DNA of 63,977 nt, the filler included. It is 6 parts of 6 records of this genome, joined end to end, with 100 filler letters (N's around TTAATTAATTAA, not from the genome) between each part and the next. Parts side by side here need not be neighbours in the genome. Positions count along the whole stretch, not along the records: positions 35,135 to 42,134 come from DRR723986_8247; 5 more parts are not named here. One strand, 5' to 3'. Below the pieces are notes generated by a model. That model was not told where the DNA came from, did no database searches, and saw only the letters and a list, made by a program, of their open reading frames with translations. Below, one piece after another: positions 1-63,977 of the stretch. The position numbers and the translations under genes were made by a program. Each line of letters opens with the position of its first letter. The first letter of the stretch is position 1.

Positions 1-152
1 ACGAGGCCTCGTGGGCGCTGTTCCGCTCTTTTGCCCGTGATCTGGGAGCCGAGCTCACCTACCACGAGCATTTCGAGAAAGAGACCCATTTTGGCGGCAA
101 GCACGATTCTGAATTTTTGCTGCGCATCGGGCCTTTCACGAACCCTGTCTGA
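1..152 (+). CDS. ectA: Diaminobutyrate acetyltransferase, 3' fragment (truncated by the window edge)
   Basis: Frame 3 reads EASWALFRSFARDLGAELTYHEHFEKETHFGGKHDSEFLLRIGPFTNPV*, matching the EctA C-terminus (ASWALF...HF.G.H.SE.L.RIGPF); lies directly upstream of ectB. Confidence 0.85.
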   Translation, partial: EASWALFRSFARDLGAELTYHEHFEKETHFGGKHDSEFLLRIGPFTNPV

Positions 153-180
153 GAGCCTGTGTTCACGCCTTCAGGCGTGA

Positions 181-1602
<1,422 letters not shown>

Positions 1603-1652
1603 GACGCCCGCCATCCCACACTTACATTCCGCAGGATAGCAAAGGCAACGAC

Positions 1653-3110
1653 ATGACAACGGCACAACATACCGTCGAGAAAATCGGCGGTACTTCCATG
1701 AGTAACTATGAGGCCGTGCGCGACAATATCATTATTGGTAAGCGCAAGAAGAGCGACCTCTACCAGCGGATTTTTGTGGTCTCTGCCTACGGTGGCGTGA
1801 CCAATGAACTGCTGGAGCACAAGAAAACCGGCGAGCCGGGGGTCTATGCCCTGTTTGCCGATGCCGAATCCGACTGGGCCTGGGGCGACGACCTTACCAA
1901 GCTGATTCAACTGCTGACGGACATCAACGGTGAGCTGTTTGCCGATCCGATGCTCAAGCAGCAGGCGGACCAGTTCATTACTGATCGCATTGAGGGGGTC
2001 CGGGGCTGCCTGATCGACCTGCAGCGCCTGTGTTCCTATGGCCAGTTCCAGCTTGAAGAGCATCTGCTTACCGTGCGGGAGATGCTGGCGGGGATTGGCG
2101 AGGCCCACAGTGCTTTCAATACCGCCCTGAAGCTGCAGCAGGAAGGTATTAACGCCCGCTTTGTCGATCTGACCGGCTGGCGCGACAGTGAATTGCTGCC
2201 GCTGGATGAAAAGCTCAAGCAGGCCTTCGATGCCATCGACCTGAGCCGGGAACTGCCAATCGTGACCGGTTATGCCCAGTGCAAGGAAGGTCTGATGCGT
2301 ACCTTTGACCGGGGCTACAGTGAGATGACGTTCAGCCGCACGGCGGTGATCACCAACGCCCGGGAAGCGATCATCCATAAGGAATACCATCTGAGCTCTG
2401 CCGATCCGAACATTGTTGGCGAAGACAAGGTGGTTCCGTTAGGGCGTACCAACTACGACGTCGCCGACCAGTTGGCCAACCTGGGGATGGAAGCGATTCA
2501 CCCGCGGGCTGGTAAAGGTCTGCGCCAGAACGAGATTCCGCTGCGGGTGATGAACACCTTTGAGCCGGAGCACACTGGTACGCTGATCACTGGTGACTAC
2601 GTCAGTGAAAAACCCCAGGTGGAGATCGTGGCAGGTGCCAAAGGCGTATTTGCCATTGAGGTGTTCGACCAGGACATGCAGGGCGAGCCGGGTTCCGACC
2701 GCCGTATCCTGGATGTACTGAGCCGTTTCAAAGTGCGGTTCATGTCCAAGGACACCAATGCCAATACCATTACCCACTACGTGGATACCACGCTCAAGCA
2801 CGTGAAGCGGGTGGTCAAGGCACTGGAGGAAGAGTTCCCCAATGCCGAAATCAGTACCCGCAAAGTGGCCCTGGTGTCTGCCATTGGCAGTGATATGAAG
2901 GTGCCGGGCATTCTCGCCCGTTCGGTAAAATCACTGGCTGACAAGGACATCAGCGTGCTGGCGATCCACCAGTGTATGCGCCAGGTGGATATCCAGTTCG
3001 TGGTTGACGAAGACAAATACGACCAGGCGATTGTGGCCCTGCACGGCGCGCTGATTGAGCCTCATAACCACGAATATGCCATCGTGGCGGCATCAACCAC
3101 CGCCGGCTAG
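1653..3110 (+). CDS. ask: Aspartate kinase, ectoine-cluster type (Ask_Ect)
   Basis: HTVEKIGGTSMS, FVVSAYGG, TFDRGYSE, C-terminal ACT-like repeats; follows ectB. Confidence 0.92.
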   Translation: MTTAQHTVEKIGGTSMSNYEAVRDNIIIGKRKKSDLYQRIFVVSAYGGVTNELLEHKKTGEPGVYALFADAESDWAWGDDLTKLIQLLTDINGELFADPMLKQQADQFITDRIEGVRGCLIDLQRLCSYGQFQLEEHLLTVREMLAGIGEAHSAFNTALKLQQEGINARFVDLTGWRDSELLPLDEKLKQAFDAIDLSRELPIVTGYAQCKEGLMRTFDRGYSEMTFSRTAVITNAREAIIHKEYHLSSADPNIVGEDKVVPLGRTNYDVADQLANLGMEAIHPRAGKGLRQNEIPLRVMNTFEPEHTGTLITGDYVSEKPQVEIVAGAKGVFAIEVFDQDMQGEPGSDRRILDVLSRFKVRFMSKDTNANTITHYVDTTLKHVKRVVKALEEEFPNAEISTRKVALVSAIGSDMKVPGILARSVKSLADKDISVLAIHQCMRQVDIQFVVDEDKYDQAIVALHGALIEPHNHEYAIVAASTTAG

Positions 3111-3112
3111 GA

Positions 3113-3153
3113 ATTACCCACAGGCGGAACCGGTCGCTTCGTCTGTGGGTAAT
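3113..3153 (+). terminator. Stem-loop after ask (possible terminator or stability hairpin; no clear U-tract)
   Basis: ATTACCCACAG (3113-3123) pairs with CTGTGGGTAAT (3143-3153), extendable with G-U pairs. Confidence 0.5.
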
Positions 3154-3350
3154 GGAGGAGTCTTGCCTCCAGATCGGGCGCCCGGTCGGCCGTCTCACAA
3201 CCTGTGAGGTTTCATGGCCGGGCGTGACCGATCCCTCCCCCACTCATCCTCCTTTCTGTATTCCTGTATTTCGGTTTTCCCCTCGTTGCTGGGGAATCCA
3301 TGCCTGCCTGATCTGCGTATTCTCAATAAATATCAAACGGGTACCGAGCC

Positions 3351-4343
3351 ATGCAGATACAGAGCCGGCCGGGACCGCTTCCGACGCTGCCCAACGATGG
3401 TGAAAGGGATTCCCTGGTCGGGTTGTATTTCAGGGATGCGTCCCGGCATGACCTCCTCAGCGAAACCGATGAACGGCGTCTGGCCAGAAAGCTGATCCGG
3501 TCGCTACGGGTGATTCACACCGAACTGGCATTACCCGAGGACACCCCACAAACCTTGCGGGATGTGATGGGCAGCCTCGGTGATGCCTGTGCTTTTTCGG
3601 CCCGCTGTCGCCGGGCTTACCACCTTGCCCTGGCCTGCCGTCACCGCCTGATTCAGAGCAATCTGAGGCTGGCGGTACATATCGCCCGCCGCTACGGCCA
3701 TCGTGGCATTGCCATGTCGGACCTGATCCAGGACGCCAACGTCGGGCTGATCAAGGCCGTAGAGCGCTACGACCCCGGCAAGGGCTTCCGGTTTTCCACC
3801 TACGCTTACTGGTGGATCAGCGAGGAAGTGCGCCGCTGCCTGCAGCGGGGTGTGCGTGTGGTGCATACGCCGGAAAACGTGGTGGAGGAGATCCGCCAAT
3901 TGCAGAAGGTATCCATGCGTTTGCATCAATCCCTCGGCCGGGAGCCCACCCAGTCCGAGCTGGCTCGGGAAATGGAGGCCACACCTTCCAGGATTGGCGA
4001 ACTGAGAGCCCTGGCGGCCCGGGAAGTTTCAACGGATGTACCACTGGTCGAAGATGGATCGGTGACCCTGGCTGACAGTCTTGATGCGGGTGCCGATACC
4101 CGCCCGGACCAGCCGTTTCGGGCGCGGGACCGGATGATTCGGCTGGAGCGCATGATGGGGGCATTGTCGGACCGGGAGCGGGATATCCTGACCCGGCGTT
4201 ACGGGCTTGGCTTGATTGAACCGGAGACCCTGCAAACGATTTCGGAACAGCTGGGTCTCAGCCGGGAGCGTGTGCGACAGATCGAGAAAGGCGCTTTGAG
4301 AAAGCTGCAGACCCTGTTTGGAACCGATCCTGACGGTGCCTGA
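3351..4343 (+). CDS. Sigma-70 family RNA polymerase sigma factor (RpoS/group 2-like paralog)
   Basis: Region 2 LIQSNLRLAVHIARRY...DLIQDANVGLIKAVERYDPGKGFRFSTYAYWWI; region 4 TLQTISEQLGLSRERVRQIEKGALRKL; no region 1.1. Confidence 0.9.
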   Translation: MQIQSRPGPLPTLPNDGERDSLVGLYFRDASRHDLLSETDERRLARKLIRSLRVIHTELALPEDTPQTLRDVMGSLGDACAFSARCRRAYHLALACRHRLIQSNLRLAVHIARRYGHRGIAMSDLIQDANVGLIKAVERYDPGKGFRFSTYAYWWISEEVRRCLQRGVRVVHTPENVVEEIRQLQKVSMRLHQSLGREPTQSELAREMEATPSRIGELRALAAREVSTDVPLVEDGSVTLADSLDAGADTRPDQPFRARDRMIRLERMMGALSDRERDILTRRYGLGLIEPETLQTISEQLGLSRERVRQIEKGALRKLQTLFGTDPDGA

Positions 4344-4344
4344 A

Positions 4345-4800
4345 TCAGGCACCGTGCAGCAGGAAGAACCAGCCGGCCACGGTTAGCTGGCAAGCCAGTA
4401 CCACGGTGGTCAGCACCAATCGCATCTTCAGATACCAGGCCGGCCAGTAACTTCGCATCCAGCGGGCGTCTACCAGATACAGCAATAGGAACGCGACGAT
4501 GTAGAGCGGGATTTTCTGCGGCGTCTGTAGCAACAGTCCGATACCGGCGGCAACGAAGAACAACTGGCTCAGCAGCATGGTCACCAGGGGCGATTGCGGG
4601 TAGGAGCGGTTTTCCAGCTGCATGGCAATGGTCCAGTAGATTCCGCCCATAAAAGCGAGAATACCGGCACTGTAAATATAGAACCACGCCAGAATGGCAA
4701 CACTGTTGGCTGGCATCAGGAACAGGCCAGCGGTGCCTAGAATGAATGGAATCAGGCCGGCAATGCCGACCAGAACCGCGAGGCGAGCAACTGAAATCAC
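4345..4800 (-). CDS. DUF3429-like multi-pass membrane protein
   Basis: GLIPF, YSAGILAFMGGIYW and WYLKMRLVLT motifs; several hydrophobic helices. Confidence 0.75.
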   Translation of the reverse strand: MISVARLAVLVGIAGLIPFILGTAGLFLMPANSVAILAWFYIYSAGILAFMGGIYWTIAMQLENRSYPQSPLVTMLLSQLFFVAAGIGLLLQTPQKIPLYIVAFLLLYLVDARWMRSYWPAWYLKMRLVLTTVVLACQLTVAGWFFLLHGA

Positions 4801-5102
4801 GACTTCTGCCTCTGTACCTGTATCCGCATGGGCTCAATGTCTGCCGGCGCCATCCCGACCATTTCATGGTACGCCGAGGGATGCACTACCTGGGTTTCGC
4901 GAATGGTGTAGCTGGAGAGGGTGTCCTGAATCTGCCAGGCGCTGCGGAATAGCCGGGTCTGCCCTTTATGGTCCGACAGTACCTTCATGCCTTCAGGGCC
5001 ATGCAGGCGAGCCATGTACTGTTGGCCCTCCAGGGAGAGGATCTCCAGAAGGTCGATCACCGGTTGTTCCAGGTTTTTGAGTTCGTCGAGGGTAATGCGC
5101 AC
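4797..5102 (-). CDS. Small conserved hypothetical protein (DUF6482-like)
   Basis: 101 aa with HPSAYHEMVG motif; 4-nt overlap with the downstream gene; GGAG SD. Confidence 0.6.
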   Translation of the reverse strand: MRITLDELKNLEQPVIDLLEILSLEGQQYMARLHGPEGMKVLSDHKGQTRLFRSAWQIQDTLSSYTIRETQVVHPSAYHEMVGMAPADIEPMRIQVQRQKS

Positions 5103-5159
5103 CGTGAAGCTCCCGAAATGATGTGTCAGGGGAACTTACGATCAACCGGCCCGGTAAGA

Positions 5160-5744
5160 TCATTGTGCCAGTTGCCGGCACTCCGTGTGGGCATGGCAGG
5201 ACACCAGATGATCATTGACCATGCCGGTGGCCTGCATGAAGGCGTAGACGATGGTGGGGCCCACAAAATTAAAGCCTGCTTTCTTCAGGGCCTTGGACAT
5301 GGCTTCAGATTCCGGCGTGGTGACGGGGACCTCGGCCAGTGTCTGCCACCGGTTCTGGATGGGCCGGCCGTTGACGAATTGCCAGAGAAACTCCGAGAAC
5401 GAGATGCCCTGATCCCGCAGAGCGAGGAACCCCCGGGCATTGCGGATGATGGAATGGACTTTCAGGCGATTCCGGATAATGCCCGGGTCTGCCAGCAGGC
5501 GGGCGATATCGTCCTCATCAAAGCGGACAATCTGCTCCGGGTCAAAGCCGGCGTAGGCCTGCCGGTAGCTTTCCTGCTTGCGAAGGATGGTAATCCAGCT
5601 CAAACCGGCTTGCTGTCCGTCCAGGCAGAGCTTTTCGAACAGCGCCTGATCGTCATATTCCGGGCGCCCCCAGACGGTGTCGTGGTAGTGCACGTACAGT
5701 GGGTCGGTGCCGCACCAGGGGCAGCGGCCGGTCGTCTGGGGCAT
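5160..5744 (-). CDS. tag: DNA-3-methyladenine glycosylase I
   Basis: RCPW...YHDTVWG, LFEKLCLDGQQAGLSWITIL, IIRNRLK, FVGPTIVYAFMQATGMVNDHLVSC. Confidence 0.95.
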   Translation of the reverse strand: MPQTTGRCPWCGTDPLYVHYHDTVWGRPEYDDQALFEKLCLDGQQAGLSWITILRKQESYRQAYAGFDPEQIVRFDEDDIARLLADPGIIRNRLKVHSIIRNARGFLALRDQGISFSEFLWQFVNGRPIQNRWQTLAEVPVTTPESEAMSKALKKAGFNFVGPTIVYAFMQATGMVNDHLVSCHAHTECRQLAQ

Positions 5745-5754
5745 GGTGGCCTCG

Positions 5755-6291
5755 CTAGGGTCGGGCTCTGATCAGCCGGTGAAACAGAGGCTCCCAGGAA
5801 ACGTCGAGGCTGGAAGCCGGCCCCAGATTGTAGTCATCCGGCGGTGGTTCCAGCAAGGTAATCTCCGGCCAGGTGCTGGTCTTATCCGGGCTGCCATCGC
5901 AGGGGTAAACCAGGGTAACCAGAAAGCCCTCGGCATACAGGCAACTGGCTTGCCAGTGTCGGTCGGGCTGGTCCCCGTACAGCTCGAAATTCTTTCGTAC
6001 TTCCAGGGTTTGCAGATTGCCGGCGATGCCCCGCCCGGTCGCTTTAAGCCAGGCTTCTTTCAGGGTCCAGACCTTGAGGAAGCTGAACGCATTGTTCGCC
6101 TTCAGCAGCCATTCCTGCTCAACGGGAGTGAACCAGCGTGTCGTCACTCTGGCCCAGTCTGGCCGGCGCTGGCTCGGTTCAAGATCAATCCCCAGAGCCG
6201 TACGACTCGTGGCGCACGCTGCCAGCCCCTGGCTGTGGCTCAGCGACAGGTGCCAGCCCTGCGGGCTGGCCGAGGCAACGGGGCGTCCCGG
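5755..6291 (-). CDS. 4'-phosphopantetheinyl transferase (Sfp-like), 5' truncated at the contig end
   Basis: FLKVWTLKEAWLKATGRGI is the WxxKEAxxK motif; the gene start is presumably lost at the contig end. Confidence 0.8.
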   Translation of the reverse strand, partial: PGRPVASASPQGWHLSLSHSQGLAACATSRTALGIDLEPSQRRPDWARVTTRWFTPVEQEWLLKANNAFSFLKVWTLKEAWLKATGRGIAGNLQTLEVRKNFELYGDQPDRHWQASCLYAEGFLVTLVYPCDGSPDKTSTWPEITLLEPPPDDYNLGPASSLDVSWEPLFHRLIRARP

Positions 6292-6391
6292 NNNNNNNNN
6301 NNNNNNNNNNNNNNNNNNNNNNNNNNNNNNNNNNNTTAATTAATTAANNNNNNNNNNNNNNNNNNNNNNNNNNNNNNNNNNNNNNNNNNNN
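6292..6391. other. Artificial contig linker
   Basis: 44 N + TTAATTAATTAA (stops in all frames) + 44 N; composition changes across it. Confidence 0.99.
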
Positions 6392-6727
6392 CATCAGGTC
6401 CGGCAGGTCGAAGGGCTTGGGCAGGTAGTCGTAGGCCTCGGCCTCGGCGGCCTGAATGGCGGTCATGATGGTGTTCTGCGCGGAGATCACGATCACCGGC
6501 AGGCCGGGCCGGTCCTCGGCGATCTTGGGCAGCATCTCCAGCCCGTTGCCGTCGGGCATCATGACGTCCGAGATCACCACGTCGCCCTTCCCCTCGCCGA
6601 CCCAGCGCATCAGCGTCGTCAGCGAAGAGGTCGCGTGCACCTTGCAGCCGGCGCGGGTCAGGGCCTGCGTCAGAACCGTGCGGATCGTGCGGTCGTCGTC
6701 GGCAACCAGAACTGTGCCATCCATCAC
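6392..6727 (-). CDS. ntrC: Nitrogen regulation response regulator NtrC, receiver domain only (3' truncated)
   Basis: [18 protein letters not shown]...[11 protein letters not shown]...YLPKPFD; coupled to ntrB. Confidence 0.9.
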
Positions 6728-7815
6728 TCGGTCTCCTCGATGGCTGCGGAGCGCGGGGCGCGCGGCAGCGAGATGCGGAACAACGTCCGGCCGGGGACAG
6801 AGTCCACCGAGATCCAGCCGTCATGGTCGGAAATGATCTTGCTCACCAGCGCCAGCCCCAGCCCGGTGCCGTTCTCCTTGCCCGAGACGAATGGGTCGAA
6901 GATGTCGCCCTTGATGTCCTCTGGCAGGCCCGGACCGTCGTCGATGATCTCGACCTGAAGCGGCAGGGTCTGGCCCGAACCATCGGCGCGGCGCAGGCGG
7001 AAGCTGTGCTCGTAGAAGGTGTGCAGACGGATCGTGCCGCCGGTCTTGGGGTCCGCCGCCTCGGATGCGTTCTTGATCAGGTTCAGAACGACCTGCAGCA
7101 ACTGGTCCGGGTCGCCAAGCGCCATGGGCAGCGAGGGGTCGTAATCCTCGATGATCTTCATGTGCCCGCCGAAGCCCAGCAGCGCAGAGCGCCGCGCGCG
7201 GTCCAGCACGTCGTGGATATTGACCGGCCGGCGTTCCGGCGGAGAAAGGTTGCCGAACTGCTCCACCTGCTCCAGCAGCTTCACGATGCGCCGGGTCTCG
7301 GCCACGATAAGGTCCGTGAATTCAAGGTCTTCCTTGGGCAAGCTCATGCTGAGAAGCTGCGCCGCCCCGGTGATGCCCGCCAGCGGGTTCTTGATCTCGT
7401 GGGCCAGCATCTCGGCCATGCCGATGGCGGATTTCGCCGCCGATTTCACACTGTGGCTTTGGGTCATGCGCCCCGCAAGCTCGCGCGGGGAGATCAGCAT
7501 GATCATCCAGCCGTCGCGGCCCTGCACCGGGGCGAACTGCAGGTTGCAGACCAGCGGCGGGCGCGAGCCGGTGCCCACGTCCACGTCGTTCACGAAAAGC
7601 GGCGTGCCGTGTTCCCGGGCGCGTTGCAGGCTTTCCTCCAGCGGCGCGTCAACCGCCAGACGGTCCCAGATCGGCTGCCCCGTCAACCACTTGGCGGAGT
7701 TGTTGAAGAACCCCTCGGCGGCGGGGTTCATGTCGGCGATCTTCTCGTATTCGTCGATCAGGATCGCCGGGACCGGCAGAGAGGACCAGATCTGCATCTC
7801 GGTGGGCGAGTTCAT
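6724..7815 (-). CDS. ntrB: Nitrogen regulation sensor histidine kinase
   Basis: PAS domain, [19 protein letters not shown] (H-box), NLIKNA, DDGPG, GTGLGL. Confidence 0.93.
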
Positions 7816-8792
7816 GCGGCTTCGCTTTCAAAGGCCAGCGCCTCGGGCAGCAGGCGCAGGACGCGCGCCGTGTCGCGCTCTGTCATGACGGTCTTGCGCA
7901 GCGCAGCGGGCGTGCCCGCGCGATCCATGTACCACCCCATGTGCTTGCGCGCGACGCGGTTGCCCAAAAGGCTGCCGTAGAAGGTGAGCATCGCCTCGTA
8001 ATGTTCTGAAACCATGTCGACAAATGCCCTTGCCTTCGGGATGTCCGGCGGCGGCGCTCCGGTGAGTTCGGCGGCCACCTCGGCCAGGATCCACGGCGCG
8101 CCCTGCGCGCCTCGGCCGATCATCACGCCGTCGGCCCCCGAAAGGCGCAGCGCCTCGCGCGCGGTCGCGGCATCGGTGATGTCGCCATTGGCCACGACCG
8201 GGATCGTCACCGCCTCCTTCACCGCGCGGATCGCCGCCCAATCGGCGCGGCCCTTGTAGAACTGGCAGCGCGTGCGGCCATGGATCACCACCATCTTCAC
8301 CCCGGCCCCCTCGGCCCTCTTCGCCAGATCCGGCGCGTTCAGCGCGCCCTCGTCCCAACCCAGCCGTGTCTTCAGCGTCACCGGCAGGTCGACCGCGCCC
8401 ACCACCGCCTCGATCAGGCGCAGCGCGTGGTCGGGCACCTGCATCAGGGCCGAACCCGACCAGCCGCCCGTCACCTTCTTGGCCGGACAGCCCATGTTGA
8501 TGTCGATGACGCGGGCGCCCATGTCCGCCACCTGCCGCGCGGCTTCGGCCATCGGCCCCGGCTCGCGGCCCGCGATCTGGACAGAGGTGTTTTCCACCGC
8601 CGCGCCCAGTTCGGCCTTCTCGCGCGTGCCGGGCCGCGCGGTCAGGAACTCGCCGCTGGCGATCATCTCGGACACCACCAGCCCGGCGCCGAAGCCAGAG
8701 ACGAGGGTCCGGAACGGCAGGTCGGTGATTCCGGCCAGCGGGGCCAGCATCACCGGGGGGTCTATGTCGAGATGTCCGAGTGTCAGGCGCAA
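7812..8792 (-). CDS. dusB: tRNA-dihydrouridine synthase B (NifR3 family)
   Basis: LAPLAGITD, IDINMGCPAKKV, HGRTR, ANGDI, GVMIGRG; conserved dusB-ntrB-ntrC order. Confidence 0.93.
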   Translation of the reverse strand: MRLTLGHLDIDPPVMLAPLAGITDLPFRTLVSGFGAGLVVSEMIASGEFLTARPGTREKAELGAAVENTSVQIAGREPGPMAEAARQVADMGARVIDINMGCPAKKVTGGWSGSALMQVPDHALRLIEAVVGAVDLPVTLKTRLGWDEGALNAPDLAKRAEGAGVKMVVIHGRTRCQFYKGRADWAAIRAVKEAVTIPVVANGDITDAATAREALRLSGADGVMIGRGAQGAPWILAEVAAELTGAPPPDIPKARAFVDMVSEHYEAMLTFYGSLLGNRVARKHMGWYMDRAGTPAALRKTVMTERDTARVLRLLPEALAFESEAA

Positions 8793-8907
8793 ATGCCCAG
8801 TCCTTGTACGTTGCGGCCCACGCGGGGCTACTTATGGGTCGGATTACCGGGATCCCTGTATTTGTTCAATCTTTGGACCAGATATCCAAGCGCGCGAAAT
8901 GCGCATG

Positions 8908-8924
8908 TGCTTAAAATATAGGCA
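8908..8924. promoter_or_regulatory. Putative NtrC binding site upstream of dusB-ntrBC
   Basis: TGCTTAAAATATAGGCA fits TGC-N11-GCA with an AT-rich core, within a GC-rich intergenic region. Confidence 0.6.
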
Positions 8925-8990
8925 CACACCCCGGGGATTTGCAACGCGCGCCGCAGCCCCCTAGAAAGGCGAAAGCGAAAGGATATCAGA

Positions 8991-10127
8991 ATGATGCGTT
9001 GCGCAGTCCTGATTGTCGCCGCCGGTCGAGGCTCTCGCGCGGGTGGTGAGTTGCCCAAACAATGGCAGACCCTTGCCGGCAGGCCCGTCGCCCGCTGGAC
9101 GCTGGAGCGTTTCGCCGGGATCGGGCCGCTGGTCATGGTGATCCACCCCGACGACCGCGCCCTTGCCGAAGCGGCCTGCGCGGGCTTCTCGGTTCAGCTT
9201 GTCGACGGCGGCATGGAGCGCGCGGATTCGGTGCGCGCCGGTCTCGAAGCGCTGCTGGCGGAGGCCCCGGAAACCGTGCTGATCCACGACGTCGCGCGCC
9301 CCTGCGCCCCGCCCGACCTGATCGACCGGGTGCGCGCCGCGCTAGAAACCGCCCCCGGCGCCGCGCCGGCCCTGCCCGTGTCCGACGCGCTCTGGACCGG
9401 CGCCGGAGAGCGCGTGACCGGCACGCAGGACCGATCCGGCCTCTACCGGGCGCAGACCCCGCAGGGCTTTCTCTTCTCCGATATCCTCGCGGCCCATCGC
9501 GCCCACCCGGGCGGCGCCGCCGACGATGTCGAGGTCGCGCGCGCCGCCGGGCTGGACGTCACCATCGTTCCGGGCGATGAAGCGAATCTCAAGATCACCC
9601 TGCCCGGCGACTTTGCCCGGGCCGAACGGCTGTTGAAGGGTACCGACATGGACATCCGCCTCGGGAATGGTTTCGACGTCCACGCCTTCGAGGAGGGCGA
9701 CCACGTCATGCTCTGCGGCGTGCGCGTGCCGCATGACCGCAAGCTGAAAGGCCATTCCGACGCCGACGTCGGGATGCACGCCGTCACCGACGCGCTGTAT
9801 GGCGCCTTGGCCGAGGGCGACATCGGCCAGCATTTCCCGCCCTCCGAACCGCAGTGGAAAGGCGCGGCGAGCGAGATATTCCTCGCCCATGCCGCCGATC
9901 TGGCGCGGTCCAAAGGCTACGCGATCTCGAACGTGGACGTCACCCTGATCTGCGAACGCCCCAAGGTCGGCCCCCATGCGCCGGCCATGCAAGCCGAGAT
10001 GGCGCGCCTGCTGGGCATCGACGAGGACCGCGTCTCGGTCAAGGCCACCACTTCGGAACGGCTGGGCTTCACGGGACGCGAAGAGGGGATCGCGGCGCTG
10101 GCCACCGCGACACTGGTGAAGGCATGA
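8991..10127 (+). CDS. ispDF: Bifunctional MEP cytidylyltransferase / MEcPP synthase
   Basis: [32 protein letters not shown] (IspD); [36 protein letters not shown] (IspF). Confidence 0.95.
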
Positions 10128-10606
10128 GGTGGATCGCATCGGTCGGCGGAGTGGGATTCCTGCGCCCCGCGCCCGGCACGTGGGGTTCGCTGGCGGCGCT
10201 GCCGCTGGCCTACGGGCTGCTGCTGCTGGGCGGCTTCTGGCTGTTGCTGCTGGCCACCGTCGCGGCCTTGGCTCTGGGGTGGTACGCCACTGCAGAGGTG
10301 ACGCGGGACGGCGACCACGATCCGTCGTGGGTGGTGGTGGACGAGCTTGTGGGCCAGTGGATCGCGCTTTTCCCGGTGGGCTACGGCGCGGGCATGATGG
10401 GGGTGGACCCGTGGCGGCTGTGGCCCGGCTGGATCGCGGGCTTCCTGCTGTTCCGCCTCTTCGACATCTGGAAGCCGTGGCTGGTGGGCCGCATGGACGC
10501 GCGCGGCGACGCGGGCGGCGTGATGCTGGACGACGTGGTGGCGGGCGTGATGGCGGCGGTGGTCGTGATCCTGCTGGCGGGCCTCGCCCATGGGGTGCTG
10601 ATGTGA
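10124..10606 (+). CDS. pgpA: Phosphatidylglycerophosphatase A
   Basis: [44 protein letters not shown] overlap with ispDF. Confidence 0.93.
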
Positions 10607-11070
10607 ACCGCGCGCAGGATATCGTCACCCGCGCCACCGCGCGTGGCCTCATAGTGACCTGTGCCGAAAGCTGCACCGGCGGCAAGGTCGCGGCGGCGAT
10701 CACCGACATCGCCGGGTCCTCGGCGGTCTTCGCCTATGGTTTCGTGACCTACTCCAACGGCGCCAAGGTCGACCTGCTGGGCGTCCACCCCGAAACGCTG
10801 GAGGCGCATGGCGCGGTCTCCGAGGCGGTCGTCCGCGAGATGGCGCAAGGCGCGCGGGTGCGCGCGGGCGCCGACATCGCCGTGGCGATCAGCGGCATCG
10901 CCGGCCCCGGCGGGTCCGAGTTCAAGCCCGAGGGTCGCGTCTGCTACGGCCTCGCCACCGCCGAGGGCGTGACGTTCGAGACCGTCGAGCACGGCGCCCT
11001 TGGCCGCGCCGAGGTGCGCGCAGCCGCCCGCGATCACGCGCTTTCGCTGATCCTCTCCGCCCTCGACTGA
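10603..11070 (+). CDS. cinA: CinA/PncC family nicotinamide mononucleotide deamidase
   Basis: AESCTGG, AGSSAVF, VTYSNGAK, GAVSE, ISGIAGPGG; GTG start overlaps the pgpA stop. Confidence 0.9.
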   Translation: MNRAQDIVTRATARGLIVTCAESCTGGKVAAAITDIAGSSAVFAYGFVTYSNGAKVDLLGVHPETLEAHGAVSEAVVREMAQGARVRAGADIAVAISGIAGPGGSEFKPEGRVCYGLATAEGVTFETVEHGALGRAEVRAAARDHALSLILSALD

Positions 11071-11106
11071 GGCGAATCCCCACGACCGGGCCATGGATTC
11101 CCGAAC

Positions 11107-11155
11107 CGCCCATTTATGCGGCGAAGCCCCTCGTATGACGCACAAATGACGGGCA
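11107..11155. promoter_or_regulatory. Tandem NtrC-like sites upstream of amtB
   Basis: CGCC-CATTTATGC-GGC (11107-11122) and CGCA-CAAATGACG-GGC (11139-11154) fit the Rhodobacter CGCC-N9-GGC pattern and are 32 bp apart. Confidence 0.65.
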
Positions 11156-11258
11156 GTTCACAAAACGCCCTGCTTTTGCGCGCCCTGAGGGCAGAAAGTC
11201 CGTTTTTCCGGCGTCCCGTGCTGGCATTCCCGCGCGGACCATATCGGAGGAGGGACAA

Positions 11259-12437
11259 ATGAACGGAGCGGATACCGCCTGGATCATCGTGGCGACGGCA
11301 CTGGTGCTGTTCATGACATTGCCGGGACTGGCGCTGTTCTACGGGGGCCTCGTGCGCGCCCGCAACGTGCTCAGCGTCTTCATGCATTGCTACGCCATCG
11401 CCTGCGTCATGAGCGTGCTGTGGTTCGTGGCGGGCTATTCCATCGCCTTCGGCGAGGGCGGCGCGCTTTGGGGCGGGCTGGGCAAGGCCTTCCTGAACGG
11501 CGTCACCGTGGACAGCCTCTCGGGCACCCTGCCCGAGGTGCTGTTCTTCGCCTTCCAGATGACCTTTGCCATCATCACGCCCGCGCTGATCGTCGGCGCC
11601 TATGTGGAACGCGTGGGCTTCGGTTTCGTCCTGCTGTTCTCGGGGCTGTGGATGCTGCTGTGCTATGCGCCGGTGGTTCACTGGATCTGGGGCGGCGGGA
11701 TGCTGGCGGACGGCGGGATTTTCGGCGAGACCGGGGCGCGCGATTTCGCCGGGGGCATCGTGGTCCACGAGACCGCCGGTCTGGCGGCGCTGCTGATCGC
11801 GGTCTTCCTTGGCCCGCGCAAGTCGCAGACCAACCCGCCGCACAATCCCGGCTATGTCATGATCGGCGCGGCGATGCTCTGGGTCGGTTGGTTCGGCTTC
11901 AACGGCGGCTCGCAACTGGCAGCCGACGGCGGCGCGGCCATGGCGCTGACGGTGACGCATCTGTCCGCCGCGACCGCCTCGCTGACATGGGCGCTGTGGG
12001 AGAAGATCAAGTTCGGCAAGGCCTCGCTGGTGGGCATGGTGACGGGCACCATCGCGGGGCTGGCCTCGATCACGCCGGCCTCGGGCTTCGTCGGCCCGGT
12101 GGAGGCGCTGGTGATCGGCGCCGTCGCGGGCGTGCTTTGTCAGGAGGCGGTGACGCTGATCCGCAACCGGCTGAAGATCGACGACACGCTGGACGTCTTT
12201 GCGGTGCACGGCGTGGGCGGCATCTTCGGCACCATCATGATCGCGGCCTTCGGCGCCGGGACATGGGTGGCACAGCTTGGCTCGCTGCTGATCGTGGGCG
12301 TGTTCACCGTGGTGGTGACGGTGGCGCTGATCTTCGTGATCAAGGCAATCACCCCGCTGCGGGTCGAGCCGGAGGACGAAGAGCAGGGTCTGGACATCAC
12401 GGCGCATGGCGAGCGGGCCTACGACCACGCAAGCTGA
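11259..12437 (+). CDS. amtB: Ammonium transporter
   Basis: LFMTLPGLALFYGGLVR, FQMTFAIIT, DFAGGIVVH, LWVGWFGFNGGS, DDTLDVFAVHGVGG. Confidence 0.95.
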   Translation: MNGADTAWIIVATALVLFMTLPGLALFYGGLVRARNVLSVFMHCYAIACVMSVLWFVAGYSIAFGEGGALWGGLGKAFLNGVTVDSLSGTLPEVLFFAFQMTFAIITPALIVGAYVERVGFGFVLLFSGLWMLLCYAPVVHWIWGGGMLADGGIFGETGARDFAGGIVVHETAGLAALLIAVFLGPRKSQTNPPHNPGYVMIGAAMLWVGWFGFNGGSQLAADGGAAMALTVTHLSAATASLTWALWEKIKFGKASLVGMVTGTIAGLASITPASGFVGPVEALVIGAVAGVLCQEAVTLIRNRLKIDDTLDVFAVHGVGGIFGTIMIAAFGAGTWVAQLGSLLIVGVFTVVVTVALIFVIKAITPLRVEPEDEEQGLDITAHGERAYDHAS

Positions 12438-12486
12438 ACGCGCCACGCAAAGTGGTTTCGCCCCGGCCTTCGGCCCGGGCGACCGG

Positions 12487-12545
12487 TTGGGGAGGCTTTG
12501 CCTCCCCAAACCCCTCCAAGGTATTTTCGGACCAAAGAAGCAGGG
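12487..12545. repeat. Intergenic palindromic repeat element at the contig end
   Basis: Perfect hairpin TTGGGGAGGC-TTT-GCCTCCCCAA (12487-12509), then GGTATTTTCGGACCAAAGAAG, which resembles 63946-63977 in reverse complement. Confidence 0.6.
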
Positions 12546-12548
12546 GCG

Positions 12549-12648
12549 NNNNNNNNNNNNNNNNNNNNNNNNNNNNNNNNNNNNNNNNNNNNTTAATTAA
12601 TTAANNNNNNNNNNNNNNNNNNNNNNNNNNNNNNNNNNNNNNNNNNNN
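12549..12648. other. Artificial contig linker
   Basis: N44-TTAATTAATTAA-N44. Confidence 0.99.
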
Positions 12649-12826
12649 GCAAGTGGAGAGCCGGGCTCAAAGCGCTCAGAAACCAGCCAAAAAGCGCAAT
12701 TGCTAATGAGGATGCCGACTTTGTGTGCTGTGTTGCAGTGCATGATGATAAAATTCTATCTTACGTGACCGCAAAGTGTGAGCGACATTAGAAGTTTGAC
12801 TGGATACGCTATCGGAGTATTTTATC

Positions 12827-13270
12827 ATGAAGTTTAGTGGCGCCGTAGATATTAACAAACCAATTGATTTCGTTGTACGCTTGTTTGCTGATCCGAATAA
12901 TATCGGTGAATACCAGGATGGTTTTGTGCGTAAGGAAATGTTAAGTGGTCAGGCGGGGGAGAATGGGTCTGTTGCACGTTTGTTTTATTCGGACGGAAAA
13001 CGCGATATGATTCTGGAAGAAACCGTGCTGGATAATTCTTTGCCGGCCAGCTTTAAAACCGTCTACCATCACGAGCACATGGATAACACCATGATTTGCC
13101 GCTTTACAGCGCTTAATGCAGAAACCACGCGCTATGAGACGGAAGTTGAATACACGCGCATAAATTGGGCGATGCCACGCCTGATGGCGATTCTTTTCCC
13201 CTCCATGTACCGCAAGCCCGGTGAAAAGTGGATGCAGAACTTTAAAGCATTTGCTGAGCTGCAAAGCTGA
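12827..13270 (+). CDS. SRPBCC/START-like domain protein
   Basis: 147 aa; VDINKPIDFVVRLFADP N-terminus and C-terminal helix WMQNFKAFAE are typical of the SRPBCC fold; GGAG SD. Confidence 0.7.
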   Translation: MKFSGAVDINKPIDFVVRLFADPNNIGEYQDGFVRKEMLSGQAGENGSVARLFYSDGKRDMILEETVLDNSLPASFKTVYHHEHMDNTMICRFTALNAETTRYETEVEYTRINWAMPRLMAILFPSMYRKPGEKWMQNFKAFAELQS

Positions 13271-13371
13271 GCCCGGAGTTAATAATTCTTGTAAATTTAG
13301 CCGTGTACTTGAAACGGCGCTCGGTTGCAATGAGGCCATTTGTTTGCGCAATTAAACAGATCTGATCTGCT

Positions 13372-13800
13372 ATGGAAAACCTGGACGTCTACGATAAGCT
13401 GGTGGCAATGGACTCGCGATTTGATCGCCTGGGCAAAACTATGCCATACACGTCGGCAAATGGTTATATGTTCTCCCTGTTAAATAAAGCCGGTGAAATT
13501 GGAATACGGCTGCCTAAAGAGCGGGCTCGCGAATTTATTGAGCAGCACGATTCGGGTCCGTACAAATCCCATGGCGCTGTGATACGCGATTACGTCTTGA
13601 TTCCACCGGCATTGCTGCAGGACCTGGAACTGCTGGCGTGTGTACTTGGTGAGAGTTACGACTATGTGATGACGCTGAAGACGCCACCGCGTAAAAATCC
13701 ACCTAAGAAAAAAGCAGCCCCAAAAGCGGCCCCAAAAAAAGCAAAGAAATCTCCGGCCAAAAAAGCTCCAGCCAACCAGGCTGCCGCGAAAAAGAAATAG
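13372..13800 (+). CDS. TfoX_N-like hypothetical protein with a Lys/Ala/Pro-rich tail
   Basis: GKTMPYTSANGYMF...GIRL...HGAVIRDYVLIP core; tail KKKAAPKAAPKKAKKSPAKKAP. Confidence 0.55.
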   Translation: MENLDVYDKLVAMDSRFDRLGKTMPYTSANGYMFSLLNKAGEIGIRLPKERAREFIEQHDSGPYKSHGAVIRDYVLIPPALLQDLELLACVLGESYDYVMTLKTPPRKNPPKKKAAPKAAPKKAKKSPAKKAPANQAAAKKK

Positions 13801-14009
13801 GCTAAGCCGCCGGCCATCCAAATTCTGCGCGTCTTGGCGCCTGCTCCCTGCGCTTAACTATGCCGCTTGTATTCTCAGCTGAGGGCTGACCCGGTTATGT
13901 TGTGTCTGATAGACCTCCTGGATTCCTGTGCACCTGCAAGTTCAGCCCGAATTTTGTAGATTCGCGTGAACAATACGACGCAGCCAGGTGCTAAACAGGC
14001 AGGATAATT

Positions 14010-16196
14010 ATGCGGACTCCCGGTGGACTGAAATCGATTGGATACTCGTGGCGCGTGGCGCGCGAAGTTGGAATTGGCCGATTCTCGCGTTCGGTGATGT
14101 CCAAAAACGCCTGTAAAACCTGCGCCCTCGGGATGGGTGGGCAGCGCGGCGGCATGCGCAATGAGCTCGGCCACTTTCCCGAAATCTGTAAAAAGAGTCT
14201 GCAGGCGCAGCTGACGGACATTCAGGATGGCATCGCCGCCGAAAAGTTTAGAGAGTTGACGTTGACGAAGTTACGCGCTATGCGTCCGCGCGAACTGGAG
14301 CGCCTGGGCCGGCTGAATACACCCCTTTATAAAGCCGCCGGAGCGGATCGTTTTGAAGTTCGGACATGGGACGATTTGATTGCGATGACAGCGCAGCGTT
14401 TGCGCAACTGTGAACCGGATCGCAGCTTTTTTTATGCGTCCGGACGTTCCTCCAACGAAGCTGCGTTTTTGCTACATCTTTTTGTGCGTTTGTACGGCAC
14501 GAATAATGTTAACAATTGCTCATATTATTGTCACCAGGCTTCGGGTGTTGGTCTCTCCGGAACGATTGGAAGTGGCACGGCGACGGTGCAGCTGGAAGAC
14601 GTCAGCAAGGCGGATTGCATTTTTGTGATCGGTGCCAACCCCTCGTCAAATCATCCGCGTTTTATGAGTGATCTGCTGCGCTGCCGGCAGCGTGGTGGTC
14701 AGGTGATTGTTGTTAACCCCGCGTTGGAACCTGGCCTTCAGCGTTTTGTCGTTCCCAGTGATGTGCGCTCGATGTTAAGTGGTGGGTCGGACATTGCTTC
14801 GCACTATGTACAGCCGAATATTGGCAGCGATATTGCGGTAATGAAAGGCATTGCAAAAACCGTATTGGCGCTTAAAGCAGAGCAAGCCGATTTTGTTAGT
14901 AATTTTACCAGCAACTACGAAACATTTAAGTCTGAACTTGATGCAACGAGCTGGGAAGACATAGAGTCCGCCTGTGGAATTAGCCGCGCTAAATTGGCAG
15001 AGCTTGGCAGAGTATATGCGTCCGCTAAGAATGTCGTCTTTACCTGGGCGATGGGCATCACACATCACGAGCATGGCGTCGGCAATGTTGAAATGATTGT
15101 TAACCTTGCACTGATGCGCGGGATGATTGGACGTCCACATGCGGGTTTACTGCCGCTGCGCGGACATTCCAATGTGCAGGGTGTTGGATCCGTGGGTGTA
15201 ACACCAACGCTTAAAAAGCCCATCCTGGAGGCAATTGAACGCGAGCTGGGCGTTACGCTGCCGCGCACACCGGGGATGGATACGATGGCGTGCATGCGCG
15301 CGTCGATGCAGGGTGACGTTGATGTGGCCTTTCTGCTTGGCGGCAATCTGTTCGGCTCAAATCCTGACAGGACTTACGCGGAAAAAGCTTTAAACAAGAT
15401 TCCCTTCAAAGTTTTCCTGAATACGACCTTAAACGAAGGCCATGTTTATGGCGTGGATGAGGAAGTTGTAATCCTGCCTGTGGCCGCGCGTGATGAAGAG
15501 CAGCAGCGCACCACACAGGAGTCAATGTTTAACTTTGTGCGTTTAAGTGACGGCGGGCCCGTGCGGCTGGATAATGTGCGCTCCGAGGCTGAAATTGTCT
15601 GTGAACTTGCCGTTGCAGTACTCGGTGCCGATGCGCCGATAGACTTCCAGCGTTTCCGCGACTTTGACTCTGTGCGAGAAGCGATAGCCAAGACTGTGCC
15701 CGGCTATGCCGACATTAAAGACATTAACAAAACCGAGCGCGAGTTCCAGATTGACGGCCGCACAATTCACGCGCCGGAGTTTAACACGCCCGATGGCCGC
15801 GCGGTCTTTACGGCCATTCCGCTACCGCAAGAGGCTCCCCTGGCGGACAACGAATTCAGAATGATGACCGTCCGCAGTGAAGGGCAGTTTAACTCCATTG
15901 TTTACGAGGAAGAGGACGCATGGCGCGGACAAACAGAGCGTTGGATTGTGATGATGAGTCCGCGCGATATAGAGCGCCTGAATATGCGCGAAGATGAACT
16001 GGTAACATTAAAGTCACCTGTTGGCGAAATGCAGGACGTGCGCGTGCGTGCATTTGATATGCCGCCTGGTAATGTCATGACATACTACCCGGAAGCGAAT
16101 ATTCTGGTGCCTGCAAAAAGTGACAGGCGCAGTTTAACACCGGCGTTTAAGAATATCCGCATAAGTGTGCATCCGGCCGGATCGGCAAAGCCCTAA
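14010..16196 (+). CDS. FdhF/YdeP-family molybdopterin oxidoreductase
   Basis: CKTC, FYASGRSSNEAAF, NNCSYYCHQASG, GANPSSNHPR, PLRGHSNVQG, MTVRSEGQFNS, YYPEANILV, TPAFK. Confidence 0.9.
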   Translation: MRTPGGLKSIGYSWRVAREVGIGRFSRSVMSKNACKTCALGMGGQRGGMRNELGHFPEICKKSLQAQLTDIQDGIAAEKFRELTLTKLRAMRPRELERLGRLNTPLYKAAGADRFEVRTWDDLIAMTAQRLRNCEPDRSFFYASGRSSNEAAFLLHLFVRLYGTNNVNNCSYYCHQASGVGLSGTIGSGTATVQLEDVSKADCIFVIGANPSSNHPRFMSDLLRCRQRGGQVIVVNPALEPGLQRFVVPSDVRSMLSGGSDIASHYVQPNIGSDIAVMKGIAKTVLALKAEQADFVSNFTSNYETFKSELDATSWEDIESACGISRAKLAELGRVYASAKNVVFTWAMGITHHEHGVGNVEMIVNLALMRGMIGRPHAGLLPLRGHSNVQGVGSVGVTPTLKKPILEAIERELGVTLPRTPGMDTMACMRASMQGDVDVAFLLGGNLFGSNPDRTYAEKALNKIPFKVFLNTTLNEGHVYGVDEEVVILPVAARDEEQQRTTQESMFNFVRLSDGGPVRLDNVRSEAEIVCELAVAVLGADAPIDFQRFRDFDSVREAIAKTVPGYADIKDINKTEREFQIDGRTIHAPEFNTPDGRAVFTAIPLPQEAPLADNEFRMMTVRSEGQFNSIVYEEEDAWRGQTERWIVMMSPRDIERLNMREDELVTLKSPVGEMQDVRVRAFDMPPGNVMTYYPEANILVPAKSDRRSLTPAFKNIRISVHPAGSAKP

Positions 16197-16262
16197 TTGG
16201 GACGGCATCTTAGGACTGAATAATTAATAAATAGTGTTAAGAGTCTAATGAGCGAGGTTGTG

Positions 16263-17072
16263 ATGTCGCAAATATATTCCGTGCAGGATGCTGAAGGCGA
16301 AGTGCAGCCAATTCTCGTGAGTGTGCCGCATGCCGGCACGAAATTTCCAGCCGAAGTACGTGCAGCATACAAGCCGAAGTTTGTGCAGCAGCCAGTTGAT
16401 ACGGATTGGTTTGTAGATCGCTTATATGACTTTGTACCCGCCATGGGAATTACGCTCGTAAGCGCGCAACTCAGTCGATTTGTGGTTGACCTTAACCGCA
16501 ACCCTGCCGGTGCTGCGCTGTATGGTGACGGCCGCGTAATAACCGGTGTAGTTCCGACGACGACTTTTAACGGCGAAACAATTTACGCAGGAGTTGAGCC
16601 GGACGCTTCTGAGCTTGAGCGTCGTGTGCGGGCATACTTTATGCCATACCATGAGCACCTGGCCGCCCGTTTAAGTGAATTGCGCAAACGCTTCAGGCAT
16701 GTGCTGCTGTGGGACTGCCATTCTATTAAACAAGTGGTTCCCGGCATTCGGCCGGTTGCATTTCCGGATTTGATACTTGGGGATGCGGACGGCAGTACGG
16801 CTGACCCACGCCTGAGCCGCTGCGTATTGGATGTTTTAGGCGGGGATTCTGAATGTAGCTTAACACATAATACCCCATTTAAAGGCGGCTTTATCACGCG
16901 TTCATTTGGCGATCCGGCGGGCGGAGTGCATGCCTTGCAGCTTGAAATGACGCAGCCAATGTACATGGATGAAGACAGGGTGTTATACGATGAGGCACGT
17001 GCTCGTAAAATGCGGCACAAGCTGCGTTTAACATTTGAGGCTTTACTGGCGCAACTACAGGAAATGCAATGA
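16263..17072 (+). CDS. hutG: N-formylglutamate amidohydrolase (deformylase)
   Basis: PILVSVPHAG, DTDWFVDRLY, SRFVVDLNR, PYH, WDCHSI, PFKGGFITR, HALQLE; ATG at 16263 has a GAGG SD. Confidence 0.9.
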   Translation: MSQIYSVQDAEGEVQPILVSVPHAGTKFPAEVRAAYKPKFVQQPVDTDWFVDRLYDFVPAMGITLVSAQLSRFVVDLNRNPAGAALYGDGRVITGVVPTTTFNGETIYAGVEPDASELERRVRAYFMPYHEHLAARLSELRKRFRHVLLWDCHSIKQVVPGIRPVAFPDLILGDADGSTADPRLSRCVLDVLGGDSECSLTHNTPFKGGFITRSFGDPAGGVHALQLEMTQPMYMDEDRVLYDEARARKMRHKLRLTFEALLAQLQEMQ

Positions 17073-18460
17073 CAAGTTCGCGATGGATCGATTGTGAATC
17101 ACTCTGGGACGGAAAACAATGGCGCGAGTCTGCTTTTGTTGGCCTGGATGCAAACGGCGTAATTACCGAAATATCTGACAGGTCCCGCGCCGTGAGTTCG
17201 GGACTCGCAATTGAGAGAGTTGCCGGCTGGGTTCTGCCTGGGTTTGTTAATGCGCACTCGCATGCTTTTCAGTTTGCGATGGCGGGTCTGGCTGAGCACC
17301 TGGCGCCGGGAGCCGCGGATGACAACTTCTGGTCATGGCGCGAGATGATGTATTCTCTAGCTCTTGAGATCAGTCCGGAAGAGCTTGAGGCTGTAGCGGC
17401 CATGCTGTATGCTGAGATGTTACGCTGTGGTTATACGCGCGTTGTGGAATTCCACTATCTGCATCACGACGCTGACGGCAGAGAGTATGCCAATCAGGCT
17501 GAGATGGCGGAGCGCCTCGCGGCTGCGGCAGAGCGCGCGGGGATTGGGCTTACGCTGGCGCCGATGTACTATAATACCGGGGACTTTGGACGTGCGGCGC
17601 AGCCGCGCCAGCGACGCTTTATCAGTGCATCAACTGAAGACTATGAGCGTTTGCTCGACGGGTCAGCACGTGCACTGCGCAACCTGCCGGATGGAATTCT
17701 GGCGCGCGGCGTGCATTCTTTGCGTGCCGCCGGGCCGGTAGATGTAAAAGCCGTGTTTGCTGCTGCGCCGAATATGCCTGTACACATCCATGTGGCTGAG
17801 CAAGTGCTTGAAGTTCAGCGCAGCCAGGCAGCCCTGGGCGCGCGGCCTGTGCAGTGGCTGCTGGACAACGTAGACATTGGGCCAAGCAGTAATCTGGTGC
17901 ATGCTACTCATCTTGATCCAGGTGAGACGCGGGGACTGGCTGCTAGTGGAGCCGTCGCAGTGTTATGTCCCAGCACCGAAGGCAATCTGGGTGACGGTTT
18001 CTTTGACCTGAAAAATTATGCACATGCCGGCGGTATCTGGTCGATTGGCAGTGACAGCCATGTAGGCCTCAATCCAATCGAGGAGTTGCGCTGGCTCGAC
18101 TATGGCCGGCGCATGCAGGACCGTCAGCGCAATGTTTTGTGCCAGGCAGGCGACGATGACAGCGGAGAGATAGCGATTGGTGCGGCACTTGCCGGTGGTA
18201 GTTTGTCGGCGGGGCTGACGCACGCGGGGCTTGAGCCCGGTGCTTCATTCGACGCGATTGTAATCGACTCAGAGGCGCCTGTTCTATATGGGGTTCCGAT
18301 TGCCCGGCGACTTTCCGCGCTTGTCTATGCTGCAGACAGTAACGTTTTGCGCGCTACATACAGGCGCGGGGTGCAAATTGTGAGTGCAGGAAAACATCGC
18401 GAGCATGAATTCATCCGTGCGGCTTACCAAAAGGCATTGCGGCGCTTGCGTCCGCAGTAA
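17069..18460 (+). CDS. hutF: Formimidoylglutamate deiminase
   Basis: PGFVNAHSHAFQ, NFWSWREMMY, EFHYLHH, HSLRA, HIHVAEQ, CPSTEGNLGDG, GSDSH; ATGA overlap with hutG. Confidence 0.92.
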   Translation: MTSSRWIDCESLWDGKQWRESAFVGLDANGVITEISDRSRAVSSGLAIERVAGWVLPGFVNAHSHAFQFAMAGLAEHLAPGAADDNFWSWREMMYSLALEISPEELEAVAAMLYAEMLRCGYTRVVEFHYLHHDADGREYANQAEMAERLAAAAERAGIGLTLAPMYYNTGDFGRAAQPRQRRFISASTEDYERLLDGSARALRNLPDGILARGVHSLRAAGPVDVKAVFAAAPNMPVHIHVAEQVLEVQRSQAALGARPVQWLLDNVDIGPSSNLVHATHLDPGETRGLAASGAVAVLCPSTEGNLGDGFFDLKNYAHAGGIWSIGSDSHVGLNPIEELRWLDYGRRMQDRQRNVLCQAGDDDSGEIAIGAALAGGSLSAGLTHAGLEPGASFDAIVIDSEAPVLYGVPIARRLSALVYAADSNVLRATYRRGVQIVSAGKHREHEFIRAAYQKALRRLRPQ

Positions 18461-18682
18461 AAAAATGTTGGCGGCGAACTTTGCAGTCACAGCGCTGCCT
18501 TTCAGGGCGCGCAGCCGATTTGCGGCTGGTATTGATGGCGCAATTCTACAGGTTTCCTGATAGATATCATTGGAATTCAGAAGCGGCCGCCGTAAATTCG
18601 TCAGATTGTTGCAGAAGGCCTGCGCTTTTACGCGGCCTCATTCAATCCCGCCAAAACAAACGGGTAGGCGAGCAAGACGTTT

Positions 18683-19048
18683 ATGGACACTCTCGGCACA
18701 CAGTATCTTCCAATCGTCGTTACGATTGTAGTTGGCCTGATATTCGGCATTATCATGCTGAAGTTGCACGAATGGCTTGGCCCACGTCGTAGTAATGCTC
18801 AGAAGCTTTCAACATATGAAAGCGGTATGAAGCCTATCAAGACTGCCCATGAGCGGTTCACCGTCAAGTTTTATCTCGTTACCATGTTATTCATCGTGTT
18901 TGACATTGAGATTGTCTTCATGTATCCGTGGGCGGTCCAGTTCAAAGAGCTGGGAACGCAGGGATACATTGCGATGATGTTGTTTATGGTGATGCTTTTT
19001 GCCGGTTACATCTATGTAGTCAAGAAAGGAGCCCTCGAATGGGATTAA
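18683..19048 (+). CDS. nuoA: NADH:quinone oxidoreductase subunit A
   Basis: [34 protein letters not shown]; three TM helices. Confidence 0.93.
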
Positions 19049-19560
19049 ACGAAACGCTCGAGCGCGATGGCTTTGTAACGACGACGGTAGACGCACTGAT
19101 CAAGTGGGGGCAGAAAAACGCAGTATGGCCGATGCCGCTGGGAATTTCTTGTTGTGGTATTGAAATGATGGCTTTGGCCGGTCCGCGGACGGACGTGGCT
19201 CGTTTTGGTTCAGAGGTGTTTCGCTTTTCGCCCCGCCAGGCAGATTTGTTGATTGTTGCTGGAACAGTGACCTACAAAATGTCGTGGGTCGTACGCAAAA
19301 TTTACGATCAAATGCCTGACCCTAAATGGGTAATTGCAATGGGCGTTTGCACTTCCACGGGTGGAATGTTCCGGTCATATCCTGTTGTTCAGGGTATCGA
19401 TACCTTTTTACCGGTAGACGTTTATGTAGGTGGTTGTCCTCCGCGTCCCGAAGCTCTCGTGAAAGCGTTGATGACAATCCAAGATAAAATTGACCGCACG
19501 AAACCAACTATCATTGACCCTGAACCTGTGTCAGGCTCTGATGTGGTGATGCCGGGATAA
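19039..19560 (+). CDS. nuoB: NADH:quinone oxidoreductase subunit B
   Basis: [50 protein letters not shown] (N2 ligands); ATG at 19039 overlaps the nuoA end. Confidence 0.95.
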
Positions 19561-19563
19561 ATA

Positions 19564-19605
19564 AAAAGTGGCAAGCGATAGACAAGCTTGCCACTTTTGT
19601 TTTTT
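19564..19605 (+). terminator. Intrinsic terminator after nuoB (possibly bidirectional)
   Basis: AAAAGTGGCAAGC-N9-GCTTGCCACTTTT followed by GTTTTTT. Confidence 0.8.
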
Positions 19606-19688
19606 GCGTCCGCGTGGAAATCCTTATTTTTGCCGCCACCTGAAAAAGGCGGCGCAGCTTCTTAAGTACGAATCAACAGACGTATTAT

Positions 19689-20252
19689 ATGTACCCAATC
19701 GTACGAGTTTCTTTCGGTGTTTTTGTCTCAGTCGTTCTGCTGATTCTCATGTCCAACTCCTGCGGCTTTTTTATCTCGCCGTCGGACGACCCTGCCTGGG
19801 TTGAGGTCAAAACAGACGATGCCGCAGTAGGCGGCGGTGGCGAAGGTGGCATTACCGGCCCCGGCGTAAAAGTATACCAACGAGTATGCCAATCGTGTCA
19901 CCAGGGGAATGGTAAAGGTCTTGCTGGAGTATATCCTTCACTTGCCGGGTCCGATTGGGTTCAGGGAGATCCTGGAATTCCGATTCGTCTGGTGCTACAT
20001 GGATTCAGCGGTGAAATTGAACGTAACGGAAACACATACAATGGTGTGATGACGCCTTGGGGTGAAGTTCTTGATGATCAGGAAATCGCCAACGTCATTA
20101 CAACAATTCGCGCTTCATTTGGAAACTCTGCCGAAGCGGTAAGTAGTGACCTTGTGGCCGAAGTGCGCGCAGCAACAGCAAGTCGCCTTGGACCTTACAG
20201 CGAAGCTGATGTCCTGGAAGAAATGGCTGTCAGCGCGAGTGCTGAAGAATAA
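19689..20252 (+). CDS. Monoheme cytochrome c, probable lipoprotein
   Basis: Hydrophobic N-terminus ending in SNSC; CQSCH heme motif; YPSLAGS; distal Met in GVMTPW. Confidence 0.85.
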   Translation: MYPIVRVSFGVFVSVVLLILMSNSCGFFISPSDDPAWVEVKTDDAAVGGGGEGGITGPGVKVYQRVCQSCHQGNGKGLAGVYPSLAGSDWVQGDPGIPIRLVLHGFSGEIERNGNTYNGVMTPWGEVLDDQEIANVITTIRASFGNSAEAVSSDLVAEVRAATASRLGPYSEADVLEEMAVSASAEE

Positions 20253-20429
20253 CGTACTGTGAGCCACTCCGGCATCACAGTTGTCGTCCCGGCGTGTCAG
20301 GCGCATGGAATTACCGGGAAGGGCGATCGACGAGACTGACGTGACAGCAGGTGATTAAGCGCCCATCGCGCTTCCACAGAGGAAGTAGCGGTGCCTTGAG
20401 AGGATTAACCATTAGCGATTTCTAACGAT

Positions 20430-21293
20430 ATGCTTGAGTATTTTCCCGAGAATGTCTCTTCGATCGGAATCGAACACGACCATTTGTTTGCTCTGATATA
20501 TTATATCAGTGTTGCCATCTTCTTTCTTGTTAACATCGTACTGGTATACTTCCTGTGGAAGTACCGTCGTAAACGCGGAGTTAAAGCGTATTACTTCCAT
20601 GGAAGTAATATCGTTGAGTTCACGTGGACATTGTTGCCAACCATCCTCTTTATTGCGATTGGTTTCTACAGCGATGACCTCTGGACCAGAATGAAGTATC
20701 AGGATGCTGTTCCTGTGGCCGACGTAGAAGTTGAGTGCCTTGGACAGCAGTATTTGTGGCACTATCGCTACCCTGGTCCTGATGGCGAATTTGGCAACGT
20801 GATTCCGGCCCTGCGAACTTCGCAGAACATTTTTGCGATTGACCCCGAAGACCCCGCTGGTAAAGATGACCTGGTTCTCTCCAACGTTTTCTACCTGCCG
20901 ATCAATAAAACTATAGTCGTCAAACTGTCATCAGTTGATGTGCTTCATAGCTTCTTCCTGCCGAACTTCCGCATTAAACAAGATGCAGTTCCCGGTTTGG
21001 ACGTCGACGTTTGGTTCGACTGTTTCAAAGCCGGTAACTACGAGCTTGCCTGTGCCGAACTTTGTGGTTCCGGACACTATAGCATGCGCGGTGAACTGCG
21101 AATGCTGTCCGAAGACGCCTATAACGAGTGGCTGCAAGGCAAATACGATGCGATTCTGGCAAGCCTGAATCCTGAAGAAGAAGCGGACGATGAGGACTTT
21201 GTTCGTACAGGTGAAGACCTGACTTCCGGTGCTGCTGAAGCATCAGAAGAAGAAGTCGCCGCTGAGCCGACCGAGGATGCGCAAAGCAATTGA
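20430..21293 (+). CDS. coxB: Cytochrome c oxidase subunit II
   Basis: EFTWTLLP, QQYLWHYRY, DVLHSF, CAELCGSGHYSM (CuA); no fused CxxCH domain. Confidence 0.93.
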   Translation: MLEYFPENVSSIGIEHDHLFALIYYISVAIFFLVNIVLVYFLWKYRRKRGVKAYYFHGSNIVEFTWTLLPTILFIAIGFYSDDLWTRMKYQDAVPVADVEVECLGQQYLWHYRYPGPDGEFGNVIPALRTSQNIFAIDPEDPAGKDDLVLSNVFYLPINKTIVVKLSSVDVLHSFFLPNFRIKQDAVPGLDVDVWFDCFKAGNYELACAELCGSGHYSMRGELRMLSEDAYNEWLQGKYDAILASLNPEEEADDEDFVRTGEDLTSGAAEASEEEVAAEPTEDAQSN

Positions 21294-21393
21294 TGCTGCG
21301 TAAAGCAACGCGCGTCACACAAGATAGTGCGCAGGCGCACTGGTCAGGCCTAAAGAGAAAAACGATTCAACAAACAAGATAATTCTGTGAACT

Positions 21394-23220
21394 ATGGCTA
21401 CTGAAGTTCTCACATCAGCGCAGACAGATGAACATGACGATCATGGTCATGATCATGCGCACCACGAGTCCTTTATCCGCAAGTACATCTTTTCGACCGA
21501 CCACAAGCAGATCGCCAAGCAGTTTTTGCTGACAGCGTTGATCTTCTTGTTTATCGGTGGTGGGATGGCGCTGATTTTGCGCTGGCAATTGGCTTATCCG
21601 GGGCAGCCGCTCCCGTTGATTGGTCATCTGCTTTCGGATAGCTTCGTGACGGACGGCGTCGTGCAACCTGGATTCTTCATGCAAATGACGACCATGCACG
21701 CCTCAATCATGATTTTCTTCGTGATTATTCCGCTTGCCGTCGGTTTCTTTGGTAACCTCTGTATACCGTTAATGATTGGGACCGACGATATGGCGTTCCC
21801 GATGATTAACATGTTCTCGTTTTGGTTAACCCCGCCGGCAGCGATGTTTGTGATGTCCGGCTTCTTTATGGATGGAGGTGCGGCCGCTGCTGGCTGGACC
21901 CACTATCCGCCATTGAGTGTGGTCACCAGTGATGGCCATACTATGTGGACCGTCGGGGTCTTCTTCGCCGGTTTCAGTTCGATTCTTGGTGGTTTGAACT
22001 ACATCGTGACGGTATTAAACAAACGCGCTGCTGGAATGGGCCTGTTTGATATGCCACTGACGGTTTGGGCTTTGTTTATTACAGCTGTACTGATTTCACT
22101 CGGAACACCTGTCTTAGCCTCCGACCTTGCGATTCTGTTCTTTGACCAATTCTTCCATTCCAGCTTCTTCATTCCGGAAGGAATGTTGTACGCAGACAAT
22201 CTGCACACCGGCGGCGGTCAGCCGATTTTGTTCCAGCACTTGTTCTGGTTCTATTCGCACCCTGCCGTGTACATTATGCTTCTGCCGCTCATGGGTGTCG
22301 TATCCGACGTCATGGCGACGTTCTCACGCAAGCCAATCTACGGTTATAAAGCGATGGTTTTTGCCATGATGGCAATCGGTGGTCTTGGGTTTATCGTTTG
22401 GGGACACCATATGTTCCAATCCGGTATGAACCCGCTCCTCGGTACAACCTTCATGCTCTCAACAATTGTCATCGCAGTTCCTTCCGCTATTAAAACATTT
22501 AACTGGCTCGGTACCTTGTGGCGCGGTAGTATCCGCTTCACAGTGCCAATGTTGCAGGCACTTGGGTTCCTGACAACATTCGTTGTTGGTGGTCTTAGCG
22601 GTATCTTTATGGCAGCTGCCCCTGCGGACGTGTTTATCCACGATACCTACTTTATCGTGGCGCACATTCACTACGTTCTGTTTGGCGGATCACTGTTTGG
22701 TATTTTTGCTGGAATCTACTATTGGTTCCCCAAATTGTTCGGGCGTCGCATGCACGAAACTTGGGGCCAGATCCACTTCTATACTACCTTCATTCTGTTT
22801 AATCTGACATTCTTCCCGATGCACCTTTTGGGCATCGGTGGACATATGCGCCGTATTTCCGATCCAACGGTATACGACTTCCTTGCCCCCTTCCAGGAAA
22901 TGAATGAGTTTATTACTCTGGCCGCTATCGGCCTTGGATTTGCACAGTTTATTCTGGTCGCGAATCTGATCATTTCACTGAAAGTTGGTAAAAAAGCAAC
23001 GCGCAATCCCTGGCGTGCGAACTCCCTTGAGTGGGCTTGTCCTTCACCTCCTGTTGGACACGGTAACTTCGACCGTCCGATCCACTGTTATCGTGGCGCG
23101 TATGAGTTTTCGTCACCATTGACGAAAAAAGACTACTTGCCGCAGTGGAAGAAACTGGAAGAAAAACCTGAAAGTGTTCCGTCCGCAAAAACGGAGACAA
23201 CAGGAAACTCTGGACATTAA
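21394..23220 (+). CDS. coxA: Cytochrome c oxidase subunit I, type A2
   Basis: TMHASIM, DMAFP, GWTHYPPL, FWFYSHPAVY (YS = A2 signature), WGHHMF, AIKTFNW, HDTYFIVAHIHY, MRR. Confidence 0.96.
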   Translation: MATEVLTSAQTDEHDDHGHDHAHHESFIRKYIFSTDHKQIAKQFLLTALIFLFIGGGMALILRWQLAYPGQPLPLIGHLLSDSFVTDGVVQPGFFMQMTTMHASIMIFFVIIPLAVGFFGNLCIPLMIGTDDMAFPMINMFSFWLTPPAAMFVMSGFFMDGGAAAAGWTHYPPLSVVTSDGHTMWTVGVFFAGFSSILGGLNYIVTVLNKRAAGMGLFDMPLTVWALFITAVLISLGTPVLASDLAILFFDQFFHSSFFIPEGMLYADNLHTGGGQPILFQHLFWFYSHPAVYIMLLPLMGVVSDVMATFSRKPIYGYKAMVFAMMAIGGLGFIVWGHHMFQSGMNPLLGTTFMLSTIVIAVPSAIKTFNWLGTLWRGSIRFTVPMLQALGFLTTFVVGGLSGIFMAAAPADVFIHDTYFIVAHIHYVLFGGSLFGIFAGIYYWFPKLFGRRMHETWGQIHFYTTFILFNLTFFPMHLLGIGGHMRRISDPTVYDFLAPFQEMNEFITLAAIGLGFAQFILVANLIISLKVGKKATRNPWRANSLEWACPSPPVGHGNFDRPIHCYRGAYEFSSPLTKKDYLPQWKKLEEKPESVPSAKTETTGNSGH

Positions 23221-23300
23221 TGCCGCTTGCGGTTTACGGACTTGCTTTTTTGTTAACCAACGAGTTAACATTTTATACAAGCCTCTGAACCGCCTCCTCT

Positions 23301-24242
23301 ATGTCAACAATCGAAACACATAATATTGAAGATGCCATTCCGGCCCCACTTGTGGGAACGGAGGCACGTGCCGAGAAATGGAAAGCTTATTACGAGCTGG
23401 CCAAGCCTGGTATCACGAAGATGGTCGTATTGACGGCGTCTGCGGGGTACTTTCTGGCACTTTCGGAGCCAATGGCATACTTCGCGCAGGTTAACAACAT
23501 CGTTCACTTTCTGTTCACGATTATCGGTACAACGATGGTCGCGGCCGGAAGTTGCGCGATTAACCACTTCATCGAACGTGACATCGATCCATTGATGAAG
23601 CGCACCGAACGTCGCCCTTTGCCCTCGGGTAAATTGCTGCCGTCGGAAGCTCTAATTTATGGGGTGGCGTTAAGTGCAATTGGTGTAGGGCTGTTGTGTT
23701 TTATTAACATGACGACTGTTGCTCTGGCATTGATTACGCTTGTTGGTTATGTGGCCATTTACACGCCGATGAAAATGCGCACGGAGTGGAATACAATTGT
23801 AGGAGCCGTACCTGGGGCACTACCCGCAATGGGTGGTTGGGTTGCGGTTTCGGGCGAAATAACTCTCGGTTCGATCGCCATGTTTGCAATTGTGTTCTTT
23901 TGGCAACTACCGCACTTCCTGTCTCTATCCTGGATGTATCGCAAAGACTACGCGGCACCGGGGTTTAAGATGTTGGCAGTGCGTGATCATGACGGATCAA
24001 TCTTATCGCGTCACATGGTGCTTTATACTCTTGGCCTTGCAGCTGCGGTGATCTCACCGTATCTACTTGGTGTTACAGGCATTGTGTACGCTGTTGGTTC
24101 CATGGTATTAGTTGCTTATATGTTGATGAACGCCCTGCGCTTTGCGCGTGCGGTGTCATCGCCGAATGCACGTAAGGTACTGCTCTCGTCTTACGTGTTC
24201 CTTCTTGGTGTCATCATTCTGATGTTCGCCGATAAGGTGTGA
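23301..24242 (+). CDS. ctaB: Heme o synthase (protoheme IX farnesyltransferase)
   Basis: LAKPGI, ERDIDPLMKRTERRPLPSG, YTPMK, GAVPGALP, FWQLPHF, DYAAPG. Confidence 0.95.
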   Translation: MSTIETHNIEDAIPAPLVGTEARAEKWKAYYELAKPGITKMVVLTASAGYFLALSEPMAYFAQVNNIVHFLFTIIGTTMVAAGSCAINHFIERDIDPLMKRTERRPLPSGKLLPSEALIYGVALSAIGVGLLCFINMTTVALALITLVGYVAIYTPMKMRTEWNTIVGAVPGALPAMGGWVAVSGEITLGSIAMFAIVFFWQLPHFLSLSWMYRKDYAAPGFKMLAVRDHDGSILSRHMVLYTLGLAAAVISPYLLGVTGIVYAVGSMVLVAYMLMNALRFARAVSSPNARKVLLSSYVFLLGVIILMFADKV

Positions 24243-24300
24243 AGTCAAAGCTGAATTGAACAAAACGACGTAACATTCAATACAAGGTTTAACGCGGCTT

Positions 24301-24912
24301 ATGGGAAGTCTTTCCTTAGCTCACGAACCAGTCTCCGGCATCCCCCACGGCAAGTTGGGAATGTGGATCTTCCTGGCAACGGAGATTATGTTCTTCTCCG
24401 GTTTCTTCGCGACATTTATCGTGATGGATGCAGCCAACCCCACATTGTTCGAAGAGACGGCGCCTAAGCTGGCATGGCAATTGGCACTTGTTAACACTGT
24501 AGTGTTGATTGGTAGTTCCTTGACGATGGCTCTATCGATTCTTAACCTGGAGAAAAAGGACACGGGCAAGTTCCGTCTCTTCCTGGGTTTAACAATCGTT
24601 GGTGCATTCATGTTCTTGATTATCAAGACCATCGAATACAGTGGTAAGTTTTCGCTCGGGATTGGTCCCGACACTAACGTGTTTTACGCGATATACTTCC
24701 TGATGACGGGATTCCACGGAGTGCACGTTGTAGCTGGGATGATTCCCATGATTTGGATGTTCGGAAAGTCATTCACACAGAAAGGCTACACAAATGTGGG
24801 CCGGGTTGAAGTGCTGGGCTTGTACTGGCACTTTGTTGACCTTGTTTGGATCTTCCTCTTTCCGGTCTTCTATTTGCTCTACAACCCAGATTTGATTCTG
24901 TTCGGCCATTGA
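24301..24912 (+). CDS. coxC: Cytochrome c oxidase subunit III
   Basis: GMWIFLATEIMFF, NTVVLIGSS, MTGFHGVHV, YWHFVDLVWIFLF. Confidence 0.93.
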   Translation: MGSLSLAHEPVSGIPHGKLGMWIFLATEIMFFSGFFATFIVMDAANPTLFEETAPKLAWQLALVNTVVLIGSSLTMALSILNLEKKDTGKFRLFLGLTIVGAFMFLIIKTIEYSGKFSLGIGPDTNVFYAIYFLMTGFHGVHVVAGMIPMIWMFGKSFTQKGYTNVGRVEVLGLYWHFVDLVWIFLFPVFYLLYNPDLILFGH

Positions 24913-24978
24913 TTGATTGCCGACTGAACTTCAAAGATTTGCGGTTGAAATGACCGCTGGAATATAAGGAACAGCGTT

Positions 24979-25260
24979 ATGGCAGAAGGCATGTCACATG
25001 AAGCAGTTCAGCGCGAATACATTAAAGTGTTCGGTAGCCTGATGCTTTTATCGGTCCTTACAGTGGCAGCGGCAACATTGCCGTTCCATGGACCAGTCGG
25101 TATTACGATTGGTTTGATTATTGCTGCTGTTAAGACCTTCCTGGTGATGCACATCTTCATGCACTTGAAGTTTGACCATCCCTATCTCCGACTGATGGTA
25201 ATCATACCATTGATCCTGTTCGGAGTTATGATCTTTGCATTCAAAGTTTTGGGTATTTGA
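24979..25260 (+). CDS. coxD: Cytochrome c oxidase subunit IV family protein
   Basis: Three TM helices; IAAVKTFLVMHIFMHLKFD motif; follows coxC. Confidence 0.85.
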   Translation: MAEGMSHEAVQREYIKVFGSLMLLSVLTVAAATLPFHGPVGITIGLIIAAVKTFLVMHIFMHLKFDHPYLRLMVIIPLILFGVMIFAFKVLGI

Positions 25261-25266
25261 TACTCG

Positions 25267-25887
25267 ATGACGAACCCAAAGAGCATGAAGATTACGTGGA
25301 CTGTGTTTGCTGTGCTTGCAGCACACCTGTTTGCCTGTTCATCATCAGATGATGCAGGTAGACGGCTGGATTCAGCTGAAGACAAATTGCACATTCTGGC
25401 CGACGCCCCGTCTTTTGAAGGACTAAGCCACACGCAAACTGTGTTAAACAGTCAAATGCTGGACGGGTCGATTTGGCTCGCTTCATTCATGTTCACAGCC
25501 TGTGGTGGTTCCTGCCCAGTGATGAACAAGAACCTTGCAAAGCTTCAGGAAGAATTCTCCGACATTGAAAATCTGACGTTTGTCTCCTTTACAGTTGACC
25601 CTGAGCGTGACTCCCTTCCGGTACTTCAAGCATATGCTGAAAAGTATGGAGCTCAGGATGGTCGCTGGCACTTTGTACACATGGCCAAAGAACAGGTCAA
25701 AAACCTCTCCGCTAAAGGATTTCTCCTTGGTAATGTTGATTCACCGGCGATGCACAGCTCACGCTTTGCGCTGGTAGATCAATCGGGGAAGATTCGCGGG
25801 TTCTATGATGGTCTTGATGAAGAGGCCATGCAAAAATTGCGCTCGGCGCTAAAGCGCCTGAACAATGGTGAAGAAGCGCAGTCTTAA
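25267..25887 (+). CDS. sco: SCO/SenC copper chaperone, lipoprotein
   Basis: Lipobox LFAC, FTACGGSCP (CxxxC), TVDPERD, MHSSRFALVD. Confidence 0.92.
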   Translation: MTNPKSMKITWTVFAVLAAHLFACSSSDDAGRRLDSAEDKLHILADAPSFEGLSHTQTVLNSQMLDGSIWLASFMFTACGGSCPVMNKNLAKLQEEFSDIENLTFVSFTVDPERDSLPVLQAYAEKYGAQDGRWHFVHMAKEQVKNLSAKGFLLGNVDSPAMHSSRFALVDQSGKIRGFYDGLDEEAMQKLRSALKRLNNGEEAQS

Positions 25888-25925
25888 CGGACTGTCTCAT
25901 TGCTACTAATCCTGACGAGGTTTCG

Positions 25926-26189
25926 ATGAAAAACGGAACGAATATTAGAACTTGGAAATCGCTTGTTGCCCTCGTCATTGCAACACTTTTGACGGCGGTA
26001 AATACGGTGATGGCTTGCCCAAACTGTAAAGCCGGTTTCAAAGATGGAACTGAAGCAGCTGCGCTCGGCGAAGCTTATTCCGCATCCATCTACATGATGT
26101 TGGTACTGCCCGTTTTGTTGGTTGGTTTCATTGCAATGCGTATCGCTAAAGCGACTCGCAAAGCCAGTGTCACCAGCCCGACTGCCTAA
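25926..26189 (+). CDS. Small membrane protein with a CxxC motif
   Basis: Signal-like helix, ACPNCK, second TM helix; sits between sco and actA. Confidence 0.7.
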   Translation: MKNGTNIRTWKSLVALVIATLLTAVNTVMACPNCKAGFKDGTEAAALGEAYSASIYMMLVLPVLLVGFIAMRIAKATRKASVTSPTA

Positions 26190-26279
26190 AAAGCAAACAA
26201 GAACCGACGCCTTAGAGTTAAGTCGTTCGGCCGACTGTTCGGAATTTCTCAGCGATACAGAGCATACGCGGCATAGCAT

Positions 26280-27122
26280 ATGTTTACCAGACTAATCGAC
26301 AAACGCATTAAGACAACCATCATCCTGGCAGGCGCCCTTGTGGCCGTCGCCGGACTGAGCGCCTATTTTGGACTGCACCCGCGCGTCAGTGATGTTGGTT
26401 ATCGTCCAGAGCAGCCAGTGCCGTTTTCCCACAAACAACACGCGGGAGAACTGGGCATTAAATGTATGTACTGCCATAATACGGTAGAACAGGCCGGCCA
26501 CAGTGCCGTCCCGTCCACAAGTACATGTATGAACTGCCACACTGCTGTTAAGCCAGACAGTCCCAAGCTCGAAAAGGTGCGTGAGAGCTACGAAAACGAC
26601 AAGTCCATCGAATGGCGTCGCGTGCACAAGCTGCCCGACTACGTCAACTTCAACCACTCCGGACACATTCGCGCGGGAATTGACTGCGCTTCATGTCATG
26701 GAGAAGTTGAAACAATGGGTGTCGTTACGCAGATGCAACCACTTAACATGGGTTGGTGTCTGGACTGTCATCGCGATCCCGTCAGCATGGTAGTTCCTGC
26801 CCGCGAAATCTCCGGCATCTTTATGGGCATGAAGTCCTATGATGAAGTCGCAGAGATGTGGGCCAACGAACCACCGACATGGGGTGAAGGTAAATGGCTT
26901 AGCAATTGGCGCACGCCTGACAAGCGTATGCTAACGTGGTCCGCGCCAAGTGAGCTGGATTCTGCGGCGATCAAAGCTGCAATGAAAGCACACGAAGAAG
27001 GCTTTTTGGCTGTTGGTGTTACTCAGCATGCATTTTTGGCCGATGGCCCTGCTGCTGAAGGAATGTCAGTTCCCAAAAAACCGGCTCTGGGACCAGAGAA
27101 TTGTGGCGCTTGCCACTATTGA
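26280..27122 (+). CDS. actA: Alternative complex III pentaheme cytochrome c subunit
   Basis: N-terminal TM, QPVPFSHKQHAG, five CxxCH (CMYCH, CMNCH, CASCH, CLDCH, CGACH), LPDYVNFNHSGH. Confidence 0.92.
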   Translation: MFTRLIDKRIKTTIILAGALVAVAGLSAYFGLHPRVSDVGYRPEQPVPFSHKQHAGELGIKCMYCHNTVEQAGHSAVPSTSTCMNCHTAVKPDSPKLEKVRESYENDKSIEWRRVHKLPDYVNFNHSGHIRAGIDCASCHGEVETMGVVTQMQPLNMGWCLDCHRDPVSMVVPAREISGIFMGMKSYDEVAEMWANEPPTWGEGKWLSNWRTPDKRMLTWSAPSELDSAAIKAAMKAHEEGFLAVGVTQHAFLADGPAAEGMSVPKKPALGPENCGACHY

Positions 27123-27190
27123 TGATTGCCGCCTGACGGCTGCTCGACTATTGACTTACATTTTTCCCAAAATCCGAATTCGTGTTCGAT

Positions 27191-30100
27191 ATGGCGGATA
27201 AACCGATGGCGGAACAAAAACGCTACTGGAAAAGCATCAAGGAATATTCCGGCGAACCGGAATTCATGGACCTCCTGGCCAAAAAAGCCAAGAACGAGTT
27301 CCCTGAAGACTACGATCGACCATTACCCACTGCAAGCGGCATGACACGCCGTACGTTTATGGGGCTCCTTTCTGCTTCGATGGCACTTACGGCTGCTGCT
27401 TGCCGCCGTCCCGATTATAAGATTGTACCCTCGGTTAGAGCCGTGGAATACATCAAACCGGGCATCCCCAATTTTTACACCTCGGTGTATTCCAGTGGGA
27501 ATGCAGCTGCAGGGATTGAAGTCAAGACGCGCGAAGGCCGTCCGGTCAAAATAGAAGGGAATGCCGAACACCCTATTCTGGGTGGCGCCTCTTCTGCGGT
27601 AATGCAGGCTAGCCTGCTTTCGCTATATGACCCGGACCGCATGGGGAACTCTCGTCGGCATGCTGTCGGCGCAGAAACCAGTTCGCAACTGCCGCCAAAA
27701 CGCATTCTGCAGATGGTAGCGGAAGCTGCAATGGCAGCGCTGGACAATGGCAAGGGAGTCCGAATCCTGGTAGGTGAACATCCTTCGCCAAGCCTGGACG
27801 CCCTGATGCGCATGCTTGAGACAGCAGTATTTGATCTCAAGTTTGTGACAATGACGCCTGGACATAATAGCGGCGCTGCTCTGGCTGCGCGTGAAGTCTT
27901 GGGAATAGATGGAGAAATTGCTCCAGACTTTTCCAAAGCCGATGTCATCCTCTCCGTTGATGGTGACTTCCTGGGCACAGACAAATACGCATCCGTCTAC
28001 ACGCGCCAGTTCAGTCAAAACCGCCAACCGACGCGCGAAAACCCGAGTATGAATCGCCTGATCGTGGCCGAATCGATCATGTCTCTCACGGGAATGCGTG
28101 CCGATGAGCGTATCAAAATTGCGCCGGATGATGTAGAGAAGTTTTTGGCCGCCGTGCTCAAAAGCGTTTCACGCAACAGCTCAAATCCTGCCGTGTCACA
28201 GGCTGCAAGCCGCGTGCCGGACAATTTGGGTGGAGATCTTGCTGCAACCGCAAACGAAGTGGCCCGCGAGCTATTGACTCCAGGTAAAGCTGGTCTCGTT
28301 ACGCTTGGTGCTCATCACTCTGCTGCTGCTCACGCTATGGCTCTCGCAATTAATCTTGCGATTGGAGCTGTGGGCACAGACATGGCTATTGATCCATTTA
28401 ATGTCATTCCATATAGCGGCAGCAAGTCAGAAGAGCAGGCGCAATTCCGTTCCGACCTCAAAAATGGTAGTGTCGGTGCTGTGATTTTTGCAGGCGTGAA
28501 TCCCTTTTACTGGGGCGATAAAGAATTGCGTGATGGGCTGGCGTCGATTCCGACGCGTATGGCCTTCTCAACGCATGAAGACGAAACTGCTGGAATGTGT
28601 GAATATTACGTTCCAGCCGCACACAGCCTTGAATCATGGGGTGACGCATTAACATATGATGGAACCCTGGCGATTCAGCAACCTATGATTGCGCCGCTAA
28701 ATGGCTCCAGCATGAGCATGGGCGATTTCCTGATGGCTCTTGCTGCCGAAATGGATAACGCGCTGGCCGGTGACTTTGAAAGCATAAAGCTTGAGAACGA
28801 ACTGGAGTACGATATCGATTCGTACGTGCACTTTGTGCGCTCCCGCTGGGAACAGGAATGGTGGAACTCCGATGATGTATTGGGTGACACATTTACAAAA
28901 CAATGGGATGCCGTCCTGCGCCAGGGTGCCTATCAACCGGTAGAATATCGACGTTCTGCCGAAGCCATTGCACCTGTTTTTAATGCTGATGGATTCGCAA
29001 CCGTTCTGCGTGACGGACGCAACCCAAGCGCAACGCAGGGTGCAATGACTTGCATCGTCACACCTGATCCCAAAGTCGGTTATGGCGAAATGGCCAATAA
29101 TGGCTGGCTGCAGGAATTGCCGGATCCCGTGACGAAAGTTGCCTGGGATAACGTCGCAACCATGAGCATTAATACTGCTAAGCAGTTGGGTGTTGACAAC
29201 GAAGACGTTGTCACTATTGAAAATGCCAATGGTTCGATTGACCTGCCTGTGCTGATTCAACCTGGTATGATGGACAATGTGGTTCATACAACTACCGGTT
29301 ATGGACGCACACGCGGTGGCGTTGTGATGGAAGGTGTTGGATCAAACGTCTTTAGGCTGCTTGCTCCAGGACTGTCCATTGGGTCAGTCAAGGTGAACGT
29401 AAGTGTTACCGGGCGTCAACATCCGATTGCAACCACACAGGAACATCACACGCTGTATCAAGCCGAAGATGCTGATTGGCGCAATGATTATACTGTTGAA
29501 AAATTCAATCAAAACGTACCTAAAGGCGAAAAGCCCGAAGTACTTGAGCGTCGCGAAATTGTACAGGAAACTACGCTTTCCAAGCTCAAGGGCGCGAAAG
29601 ATGAGAAGTTGTTCGTAATTCCTCATGTGCCTGGGATGAAGAAAGATGCGGACCTGCACACAGAGCCAATCTCTGCCAACAAAGCTTTTGACTACAAAGG
29701 GCATCGTTGGGGAATGGCAATCGATCTTGCCAAATGTACCGGTTGTAATGCCTGTGTTGTGGCCTGTCAGGCCGAAAACAACATTGCAGTCGTTGGTAAG
29801 GATCAGGTAATGGCCGGACGCGAGCTGCATTGGCTACGTCTTGACCGTTACTATTCGGGTGATCCGGAATCACCGCGCTCCACCGTGCAGCCAATGGCAT
29901 GTCAGCATTGTGAAAATGCTCCATGTGAGAATGTCTGTCCGGTTGCCGCTACTACGCACAGCCCCGAAGGTTTGAATGAAATGACGTACAACCGCTGTGT
30001 CGGTACGCGTTATTGTCTGAATAACTGCCCATACAAAGTCCGCCGCTACAACTTCCTCAACTATCACACAGGTGAGCGTTCGCCAATTGAAATGGCGTTC

Positions 30101-30415
30101 AATCCGGATGTGACAGTGCGGATGCGCGGTATCATGGAAAAATGTACATGGTGTATTCAGCGTATCAACAGTGCTAAGTGGCAGGCCAAAGATAAAGGCC
30201 GTGCACGTGTTCAGGATGGTGAAGTGGTTACCGCATGCCAGCAGGCATGTCCGGCAAGTGCGATCACCTTCGGAGACGTAAACGACGCTTCCAGCGCCGT
30301 TGCACAAATGCGCGACCACGAGCGTGGTTTCCTCGTTCTGCGTCAGCTGAACGTCAAACCGCAGATTACATATCTCGCCGATGTACGGGCAGATAAAGAA
30401 GGATTTTTCAGTTAA
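27191..30415 (+). CDS. actB: Alternative complex III subunit B (molybdopterin-like domain plus Fe-S domain)
   Basis: YWKS, Tat motif RRTFM with AAAC, EGRPVKIEGN, NNGWLQELPDP, CTGCNACVVACQAEN, CQHCENAPCENVCP, CVGTRYCLNNCPY, EKCTWC...ACQQACP. Start may be 27182, 27191 or 27206. Confidence 0.93.
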   Translation: MADKPMAEQKRYWKSIKEYSGEPEFMDLLAKKAKNEFPEDYDRPLPTASGMTRRTFMGLLSASMALTAAACRRPDYKIVPSVRAVEYIKPGIPNFYTSVYSSGNAAAGIEVKTREGRPVKIEGNAEHPILGGASSAVMQASLLSLYDPDRMGNSRRHAVGAETSSQLPPKRILQMVAEAAMAALDNGKGVRILVGEHPSPSLDALMRMLETAVFDLKFVTMTPGHNSGAALAAREVLGIDGEIAPDFSKADVILSVDGDFLGTDKYASVYTRQFSQNRQPTRENPSMNRLIVAESIMSLTGMRADERIKIAPDDVEKFLAAVLKSVSRNSSNPAVSQAASRVPDNLGGDLAATANEVARELLTPGKAGLVTLGAHHSAAAHAMALAINLAIGAVGTDMAIDPFNVIPYSGSKSEEQAQFRSDLKNGSVGAVIFAGVNPFYWGDKELRDGLASIPTRMAFSTHEDETAGMCEYYVPAAHSLESWGDALTYDGTLAIQQPMIAPLNGSSMSMGDFLMALAAEMDNALAGDFESIKLENELEYDIDSYVHFVRSRWEQEWWNSDDVLGDTFTKQWDAVLRQGAYQPVEYRRSAEAIAPVFNADGFATVLRDGRNPSATQGAMTCIVTPDPKVGYGEMANNGWLQELPDPVTKVAWDNVATMSINTAKQLGVDNEDVVTIENANGSIDLPVLIQPGMMDNVVHTTTGYGRTRGGVVMEGVGSNVFRLLAPGLSIGSVKVNVSVTGRQHPIATTQEHHTLYQAEDADWRNDYTVEKFNQNVPKGEKPEVLERREIVQETTLSKLKGAKDEKLFVIPHVPGMKKDADLHTEPISANKAFDYKGHRWGMAIDLAKCTGCNACVVACQAENNIAVVGKDQVMAGRELHWLRLDRYYSGDPESPRSTVQPMACQHCENAPCENVCPVAATTHSPEGLNEMTYNRCVGTRYCLNNCPYKVRRYNFLNYHTGERSPIEMAFNPDVTVRMRGIMEKCTWCIQRINSAKWQAKDKGRARVQDGEVVTACQQACPASAITFGDVNDASSAVAQMRDHERGFLVLRQLNVKPQITYLADVRADKEGFFS

Positions 30416-30496
30416 GACCTTTTCGAAGTTTTTGAGTACATCGCCGCTGCGGTGTACAGATCGGGACTTACCAACACATTCGCGCGATATAATCTT

Positions 30497-31906
30497 ATGA
30501 ATGCTGTAAAGTCGGAATCCGTCCGCGAACCCCTGATTCTAGGGAACCCCTCTATGGGGGAGGTTACGGAAAAAATTGCAGGCATTATTGAAGCCCCGCC
30601 GACCAAAAAGTTTTGGGCGTTGCTGACCTTCGCTGCGCTGCTTGCGGCTCAGGGTTTTGCATCAATTGCCTACACTGTCTGGACTGGACCTGGTGTTTGG
30701 GGTGTCAATAATACGATCGGCTGGGGTTGGGCTATTACCAACTTTGTCTGGTGGGTTGGTATCGGTCACGCCGGTACTCTGATTTCCGCCATTCTTTTCC
30801 TCTTCCGGCAAAAATGGCGTACTGCCATTAACCGGACAGCGGAAGCCATGACGATCTTCGCCGTTATTTGTGCTGGTCTGTTTCCGCTCCTGCACACGGG
30901 TCGGCAATGGATTGCAGTCTACTGGCTTTTGCCATATCCGAACCAGATGCAGATGTGGACGAACTTCCGTTCACCGCTGGAATGGGACGTGTTTGCTGTT
31001 AGTACTTATCTGACCGTATCTCTGGTTTTCTGGTATACTGGTCTGGTACCGGACTTTGCAACAATGCGCAATCGCGTCACTGGTATTGGCAAAAAGCTCT
31101 TCTCCTTCTTTAGCCTGGGCTGGACTGGTTCCACACGCAACTGGCAGCACTATGAAATGGCCTACCTGATTTTGGCTGGTCTTTCCACACCGCTTGTACT
31201 TTCCGTGCACTCGATTGTGTCCTTTGACTTTGCTGTTTCAGTTATCCCTGGCTGGCACACGACAATCTTTCCACCATACTTTGTTGCTGGAGCTATCTTC
31301 TCCGGTTTCGCAATGGTGGTCACCTGTCTTGTAATTGCGCGCTCAGTCCTCAACCTGCAGGACTTCATTACGCTAAAACACCTGGACAATATGAATAAAG
31401 TCATCCTGGCTACCGGGATGATGGTTGGGTATGCTTATGCGATGGAATTTTTCGTCGCGCAGTACTCCGAGTACAGCTTTGAGCAATTCGTATTTGTCAA
31501 CCGTGCTACCGGTCCATACGCCTGGGCGTACTGGTCCATGGTTCTCTGCAATGTGCTTGCACCGCAGATATTCTGGTTCAAAAAGATGCGCCGCAATATC
31601 GCAGTCATGTTTGTAGTGTCAATCTTCGTGAATATTGGTATGTGGTTTGAGCGATTTGTAATTATCGCTACATCATTGCACCGTGACTTCCTTCCCGCTA
31701 GCTGGAGCTACTATACTCCAACTGCTGTTGAGGTCTCGATCTACCTTGGGACGATAGGTATCTTCCTGACGCTGTTCCTACTCTTTACGAAGTACCTACC
31801 AATGTTGGCCATTGCTGAAGTCAAGAGTGTGATGCCGGGCGCACAACCTAGTCATCATCATCATGACGATGGCCATACTGCACAAAACGGTGCGGCTAAG
31901 CACTGA
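30497..31906 (+). CDS. actC: Alternative complex III subunit C (NrfD family, quinol binding)
   Basis: [65 protein letters not shown]. Confidence 0.94.
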
Positions 31907-32056
31907 TAGCGAATGCGGGCGGCGTAGTGTTGTAAAACATGAACGGACTCAATTCCGGCGCCGCCTTTCCGAATGAAAATTTTTTGAGTGTATCAGCAAC
32001 TTGTGCTTTTCACTCCCTAACTCTCTGGTATCAATGAACGCTGTTCAGATGACCAT

Positions 32057-32662
32057 ATGGAAGAGCAAACTCTAACGCAAGAATCCGGAACCCGCACAAT
32101 CGCAGCTGAAGATGCCGCCGGCATCGCCACTGAAGGAATTGTAGCCGTTCTGGGTGACTTTAAAGATCCGGACAAACTGACGCATGCTGCTCAGGAAGTT
32201 CATAAGGCTGGATACGTAGATTTTGATATCTATACGCCTTATCCGGTTCACGGCCTCGACAAAGCAATGGGTATTCCAAAAACCAAGCTGCCTTTCTTCT
32301 CTTTGGGCGGTGCGGCATTTGGATTAGGTAATGCCATTTTCCTGCAATGGTGGACGGCTACTATCCAATATCCACTCAATATTGGTGGTAAACCCTTCTT
32401 CTCTCCATGGTTCGGCATGCCGGTCATGTTTGAGTTGACCATTTTGCTCTGCGCCCTGACAACAGTAGTTGTGATGTTCGGCCTCCTCTGCGGTCTGCCA
32501 CAATGGTGGCACCCACTGCAGGACGATGCTGGATTTCAAAAAGCAGTTGATGACACGCACGTAGTATCTCTCGAAGCCAAAGACGACCGTTTTACGGTTG
32601 ACACGGCGACGGCGCTGCTTCAGCGGCTCGGTGCGGACAATGTCCGCGTGGTTACGGCCTGA
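32057..32662 (+). CDS. actD: Alternative complex III subunit D (DUF3341)
   Basis: YTPYPVHGLDKAMG, YPLNIGGKP, PVMFELTIL. Confidence 0.92.
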   Translation: MEEQTLTQESGTRTIAAEDAAGIATEGIVAVLGDFKDPDKLTHAAQEVHKAGYVDFDIYTPYPVHGLDKAMGIPKTKLPFFSLGGAAFGLGNAIFLQWWTATIQYPLNIGGKPFFSPWFGMPVMFELTILLCALTTVVVMFGLLCGLPQWWHPLQDDAGFQKAVDDTHVVSLEAKDDRFTVDTATALLQRLGADNVRVVTA

Positions 32663-32704
32663 GAATAGAAGATTTCGACATACTCTCATATTTGAACCGA
32701 CACA

Positions 32705-33403
32705 ATGGCAACAACCAGCAAACGTCGCCTGCCGATCCTTGCAGTGCTTATCGCAGGCGTCTTTCTCGTCTTCTGGGTAGGACTGCTCTCCGGTTCCATC
32801 TTATGGACCTCGGATCAGCCACCTTTGATGGTCATTCCAGACATGGATGATCAGTCAAAGGTCGCTCCACAGGAGCAGGTAAACTTCTTTGCGAATCGCA
32901 CCGCCGATCGTACCCCGCTCGAATATACCGTTCCACGGTATGGTGAGATTTACAGGCCGGCATCGGCGGAAGAAGCCGAAGAGGAATACAGCAACACGCT
33001 GCCATCTTCGGATTGGGTATTGGCGCGAGGTAAAAATCGCTATGACACATTTTGTGCTGCTTGCCATGGTGCCGAAGGCGCCGGCGACGGTACAATCGGT
33101 GCTAAAGCAGCAACCCTCAAGCCGCCTACTCTGATTGCCCCCGAAGCACTCTCGCTCGGCTACTCCGATGCAAAGCTCTTCCACATCATTAGTGCAGGGC
33201 AGAACATCATGCCCGGCTACCGCGATAAACTCAAAGAAGTTGATCGCTGGGCAGTTGTCAACTATGTTCGTGAACTGCAACGCAAACACGTTGGTGCAGA
33301 CGCGATTACCGCCGGTGCAAGCCAGGAAGAACCAGCAGCCGATGAAATGGCTGATGGATCCGACGAAGCTGAAACCAGTGATGAAGCGGGAGACCAACAA
33401 TGA
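32705..33403 (+). CDS. actE: Alternative complex III monoheme cytochrome c subunit E
   Basis: PDMDDQ, TVPR, RGKNRYDTFCAACHG, GQNIMPGY, DRWAVVNYVRELQ. Confidence 0.9.
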   Translation: MATTSKRRLPILAVLIAGVFLVFWVGLLSGSILWTSDQPPLMVIPDMDDQSKVAPQEQVNFFANRTADRTPLEYTVPRYGEIYRPASAEEAEEEYSNTLPSSDWVLARGKNRYDTFCAACHGAEGAGDGTIGAKAATLKPPTLIAPEALSLGYSDAKLFHIISAGQNIMPGYRDKLKEVDRWAVVNYVRELQRKHVGADAITAGASQEEPAADEMADGSDEAETSDEAGDQQ

Positions 33404-34632
33404 GTACAATGACAGAACGCAACTTTCTTCTTCGCGATACCAAATTCGTTAAATCACTCGAGTCTCTGGGTTTTGCCCTCTTGATTCTCGGTGTGATTGC
33501 CGGCCTCGTTTCCTTCCTCTTTATGGAAGGTGACAGCCTGAAGCGATTCTTCTCCAGCTACCTGCTCGCATATACCTACTTTCTGGGTATTAGCGTGACC
33601 GCGATGTTCTTTTCCGCACTGCAATACCTTGTGAATGCAGGGTGGAGTGCGCTGGTGCGTCGCATTGCCGAAATGTTCACACCTTTCATATTTGTGATCA
33701 TGCTCGGTTTCATTCCGGTCATCATTGATGTGCTGTATACACACCAGCTGTTCGAATGGACACATGCTGGAATCATGGACCCTGCCGCTGCTAACTTTGA
33801 CCCGATCCTTAAAGGCAAAGATTGGTTCCTCAATCCAAGCTTTTTCATCGGTCGTATCGTATTCTACTGCATCGCATGGTTCCTGATGTATCAGACGATT
33901 ATCAAGAACTCACTCCGCCAGGATGAAGACCAAAACGACCATGGCCCTACGCGTCGCAACAAAGCACTCGCCGCTCCCATGGTGATCCTGTACGCTCTGA
34001 CGATCTCCTTCGCTGGTATCGATCTGGTGATGTCGCTCTACCCACACTGGTACAGCACAATGTTCGGCGTTCAGTTTTTCGCCGGCTCATTCGTTACCTT
34101 GCTCGCAATTGTTTCTCTCTTTACTGTTTTCCTTAAAGAGGGTGGCTACTTGCCGCAGGTCACGACTGAACACTACCACGATCTGGGGAAAATGGTTTTT
34201 GCCTTTAACGTGTTCTGGGCATATACATCATTTTCACAGTTCATGTTGATCTGGTACGGAAACATTCCAGAAGAAACTATCTACTTCATGGACTACCGCC
34301 TCGTCGGTGGTTTTGAGTACTTCTTCTACGCAATCATTGTTCTACACTTTGCTGTGCCGTTCATGTTGTTGTTACCACAGGCCAATAAGCGCAATCCAAA
34401 AATTCTGGGTGGGGTTTCTCTCCTGATTATTGTGATGCACTTAATCGACCTTGGGTGGTACATCAATCCAAGTCTTTACCATGGCCACTTCACATTTGGT
34501 TTCCAGGAGATTTCACTCTTCCTGTTCTTTGCCGGAATGTTTGTGTGGATGGCGGCTTCACAGTTTAAGTCCAAAAAAGCCGTAGCTGTTAACGATCCAT
34601 TCATGGATGAATCTGTTAATCTGATTAGCTAA
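33400..34632 (+). CDS. actF: Alternative complex III subunit F
   Basis: AGWSALVRRIAE, LNPSFF, DLVMSLYPHWYSTMFG, HYHDLGK, SQFMLIWYGNIPEE. Confidence 0.92.
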   Translation: MSTMTERNFLLRDTKFVKSLESLGFALLILGVIAGLVSFLFMEGDSLKRFFSSYLLAYTYFLGISVTAMFFSALQYLVNAGWSALVRRIAEMFTPFIFVIMLGFIPVIIDVLYTHQLFEWTHAGIMDPAAANFDPILKGKDWFLNPSFFIGRIVFYCIAWFLMYQTIIKNSLRQDEDQNDHGPTRRNKALAAPMVILYALTISFAGIDLVMSLYPHWYSTMFGVQFFAGSFVTLLAIVSLFTVFLKEGGYLPQVTTEHYHDLGKMVFAFNVFWAYTSFSQFMLIWYGNIPEETIYFMDYRLVGGFEYFFYAIIVLHFAVPFMLLLPQANKRNPKILGGVSLLIIVMHLIDLGWYINPSLYHGHFTFGFQEISLFLFFAGMFVWMAASQFKSKKAVAVNDPFMDESVNLIS

Positions 34633-34692
34633 GACTTTTTGCGCTTCCGTATCCCAATACGGGTTCGATAGCATAAAATTCGAGGATCAAAT

Positions 34693-34734
34693 GACGGCAA
34701 AGCCGGCGTACACACGTCGGCTTTGTTGTTTTAA
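34693..34734 (+). terminator. Intrinsic terminator after actF
   Basis: GACGGCAAAGCCGGCGT-ACAC-ACGTCGGCTTTGTTGTT(TT): long stem with G-U pairs and a U-rich tail. Confidence 0.7.
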
Positions 34735-35034
34735 ATAAATCCACCACGGGTTTTATATATCTACTTTTTTGAGGGCATTCTTTATCGCACTCTTGATCGC
34801 ACTCCTGATCGCTTTGAACCGCTTGTTCTGCTTCGCTCCACGCACGGCTCAGGCTTTATGATGTTCTTGTTAGTAATCAAATGTCCAGCCGCAATCCCAA
34901 GAGACATTAAGCTTTTACTGAAAGTCCACGAGAGCGTAGCGTCCCCTGGGCCGCAACTTACAGCCCGCGAGTGTGCTAGTCAGTGCCAAAACGTTAAACG
35001 GCCTAGAATTCGAGCTAGTCAGCAAATCCATACG

Positions 35035-35134
35035 NNNNNNNNNNNNNNNNNNNNNNNNNNNNNNNNNNNNNNNNNNNNTTAATTAATTAANNNNNNNNNN
35101 NNNNNNNNNNNNNNNNNNNNNNNNNNNNNNNNNN
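35035..35134. other. Artificial contig linker
   Basis: N44-TTAATTAATTAA-N44. Confidence 0.99.
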
Positions 35135-35135
35135 G

Positions 35136-38100
35136 GTGGGGCCAAACGGCTGTGGCAAATCCAATCTGCTTGAGGCGTTGCGCTGGGTGATGGGGGAAAA
35201 CCGTCCCACCGCGATGCGCGGCGGCGGCATGGAAGATGTGATCTTTGCCGGTGCGGCCACACGGCCCGCCCGCAACTTTGCCGAAGTGGCCTTGCATATC
35301 GACAATACCGAACGGCTGGCACCTGCCGGTTTCAACGACAATGACCAGCTTGAAATCGTGCGCCGGATCACCCGTGATGTGGGCAGTGCCTATAAGGCGG
35401 CGGGCAAAGATGTGCGGGCGCGGGATGTGCAGATGCTGTTTGCCGATGCTTCAACGGGTGCGCATAGCCCGGCGTTGGTGCGGCAGGGGCAAATTGCCGA
35501 GCTGATCAATGCCAAGCCAAAGAACCGGCGGCGCATTCTGGAAGAGGCCGCCGGGATTTCGGGCCTTTACCAACGTCGCCACGAGGCGGAGCTGAAGCTG
35601 AACGCGGCAGAGACCAATCTGGCCCGTGTGGATGACGTGATTGAGCAACTGGCCGCGCAATTGTCTCAATTGGCGCGGCAGGCCCGGCAGGCGGCCCGCT
35701 ACCGCGAGATCGGCGATCACCTGCGCCGGACCGAGGGTATGTTGCTGTACCGGAGGTGGCGCGAGGCGGATGATGCCCGCGCCGCGGCGGATGAGGAATT
35801 GCGCAACCGTGTGACTGCCGCCAGTCAGGGGCAGGCCATCGTACAGCAGGCCGCCAAAGCGAGGCAGTTGGCCGAGGATGCCTTGCCGCCCCTGCGCGAG
35901 GAAGAGGCGATTGCGGTGGCTGTCTTGCAGCGCCTGACAGTGCAACGCGACACGCTGGACGATCAGGAAACCCGCGCCAAGGCGACGATTGATACGCTGA
36001 CGGGCCGCATTGCCCAACTGGCGCGAGACATTGAGCGCGAGGGTGGTTTGAACCGCGATGCGGGTGAAACCATTGAGCGGTTGGAATGGGAAGCCCGCGA
36101 ATTGGCCAAGGCCGGTGAAGGCCATGACACCGCGCTTGAGGCAGCATCCGAGGCGGCCCGCGAGGCGGCAGCGGTGTTGCAGGCCCGCGAGGGGGATCTG
36201 GCGCAACAGACCGAAGATGTCGCCCGCCTTGCGGCGCGGCACGGGTCGGCAGAGCGCCTGCTCGAAGACAGCCGCAAGACCCAGAACCGGTCGGAGGCCG
36301 AGGCGCAAAAAGCGCGAGACGCGGTGGCACAAAGCCAGGCGGCGCTGTCCAAGGCGGGCGATGATTTCGAAACGGCGCAACTGGCCGAGGCGGAGGCCGT
36401 TGCCGCGGCCAAAGCAGCGGACGAGGCGTTGATCCGCGCCGAGGAGACCCGGGCACAGACCCAAACCCGAGAGGCCGAAGCCCGCGCCGAACGGTCCGAG
36501 GCCGAAGGCGAGATGAACGCGCTGCGGGCCGAGACCACGGCACTGGCCAAGCTGGTAGAACGGGACACCGCCGAAGGGGGCCAGATCCTTGACCGCTTGC
36601 AGGTGGAACACGGGTTTGAAAAGGCATTGGGGGCGGCGCTGGCCGATGATCTGCGGGCGCCAGAGGTGGATGCGGACGGTCCGTCAGGCTGGGCGGTTTT
36701 GCCAAGCTATGACACCGCACAGCCGTTGCCGGCAGGCGTGACGCCTCTGACTCAACACGTATCGGTGCCGGATGTTCTGTCGCGGCGCATGGGGCAGATC
36801 GGCTTGGTCGATCCCGACGACGGCCCTGCCATGCAGGCCGCCCTGCTGCCCGGTCAGCGGCTGGTCTCGCCCGAGGGGGATCTGTGGCGCTGGGACGGGT
36901 TCCGCGCTTGGGCCGAAGATGCGCCTTCAGCGGCGGCGCTTCGGTTACAGCAGTTGAACCGGCTTGAGGTGCTCAAGCAATCGCTCGAACAAGCCAGCCA
37001 GCGGGCCGAAGGCGCGCGCGCGGCGCATGATCTTTTGACGCGGACATTGGCCGAGCAATCAGAGGCCGACAAACGCGCCCGCGAAGACCGGCGCACAGCA
37101 GACCGGATGGTGGCGGATGCGGGCCGCGCCCTGAGCCGTGCAGAGGCGGATCGCAATCTGGCACAGGGGCGTTTGGAAAGCCTTGGTCTGGCCGTTAAGC
37201 GGCACGAGGACGAGGCCCTGGCAGCGCGGGGCCGCGTGCTTGAGGCGGAACGCGCCCTGTCTGATCTGGGCGATTTGGGCGCGGCGCGGGCTGGCATCGA
37301 GGACATCCGCATGACGGTAGAGGCCGCGCGGATCACGATGATGTCGCGCCGGTCCGGCCATGATGAATTGCGCCGTGAAGGCGAGGCCCGCACCCGCCGT
37401 TCGCAAGAGGTGACCAAAGAGCTAAGCGGCTGGCGGCACCGTTTGGAGACGGCAGAGAAACGCAGTGCCGAGTTGATCGAGCGCAAGACCGCATCAGAGG
37501 CGGAATTAAAAGAGGCCAGCGCCGCCCCGGCAGAGATCGCCGCGAAACGTGATCAGTTGAGTTCAGAGATGACCGTGGCGGAGGCCCGCCGGACCGAGGC
37601 GGCGCAGGTTTTGGCAACCGGAGAGGCCACCCTGCGCGAGGCTACTGTTCAGGAGCGCGATGCAGAGCGGCTGGCGTCTGAGGCCCGTGAGGCACGGGCG
37701 CGGGCAGAGGCATTGGCAGAAGCGGCGCGGGAGACCGTTGGCGCTGCTGCCGAACGGATTGCCGAAGAAAGCCAGATGACACCCAACCAATTGCTGACTT
37801 CTTTGGATGTGAACCCGGATCAGATGCCGCCCTCTACCACGTTGGAGGCCGACGTGAGCCGCCTCAAGCGGCAACGGGATGCATTGGGCGCGGTCAACCT
37901 GCGCGCGGAAGAAGATGCCAAGGAAGTTCAGGAAGAGCATGACAACCTGACCGATGAAAAGGCCGATCTGGAAGAGGCAATCAAAACCCTGCGCAGTGGC
38001 ATTGCCAGCCTGAACCGTGAGGGGCGCGAGCGGCTTTTGACCGCCTTTGAGCAAGTGAATTCAAACTTCTCGATGTTGTTCACGCATCTGTTTGGCGGCG

Positions 38101-38504
38101 GTGAGGCCAATCTGGTGATGGTGGAATCCGATGACCCGCTTGAGGCCGGCCTTGAGATCATGTGCCAACCGCCGGGCAAAAAGCTCAGCACACTGAGCCT
38201 GCTGTCGGGCGGCGAACAGACGTTGACGGCCATGGCGCTTATCTTTGCGGTGTTCCTGGCCAATCCCGCGCCGATCTGTGTTCTAGATGAGGTCGACGCG
38301 CCATTGGATGATGCCAATGTGACCCGCTTTTGTGATCTGTTGGACGAGATGTGCCGCCAGACCGATACGCGGTTCTTGATCATCACGCACCACGCGGTGA
38401 CCATGGCGCGGATGGACCGGTTGTTTGGTGTCACGATGGCCGAGCAGGGCGTCAGCCAGCTGGTGTCTGTGGATCTTAAGAAAGCGGAAACGCTGGTCGC
38501 GTAA
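35136..38504 (+). CDS. smc: Chromosome segregation protein SMC (5' truncated)
   Basis: Walker A GPNGCGKSN, Q-loop VRQGQI, long coiled coils, hinge, LSGGE signature, LDEVDAPLD. Confidence 0.96.
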   Translation: MGPNGCGKSNLLEALRWVMGENRPTAMRGGGMEDVIFAGAATRPARNFAEVALHIDNTERLAPAGFNDNDQLEIVRRITRDVGSAYKAAGKDVRARDVQMLFADASTGAHSPALVRQGQIAELINAKPKNRRRILEEAAGISGLYQRRHEAELKLNAAETNLARVDDVIEQLAAQLSQLARQARQAARYREIGDHLRRTEGMLLYRRWREADDARAAADEELRNRVTAASQGQAIVQQAAKARQLAEDALPPLREEEAIAVAVLQRLTVQRDTLDDQETRAKATIDTLTGRIAQLARDIEREGGLNRDAGETIERLEWEARELAKAGEGHDTALEAASEAAREAAAVLQAREGDLAQQTEDVARLAARHGSAERLLEDSRKTQNRSEAEAQKARDAVAQSQAALSKAGDDFETAQLAEAEAVAAAKAADEALIRAEETRAQTQTREAEARAERSEAEGEMNALRAETTALAKLVERDTAEGGQILDRLQVEHGFEKALGAALADDLRAPEVDADGPSGWAVLPSYDTAQPLPAGVTPLTQHVSVPDVLSRRMGQIGLVDPDDGPAMQAALLPGQRLVSPEGDLWRWDGFRAWAEDAPSAAALRLQQLNRLEVLKQSLEQASQRAEGARAAHDLLTRTLAEQSEADKRAREDRRTADRMVADAGRALSRAEADRNLAQGRLESLGLAVKRHEDEALAARGRVLEAERALSDLGDLGAARAGIEDIRMTVEAARITMMSRRSGHDELRREGEARTRRSQEVTKELSGWRHRLETAEKRSAELIERKTASEAELKEASAAPAEIAAKRDQLSSEMTVAEARRTEAAQVLATGEATLREATVQERDAERLASEAREARARAEALAEAARETVGAAAERIAEESQMTPNQLLTSLDVNPDQMPPSTTLEADVSRLKRQRDALGAVNLRAEEDAKEVQEEHDNLTDEKADLEEAIKTLRSGIASLNREGRERLLTAFEQVNSNFSMLFTHLFGGGEANLVMVESDDPLEAGLEIMCQPPGKKLSTLSLLSGGEQTLTAMALIFAVFLANPAPICVLDEVDAPLDDANVTRFCDLLDEMCRQTDTRFLIITHHAVTMARMDRLFGVTMAEQGVSQLVSVDLKKAETLVA

Positions 38505-38546
38505 ACGTTTGTGGTCTGGCCGGGTGTGATCGCATAGGTTTTCTGC

Positions 38547-38894
38547 ATGCGGTCCTTTTTGTTTATCTTGTGTTTCCCCGTTTGCGCCCTGGCGGACGGG
38601 TTTGCCCTGTTGGAGGGCGACCAGCCATTGCCGCGCACAGAGGTGATTGCACTGACCGCCAATCAATCTCTGACCTTCTTCGAAGGTGGTGTGTCGCAGT
38701 ATTCGGTAGGGGGTGCCTATAGCTATACCTACGCCGGCGGCGGCACGGCGTTTGGCCGGTTTCGGATTGGTACGGATGGTGTGATTTGTGTGGATTTCCG
38801 AAATGGCAGGCAGCGCTGTGACCAATTTGTGCGCAGCCATGGGCGGATTGTGATGGTTACCGAAGACGGCCAGAGATTCCCTGTCCGCCGCTGA
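38547..38894 (+). CDS. Small secreted hypothetical protein
   Basis: Signal peptide MRSFLFILCFPVCALA, beta-rich body, Cys pair (ICVDF...RCD). Confidence 0.65.
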   Translation: MRSFLFILCFPVCALADGFALLEGDQPLPRTEVIALTANQSLTFFEGGVSQYSVGGAYSYTYAGGGTAFGRFRIGTDGVICVDFRNGRQRCDQFVRSHGRIVMVTEDGQRFPVRR

Positions 38895-38978
38895 GAATTA
38901 GTGGTTAACGCCTCCTTGAGAAATCATTCCTAGGCTGCCCCTGCCGCAATCCGTTGCGGTGCAAGGAGGTGATATGGA

Positions 38979-39068
38979 TTGAATGAAAACACGTTCCGGA
39001 AGTGGATGGTCTTGATTGCGGCGGCAACGTTGCTGGTGACGATCATCCGGCTTTTGTTTGAGGGATAG
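38979..39068 (+). CDS. 29-aa hydrophobic peptide MNENTFRKWMVLIAAATLLVTIIRLLFEG; candidate type I toxin (not in the ORF track)
   Basis: SD AAGGAGGTGAT at 38963-38973, TTG start at 38979, single TM-length hydrophobic helix, TAG at 39066-39068, terminator downstream. Confidence 0.65.
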   Translation: MNENTFRKWMVLIAAATLLVTIIRLLFEG

Positions 39069-39082
39069 TTCGAACCCTTGAA

Positions 39083-39125
39083 CAAAAGTGACCCCGCAGA
39101 GTACCAGCTCTGCGGGGTCTTTTTG
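39083..39125. terminator. Bidirectional intrinsic terminator
   Basis: CAAAAGT-GACCCCGCAGAG-TACCAG-CTCTGCGGGGTC-TTTTTG: 12-bp perfect stem with an A-tract before and a T-tract after. Confidence 0.85.
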
Positions 39126-39157
39126 CAGTGATATGTTCGAATATGCACGTGCCGGAA
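39083..39157 (-). ncRNA. Predicted ~75-nt antisense (antitoxin-like) RNA
   Basis: Lies between a minus-strand sigma-70-like promoter and the bidirectional terminator; its 5' part is complementary to the peptide's start region through direct repeats. Confidence 0.5.
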
Positions 39158-39162
39158 ACTCA

Positions 39163-39191
39163 ACAGTAGTCAAATCCGCTCTGAGTTTCAA
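39163..39191 (-). promoter_or_regulatory. Sigma-70-like promoter on the minus strand
   Basis: TTGAAA (39191-39186) - 17 nt - TACTGT (39168-39163). Confidence 0.55.
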
Positions 39192-39221
39192 TCTACCTGC
39201 CACAGCATGGTTAACAGGGCC

Positions 39222-39617
39222 TTACTTCGCCGCTTTCTTTTCAACTGGGCCCCCGGCCTTTTCCCACCCGGAAAACCCGTCTTTGAGATGCGCGGCGTCA
39301 AATCCCATGTCTTGCAATGTGGCCACGGAAATGGCGGATCGCCAGCCGGAGGCACAGTGAAAGACAAACTTTTTATCCTCCCCAAACACCTCTTTGAAAT
39401 AGGGGCTGTCCGGGTCCACCCAGAATTCCAACATCCCGCGAGGGCAATGAAAACTGCCCGGGATAAATCCGACCCGTTCCCGTTCTCGGGGATCGCGGAT
39501 ATCGACGATCTGAACATTTGGATCACTGGCCATCGCGATGCCATCCGCACTGCTGATTTCCTCGATGCGGGCGCGGGCCTCGGCGACCATTTGGGCAGAC
39601 GTACGTTTCAGCGGCAT
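39222..39617 (-). CDS. Rhodanese-like domain protein
   Basis: IVDIRDPRE, IPGSFHCPRGMLEF, FHCASGWRS active loop, LKDGFSGW. Confidence 0.9.
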   Translation of the reverse strand: MPLKRTSAQMVAEARARIEEISSADGIAMASDPNVQIVDIRDPRERERVGFIPGSFHCPRGMLEFWVDPDSPYFKEVFGEDKKFVFHCASGWRSAISVATLQDMGFDAAHLKDGFSGWEKAGGPVEKKAAK

Positions 39618-39629
39618 CTCAGTCTCCGA

Positions 39630-40802
39630 TCAAAGTTTGCCAAGCAGGGCGGGCGTTGGCCAGCCATCAACGGCCAGACCCAGCCGTGCCTGTTCGCGGC
39701 GCACTGCGGCGCGGGTCTTTGCGCCAAGGATACCGTCAATGTCGCCCACATCATAGCCACGGCTCTGCAATTTGGTTTGCAGTTGTTTCATCTGGCCACC
39801 TTCAAGCCCCGGCTCGGGGTTGCCAGCGTCAAAGACCTTGGCCCCCTGCAATCGGGTGGCAAAATAGGCGGCGGTCATCACGTAGGTAAAACTTTGGTTC
39901 CAGTCAAAATAGACGCGGAAGTTGGGGTAGGCGATAAAGGCCGGGCCGCTGCGGCCTTGCGGCAATAGCAAGGAGGCCGTCAGTCCATTGGCAAGATCGC
40001 CGTTGCGGGCGGTGACGCCCAGTGCCTGCCATTCGGCCGTAGATTTCTGCACGTCCAGCCCGGTCAGGGACCAATCGAAGTCATTTGGAACTGCAACCTC
40101 ATCCAACCAGGGCTCGCCTGCGCGCCAGCCAAGGTGATGCAACATCTTACCACCAGACATCAGCGCATCCGGCGCGGAGGTTTTGAGGGACACTTGGCCG
40201 TCACCATCGCCATCCACGCCGTTTTCCAGAATGTCGCGGGGCAGCATTTGCACCATGCCGATCTCTCCGGCCCACGCGCCTGTGGTGGTTTTGGGATCAA
40301 ACGCCCCTTTGGCAAAAAGCTCTACCGCGGCGAGGATCTGCGGGCGGAACAATTCGGGGCGGCGGCAGTCGTGTGTAAGGGTGACGAGGGCATTGGCGGT
40401 GTTGAAATCACCCTGAAAGCTGCCGTAGTCGGTTTCGAAGGCCCAAAACGCCAGCAAGACACCACGATCCACGCCATAGGTTTTTTCAATCCGGTCAAAG
40501 ATCGCATCGTATTTCTTGCCGTTGGCGCGGCCTCTGTTGATCCTGTCGTTGGAAATCAGGCGGCGCGAGAAATCCACAAAAGGGATCTGAAACACGCCTT
40601 GTTTCCGGTCGGCCCGCAGAACGGCAGGGTCTTGTTTGACCCCGGCAAAGAAGGCTTTTGCGGTGCTCGGCGCAATGCCTGCGGCAATGGCCTCGGTTCT
40701 GAGACCTTGCACAAATGTGGAGAATGACCCGCCACAGGGCACATCGGCAAGGGCGGTCAGGGGGGCTGCGATCAGGGCAGCGGCGATCAAAAAGCGGCGC
40801 AT
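39630..40802 (-). CDS. Lytic murein transglycosylase (MltB-like) with C-terminal peptidoglycan-binding domain
   Basis: Signal peptide, AFWAFETDYG (catalytic Glu), GAWAGEIGMVQ, DGDGDG, GYDVGDIDGILGAKTRAA. Confidence 0.9.
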   Translation of the reverse strand: MRRFLIAAALIAAPLTALADVPCGGSFSTFVQGLRTEAIAAGIAPSTAKAFFAGVKQDPAVLRADRKQGVFQIPFVDFSRRLISNDRINRGRANGKKYDAIFDRIEKTYGVDRGVLLAFWAFETDYGSFQGDFNTANALVTLTHDCRRPELFRPQILAAVELFAKGAFDPKTTTGAWAGEIGMVQMLPRDILENGVDGDGDGQVSLKTSAPDALMSGGKMLHHLGWRAGEPWLDEVAVPNDFDWSLTGLDVQKSTAEWQALGVTARNGDLANGLTASLLLPQGRSGPAFIAYPNFRVYFDWNQSFTYVMTAAYFATRLQGAKVFDAGNPEPGLEGGQMKQLQTKLQSRGYDVGDIDGILGAKTRAAVRREQARLGLAVDGWPTPALLGKL

Positions 40803-40811
40803 AGTCTTCCT

Positions 40812-41726
40812 TTAACTCGTTAACAGGCACAGCAGAAATGCAATGCCCAACATCACAGCCCATGCATGCCACAGACGCGTGATTGCCGCATCAATTTCCA
40901 CAGGGCCGATGTAGCGCGATCCGGCGCTGTGCACCCATGCAAATTGTTGCGTGATGCCATCATAGGTGCGCGGACCGGCGAGGGCCACATCAATGGCGCG
41001 GGCCATGGCCGCCTCGGGCCAGCCGGCGTTGGGTGATTTATGCTGTGCGGCGTCGCTGCGGATCATCTGCCATTGGGCGACCACCCCGGCAGGCAGCGCG
41101 ATCAAGAGCGCGGTCAAACGGGCAGGCACCAAATTCAGCAGGTCATCCATCCGCGCCGAGGCCCAGCCAAACTGTTCATGACGGGGGGTGCGATAGCCGA
41201 TCATGCTGTCGGCAGTGTTGACAAATTTGTAGACCAGCAATCCGGGAAGCCCCCCAATCAGGAACCAAAACGCCGGGGCGATCACCCCATCGCTGAGGTT
41301 TTCTGCGGCGCTTTCGATCGCAGAACGGGCCACAGCTGATCCGTCCATTGCGGCGGTGTCGCGGCTTACGATCATGGCCACATCGCGGCGGCCTTGCTGC
41401 ACGGACATCCGCAATCCGTCGGCGACTTTTTGAACGTGTTGGACCAGCGATCTTTGCGCCAGTAGCACAGCTGCGGCGACAATTTCGACAACAGGGCCAA
41501 AGGCGGCCAAGACCTGTCCAATGAGATAGCCAATGATGATCAACAGCAGCAGCGCCACAGTGCCTTTGGCCTTGCGCTCAGTGCCGCTGTTCAACGTCAT
41601 ATCAAGCCAGCCAACAACCCGGCCCATGAGAACAGCCGGATGTGGCAACCGTTGCCAAAGCCATTTCGGCTCTCCCATCGCGGCATCCAGAACCATGGCG
41701 ATGATCAACAGTGCGGCTGTGTTCAT
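40812..41726 (-). CDS. cobD: Adenosylcobinamide-phosphate synthase (CobD/CbiB)
   Basis: [57 protein letters not shown] at 41726. Confidence 0.93.
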
Positions 41727-42134
41727 AGCATTGCCTTTTCGATACGGGGCCATTGGTCCGGGGCTGGCAGGCCAAGGCGCAACCAATGGGGATTGTAGGG
41801 AAAGATCCGGCTCCAGATATGGTGTTGGGCCAGTGTTTCTTGCCATTCGGCGGCGTTCTCCACCTCATAAAGCCGGAAAAGATCAGTTCCGCCCGCCAGC
41901 TTTGCCCCTTTGGCGGTGACCAGCGCGTCCAGGCGCTGGGCGTCTTTGTGCAGCCGGTTGCGGGTCTCCTCCGCCCAGTGCTGCGCACGCAGGGCATCGG
42001 CGCCAATGGTCAGTGCAGGCCCGGCAACCGCCCATGGGCCCAGCATCGCGCGCAGCTGGTTCACAAGGGCCGGATCGCCAATCGCAAACCCCAGCCGCAC
42101 ACCTGCCAGCCCCCAGAACTTGCCAAAGCTTTTC
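41723..42134 (-). CDS. cobC: Threonine-phosphate decarboxylase (CobC-like), 5' truncated
   Basis: [15 protein letters not shown] (PLP Lys), [17 protein letters not shown]...LRLGLP; overlaps the cobD start. Confidence 0.85.
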
Positions 42135-42234
42135 NNNNNNNNNNNNNNNNNNNNNNNNNNNNNNNNNNNNNNNNNNNNTTAATTAATTAANNNNNNNNNN
42201 NNNNNNNNNNNNNNNNNNNNNNNNNNNNNNNNNN
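42135..42234. other. Artificial contig linker
   Basis: N44-TTAATTAATTAA-N44. Confidence 0.99.
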
Positions 42235-42238
42235 ACTG

Positions 42239-42392
42239 CTCTGCGTTCTCTGCGCCTCCGCGTTCAAAACTGTCCAACACAGCTACAACACCTGCGGTCA
42301 ATCATGTGGCGGCTGCGCCGGATGGGGAGGGGCGGCTGCGCCGGTTGAGGAGGAGGCGGCTGCGCCGGTTGCAAGCAGGCTGCCTGCACTAC
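42239..42392. repeat. Cluster of short REP-like repeats
   Basis: CTCTGCGTT/CTCTGCGC/CTCCGCGTT tandem (42239-42264); GGCGGCTGCGCCGG x3 (42308, 42331, 42355); minus-strand GTAG followed by the TGCAGGCA-GCC-TGCTTGCA hairpin. Confidence 0.7.
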
Positions 42393-42558
42393 GGGGTATT
42401 TCGGTCGGCTCAACAGCGAGCTTTCTACTGAAGGATAGCTGTGGTATCGTAGTGTTATTGAGTGCAGCTTGATAGAGTGTCAGGCTGAAGCGTCTTCCCG
42501 AGTTGGCGATCGGTTTGTCTTGTGGGGTCGAGCCCTCTTTGCAAGCAGGTTTACCCGT

Positions 42559-43215
42559 ATGCGGCCTATTTTCAAACTACTGCTCAAACTCACTGCGGTG
42601 CTACTGCTTGCAAAGACCTTGGTGGCGACTGTCGTAGGGTACGGCCACTATCTTCCACCAGACTTTGGTTCTGGCTTCCTGGCTGGCCGAGAACTCTTCT
42701 TTACATCGACCTACGCCGCTGCATTCTATGTGCATATCGCCTGCGGTCCGATAGCGATCCTGCTGGCGACGTTCCTTTGGTTATCCGGACAACAGAACAG
42801 GCAGGGTAAGTTACACAGAATGGCCGGTCGGATGCTAGCTGCTGTCGTGATGCTGGGCTTGGTGCCAAGTGGTGTCGTGATGGGGCGCAGTACCTTCGGT
42901 GGGCCAGTGGCCGAACTCGCGTTCTATGCACATGCATTGGTGCTATCGGTCGCAATCGTCCGCTCGATCCGCATGGCTCAGGATGGTAAAATTCGACAGC
43001 ACCGCGCGTGGTCAGATCGAACGCTATTGCTGCTTCTCGGACCACTTGCACTAAGAATTACCGGAGGCCTGCTCGACACTCTTGGTGTGCAGTCCCCAGC
43101 CTGGTACCAGGCAAACACTTGGCTCAGTTGGGTTGTCCCACTGCTGGTCTATGAGATCATTCGCTACCGAGCCCAGGTGCAACCCCGTAATTCGCACGTC
43201 GCTTACAGAAGTTGA
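42559..43215 (+). CDS. DUF2306-like membrane protein
   Basis: FYVHI, LHRMAGR, HRAWSDR (conserved His residues in TM helices). Confidence 0.75.
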
Positions 43216-43216
43216 G

Positions 43217-44323
43217 ATGCTGATGAATAAGCCTTCTCCGAAACCTGTACCTACGATCGACCTAGGTCGATCAGGTGGATTTACCGTGGTTGAACTACTA
43301 GTAATCATTGTGATCCTGGGCCTCTTGGCGGGTCTGTTGCTACCAGCCGTGCGCACTTCGCGCGAGGCCGCTCGCCGAATGCAGTGTTCGAACAACCTAA
43401 AGCAACTGGGGCTCGCGATGCACAACTATGAATCAGCATACAAGTGCTTTCCAACTTCGATTGGAGGCACGAGCGAAGGAGGGCCGCTTGAGTGCAACAT
43501 GGGACGCGCGAGCTTCTTGGTCGGCTTGCTGACCTACATTGAGAGTAGTACTCGGTACTACAATATCATGAACCCGCTCACGCACGAGTCGCAGACGTTT
43601 CCGGCGGGTGGTCCGGCGCCGTGGATTGCCGAATACCCGCCTTGGCAAGAGCAGATGCCGTTTCTCCATTGTCCGTCCAATCCGCCTCGCGACGAAAGCA
43701 TCGTGTTAGGTGGAACAAACTATGGAGCGGTGGTCGGTGACATTGCCAACGACCTTCATTCTCATTCTGGCGTGCGAGGCATGTTCAATCCGACTGTCTA
43801 TTTGACGCGTGGGCAAATTGCTGATGGCCAGTCGAGTACGCTGATGATTTCCGAGCTGGCGTGGGCAGACGGAAGGCGAACGCTGGGGCAGTACTCGGTC
43901 AACCAACCGTCAAGCATGCTCGCAAGCCCCTCGGATTGCTTGACTGTTGCGAAGGACGGTCAGTATCTGGAGTCGATTGAACTTGCCGCAGGCGGCCGAG
44001 GCAGCTCTTGGGCTGACGGTGGTGCTGGGCCGGGGATGATCAATACGATTTTGCCGCCCAATTCGCCAAGCTGTGCCGTTGGCGGGGACATGGCTGTCGA
44101 CGGATTCTATTCCGCTAGTAGTTTGCATACTGGAGGTGTGAATGTTGCGATGGCTGATGGCAGCGTGCAATTTATCTCCCAGAATATCGATTGCAACGAC
44201 CTGAGCAGTCCTTCCTTGCCGGCCGACCAGTGGGATGCTGGTCAACGCCGTCGCAGCCCCTTTGGCATCTGGGGCGCACTTGGCACTATTGCCAGCGATG
44301 ACGTGGCTGAAGCGGCACGATAG
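43217..44323 (+). CDS. DUF1559 family prepilin-type protein (Planctomycete)
   Basis: [58 protein letters not shown]9-DG motif [16 protein letters not shown]. Confidence 0.93.
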
Positions 44324-44623
44324 ACGTGCATTCTTTTGAGCTCGAGCGCTTCGACTGCTCCGATTCCGGCGGGGACTTAGGTGCTCCGGCGCCTGCGTTG
44401 TGCCATTTGAGTGCTGATGGGCCCATCGGTTGTCATCGAAGGTGCCGTCGGTGTGCCGTCGGGTGCCTGCATAGGCGAATACTAGGCTTGCGGGTATGCT
44501 ATTTCAGGTGATTCGCTACTCGGGCAAGGCCGTGTCTAGGCTGTTCGGAATACGTCAGCGTATGTCCTCCGGGAGGCCTTCGAATCAAAGGCGGCCGACA
44601 GTAACTTCGACGGATTGATCGCT

Positions 44624-45493
44624 ATGGGCATTTACGACAGAGACTACTATCAGGAGGACGACGCGTTCCGTTCATCGCGGCTGTGGGACAATCGCTCCAT
44701 GGTCGAGTTGATCATCATCGCCAATGCGATCTTCCTATTCGCAAACCTGCTGCTGACCGGACGGTCGAATGCCCTCACCGAGGCGATGGCACTTTCTACG
44801 GACGATATATTCCGCCCTTTGCAGTGGTATCGCTTTTTGTCGGCTGGCTTTGCTCACGCTGACATCTGGCACTTAATCTCAAACATGATCGGTCTGTATT
44901 TTCTGGGCCGCCGAGTCGAGGACCGCTACGGGAAATGGGAGTTCGCTCGTATCTACGTGGCCACCCTCCTGTTCGCGAACATTGTCTACGCAATTATCCA
45001 CACCGCGATGGGTAGTGTCAGTTCCTGCGTTGGTGCTTCTGGCGCGGTCAGCGGCATCGTCATCCTGTTCGTGCTCAACTTCCCACGAGCGACGCTGATG
45101 ATCTGGGGCGTCCTCCCGGTTAAGGCTTGGGCCGTGGGGGTGTTGTTGATTCTCGGGGACATCATCGGCACTCAGGGACGAGACAATGTTGCGCACGATG
45201 TTCACTTGTACGGTGTCGCGTTTGCGGCGGCCTACTTCTTGTGGGGCTGGAACTTTTCGTCCCTGGGCAGTGTCTTCTCAGGCGTCTTCTCAGGAATCAA
45301 TACCACCATCAAGCAGAAGCAGCGAGGGTTGCGAGTGCATTCGCCTCCCGCTGGCCCGTCCAGTAGCGATGAAGCCGAATCGGACCGAATTCTTGATAAG
45401 ATTTCACGCGAGGGAAAAGATAGCCTTACCCGCCGCGAACGCGCTTTCCTGGAGAAGTACAGCGAGCAAGTTCGCAAGCAACGCGGTGGTTAA
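44624..45493 (+). CDS. Rhomboid family intramembrane serine protease
   Basis: MGIYDRDY, WYRF, HLISNM, GASGAV (Ser), AHDVHLYG (His), C-terminal DRILDKISREGKDSLT. Confidence 0.92.
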   Translation: MGIYDRDYYQEDDAFRSSRLWDNRSMVELIIIANAIFLFANLLLTGRSNALTEAMALSTDDIFRPLQWYRFLSAGFAHADIWHLISNMIGLYFLGRRVEDRYGKWEFARIYVATLLFANIVYAIIHTAMGSVSSCVGASGAVSGIVILFVLNFPRATLMIWGVLPVKAWAVGVLLILGDIIGTQGRDNVAHDVHLYGVAFAAAYFLWGWNFSSLGSVFSGVFSGINTTIKQKQRGLRVHSPPAGPSSSDEAESDRILDKISREGKDSLTRRERAFLEKYSEQVRKQRGG

Positions 45494-45625
45494 CCGTTAG
45501 CCTTCAACCATAGAACAAAGACAATCGTCGATCTCACCAGACTTGCAAACAAAAATCGTCCAAGGGCTTTCTAGCTGTTTGCGCAGGTTCAATCGACAAT
45601 CCAAATACATTGCCGGAGAAAACAT

Positions 45626-46897
45626 ATGAGCACACAAACAACATTCCCATTGCTCAGAACCGAAATTGCGGGGCTTTCGATTGCCGATTTGGCCGATCAG
45701 TTCGGCACGCCATTTTACGCGTACGATACCGCTCGCATCCAGCAGCGAGTGGACGACCTGAAGCAGTTTGATGTTATTCGATACGCACAGAAGGCTTGCT
45801 CCAATATTGCCATCCTGGATCGGATGCGAAAGATGGGCGTTGTCGTTGATGCGGTGAGTATCGGCGAAGTTCATCGCGCGTTGGCGGCAGGCTTTACACC
45901 TGATTCACAGCCGCACGGAATTGTGTATACGGCTGACATCTTTGATCGTCCAACTCTGGCAGAAGTTGTGGATCGAAATATTCCTGTCAACGTCGGATCG
46001 CCCGACATGATCGACCAACTTGGTGAAGTTGCACCTGGTCGCGAGATCACTCTTCGCATCAACCCTGGCTTTGGGCACGGACACAGTCAGAAGACCAACA
46101 CTGGCGGACCTCAGTCCAAGCACGGCATTTGGCATGGCGATATTGATGAATGCCTGATTCGCGCCGATCGCAGTGGGCTTGTTGTGACCGGCATGCACAT
46201 GCATATCGGCAGCGGCACCGATTTTGAGCACCTGGCCGAAGTTTGCGGCGCGATGGAGACAGCTTGCGAGAAAGTTGGTCGAACGATCAAAACGATTAGT
46301 GCGGGTGGTGGGCTACCCGTGCCGTACAAGGAATCTGACACCTACCTGGACGTTGGCCAGTACTTTGATTTGTGGGACGCAACTCGCAAGCGACTTGAGG
46401 CCAAGTTCGATCACTCAATTTCGCTCGAGATCGAACCGGGCAGATATCTAGTTGCCGAGTCGGGTTACTTGGTTGCAGAGATTCGCGCGGTTAAGCAGAT
46501 GGGCGAGAATACTTTCTATCTCCTTGACTCGGGCTTTAACGACCTCGCCCGACCGATTCTCTACGGAGCGTACCACCCTATTTCGATTGCCCACCGAGCC
46601 GGCAGCACCGGATCGGATGCAACCCGTGACGTGATTGTCGGCGGGCCATTGTGTGAGTCAGGCGACATTTTCACGCAGGACGAAGGCGGTTTTGTTGCGA
46701 AGCGTAGTCTGCCGGTCGCGGGCGTAGGCGACTTGGTAGTTTTTGAAGTTGCAGGGGCGTACGCTTACGCGATGGCCAGCAATTACAACAGCAAGTTCCG
46801 GTGTCCTGAAATCATGATTGAGGACTCACAAGCGAAACTGATTCGCCGACGCGAAACCGCCGAAGACCTACTGGCCCTAGAATCCATCCCTCAGTAG
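45626..46897 (+). CDS. lysA: Diaminopimelate decarboxylase
   Basis: FGTPFYAY, RYAQKACSN, DAVSIGE, HMHIGSG, EPGRYLV, GPLCESGD, GAY...SNYN. Confidence 0.95.
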   Translation: MSTQTTFPLLRTEIAGLSIADLADQFGTPFYAYDTARIQQRVDDLKQFDVIRYAQKACSNIAILDRMRKMGVVVDAVSIGEVHRALAAGFTPDSQPHGIVYTADIFDRPTLAEVVDRNIPVNVGSPDMIDQLGEVAPGREITLRINPGFGHGHSQKTNTGGPQSKHGIWHGDIDECLIRADRSGLVVTGMHMHIGSGTDFEHLAEVCGAMETACEKVGRTIKTISAGGGLPVPYKESDTYLDVGQYFDLWDATRKRLEAKFDHSISLEIEPGRYLVAESGYLVAEIRAVKQMGENTFYLLDSGFNDLARPILYGAYHPISIAHRAGSTGSDATRDVIVGGPLCESGDIFTQDEGGFVAKRSLPVAGVGDLVVFEVAGAYAYAMASNYNSKFRCPEIMIEDSQAKLIRRRETAEDLLALESIPQ

Positions 46898-47008
46898 CTC
46901 GCCGGTTTGTCCCGATGTTCGCTTCGGCCGAGCACAAGCCTTTTCGCCTTACCACAGGCTGTTTCGCCGCTGAAACGTAGCAGCAATAGACTTTGGAGCC
47001 CGTGAAAA

Positions 47009-48202
47009 ATGATCTGCAATCAATCCAAGCAGTCCACTAGCTGCAAACTTTCCTGTTGGCGGCTCGCGTTCGTCCTTCTCGCAACGTTTTTGATGCCAGC
47101 ATCCATTGGTTGTAATACCAATAGCGCTAGTGATGCCGAGGCGACAAAAGCCGAATCGGTCGAGCCATCAAGCGTCAAAGCGGCCCAGGCCAAAGCGGAC
47201 AAGATCGCAGCCGATACCGAACTTGCAGCCGCACTGGAGCAATCTGATGCAAAAGTTGTCAAGAATTCCGCTGGGCAAGTAACCGAAATCGTATTCGCGG
47301 ACTCGCCGATCACTTCCGAGCTTGCCAAACAGATTGCGCAACTTGGCAAGAACGTCAAGAAACTGGCCATCTACCAGGCTGACTTGGAAATTGCCGACTG
47401 GGAAGAGCTCGGCAAACTCAAACAGCTCGAACACTTGGACCTGCGGAATTGCCCGCTGAGCAACTCCGGCTTGATTGCGGTTGCTTCGAACATGCCGAAA
47501 CTTCGGAGTTTGCGGCTCAATGGCAAGAGCGGGACACAGGCCGATGTCGACGACGACGGGTTTGTGGTTTTGAAGAACATGCCGGAATTGAAAGTGCTAG
47601 CTGCCGACTACCTCTGGCTCAGCGAGGATGGTCTCGATCATTTTAGCAATCCTGCCGGGCTGGTTGAACTGTACGCCGCCAAGACGCTGATCGATGACTT
47701 TGCGATGGAAGCTATCGCAAAGATGACCGCGCTGAAGAAACTGCGTTTGGCAGTTGGCAGCGTGACTGCGGATGGCTTGCGGCACATTGAAAATCTAAAC
47801 CTGGCGGAACTCGACCTGAGCGAATGCCCAGGCGTGGACGATATGGCGATGCAGTCCGTAGCCAAATTGTCGCAACTCAAGAAATTGAATCTGTGGCGGA
47901 CCACGATCTCGGACACGGGATGTATAGCACTTGCACCGCTGGAAAATCTTGTCTGGTTAAACGTTGACAATACAACGATTGGAAATGGCGCATTGGCCGG
48001 TTTTGAAGCAATGCAAAAGCTCGAGTTCTTGCACCTTGGGTCAACTTCGGTAACCGATGAAGGTATGCCCAAACTTGCCGGACTGACGAGTTTGAAGGAC
48101 TTAATCGTAACGCGGACTGCTGTCACGCAAGCAGGGTTGAAGCCAATCCGCGAGGCGCTTCCGAAAGTCAACATTCAAACGGAATACCTAGGCGAGAACT
48201 AG
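47009..48202 (+). CDS. Leucine-rich repeat lipoprotein
   Basis: Lipobox-like ASIGC; repeated LxxLxLxxTxVTD units of about 24 aa. Confidence 0.85.
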   Translation: MICNQSKQSTSCKLSCWRLAFVLLATFLMPASIGCNTNSASDAEATKAESVEPSSVKAAQAKADKIAADTELAAALEQSDAKVVKNSAGQVTEIVFADSPITSELAKQIAQLGKNVKKLAIYQADLEIADWEELGKLKQLEHLDLRNCPLSNSGLIAVASNMPKLRSLRLNGKSGTQADVDDDGFVVLKNMPELKVLAADYLWLSEDGLDHFSNPAGLVELYAAKTLIDDFAMEAIAKMTALKKLRLAVGSVTADGLRHIENLNLAELDLSECPGVDDMAMQSVAKLSQLKKLNLWRTTISDTGCIALAPLENLVWLNVDNTTIGNGALAGFEAMQKLEFLHLGSTSVTDEGMPKLAGLTSLKDLIVTRTAVTQAGLKPIREALPKVNIQTEYLGEN

Positions 48203-48265
48203 CTGTCGAAATTGCCGGGCGGAAGGCAGAAGCACACACTACTCAAAGATCAAAAGGATGAACCC

Positions 48266-49513
48266 TTGACCGAAGCAACCAAGAAACCATGGACGGAATC
48301 GATGTCGGACGAACGTTTCGCACTGATGCGGAACATTCTTGCAGCCCCTAGCCCGATTGGGTTGGAAGCTGCGATGACGCGTGGTGTGCTTCAGCCTTAC
48401 CTCGAAAAAGCGGCCCTGCCGAATTGGAAGATCCACACCTTCAAAGGCAACGCCGGAATTGTCCTCGATACTGCTCCTGATGATGATGACGCTTTTTCGG
48501 TGATGATCATCGGACACGCCGATAAGATTCGCTTGCAGGTTCGCAGCATCTCTGACGACGGAAAGATCTGGGTCAATTCCGATTCCATGCTTCCGACCAC
48601 CCTGATTGGTCACCAAGTCAAACTCTTTACCGAGTCGCCTGACGAACACGGCAAATGGCGTTCGATCAGCGGCGGAACCATCGAAGCCATTGGGGCGATT
48701 CACTTCGCCAATCCCAAGGTGCGAAGCGGCGATGCTGGAATCAAGGCGGATATGCTGTACCTGGAGCTTCAGATTCATGGTGATGATAAGAAGGGGCAAG
48801 TCGAACGCCTGGGCATCCGTCCCGGTGATCCAATCCTCCTTGACCGCCCGATCCAACGTGGGTTTTCACCAGACACATTCATGGGCGCGTATCTCGACAA
48901 CGGGCTTGGTTGCTTCGTCGCTGGTGAAGTTGCTCGACTGATCGCCGAAGGCGGCGGCCTGAAGAATGTTCGCTATCTGGCAGCGATGGCAACACATGAA
49001 GAAATCGGACGATTCGGGAGCCGTGTACTTGTTGAGAAATTCCGCCCCGATGTAACCATCGCCGTCGATGTCGCCCACGATTTCAACGCGGCGCCTGGAA
49101 TTGGAGATCGTCGTTACGAATCCTTGGCAATGGGCTCCGGTTTCACGCTGACCCATGGTGCCGTTTGCAGTGCTTCACTGAACACGTTGATTACGCGTGT
49201 TGCAAACCAGCACGGCATTCCCGTGCAGCATGAACTTGCCGGTCGTGATACCGGAACCGATGCCATGGCCGCTGTGTTGGCGGCAATCGATTCCGCCGCT
49301 GCCAGCATTGGCTTGCCGATCCGCAACATGCACACGATTAGCGAGTGCGGACACACCGGCGACGTCGACGCAGCAATCCACGGCATGTACGAAATGCTCA
49401 AGGAAATGGATTCTCTCGGCAATGGAAACGGAATCACGGTCGCAGATCTGTGTGAAGGGCATCCGCGGCTTGAACAATCTGATGCGTTGTCTCACATCCC
49501 AGCGTCGGAGTGA
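48266..49513 (+). CDS. M42 family (TET-like) metalloaminopeptidase
   Basis: GHADKI, YLDNGLG, HEEIG, VDVAHD, TGTDAM, PIRNMHT; TTG start after an AAGGA SD. Confidence 0.88.
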   Translation: MTEATKKPWTESMSDERFALMRNILAAPSPIGLEAAMTRGVLQPYLEKAALPNWKIHTFKGNAGIVLDTAPDDDDAFSVMIIGHADKIRLQVRSISDDGKIWVNSDSMLPTTLIGHQVKLFTESPDEHGKWRSISGGTIEAIGAIHFANPKVRSGDAGIKADMLYLELQIHGDDKKGQVERLGIRPGDPILLDRPIQRGFSPDTFMGAYLDNGLGCFVAGEVARLIAEGGGLKNVRYLAAMATHEEIGRFGSRVLVEKFRPDVTIAVDVAHDFNAAPGIGDRRYESLAMGSGFTLTHGAVCSASLNTLITRVANQHGIPVQHELAGRDTGTDAMAAVLAAIDSAAASIGLPIRNMHTISECGHTGDVDAAIHGMYEMLKEMDSLGNGNGITVADLCEGHPRLEQSDALSHIPASE

Positions 49514-49592
49514 CATTGCGGCTGGCTGCCGAAAACCTGCGATTCAGCGTAGCGTCAGCCGCTTCTAGCGTAGATTGTGGGTGAGCGAGAGC

Positions 49593-50000
49593 ATGGGTTA
49601 CTACTTTCTTGGGTTCGGTTCGCTCATTCTGGCACTAGCAGGCTGGGCGACAGCAAGATCGCTGAAGCTGTTGCTGTTCGGTGTGCGCCGGCAAGGTGTC
49701 GTGGTCGGCGTCGACGAACAGATGCGACGAGGTGATAGTCAACGCAAGAAAGTCTACTTTCACCCGATCATCGAATTCCAAACACCAGAGGGCAATACGT
49801 TTCAGTTCACCTTTGGTAGAGGCTCGCCGCGCAGTGCGCCGAGGCTGGGGCGCGAGGTAAAGGTTGTTTACCCGCCAGATTCTCCTGACAAAGCAACGTT
49901 GGAGTCATTCATTGGCCTCTGGGCCGGGCCGCTAGCGGCCACGTTGCTCGGCGGAGGATGCCTGTACGGAGGTATCCAAATCGTATTCTTCGGGGCTTAG
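49593..50000 (+). CDS. DUF3592-like membrane protein
   Basis: TM - GVVVG - FHPIIEF - G.EVKVVY.P..P..A - TM architecture. Confidence 0.7.
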   Translation: MGYYFLGFGSLILALAGWATARSLKLLLFGVRRQGVVVGVDEQMRRGDSQRKKVYFHPIIEFQTPEGNTFQFTFGRGSPRSAPRLGREVKVVYPPDSPDKATLESFIGLWAGPLAATLLGGGCLYGGIQIVFFGA

Positions 50001-50075
50001 CGCTGGAGCTTCGATGAAAGCCAGACAAGTATTTGCACCAAAACTTTTTGCTGCGGCTACAGAACGGACGCTCGG

Positions 50076-53000
50076 CTACTGTTTGTGGACAGTGTTGTGG
50101 ATGACTCTGCGAACCTGGCGGCCTTCCTGAGTTGTCACGTTGAAGACAATCTCCATGCACCAGGTTGGCTCAAGCTCTGGCACAGAGAGCACCACCGTTT
50201 GGCCGTCCTCCAAGAGCGTCGCTGACCGCACTTCTAGTGTCCGTTCATCATAGTGTTTGGAACCATAGTTCTTTGTTCGCTTCAGGCTCCATACTCGAAC
50301 ACTGAACAGTGATGGGTCGACGGATGAGGTTGGAGGCAATTTCTCCGACAGCCGTATAGAAATCTCTGTCCCGTCCACTTCCAAACCCAGCGGCATTGCG
50401 GCGGGCTCGCCGGTGTAGCGAATTCGATAGAGACCGCCTTCTTGAGCCGTTTGGCTGGTCGCCCAAGCAGCCAGGCCGCAGACATACAACTGTCCATCTG
50501 CGGGGGAGAATCGCCCTCTTATCAAACCGGTTGGAAAATCTGGGATTGGCAGTTGGCACATGCCGCCTTGAACGCTTGCTCGTGTTTCGTTTGCACTTTC
50601 CGGATTACTACGAATCTGCTGATGCGGAACAACAAAGACTTTTCCATAGCCATAGGAAAGGTTGAGTAGACTCCGGTCAAATGGTCCCCAGCGATTGCTC
50701 TCGGTCCAGAGCAGCTCGGCGGGTGAACGATCAAACGCGTTCGTAATCCAGCATAGCGGTTGCTCCATGGCCGAGTCCGACGAGTCGGTAGTGTCATGAT
50801 AGCCGTACATGTTGCCATAGAAGCCCCCGGGTTGCACCCAGTTGATTCGGTTCTTTGGGTTCCAATGCCCTTCTTGATCGGTCACGATGAACGATCCATC
50901 GGGGTTGAGACAAACACCATTGGCGGCGCGAAAACCGTTTGCCAGGATTTCAGTTGTCTGGCCATCGGCGGATACTTTCAAAAGCGTTCCGTGATGTGGG
51001 ACAAGGGCTGGGAGGGCGTGACGAGCGGATTTGGCATAGTAGAAATTGCCCGCATCGTCGGTCTGCAGCCCCATCGCAAACTCGTGGAAGTGCTCCGTAA
51101 CTTGGTGGTCGTTGTTGATGCATCGATAGTAGTCGACGAATCTGTCGCCGTCCTCGTCTTCCAGTTTTACCAACTGGTCTCGACAAGTCAGATAGATCTC
51201 GCCCTCAATGATCTTTATCCCAAGCGGTTGGAAGAGCCCAAAAGCAACTCGCTGCCACACGAGCTCCGAGCCAGGCTTGTCGAGATTTGAAAGCCCATCA
51301 ACTACCCAGACGTCTCCGTCCCAGGTGCAAATCGCTGCGGAGTCGCCTCCTTCGTAGAAATCGATTCCTCCCAACCTCAATCGTGCTTGCCACGGATTTT
51401 GCACCGGCAACGGAATCGTATCGACCGCAAACCCCTCTCCGTAGTCCACGCCCTGGACGACGATTGTCTTCAGCGGCTCGGTGAACGGCAAAGGCGGACT
51501 TGCACGGCGTGACGGACTCGTGCCACCTGAAGAGGCCGAAACGTTACCGCCAACAACTGCTTCAACCGCAGGTGCCGTATCTGTCGCCTGTCCCACGAAC
51601 GAAGACCGCGAATCGGCTGCGCAAACTGCGACGGCAATGCGCTCTCCAGGTGGAATGCTCAGCAAGAGTTGTTCATCGCGTGCTTCCAGGGCGAACTGGT
51701 GTGTCTGGGCGCTCTGGTCGATCCAGATTGCCGGTGTTATGTCTGGTACTTGCTGTCCGTCGCCCCGCAATAGTTTCACTTGCCCGCTGTCAGCAACTTG
51801 TGTATCTCCGTTTGTGAAATCCCAACTGGCAAGAACGTTGCGTTGAATCGTCCAGTCCGCTATCTCGGAGTCGTCGATAGCCTCAGCTACACACTCGGCT
51901 CGCTCAACAACCGCATCCTGCAAGAAGCTGGTGCTTGGGAAGTCGTCGTTCGTCTTCCCGAATCGGATCACCCGCCTCTCGGGTAGCTCTTCAATGGGCA
52001 ACCGTTTTTTACCAACGAGCGTGCCGTCGACGTACAACTTGGCAAGCTGAGTTTTGGGGTGCAGGGTGAGGGCCACATCGTGCGGCTGGCCGTCGTCGAT
52101 TCTTATGTTGCCTCGCAGTTGGCCCACCCAGCCAACGTCGTACGTCAGTCGACCACCTTGAACGAATAGGGTTTGTCCTCCCGGGGCCCACTGTCCCGAG
52201 GCAGGTGCGAGGGAGAAAATCGTTCCATCGCCTTTGGTCGTCAGCTTTGCGCGGAAAGTGAATCCTCGGGTTGTGTCCCAATGCTTCGGAAGTGTTCCTT
52301 CGTAAAAGCTACTGCCGGAGAAGTGTCCATGTTCGAATTCGATCGTATCTTCAACTCGGTTTGGAACCGCCAGCAGCCCATCGATGTTCCAGTGCTGCCC
52401 GTCGGCTAGGGTTGCAACGACAACTTGCAGACTCTGAGAGCGGGGGCCAATCTGTAGGTTTCTCGTGAAAAGTCCTGAATGTTCTTTGGCTGGATCGAAT
52501 TCTGTCCCCAAGAGGTCTGAATCGGGCGACCAGCTAAATTCCTCGCTGACGAGCGTGTCGCCGACTGTGTATTCGATGATTGATCTACCGCCAATTTGAC
52601 GCAGCCCTTTGTACTGTGCCCAAGTACGCGGAAGCGGACCGTATCGTTTGCCGTCACGCCCCAGCACGCGTTGTTCGTCTGCAGTCGTCCCAACGCCAGG
52701 TTCAGCCCAGCCGGGCCCGGTTGGGTTGTTGATGAGGATATCGCCGACGATGGAGGGGTGAATGTTGTGTCGACCGTTGAAGTGGATGCCTTGCCAGTCG
52801 ATAAACTCTCGACTTGTCCAAACACCAGCGAGCCGCATTGTGTCATGGTCAAAGACGGCCCAAGCTCGCCCCTGGGAGACTCCACCGGGCGAAGCGTCCA
52901 ACTGGACTGCAATTCCTTTTTGAGCGATGTTGCGACCGCCAGCGCCTATCTCATAAGTGCCGATCAACCGCGGACCATAGTCAGCCGTCGACCACGGGTG

Positions 53001-54011
53001 AAACTCTCGAGGGGCTGGTCCACGGTCACTTCCAGTAGGAAGACCGGCAAGATACGTCTCGTCAATCTCCGCCGCTGTGTCCTCCAAGAAGTGTTCGCGG
53101 ATGTAGTGGATCACATCATACTTTTGCTGGGGCACCATCCAGGGTTGTGGTGCCATCAAGCCACCGCCGCGAGTCATTGTTTGGTACATGGAAAACGGAT
53201 CATCACCAAACTTAAACTTGCCCTCCCCAAACCGGAGTGCAGTTGCCAGCGAACCTTGTTTTTGTTTTGTACCGTGACAGTTAATGCATAGGCTCTCATA
53301 AACGGCCTTGCCACGATCGAAAGCGTCATCATCCCATTCGCCGATGATGCCAGCATGATCGATGTTCGATTCATACTCGGGTAGCTGGATCGCTAGTTGA
53401 GCGGCCGTCGGCTGCAGCTCGGACGCGCGTTTGAAACCGCCTGCCTGAATTTCGGCTACGTAGGCCAGTAGGTCCATTGCTGCCTGTACATTGGGCAGCG
53501 TATCCAGCAGTCCGCTGGGCATCAGCGAGGTGTCCGCGGTCTTGCGATCAACAACGTCGCTCAAGTTCACCGACACAACTTGCTGTGTGTCTGCTTTCTT
53601 TAGTTGGATCGCGTCTGCCGTCTCGTCAACGAGCAAACCGGTCAGCGTTTCGCCGTCTTCGGTCAAAATCTGCGTGGCTCGGTACTGCTCCGCAATATCC
53701 TTTGAGGGGTCCAAGATCGAAGCGAGGACATGCGTCGGGGAACCATTCTTCAAAGGCATTACAAGGTTTGGCCCTAAGAGAGCGGGGCCGGTCTCAACTA
53801 CGCTATGGCAGCGTCCGCACGCCAAGACTGGACCGTGGAACAAAACCGCACCTCGCGCGGGATTAGCCGCCTCCACACTGCGATCCAACTCGGATTGCGA
53901 AAGCGCTCGAAGCTTTGTGGAAACCTTACCAGAGGGCTGCGCAAGGGCAGTACTGCAAAGCAACATTCCAAAGATTGCTAATGAGGCGAGTCGTTTTGGC
54001 ATGGGCGGCAT
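50076..54011 (-). CDS. Large secreted diheme c-type cytochrome with LamG-like and beta-propeller (DUF6797-like) regions
   Basis: Signal peptide; CGRCH in a PVC-type heme-binding domain (SILDPS..I...Y, SLMPSGL); CINCH; LamG-like DGQPHDVALT..LYVDG; HFHEFAMGLQTD, GFRAANG, DQEGHW. Confidence 0.8.
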   Translation of the reverse strand: MPPMPKRLASLAIFGMLLCSTALAQPSGKVSTKLRALSQSELDRSVEAANPARGAVLFHGPVLACGRCHSVVETGPALLGPNLVMPLKNGSPTHVLASILDPSKDIAEQYRATQILTEDGETLTGLLVDETADAIQLKKADTQQVVSVNLSDVVDRKTADTSLMPSGLLDTLPNVQAAMDLLAYVAEIQAGGFKRASELQPTAAQLAIQLPEYESNIDHAGIIGEWDDDAFDRGKAVYESLCINCHGTKQKQGSLATALRFGEGKFKFGDDPFSMYQTMTRGGGLMAPQPWMVPQQKYDVIHYIREHFLEDTAAEIDETYLAGLPTGSDRGPAPREFHPWSTADYGPRLIGTYEIGAGGRNIAQKGIAVQLDASPGGVSQGRAWAVFDHDTMRLAGVWTSREFIDWQGIHFNGRHNIHPSIVGDILINNPTGPGWAEPGVGTTADEQRVLGRDGKRYGPLPRTWAQYKGLRQIGGRSIIEYTVGDTLVSEEFSWSPDSDLLGTEFDPAKEHSGLFTRNLQIGPRSQSLQVVVATLADGQHWNIDGLLAVPNRVEDTIEFEHGHFSGSSFYEGTLPKHWDTTRGFTFRAKLTTKGDGTIFSLAPASGQWAPGGQTLFVQGGRLTYDVGWVGQLRGNIRIDDGQPHDVALTLHPKTQLAKLYVDGTLVGKKRLPIEELPERRVIRFGKTNDDFPSTSFLQDAVVERAECVAEAIDDSEIADWTIQRNVLASWDFTNGDTQVADSGQVKLLRGDGQQVPDITPAIWIDQSAQTHQFALEARDEQLLLSIPPGERIAVAVCAADSRSSFVGQATDTAPAVEAVVGGNVSASSGGTSPSRRASPPLPFTEPLKTIVVQGVDYGEGFAVDTIPLPVQNPWQARLRLGGIDFYEGGDSAAICTWDGDVWVVDGLSNLDKPGSELVWQRVAFGLFQPLGIKIIEGEIYLTCRDQLVKLEDEDGDRFVDYYRCINNDHQVTEHFHEFAMGLQTDDAGNFYYAKSARHALPALVPHHGTLLKVSADGQTTEILANGFRAANGVCLNPDGSFIVTDQEGHWNPKNRINWVQPGGFYGNMYGYHDTTDSSDSAMEQPLCWITNAFDRSPAELLWTESNRWGPFDRSLLNLSYGYGKVFVVPHQQIRSNPESANETRASVQGGMCQLPIPDFPTGLIRGRFSPADGQLYVCGLAAWATSQTAQEGGLYRIRYTGEPAAMPLGLEVDGTEISIRLSEKLPPTSSVDPSLFSVRVWSLKRTKNYGSKHYDERTLEVRSATLLEDGQTVVLSVPELEPTWCMEIVFNVTTQEGRQVRRVIHNTVHKQ

Positions 54012-54184
54012 CTTGGCAATCGGGAAAATAGGTATACAAGGACCGTCGGTATTACGACCGAGCAGCTCTCAATTCTAACCGGCGGTTGGTGCGGCGTACT
54101 ACAGGTTGCTTTAAGTTAACTGCATATTGGTTGTCTCCAAACTGGAGAGCCCTAACTGTCGAAAATGGTCGGAGGCCTCGGGGC

Positions 54185-54595
54185 ATGAAGCAAGCAAGAA
54201 AGAACTCCGTCAGGTCAAATATTGCATTAACGAGCGTTTGTGCTGTGCTCGTGGCCGCTTCGAGAATCAATCAAACGGTCGCGATGTTGTTGATGCCGCT
54301 TGCCGTTGCTGTTTTCTGTACTGCCTGCGCCGTAGCGTTTGGCTGGCACCGCAAAGCTACACTGTTACCTGTTGGCGCGTTTGCGGGAGTCCTGGGATGC
54401 GGTATCGCAATTGCACTACCGATTGAACAGGTCGGTGTTCCTGAGGTGTTCATGTCGTCCCAGGAGTACAATCGGTACTTCCTGCTGGACATGCTGAAGG
54501 TCGCCGGTTTCGCTGGGGTGGGTGCAATCACGGGTTGTCTAACCGCTGCGGGCGTACGGAGTCTGCTTGTTGGGAACTTCCCTTTGGACAACTAG
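54185..54595 (+). CDS. Hypothetical membrane protein
   Basis: About 136 aa with four hydrophobic segments; no motif recognised. Confidence 0.5.
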   Translation: MKQARKNSVRSNIALTSVCAVLVAASRINQTVAMLLMPLAVAVFCTACAVAFGWHRKATLLPVGAFAGVLGCGIAIALPIEQVGVPEVFMSSQEYNRYFLLDMLKVAGFAGVGAITGCLTAAGVRSLLVGNFPLDN

Positions 54596-54990
54596 GAACT
54601 CATCCCCGTAGTGATTGACACGGACCCCGTGTTTGAATCAGCAACGACTCGTTGGTGCACTTGAGCATCACATTCACGACCGAGACACTCAGTCGGACCG
54701 ATTCAAGACGTTGGCTTGGAGTGAAGGATGTCCGCCTGATTGAGAAGTGCATTTGGTGCATCTCGATCTAATGCCAGCAAGCGAATTTCTTTTAAGAAGT
54801 TTGTTTTCCCTTGAAAAAGCAGGGTTTCCGGTCCTAAATCGGTATTTACCCCGTGGAAGGATGTCTTCACAATACGGCCCAGTTCATCCGGCATAGATGC
54901 TGGAGATAAGCAGCGGTTGACGGAGTCAGCCGGACCCAAGCGGGGCAAAATCCCTCGCGGAAGACACACATTTGCAAGGAGTGCGAAAAC

Positions 54991-55596
54991 GTGCGTGTTT
55001 GTAGTCTATTAGTGGCACTTGCCCTGAGCATCGTGACCGCTCAATCTACCGCCGTGGCACAAAACGCCCAAGCGGCTCAGCAGTTGCCAATCGTCGTTGT
55101 TGACATTGGTTACATCCTCGAAAATCACCCGACGATGAAGGGTGAAATGGAAGCCATCCAAGCAAAGATGAAAGACGCCGACACGAAGATGGCGCAGCGT
55201 CGTGACGCAATCATCAAGCAGATGGAAATGCTTCGCGAGAAATACGAGCCAGGTACTCCCGAGTACGAAGCCGAAGAGAAGAAGATCGCCGAGCAAGACA
55301 CCGAGTTTCGACTTGCCCTGATCAAGGAAAAGAAGAAGTTCGAAGAAATGCAAGCGCAGGTCGTCTACCAGATCTACACTGACATTTCGTCGCAGTTAAG
55401 TGTTCTCAGTAAGAGCTACGGAACCAACCTTGTTGTGCGAATCAGTCGCCAGAAGATGGATCCAAAGAAGCCTGAGACCGTACAGATGGTTATGAGCCAA
55501 GAGGTTGTCTACTACAACCCAAGCATCGACGTAACCGACTGGACTCTGAACCAACTGAAGACGCTTGCTCAGCAACGCGGTGCAACAGTCCGCTAA
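54991..55596 (+). CDS. skp: OmpH/Skp family periplasmic chaperone
   Basis: AAGGAG SD, signal peptide, IVVVDIGYIL, long coiled coil, VVYYNPSIDVT; upstream of lpxC. Confidence 0.85.
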   Translation: MRVCSLLVALALSIVTAQSTAVAQNAQAAQQLPIVVVDIGYILENHPTMKGEMEAIQAKMKDADTKMAQRRDAIIKQMEMLREKYEPGTPEYEAEEKKIAEQDTEFRLALIKEKKKFEEMQAQVVYQIYTDISSQLSVLSKSYGTNLVVRISRQKMDPKKPETVQMVMSQEVVYYNPSIDVTDWTLNQLKTLAQQRGATVR

Positions 55597-55941
55597 GCGG
55601 GCAAGAGCTCCAATCGCACTCTCACTCCACAGTCAATAGACGAGACAGGTGGCGTCCTGCTGATATCAGCGGGACGCCCAGTCCTCGTACTGATTTGCGG
55701 ACAATGAGGTGACCGAAGCAAACGGGTTTGTAGAGTTGCGGGGAATTCGCCCGCGGAGAACTACTGCTCGGATTCAACGCTCAGGCGGCCAATGACCTCC
55801 TGGCAAGCATGTCGCACTCGGCATGCCCCCTTCGTCCAAGCGCCGGCGATCAGCCGACGCTTCTCCGCTTCACTGCGGACTGAGCGTCTCGGCACGGCGC
55901 TTTAAGACTGTATTTGCCACCAAGACATCTACTCGACAATT

Positions 55942-56829
55942 GTGCACATGTTAATCCGTGAACCAGAACAAAGGCAGACCACGCTTCGAGCGACATGCTC
56001 GGTCAGCGGCCGTGGCTACTGGACCGGAAAGTCGAACACATTGCACTTTATTCCTGCGCCGGAGAACACCGGCATTCAGTTTGAACTACTTGGCCAGCGT
56101 GTGTCTGCGAACTCGGACAACGCCAATGGCTTGCCGTTGCGAACGCGCCTCGGGCAGCCTCCTGCGGCCTTCGACATGGTTGAACATGTCATGGCGGCAC
56201 TTGCGGGACTGAACGTTGATAATTGCATTGTGCAGTGTGATGAGTCGGAGATGCCAGGCTTTGACGGCAGCTCCCTAGCAATCGCACTGGCGATCGATTC
56301 CGTCGGCACAGTTGAACAACCTGCGGCGAGAAACGTCCTGGTCGTCGACCGAGTACTGCGCGTTGAGTCGGGGGACAGTTGGATTGAAGCTGCCCCGAGC
56401 AAGAGCGGCCGCCTGGAGCTTGAATACCAGCTTCAGTATCCGGAAAGCTCGCCGATCCCAAGCTGCGATTATTCGGCGAAAATTACTCCGGCCACTTTTT
56501 TGAAACAAATTGCACCGGCGAGAACATTTGTGACCGAGCAAGAGGCGAACGCTTTGCAGGCACAAGGGCTGGCTGGCCACGTTACCGATCAAGACCTTTT
56601 GGTTTTTACTTCCGTCGGTCCCAGGAATAACACCCTGCGGTTCGACAACGAATGTGCCCGACATAAATTGCTGGATTTGCTAGGTGACCTAGCGTTGGCC
56701 GGCGTGAATTTGGTAGGACGCATTACCGCGCGGAAAAGCGGACATCAATTGAATGCCGAAATGACGCGAGAGTTGCGATGCCTTTGGTCTGCAACCGAAC
56801 TACAGCAGCAGCCTCCGTTGGCCGCTTAA
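55942..56829 (+). CDS. lpxC: UDP-3-O-acyl-GlcNAc deacetylase
   Basis: VEHVMAAL, EMPGFDGS, IAPARTF, ARHKLLDLLGDL, KSGH; no FabZ fusion. Confidence 0.93.
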   Translation: MHMLIREPEQRQTTLRATCSVSGRGYWTGKSNTLHFIPAPENTGIQFELLGQRVSANSDNANGLPLRTRLGQPPAAFDMVEHVMAALAGLNVDNCIVQCDESEMPGFDGSSLAIALAIDSVGTVEQPAARNVLVVDRVLRVESGDSWIEAAPSKSGRLELEYQLQYPESSPIPSCDYSAKITPATFLKQIAPARTFVTEQEANALQAQGLAGHVTDQDLLVFTSVGPRNNTLRFDNECARHKLLDLLGDLALAGVNLVGRITARKSGHQLNAEMTRELRCLWSATELQQQPPLAA

Positions 56830-56875
56830 GAATTACGAACCTCGCCTCGATTATATTTTTGAAGGCTCTGTTTGC

Positions 56876-57682
56876 ATGGCCACAATCATTGCCCACACCG
56901 CGGTTGTTGACCCTCGTGCGGAACTGGACGAAGAAGTTCGCGTTGGACACCACTGTGTGATCGGCCCAAACGTCAAAGTCGGACGCGGGACGCGGCTAGA
57001 AAACAACGTCACGCTGACTGGCAACACCACAGTTGGTAGAAACAACCATTTGTTCCCAGGTGTTGTGATCGGTGCTGAGCCACAGGATCTCAGCTACCAG
57101 GGATCACCGACACAAGTCATCGTTGGAGATGGCAACGTGTTGCGAGAGTCTGTAACCATCAATCGGGCGACCGAAAAAGAAGATGGCATCACTTCGGTTG
57201 GTGACAACTGCTACATGATGACCTGCTCTCACGTGGCACACGACTGTAAAGTGGGTGATCGCGTCATCATGGCAAACAATGTCATGCTTGGCGGTCACGT
57301 TCATGTCGCCGACGATGCCACACTTTCCGGTGGCTGTGCGGTTCATCACTTTGCTTCAATCGGATGTTACAGCTTTGTCAGCGGTTTAAGCCGGGTGCTG
57401 CACGACGTGCCTCCTTACATGCTGGTTGAAGGCTTTCCAGCGCGTCCACGAACGGTCAATGTGGTTGCACTGAAGCGAAAGAGCTTCTCCAGCGAAGCGA
57501 TCAAGTCGCTCATGGAAGCTTACCGATTGCTGTACCGATCGCGAGTCGGTATGGAACATGCTCGCGAGATTCTCTCAGGCGGAAAACCCCTTATTCCCGA
57601 ACTGCAAGTGCTGTTCGACTTCATTGAAGGTTCACAAGGCGGTCGCCATGGTCGTGGCCGCGATCGGAGGAAGGCTGCGTGA
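56876..57682 (+). CDS. lpxA: Acyl-ACP--UDP-GlcNAc O-acyltransferase
   Basis: Hexapeptide repeats, IGAEPQDLSY, RESVTINRAT, HVAHDC, LGGHVHV, HDVPPY. Confidence 0.95.
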   Translation: MATIIAHTAVVDPRAELDEEVRVGHHCVIGPNVKVGRGTRLENNVTLTGNTTVGRNNHLFPGVVIGAEPQDLSYQGSPTQVIVGDGNVLRESVTINRATEKEDGITSVGDNCYMMTCSHVAHDCKVGDRVIMANNVMLGGHVHVADDATLSGGCAVHHFASIGCYSFVSGLSRVLHDVPPYMLVEGFPARPRTVNVVALKRKSFSSEAIKSLMEAYRLLYRSRVGMEHAREILSGGKPLIPELQVLFDFIEGSQGGRHGRGRDRRKAA

Positions 57683-58797
57683 CTGCACTACGCATGGCGG
57701 TTGTTGGCGGTGGACATCTCGGAAGAATCCACGCGAAACTGGCCGCGGCAAGCGACAGCTTCGATGTCCTGGGAGTGGTCGATCCAAGCGATCAAGCGCG
57801 ACAGACTGTCCGCGATCAATTGGGTTTGCCGACATATGAATCGGTTGACGAAATCGAAGGCGGCTTTGACGTTGCCGTCGTTGCATCGCCGACCGTCTAC
57901 CACTACGACATAACAAGCCGATTGCTTCGAGATGGGGTGCATTGCCTGGTTGAGAAACCCCTAGCACCCACCTCCGACGAAGCATATCGTCTGGTCCAAA
58001 TTGCGAAAAGTCATGGTTGTGTCCTGCAAGTTGGACACGTTGAACGCTTCAACCCATGCTGGACAACTGCACAAGCCAATCTTGGCGCACCGAAGTTTAT
58101 CGAAGCGGTTCGCAGTGGCCCTTACAGCGGCCGAAGTACGGACATCGGTGTCGTGATGGACCTGATGATTCATGACCTCGATTTGATTCTTTCACTCGAC
58201 CGAACGCCCGTCCGCTCCGTGACCGCGAGCGGTGTTGCACTGCTGGGCGCGCATGAAGACATCGCTGAAGCTCGCATCGAGTTTGAAAGCGGGTGCATCG
58301 CAAATGTAAAAGCCAGTCGCGTGGCCACTGGTGCCACTCGCGAGATGCAGGTCTATGCCACCAATGGCTATGCGAACATTAATTTCTCGAGCAGCGAAGT
58401 GAAGGTTACGCGCCCTTCGGCGGAGATCTTTGCTCGAACGGTAGCTCTGGATGAGATGAATGCGGCCGATCGAATGGCTGCAAAAGAGACCATTGCGACC
58501 GACTTGCTCAAGACTGTAACCATCGAGGCTCCGCAGCGAAATGCGATCCTGGATGAGCAGAACGATTTCGCCATCAGCGTGCGAACCGGCTGCAACCCGG
58601 CCGTGTCTGGCGAAGATGGTGCTAGGGCCGTTGATGTGGCCAATCGCATTCTCAGTGCTGTTGCCCAACATAAGTGGGACGGTGCCGACAGTCGCCCTTG
58701 GCGAATCGGAGCCCTCGCGACCACCGAACCGAGGATCCTGCCAATGCACGGTCGCGATCAAGCCAAGACCACTGCACCGGCTCGAAAAGCTGGTTAG
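57679..58797 (+). CDS. Gfo/Idh/MocA family oxidoreductase (GnnA-like)
   Basis: VVGGGHLG, EKPL, LQVGHVERFNP, DIGVVMDLMIHDLD, ASRV; GTGA overlap with lpxA. Confidence 0.85.
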   Translation: MTALRMAVVGGGHLGRIHAKLAAASDSFDVLGVVDPSDQARQTVRDQLGLPTYESVDEIEGGFDVAVVASPTVYHYDITSRLLRDGVHCLVEKPLAPTSDEAYRLVQIAKSHGCVLQVGHVERFNPCWTTAQANLGAPKFIEAVRSGPYSGRSTDIGVVMDLMIHDLDLILSLDRTPVRSVTASGVALLGAHEDIAEARIEFESGCIANVKASRVATGATREMQVYATNGYANINFSSSEVKVTRPSAEIFARTVALDEMNAADRMAAKETIATDLLKTVTIEAPQRNAILDEQNDFAISVRTGCNPAVSGEDGARAVDVANRILSAVAQHKWDGADSRPWRIGALATTEPRILPMHGRDQAKTTAPARKAG

Positions 58798-58843
58798 GTC
58801 TAGTGCGAGTCGCACGTATAGCGTTTGATATCCAATGAATTAC

Positions 58844-58943
58844 NNNNNNNNNNNNNNNNNNNNNNNNNNNNNNNNNNNNNNNNNNNNTTAATTAATTAAN
58901 NNNNNNNNNNNNNNNNNNNNNNNNNNNNNNNNNNNNNNNNNNN
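58844..58943. other. Artificial contig linker
   Basis: N44-TTAATTAATTAA-N44. Confidence 0.99.
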
Positions 58944-59237
58944 GATCATCACGGTCATGCCGGGTTCGATCAGCGTCAGCGCGGCCTCGGCCATGGCGGT
59001 CTTGGCGGGCGCGCCCTGCCGCTCTCGCAGGCGGAAATCGCTTTCGAAACGGGTGCCCGAGGCGATGGTCGCCCCGCCCCGGATCTTGCGCAGCAGGCCC
59101 GCGCCTTCCAGCTCATCGAGGTCGCGGTGAATGGTCATGCGGGACACGGCGAAGCGGTCGGCGAGGGCGTCGAGCTCCACCTCTCCGTCAGAGACCAGAA
59201 GGTCCATGATCGCCTGTTGTCGGTCGTCGCGCTTCAC
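58944..59237 (-). CDS. DeoR/GlpR family transcriptional regulator (3' truncated)
   Basis: RQQAIMDLL...LADRFAVSRMTIHRDLDELE..GLLRKIRGGA DeoR HTH. Confidence 0.9.
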
Positions 59238-59267
59238 CGGGGCTCTCCTCGGGCGCTAACATTGCAG

Positions 59268-59303
59268 ATCACATAAATAACGTCAATCATGTGATATTGT
59301 GAT
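59268..59303. promoter_or_regulatory. Candidate DeoR-family operator
   Basis: ATCACAT (59268-59274) and ATGTGAT (59289-59295) form an inverted repeat, with another TGTGAT at 59298-59303, in an AT-rich divergent promoter region. Confidence 0.55.
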
Positions 59304-59359
59304 TTCGTGTTGTTATACTACGCGCGGCAGAGTATCGCGGGATCAAAACGGAGGAGCCC

Positions 59360-60358
59360 ATGGATTCGCCTCTTGCTTGCGGGGCCGACGGCCCGATCAC
59401 CGCGCCGGTGCTGGCGCAATACCTGCACGCGCAGGGGACAGAGCGCGAGATGGCGCGGCTGATCGAAGCCATCGCCGAGGGCAGCGTCGCCGTGGCCCTG
59501 CGGCTGGCGCAGGGACGGCTGACCGGCGATCCGACCGCCGTGGTAGGCGTCAACGATTCGGGTGATCGGCAGAAGGCGCTGGACATGGCGGCGCACGACC
59601 ATTTTCTGTCTCTCTTCAAGGGCTTGTCCGTCCGCCACGTCCTGTCCGAAGAGGCGGAGGAGGTCGAGACCCTGAACCCCGAGGGCCAGTTCGACATCGC
59701 CATGGACCCGATCGACGGTTCGGGCAGCATCGGCATCGGGGCGCCCCTTGGCGCGCTCTTCGCGATCTTTCCGGCGGGCGAGACCTTCCTGCGCAAGGGG
59801 CGCGAGATGGTCGCCGCCTGCTACGTCTCCTTCGGGCACAGCGTGGATTTCGGCTTCTCGACGGGCCGGGGCGTGGCGATTGCCGCGCTCGACCCGGTGA
59901 GCGGCCTTTACTACGTGGACACGCCGACCGTGCGGGTGAAGGCAGAGACCGCGACCGTGGCTTTCAACGCCTCGAACCACCGCCGCTGGCCGGAGGCCCT
60001 GCGCGGCTACATCGACGGGCTGATCGCGGGCAAGGACGGCCCGCGGGGCAAGGATTTCAACATGCGCTGGATCGCGGCGGCGGTGGGCGACCTGCACCGC
60101 ATCCTGCGGCAGAGCGGCGTCTTCCTGTACCCCGCCGACACGCGCCCCGCCTATACCGAGGGCTTCCTGCGCCTCGCCTACGAGGCCTTCCCCATCGCCT
60201 TCCTGATCGAGCAGGCGGGCGGCATGGCCTCGGACGGCCAAGGCCCAATCCTCGATCGGATCCCCGCGCATCTGCATGACCGCACGCCGCTGTTCTTCGG
60301 AAGCACCGGCGAGATGACCGCCCTGCTCGAAAGCCTTCGCGACCGCCCCGATCCCTGA
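59360..60358 (+). CDS. fbp: Class 1 fructose-1,6-bisphosphatase-like sugar-phosphate phosphatase
   Basis: GDRQKALD, LSEE, DPIDGS, FNASN, FNMRWI, LYP, LRLAYEA; several substrate-pocket residues diverge. Confidence 0.8.
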   Translation: MDSPLACGADGPITAPVLAQYLHAQGTEREMARLIEAIAEGSVAVALRLAQGRLTGDPTAVVGVNDSGDRQKALDMAAHDHFLSLFKGLSVRHVLSEEAEEVETLNPEGQFDIAMDPIDGSGSIGIGAPLGALFAIFPAGETFLRKGREMVAACYVSFGHSVDFGFSTGRGVAIAALDPVSGLYYVDTPTVRVKAETATVAFNASNHRRWPEALRGYIDGLIAGKDGPRGKDFNMRWIAAAVGDLHRILRQSGVFLYPADTRPAYTEGFLRLAYEAFPIAFLIEQAGGMASDGQGPILDRIPAHLHDRTPLFFGSTGEMTALLESLRDRPDP

Positions 60359-60725
60359 CGGCCCGATCCTGCCGGGGAAGCCGTGGGCGGATCGGCTCGG
60401 ACCAGCGCGCCATGGCGGCAGAGCGAAGACCGCCGTTCGCAGGCGCGGCGGTCACGGCGCGTTGTCGACAGGGATGCCACGCCCGTCACCCCCGCACCGA
60501 TCCACGCGATCGGCACACCGCGACGGCCGTTCCCTCCGGGGCATGTGTTCCCTTTCCCCCAGGCCTCACCCAAAAAGAGCATAATCCTGCATTTCCATGC
60601 ACAACCTCCCGCGACGACGGACAGGACGCCCTCCGCCCCGCACCGCAACTGCTTGAACAGAGGACAAACTTCCGCTTGCGAGCCACCTTTTGCAGGCCAT
60701 ACCCTGACAGCAGGCGACGGGGAGG

Positions 60726-61448
60726 ATGCCGAAAATCATGCAGGACTTCGGACAGGCCTTTTCGCTGGCGCTCCGGCTGGTGGTCTCTCCCTCGGGGGAC
60801 CTTGCCGAGATCGTCGGCCTGTCCCTGCGCGTCAGCCTCTCGGCGACGCTGATCGCCTGCCTGATCGGCCTGCCGCTGGGCGCGCTGCTGGCCATCACCC
60901 GCTTTCGTGGCCGCGGCGCCGCTCTGGTGCTGCTGAACGCGCTGATGGGGCTGCCGCCCGTCGTCGTGGGCCTGATCGTCTACCTCAACCTGTCGCGCGC
61001 CGGGCCGCTTGGGTTCCTCGGGCTGCTCTATACGCCCACCGCGATGATCCTTGCCCAGACGATCCTGATCACCCCGATCGTCGCCGCGCTGTCGCGGCAG
61101 ATCCTCGAAGACATGAACACCGAATACGCCGAGCACTTCCGCTCGCTCTGCCTGACCCGGCTGCAACGGGTTCAGGCGCTGCTGTGGGACGCGCGCACCG
61201 CGCTGGCGACCGTGGCCCTGGCGGGGTTCGGCCGCGCGGTGGCAGAGGTCGGCGCGGTGATGATCGTCGGCGGCAACATCGACCACCTGACCCGCGTCAT
61301 GACCACGGCCATCGCGCTGGAAACCTCGAAGGGCGAACTGGCGCTGGCCATGGCGCTGGGGATCATCCTCATGGCGCTGGCCCTTGGCGTGAACGCGTTG
61401 GTGCAGGGGCTGCGCCAATCCGTCGAAAGGCAGGACGCCCATGCGTGA
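60726..61448 (+). CDS. tupB: Tungstate ABC transporter permease
   Basis: NALMGLPPVVVGLIVY..LSRAGPLG, GFGRAVAEVGAVMIVGGNI, TTAIALETSKG. Confidence 0.9.
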   Translation: MPKIMQDFGQAFSLALRLVVSPSGDLAEIVGLSLRVSLSATLIACLIGLPLGALLAITRFRGRGAALVLLNALMGLPPVVVGLIVYLNLSRAGPLGFLGLLYTPTAMILAQTILITPIVAALSRQILEDMNTEYAEHFRSLCLTRLQRVQALLWDARTALATVALAGFGRAVAEVGAVMIVGGNIDHLTRVMTTAIALETSKGELALAMALGIILMALALGVNALVQGLRQSVERQDAHA

Positions 61449-62181
61449 TTTCCTTGCCCCCGATACGCTGCTCGACACGCCGGCGGCCATGGCCCTGACG
61501 CTTTCGCAGGTCAGGCTCTGCCTTGGCGGGCGTCCGGTGCTGGACGGCATCGACATCGACCTGCCCGGACGCGGCGTGACCGCGATCATGGGCCCCAACG
61601 GCGCAGGCAAGAGCCAGCTTCTGAAGGTGGTCCACGGGCTGACGACGCCCAGCTCGGGCACCGCGACGTGGAACGGCCAGCCCGCCGCGGCGATGACGGC
61701 CACGCAGGCGCTGGTGTTCCAGAAACCCGTGCTGCTGCGCCGGTCCGTGGCGGCGAACCTCGACTTCGTGCTGAAATCCCGCCGCAAGGACCGCAGGCTG
61801 GCGCCGGCGCTGCTGGCCCACGTCGGCCTTGCCGACAAGGCCCGCCAGCCCGCCCGCGCGCTGTCCGGCGGCGAGGCGCAGCGCCTTGCCATGGCCCGCG
61901 CGCTGGCGCTGGAGCCTCAGGTCCTGCTGCTGGACGAACCGACCGCCAGCCTCGACCCGGCTTCGGTCCTCGCGATAGAGCGCATCACCCTGCAGGCCCG
62001 CGACCGGGGCGTGAAGGTGATCCTCGTGACCCATGACATCGGGCAGGCCCGGCGCATGGCCGAGGACGTGGTCTTCCTGAACCGCGGCCGCGTCGCCGAA
62101 CATTCCCGCGCAGAGACCTTCTTCGCCGCCCCCCGCAGCGCCGAGGCCAAGGCTTTCCTGAGCGGCCGGCTTGTCGTCTGA
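61441..62181 (+). CDS. tupC: Tungstate ABC transporter ATPase
   Basis: GPNGAGKS, LSGGE, LLLDEPT, VTHD; between tupB and tupA. Confidence 0.88.
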   Translation: MRDFLAPDTLLDTPAAMALTLSQVRLCLGGRPVLDGIDIDLPGRGVTAIMGPNGAGKSQLLKVVHGLTTPSSGTATWNGQPAAAMTATQALVFQKPVLLRRSVAANLDFVLKSRRKDRRLAPALLAHVGLADKARQPARALSGGEAQRLAMARALALEPQVLLLDEPTASLDPASVLAIERITLQARDRGVKVILVTHDIGQARRMAEDVVFLNRGRVAEHSRAETFFAAPRSAEAKAFLSGRLVV

Positions 62182-62217
62182 CCGCGCGCACCACCCTGCA
62201 ACACCAAAGAGGACCCC

Positions 62218-63039
62218 ATGACATTCAAGACCCTGACCGTGGCCAGCCTTCTGGCCACGATGCCCTTCTGCGCCCTCGCGCAGGACGCGATCATCGTGCA
62301 GTCGACCACCTCGACCGCCAACTCCGGCCTCTACGACCACCTGCTGCCGCTCTTCTCGGACAAGACTGGCATCACCGTGAATGTGGTGGCCGTGGGCACG
62401 GGTCAGGCGATCAGCAACGCCGCCAATTGCGACGGCGACGTGCTTCTGGTCCACGCCAAGCCCGCCGAGGAGAAATTCGTCGCCGAGGGCGGCGGCACCC
62501 AGCGCACCGACCTGATGTACAACGATTTCGTCCTCGTCGGCCCGGCGGACGACCCGGCGGGCATCGCCGGCACCTCGGACATAGAGGCGGCGCTCTCCGC
62601 CATCGCCGCGCAACAGGCGCTCTTCGCCTCGCGCGGGGACGACAGCGGCACCCACAAGAAAGAGCGCGCGCTCTGGGATGCAGCAGCGGTCGACCCGGCC
62701 AGCGGCTCGGGCGGTTGGTACCGCGAGACCGGCTCCGGCATGGGCGCGACGCTGAACGCGGGCATCGGCATGGGCGCCTATGTGCTGACCGACCGCGCGA
62801 CATGGATCAGTTTTGCCAACAAGCAGGACTACCGGATCGCGGTCGAAGGCGACGACGACCTCTTCAACCAGTACGGCGTGATCCCGGTGAACCCCGAGAA
62901 ATGCCCCTCGGTCAAGATAGACGCGGCGCAGGCCTTCACCGACTGGCTCCTGTCGGCAGAGGGGCAGGAGGCCATCCGCGCCTACACCGTGGACGGCCAG
63001 CAGCTGTTCTTCCCCAACGCGCCGAAACAGGGTAGCTGA
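62218..63039 (+). CDS. tupA: Tungstate ABC transporter substrate-binding protein
   Basis: Signal peptide, QSTTSTANSGL (TTTS-like TupA motif), AVGTGQA, MYNDFVLVGP, SRGDDSGTH, TDRATW, LFNQY. Confidence 0.92.
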   Translation: MTFKTLTVASLLATMPFCALAQDAIIVQSTTSTANSGLYDHLLPLFSDKTGITVNVVAVGTGQAISNAANCDGDVLLVHAKPAEEKFVAEGGGTQRTDLMYNDFVLVGPADDPAGIAGTSDIEAALSAIAAQQALFASRGDDSGTHKKERALWDAAAVDPASGSGGWYRETGSGMGATLNAGIGMGAYVLTDRATWISFANKQDYRIAVEGDDDLFNQYGVIPVNPEKCPSVKIDAAQAFTDWLLSAEGQEAIRAYTVDGQQLFFPNAPKQGS

Positions 63040-63067
63040 CGGGGGCAAACCAGAACGCAAGGCCCCC

Positions 63068-63937
63068 ATGGCAGAGCCGGAATACCTGACGGTCCCCGAA
63101 CTGGCGGCGCTTCTGCGCATCAAGGAGCGCAAGGTCTACGATCTTGCCTCCGGCGGAGAGGTCCCCTGCACCCGCGCGACGGGCAAGCTGCTGTTTCCGG
63201 CGCGCGGGGTCCGGGCATGGCTGGACCGACACTCCGAAGGCGTCGTGCCCAAGGTCCCGCGCCCCGCCGTGGTGCTGGGCAGCCATGATCCGCTGCTCGA
63301 CTGGGCCATCCGCGAATCGCGCTGCGGGCTGGCCAGCTACTTCGACGGCTCGACCGACGGGCTGGCCCGCTTCAACCGGCGCGAAGGCGTCGCGGCGGGC
63401 CTGCACCTTCAGGACCCAGAGGGGCGCGCGTGGAACATCCCCAGCGTCGACCGCTACTGCGCCGACCAGAACGCGGTGCTGATCCGCTTCGCCACCCGCG
63501 CACGCGGTCTGGTGCTGGGCCGCGACGCGACGGGCATCGGCGGCATGGCGGACCTGCGCGGCCGGCGCGTCGTTCCGCGCCAGCCGGAGTCCGGCAGCGC
63601 CGTGCTCTTCCGCCAGTTGGCAGAGCGCGCGGACCTGCGCCCCGAAGACGTGACCCTGACGGAAATCGCCCGGACAGAGACGGAGGCCGTGCAGGCCGTG
63701 GCCCGCGGCGACGCCGATGCCACGCTGGGGCTGCACTCGGTCGCAAGGGATTTCGGCCTGCCCTTCGTGCCGCTGATCGACGAACGCTTCGACCTGCTGG
63801 TGAACCGCCGCGCGTGGTTCGAAACGCCGATGCAGCGCCTGATGACTTTTTGCCAGTCCGAAGCCATGGCCGCCCGCGCCGAACGCATGGGGGGCTACGA
63901 CCTCACCGGCCTCGGCACGGTGCGCTGGAACGCCTGA
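63068..63937 (+). CDS. Excisionase-like HTH plus periplasmic-binding-like domain transcriptional regulator
   Basis: YLTVPELAALLRIKERKVYDLA..GEVPC..ATGKLLFP (HTH_17), GSHDPLL, GSTDGL, RQPESGS. Confidence 0.85.
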   Translation: MAEPEYLTVPELAALLRIKERKVYDLASGGEVPCTRATGKLLFPARGVRAWLDRHSEGVVPKVPRPAVVLGSHDPLLDWAIRESRCGLASYFDGSTDGLARFNRREGVAAGLHLQDPEGRAWNIPSVDRYCADQNAVLIRFATRARGLVLGRDATGIGGMADLRGRRVVPRQPESGSAVLFRQLAERADLRPEDVTLTEIARTETEAVQAVARGDADATLGLHSVARDFGLPFVPLIDERFDLLVNRRAWFETPMQRLMTFCQSEAMAARAERMGGYDLTGLGTVRWNA

Positions 63938-63945
63938 ACGCGGCT

Positions 63946-63977
63946 CCCGGCTTCTTCTGTCCGGAAATATCCCGGGG
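63946..63977 (-). repeat. Partial intergenic repeat, same family as 12514-12545
   Basis: Reverse complement CCCCGGGATATTTCCGGACAGAAGAAGCCGGG matches CTCCAAGGTATTTTCGGACCAAAGAAGCAGGG at 24/32 positions without gaps. Confidence 0.55.

What the first reader, a model, noticed from the sequence alone, without database searches (positions are those of the whole stretch)
38902..39225. Unannotated par/Fst-like type I toxin-antitoxin module in a Rhodobacteraceae-like chromosome
Seen in sequence: (a) SD AAGGAGGTGAT (38963-38973), then TTG at 38979 opening MNENTFRKWMVLIAAATLLVTIIRLLFEG* (29 aa, one TM-length helix flanked by charged residues); (b) a 12-bp bidirectional terminator (39083-39125); (c) a convergent minus-strand promoter TTGAAA-N17-TACTGT, predicting +1 near 39156-39157; (d) direct repeats: GTGATATG at 38969-38976 and 39128-39135, CACGTTCCGGAA at 38990-39001 versus CACGTGCCGGAA at 39146-39157 (11/12), with TGCA upstream of both. 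The second copy ends at the predicted antisense +1, so the ~75-nt antisense RNA would start with sequence complementary to the peptide's SD-proximal region and first codons. Established knowledge: convergent RNAs sharing a bidirectional terminator, with direct repeats DRa/DRb giving complementarity to the toxin start, is the design of the Enterococcus pAD1 par (Fst, RNA I/RNA II) family, known mainly from Firmicutes. Inference: this is an analogous type I TA or sRNA-controlled small-protein system in an alphaproteobacterium, sitting between the smc region and the rhodanese gene. I know of no described example there, but I cannot run a search.
Basis: partly seen in the sequence, partly recalled or inferred. 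Interest (0 to 1): 0.9.

Follow-up and report, generated by a model that had tools for sequence, protein, structure and literature searches.

The report
Antisense-controlled membrane peptide module, Rhodobacteraceae
A tiny unannotated gene for a 29-residue membrane peptide sits tail to tail with a small RNA gene whose front end mirrors the peptide's ribosome-binding site, the same layout as a classic toxin-antitoxin system of Gram-positive bacteria, here found conserved in a group of marine alphaproteobacteria.

Summary
The window matches Sulfitobacter mediterraneus. The 29-codon ORF (38979-39068) is conserved in 30 distinct modules from Rhodobacteraceae genomes, with coding-type substitutions.

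In all 30:
- About 33 nt, from the GGTGA of the Shine-Dalgarno through codon 8, is repeated just after a shared terminator hairpin.
- A conserved -35/-10 promoter on the other strand reads into the second copy.

The two copies co-vary genome by genome (0 of 20000 permutations reach the observed score). Predicted duplexes average -37.6 kcal/mol for cognate pairs and -23.1 for non-cognate pairs. So a roughly 76-nt convergent sRNA should mask the SD and start codon of the peptide mRNA. This is the pAD1 par (RNA I/RNA II) design.

Other findings:
- The peptide matches no Pfam or NCBIfam family and lacks the Fst signature. This is an analogue, not a member.
- A CtrA-box-like TTAA-N7-TTAA motif sits upstream of the peptide promoter, with the published geometry of CtrA-activated promoters.
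- The mRNA has a conserved 5' hairpin and a hairpin enclosing the stop codon.
- The module is chromosomal. It was found in 22 of 401 family genomes, usually after smc.

No transcript data could be obtained, and toxicity is untested. My literature searches found no description of it.

The parts
38905..38920 (+). CtrA-box-like bipartite motif (TTAA-N7-TTGAG here; TTAA-N7-TTAA(C) in the family). It overlaps the -35 region of the peptide mRNA promoter.
   Evidence: Best match to TTAA-N7-TTAAC is at least 7 of 9 in 26 of 30 modules, at a fixed place. Background: 66 of 3000 windows of 60 nt. The geometry matches passages of PMC6180460.
38931..38936 (+). Predicted -10 element (TAGGCT) of the peptide mRNA. 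A38932 would be position -11.
   Evidence: T in 17 and A in 20 of 30 at the box-anchored positions 27-28. Inferred, not mapped.
38943..39126 (+). Predicted peptide mRNA (RNA I analogue), about 184 nt, from predicted +1 (G38943) to the U-tract after the terminator.
   Evidence: MFE -84.4 kcal/mol, z -6.6, 0 of 200 shuffles fold as well. Both ends are inferred from the promoter and terminator.
38943..38960 (+). 5'-terminal hairpin of the mRNA.
   Evidence: RNAalifold consensus. 5 of its 6 pairs keep pairing through changes on both sides in at least one sequence; the pair at columns 9/16 is GC 17, AU 8, CG 3.
38963..38971 (+). Shine-Dalgarno sequence AAGGAGGTG.
   Evidence: Conserved in the alignment of 31 sequences. 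GGNGG ends 8 nt (24 of 30) or 9 nt (5 of 30) before the aligned start codon.
38969..39001 (+). Repeat copy 1: the 3' part of the SD, the start codon and codons 1-8. This is the target of the antisense arm.
   Evidence: Family median -10 to +22 relative to the start codon.
38979..39068 (+). ORF for the 29-residue membrane peptide MNENTFRKWMVLIAAATLLVTIIRLLFEG, with a TTG start.
   Evidence: Pairwise differences by codon position are 33, 21 and 47 %. Mean Kyte-Doolittle value for residues 10-23 is 2.85.
39051..39088 (+). Two-tier hairpin with the stop codon in its loop.
   Evidence: The stop codon is enclosed by predicted pairs in 30 of 30 modules, and the inner helix differs between genomes. 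Inverted repeat I2.
39090..39119 (.). Shared bidirectional intrinsic terminator (12-bp stem, 6-nt loop). Tails are at 39120-39126 (+) and 39089-39080 (-).
   Evidence: both strands. Found in 30 of 30 modules. 9 of its 12 pairs show compensatory changes.
39080..39157 (-). Predicted antisense sRNA (RNA II analogue), about 76-78 nt: a 5' arm complementary to the mRNA's translation initiation region, then the terminator hairpin.
   Evidence: MFE -32.5 kcal/mol, z -5.5. Duplex with the translation initiation region is -34.6 kcal/mol in the window. Both ends are inferred.
39128..39157 (-). Repeat copy 2, which is the antisense arm of the sRNA.
   Evidence: It begins a median 8 nt after the terminator stem and ends 38 nt after it. 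Mean identity to copy 1 is 0.79.
39163..39168 (-). -10 element of the sRNA promoter (TACTGT on the minus strand).
   Evidence: Conserved as a TAnnnT-like hexamer.
39186..39191 (-). -35 element of the sRNA promoter (TTGAAA on the minus strand), 17-nt spacer.
   Evidence: TTTACn or TTGnnn in the aligned column of all 31 sequences. An unguided scan picks this promoter in 25 of 30.

Best explanation
This is a chromosomal two-RNA module that works like the par locus of Enterococcus plasmid pAD1. It belongs to a new family confined, in the genomes searched, to Rhodobacteraceae.

Plus strand: a promoter with a CtrA-box-like motif over its -35 region gives an mRNA of about 184 nt. The mRNA has a 5'-terminal hairpin, a strong SD and a weak (non-ATG) start codon. 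It encodes a 29-residue peptide with one transmembrane helix, has a hairpin around the stop codon, and ends in a terminator.

Minus strand: a conserved sigma-70-type promoter gives a convergent sRNA of about 76 nt that ends at the same hairpin. Its first 30 nt or so are complementary to the mRNA from the GGUGA of the SD through codon 8, because that stretch exists as a direct repeat on either side of the terminator. The two terminator hairpins are also complementary to each other.

Proposed action: the sRNA pairs with the mRNA, masks the ribosome-binding site and start codon, and so blocks synthesis of the peptide. The peptide is made only when mRNA outruns sRNA, for instance when CtrA is active.

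Shown here: the sequence elements, their conservation, the co-variation of the repeats, and the coding signature.

Inferred: both transcripts and their ends, repression by pairing, dependence on CtrA, and that the peptide harms the membrane when overproduced. For that last point alone I give about even odds.
For: 1. The ORF is conserved with a coding signature. tblastn finds it at the same place in 8 of 80 rhodanese loci (E at most 1.1e-6; next best 1.3). The profile finds it in 22 of 401 family genomes. Pairwise differences by codon position are 3925, 2472 and 5650.
2. The repeat is present in 30 of 30 modules at fixed places (copy 1 from -10 to +22; copy 2 from 8 to 38 nt after the stem). 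Its sequence differs between genomes while the two copies stay alike. The sum of cognate scores is 1010 against a permuted mean of 543.8 (sd 28.7). 0 of 20000 permutations reach it, and the cognate copy is the best partner for 22 of 30.
3. RNAduplex: cognate mean -37.6 kcal/mol, non-cognate mean -23.1 (sd 5.0). For 20 of 30 mRNAs no non-cognate arm binds as well. z against shuffled arms averages -6.2.
4. The minus-strand -35 and -10 are conserved in an otherwise variable stretch. Copy 2 ends about 7 nt after the -10.
5. Terminator in 30 of 30. 14 of 18 consensus pairs show compensatory changes.
6. The design matches the features listed for par in PMC7472228 (passages). PMC8594479 (passages) says pairing outside the overlap occurs only in Fst/RNAII and SprA1/SprA1as.
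7. CtrA-like box: 26 of 30 score at least 7 of 9, against 66 of 3000 background windows. It ends 22-24 nt before the hairpin's first base, with a conserved A 11 nt before that base. PMC6180460 reports 23 or 24 nt and an invariant A at -11.
8. The aligned start codon is never ATG (CTG 18, TTG 8, GTG 4 of 30).
Against: - No transcript evidence. The four public runs that hold part of the stretch are contigs without strand or ends.
- The window's own sRNA promoter fails the generic consensus scan.
- One module (L099) has a weak predicted duplex, -17.6 kcal/mol, and 23 of 29 non-cognate arms bind its mRNA at least as well.
- The plus-strand U-tract after the terminator is poor in several genomes, so mRNA termination there is less certain than sRNA termination.
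- All 18 CTG-start members have an in-frame GTG 9 nt upstream, and 12 of 30 have an ATG 6 nt upstream. So 'weak start codon' and the N-terminus are uncertain for 24 of 30 members. This does not apply to the window's copy.
- Nothing tests toxicity. The module is single copy in G001, syntenic and absent from plasmids, phages and viral contigs. It therefore has no addiction-module context.
- Related sequences inflate permutation statistics. Here, however, relatedness raises non-cognate scores, which works against the result.
Confidence: 0.6

Rival explanations
1. The RNA mechanism is the same, but the peptide is not a toxin. It would be a benign small membrane protein with a physiological partner, for example in cell-envelope or chromosome-segregation functions, given smc and the lytic transglycosylase next door. 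The sRNA would only set an expression threshold.
For: - Strict synteny after smc in 18 of 23 loci and beside the transglycosylase in 17 of 23.
- Single copy in G001.
- No match in plasmids, phages or viral contigs.
- A transcription-factor box on the peptide promoter.
- Strongly conserved residues F/Y6, R7, K8, W9, M10, R24 and L25. This suggests a specific interaction rather than mere hydrophobicity.
Against: - The module is cleanly absent from 26 of 34 closely related smc-rhodanese loci, with gaps as small as 7-17 nt, so it is dispensable.
- A dedicated antisense RNA covering the SD and start, and a non-ATG start, are typical of type I toxins.
- Chromosomal type I systems are also syntenic and spread by lineage-specific duplication rather than transfer (PMC2887945, passages).
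Confidence: 0.28
2. The antisense arm is not a separate sRNA. It is part of the 3' UTR of the convergent gene (rhodanese here, the lytic transglycosylase or fabI elsewhere), which ends at the same terminator. That mRNA, or a fragment processed from it, would then pair with the peptide mRNA.
For: - The hairpin is the first terminator downstream of the convergent gene.
- The minus-strand U-tract is the better conserved of the two tails.
Against: - A -35/-10 pair with a 17-18-nt spacer is conserved between the convergent gene and copy 2, although the convergent gene differs (rhodanese, transglycosylase or fabI).
- The sequence between the gene's end and the -35 is not conserved.
- Both routes could coexist.
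Confidence: 0.08
3. The repeats act as DNA, for example as paired protein-binding sites, or are kept alike by gene conversion without any RNA-RNA function.
For: Direct repeats about 150 bp apart can undergo conversion. No transcript data are in hand.
Against: - Copy 2 tracks synonymous changes in the codons of copy 1 in 30 genomes.
- It always lies between a conserved promoter and a terminator, on the strand that makes it antisense.
- It commonly lacks 3-5 nt in the middle yet keeps both flanking blocks.
- A DNA-binding protein would have to re-adapt in every species.
Confidence: 0.03
4. The region encodes the 101-residue minus-strand ORF (38898-39203) listed by the ORF finder.
For: The frame is open in the window. 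Frames of 90 or more codons exist in 14 of 30 modules.
Against: - The longest minus-strand frame varies from 48 to 104 codons.
- tblastn matches are partial (about residues 20-100), 27-50 % identical in the longer pieces, split over two or three frames in several genomes, and never cover the first 7 residues.
- The plus-strand peptide is better conserved (31-66 % identity to the alignment's first sequence, mean column identity 61 %).
- The ORF would run through a terminator hairpin and two promoters.
Confidence: 0.01

Closest known systems
par of Enterococcus faecalis plasmid pAD1 and its chromosomal relatives (Fst toxin; RNA I / RNA II). Features taken from passages of PMC7472228.
   Same: - Convergent promoters.
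- One bidirectional intrinsic terminator that gives the two RNAs complementary stem-loops.
- Direct repeats transcribed in opposite directions, so that the small RNA's 5' part pairs with the SD and start codon outside the region of overlap.
- A non-ATG start codon (GUG in Fst).
- A peptide of about 30 residues with one transmembrane helix.
- A structured 5' end on the toxin mRNA.
- Repeat sequences that are poorly conserved between family members.
   Different: - The peptide has no detectable similarity to Fst/Ldr. It has no highly charged C-terminal tail and no P/D/S/T-XXX-G motif as a rule.
- The host is a Gram-negative alphaproteobacterium.
- The repeat is one block of about 33 nt, often with a small gap in copy 2, rather than two named repeats.
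- SD sequestration within the mRNA is not clearly conserved.
- There is a conserved hairpin around the stop codon and a CtrA-box-like promoter motif.
- The module is never on a plasmid in PLSDB.
SprA1/SprA1AS (PepA1) of Staphylococcus aureus. PMC8594479 (passages) names it, with Fst/RNAII, as a family whose RNAs interact outside their overlap.
   Same: The antisense RNA is encoded at the 3' side and overlaps the mRNA's 3' end. The functional pairing is at the translation start.
   Different: It is found in Gram-positive bacteria and belongs to the Fst superfamily. No relation to the peptide here was found.
Type I systems of Gram-negative bacteria (Hok/Sok, Ldr/Rdl, Ibs/Sib, TisB/IstR-1, ShoB/OhsC, Zor/Orz, DinQ/AgrB, AapA/IsoA), as laid out in PMC8594479 (passages).
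   Same: A small hydrophobic peptide whose translation is blocked by a dedicated small RNA. Some of these (the TisB and DinQ systems, by recall) have a stress-regulated toxin promoter.
   Different: In those families the antisense gene either lies 5' of the mRNA without overlap or lies wholly within it. None shares a terminator with a convergent partner.
CtrA-activated promoters of Rhodobacter (Cereibacter) sphaeroides fla2 genes and of Caulobacter (PMC6180460, passages).
   Same: A TTAA-N7-TTAA box near -35 that ends 23-24 nt before the start site, an A at -11, and a purine at +1.
   Different: The start site here is predicted, not mapped. No CtrA binding or dependence has been tested.

Membership tests
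par / Fst-RNA II family (Fst/Ldr superfamily) | Convergent promoters for the toxin mRNA and the antisense RNA. | tested here: met
   By sequence only. The minus-strand -35/-10 is conserved in the alignment of 31 sequences and picked by an unguided scan in 25 of 30. No transcript mapping was possible.
par / Fst-RNA II family (Fst/Ldr superfamily) | A shared bidirectional intrinsic terminator that gives complementary stem-loops. | tested here: met
   both strands in the window; 30 of 30; compensatory changes in 9 of 12 stem pairs.
par / Fst-RNA II family (Fst/Ldr superfamily) | Direct repeats transcribed in opposite directions, so that the antisense RNA pairs with the SD and start codon. | tested here: met
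   (30 of 30; 0 of 20000 permutations). (cognate -37.6 against -23.1 kcal/mol).
par / Fst-RNA II family (Fst/Ldr superfamily) | An intramolecular 5' stem-loop in the toxin mRNA that sequesters the SD. | tested here: inconclusive
   In single-sequence folds the SD core is paired with probability above 0.5 in 27 of 30. The partner varies: codons 5-7 in about half, the 3' tail in others. It is not part of the RNAalifold consensus.
par / Fst-RNA II family (Fst/Ldr superfamily) | A helix that protects the extreme 5' end of the toxin mRNA. | tested here: inconclusive
   A hairpin with compensatory changes starts at the predicted +1. The 5' end is not mapped, and the helix is local, not the long-range helix described for RNA I.
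par / Fst-RNA II family (Fst/Ldr superfamily) | [quoted passage not shown] | tested here: not met
   W at position 26 in 16 of 30, but only 3-4 mostly uncharged residues follow. No Fst, Ldr or other toxin family appears among Pfam hits even at E up to 10.
Type I toxin-antitoxin system (generic) | A small hydrophobic peptide (under about 60 residues) and a small RNA complementary to its mRNA. | tested here: met
   27-30 residues; mean hydropathy of residues 10-23 is 2.85.
Type I toxin-antitoxin system (generic) | The peptide is toxic when overproduced, and the RNA prevents this. | not testable with these tools
   This needs expression experiments.
CtrA regulon (CtrA-activated promoter) | A TTAA-N7-TTAA(C) box near -35. 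| tested here: met
   At least 7 of 9 in 26 of 30 modules at a fixed place, against 66 of 3000 background windows.
CtrA regulon (CtrA-activated promoter) | The box ends 23-24 nt before the start site, with an A at -11 (PMC6180460). | tested here: inconclusive
   The geometry fits if transcription starts at the first base of the 5' hairpin. The start site is not mapped.
CtrA regulon (CtrA-activated promoter) | CtrA binds the promoter and is needed for transcription. | not testable with these tools
   This needs ChIP or a ctrA mutant.
Any Rfam RNA family | A score at or above the family's gathering threshold. | tested here: not met
   11 matches at E up to 10 in 38400-39700, none near its threshold. 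The best (P6, 23.8 bits against 50) covers only the terminator hairpin.

The most novel reading that the evidence does not exclude
[quoted passage not shown] It reached the par design (shared terminator plus direct repeats) independently of the Firmicutes systems. It is wired into the CtrA phosphorelay: a constitutive antisense RNA sets a threshold, so the membrane-active peptide is made only in cells with high CtrA activity. That is the subpopulation which, in Rhodobacterales, turns on motility, differentiation or lytic release of gene transfer agents.
Probability: 0.3. Interest if true: 0.85.

Novelty: new variant of a known kind. Interest (0 to 1): 0.75.

Why it matters
[quoted passage not shown] The par layout is described as a Gram-positive one. 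A family with the same layout but an unrelated peptide in marine Rhodobacteraceae would show that this regulatory design evolved more than once.
- It would give alphaproteobacterial RNA biology a compact, self-contained antisense pair in which 30 natural variants already serve as compensatory-mutation data.
- The CtrA-like box offers a testable link between a cell-cycle and lifestyle regulator and a membrane peptide.
- On the practical side, a conserved gene is missing from annotation. Where gene callers do call it, they choose differing starts; called lengths run from 20 to 136 residues.

Tried and rejected
- Whole-genome search of the window's own assembly: none is held. I used the genome of L001 (G001) as a stand-in.
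- Public runs: four runs hold 9-32 % of the sampled words. All are contigs, only one is on record as RNA, and short contigs cover parts of the module (for example 39009-39245). They give no strand, ends or level, so they count neither for nor against expression.
- Rfam: nothing at threshold.
- Pfam and NCBIfam: only chance-level transmembrane matches; best E is 0.0092 and none reaches a curated cut-off.
- Plasmids (protein and DNA modes), phages and viral contigs: no match.
- Class-wide search: no member outside the family sample. There was one weak hit inside a 592-residue frame.
- Weak profile hits inside frames of 562-614 residues (G102, G266, G364) were dropped as chance.
- The inverted repeat 38906-38918 / 38962-38974, which would mask the SD, lies upstream of the predicted start site and is not conserved. 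I rejected it as a regulatory helix.
- A sigma-70 -35 for the plus promoter: no hexamer at 16-18 nt from the -10 is conserved. Reading the box as the activator site fits better.
- The minus-strand 101-residue ORF was rejected.
- Earlier findings of this scan: nothing on this sequence, place or topic.
- The R. capsulatus CtrA sRNA paper (PMC5546546) holds none of the terms smc, toxin, peptide or transglycosylase. Its supplementary tables could not be seen and might list such an RNA.
- One search was too broad to be useful.
Full report
**What is in the window**

- The SD AAGGAGGTG lies at 38963-38971.
- TTG at 38979 opens a 29-codon frame that ends at 39068. A TGA at 38970-38972 closes the frame upstream.
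- A 12-bp, GC-rich stem at 39090-39119 is scored as terminator-like on both strands.
- TTGAAA, a 17-nt spacer and TACTGT lie on the minus strand (39191-39186 and 39168-39163).
- The two short direct repeats are in fact the ends of one imperfect repeat of about 33 nt, 38969-39001 and 39128-39157.
- The generic promoter scan finds nothing in 38400-39700, because TACTGT has only three consensus positions.
- Rfam gives no match near any gathering score. Its best match covers only the terminator hairpin.

On the window alone the case would be suggestive, not strong.

**Where the window comes from, and the neighbours**

The convergent downstream gene is a rhodanese-domain protein. The next gene is a lytic transglycosylase with a peptidoglycan-binding domain. 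The 115-residue upstream ORF has no Pfam family, and smc ends at 38504. The rhodanese protein is 99 % identical to that of Sulfitobacter mediterraneus DSM 12244 (L001). No whole genome is held for the window itself, so the genome of L001 (G001) served as the centre for searches.

**The peptide gene is real and conserved**

tblastn of the peptide against the 80 rhodanese loci finds it at the same place and orientation in 8 of them (E at most 1.1e-6; the next best hit has E 1.3).

Distribution of the profile:
- A profile of these peptides finds 22 of 401 sampled genomes of the same family, one of them with two copies. Three further weak hits lie inside frames of 562-614 residues, and I dropped them.
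- A wider profile of 30 members finds the same 22 genomes.
- In 401 genomes sampled across the class it finds only two genomes that are also in the family sample, plus one weak hit inside a long frame.
- G001 has one copy.
- A profile search of 1.84 billion representative proteins gives 46 clusters at E up to 0.001, 15 of them at E up to 1e-10. Gene callers gave them lengths of 20 to 136 residues with differing starts.

Across 30 distinct modules (the near-duplicate L081/L001 left out), pairwise differences fall 33 %, 21 % and 47 % on codon positions 1, 2 and 3. The same order holds for codons 2-9 alone. Translation therefore covers the conserved F/Y-R-K-W-M-V stretch and does not start at the internal ATG.

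The peptide has a polar N-terminus, a hydrophobic core (mean Kyte-Doolittle value 2.85 for residues 10-23), a near-invariant R or K at position 24 and a short uncharged end. It matches no Pfam or NCBIfam family even at E up to 10 beyond chance transmembrane hits.

**Start codon**

The aligned start is CTG in 18, TTG in 8 and GTG in 4 of 30, and never ATG. GGNGG ends 8 or 9 nt upstream in 29 of 30. A caution applies:
- All 18 CTG members, 24 of 30 in all, have an in-frame GTG 9 nt upstream inside the SD.
- 12 members have an in-frame ATG 6 nt upstream.
- The six members without any upstream in-frame start, the window among them, all have TTG or GTG.

So the N-terminus is uncertain by two or three residues in most members. 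In the window, TTG at 38979 is the only possible start before the internal ATG.

**The repeat and the antisense arm**

In all 30 modules the stretch from about -10 to +22 relative to the start codon is repeated. This stretch holds the GGTGA of the SD, the start codon and codons 1-8. The second copy begins a median 8 nt after the terminator stem and ends 38 nt after it, with a mean identity of 0.79. Copy 2 often lacks 3-5 nt in the middle, which leaves two blocks.

The sequence of the repeat differs between genomes, but the two copies of one genome stay alike:
- The summed cognate alignment score is 1010 against a permuted mean of 543.8 (sd 28.7). None of 20000 permutations reaches it, and the cognate copy is the best partner for 22 of 30.
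- Read as RNA from the minus strand, copy 2 is complementary to the mRNA. RNAduplex gives -37.6 kcal/mol on average for cognate pairs and -23.1 (sd 5.0) for non-cognate pairs.
- For 20 of 30 mRNAs no foreign arm binds as well.
- One module, L099, is an outlier at -17.6 kcal/mol.

Copy 1 is under coding constraint and changes at synonymous sites, and copy 2 follows those changes. Selection for RNA-RNA pairing is the simplest explanation.

**Transcription signals**

Between copy 2 and the convergent gene, an otherwise variable stretch holds a conserved -35 (TTTACn or TTGnnn), a spacer of 17-18 nt and a -10. An unguided scan picks this promoter in 25 of 30 modules, with the -10 ending 41-55 nt before the terminator. 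Copy 2 ends about 7 nt after the -10, so the predicted sRNA starts with the antisense of codons 6-8. In the window it would run from about 39157 to about 39080. It folds into a weak 5' hairpin and the terminator (-32.5 kcal/mol, z -5.5).

The terminator is present in 30 of 30. RNAalifold on 30 mRNAs predicts 18 pairs, and 14 of them keep pairing through changes on both sides. The A-rich run before the stem, which is the U-tract of the minus-strand RNA, is more regular than the T-run after it.

**The mRNA**

A hairpin with compensatory changes lies just upstream of the SD (38943-38960). In 30 of 30 modules the stop codon sits in the loop of a two-tier hairpin just before the terminator. Its inner helix differs between genomes.

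The window's predicted mRNA is far more structured than shuffles (-84.4 kcal/mol, z -6.6). Single-sequence folds pair the SD core with probability above 0.5 in 27 of 30. The partner is sometimes codons 5-7 and sometimes the 3' tail, and the consensus fold leaves the SD open. Intramolecular masking is therefore not settled.

**A CtrA-like box**

Upstream of the 5' hairpin every module has a bipartite motif. The best match to TTAA-N7-TTAAC is at least 7 of 9 in 26 of 30 (at least 8 in 18), at a fixed place and in either orientation. Among 3000 background windows of 60 nt from the same loci, 66 reach 7 and 15 reach 8. Box-anchored counts are T28 T25 A25 A26 at positions 1-4 and T24 T18 A20 A29 at positions 12-15. 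A T/A pair follows at positions 27-28.

Passages of PMC6180460 state that in CtrA-activated promoters of R. sphaeroides, as in Caulobacter:
- the box lies near -35 and ends 23 or 24 nt before the start site;
- A at -11 is invariant;
- the first base is a purine.

In the window the box ends at 38920 and the conserved A is 38932. That puts +1 at G38943, the first base of the 5' hairpin. This fit is the basis for the predicted mRNA start and for the idea that CtrA activates the peptide promoter. Both are inferences.

**Genomic context and spread**

Of the 23 loci from the family search, 18 have the end of smc just upstream on the same strand. 17 have the lytic transglycosylase convergent downstream. 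The rhodanese gene and the 115-residue ORF are variable extras.

The three loci with neither neighbour (L085, L099 and L107, the last being the second copy in G173) all lie convergent to an enoyl-ACP reductase gene. That is a second fixed site.

Among 34 of the 80 rhodanese loci where smc follows, 8 have the module and 26 do not. In some of those 26 only 7-17 nt separate the two genes. The module is thus dispensable and has been lost or gained cleanly within one genus. No relative is found in PLSDB plasmids, GenBank phages or IMG/VR contigs.

**Comparison with what is known**

Passages of the review PMC7472228 list the features conserved throughout the par family:
- convergent promoters;
- a bidirectional intrinsic terminator whose complementary stem-loops start the interaction;
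- intramolecular helices that sequester the SD and the 5' end;

The first three are met here. The helices are inconclusive. The toxin signature is not met. [quoted passage not shown]

Passages of PMC8594479 say that 3'-overlapping antisense genes belong to Gram-positive families, and that pairing outside the overlap occurs only in Fst/RNAII and SprA1/SprA1as. PMC2887945 (passages) found no known type I toxins outside Firmicutes and Gammaproteobacteria in 2010, and argued that these systems spread by lineage-specific duplication, which agrees with the two fixed sites seen here. The abstract of PMC12390103 (search listing) names Proteobacteria, Firmicutes and Tenericutes as the phyla known so far.

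Full-text searches turned up no description of such a module. They covered type I toxin-antitoxin with Alphaproteobacteria, Rhodobacter or Roseobacter, and CtrA with small RNAs. The R. capsulatus CtrA sRNA paper holds none of the terms I looked for, and its supplements were closed.

**Rivals**

- A benign small membrane protein under the same RNA control cannot be told from a toxin without experiments. I give it about 0.28.
- Antisense supply from the 3' UTR of the convergent gene is possible alongside the sRNA's own promoter.
- DNA-level explanations fit poorly with a copy that tracks synonymous changes.
- The 101-residue minus-strand ORF is not conserved as a frame.

**What is missing**

No strand-specific transcript data could be obtained. 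The four runs found are contigs and say nothing about strand, ends or level. Both RNA ends, repression, CtrA dependence and toxicity are inferred.

**Verdict**

The par-like mechanism is well supported by co-variation in 30 genomes. Membership in the Fst family is rejected. Toxicity is open. I score interest at 0.75. A specialist would be surprised to find the par design, with an unrelated peptide and a CtrA-type promoter, conserved in marine alphaproteobacteria, and the claim can be tested directly with standard methods.

Noticed in passing
window 39207-39214 (minus strand): An exact TTAACCAT, the ungapped CtrA motif named in PMC6180460, lies between the rhodanese stop codon and the sRNA promoter, about 50-58 nt upstream of the predicted sRNA start. 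ATGGTTAAC is kept in 6 of the 9 Sulfitobacter sequences aligned. It is absent where the transglycosylase is the direct neighbour.
   Followed up: partly
L085, L099, L107 (module at about 1498-1584 of each locus): There is a second fixed site for the module, convergent to an enoyl-ACP reductase (fabI-like) gene. One genome (G173) has a copy at each site.
   Followed up: partly
window 38547-38894 (+): A 115-residue ORF with a hydrophobic N-terminus and no Pfam family sits between smc and the module. Relatives (36-47 % identity, 93 % in L081) are present in only some loci, so it is a variable insert.
   Followed up: partly
window 39222-39617 (-): The rhodanese gene lies between the module and the lytic transglycosylase only in the Sulfitobacter-like loci. 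Elsewhere the transglycosylase is the direct convergent neighbour.
   Followed up: partly
window 39102-39107 and the same loop in 29 other modules: Many terminator loops share a central GCA (for example CTGCAA, TAGCAG, TTGCAC). By my reading of that list, a YUNR U-turn motif on the mRNA strand is present in only about 6 of 30 loops. The window's loop (TACCAG) has it on the sRNA strand instead.
   Followed up: no
window 38906-38918 and 38962-38974: A 13-nt inverted repeat would pair an anti-SD with the SD. It lies upstream of the predicted transcription start and is not conserved in relatives.
   Followed up: yes
window 38898-39203 (-) and other minus-strand frames: Long open frames run antisense across the whole module in this GC-rich DNA: 101 and 77 codons in the window, and 48-104 codons in relatives. 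They are not conserved as frames.
   Followed up: yes
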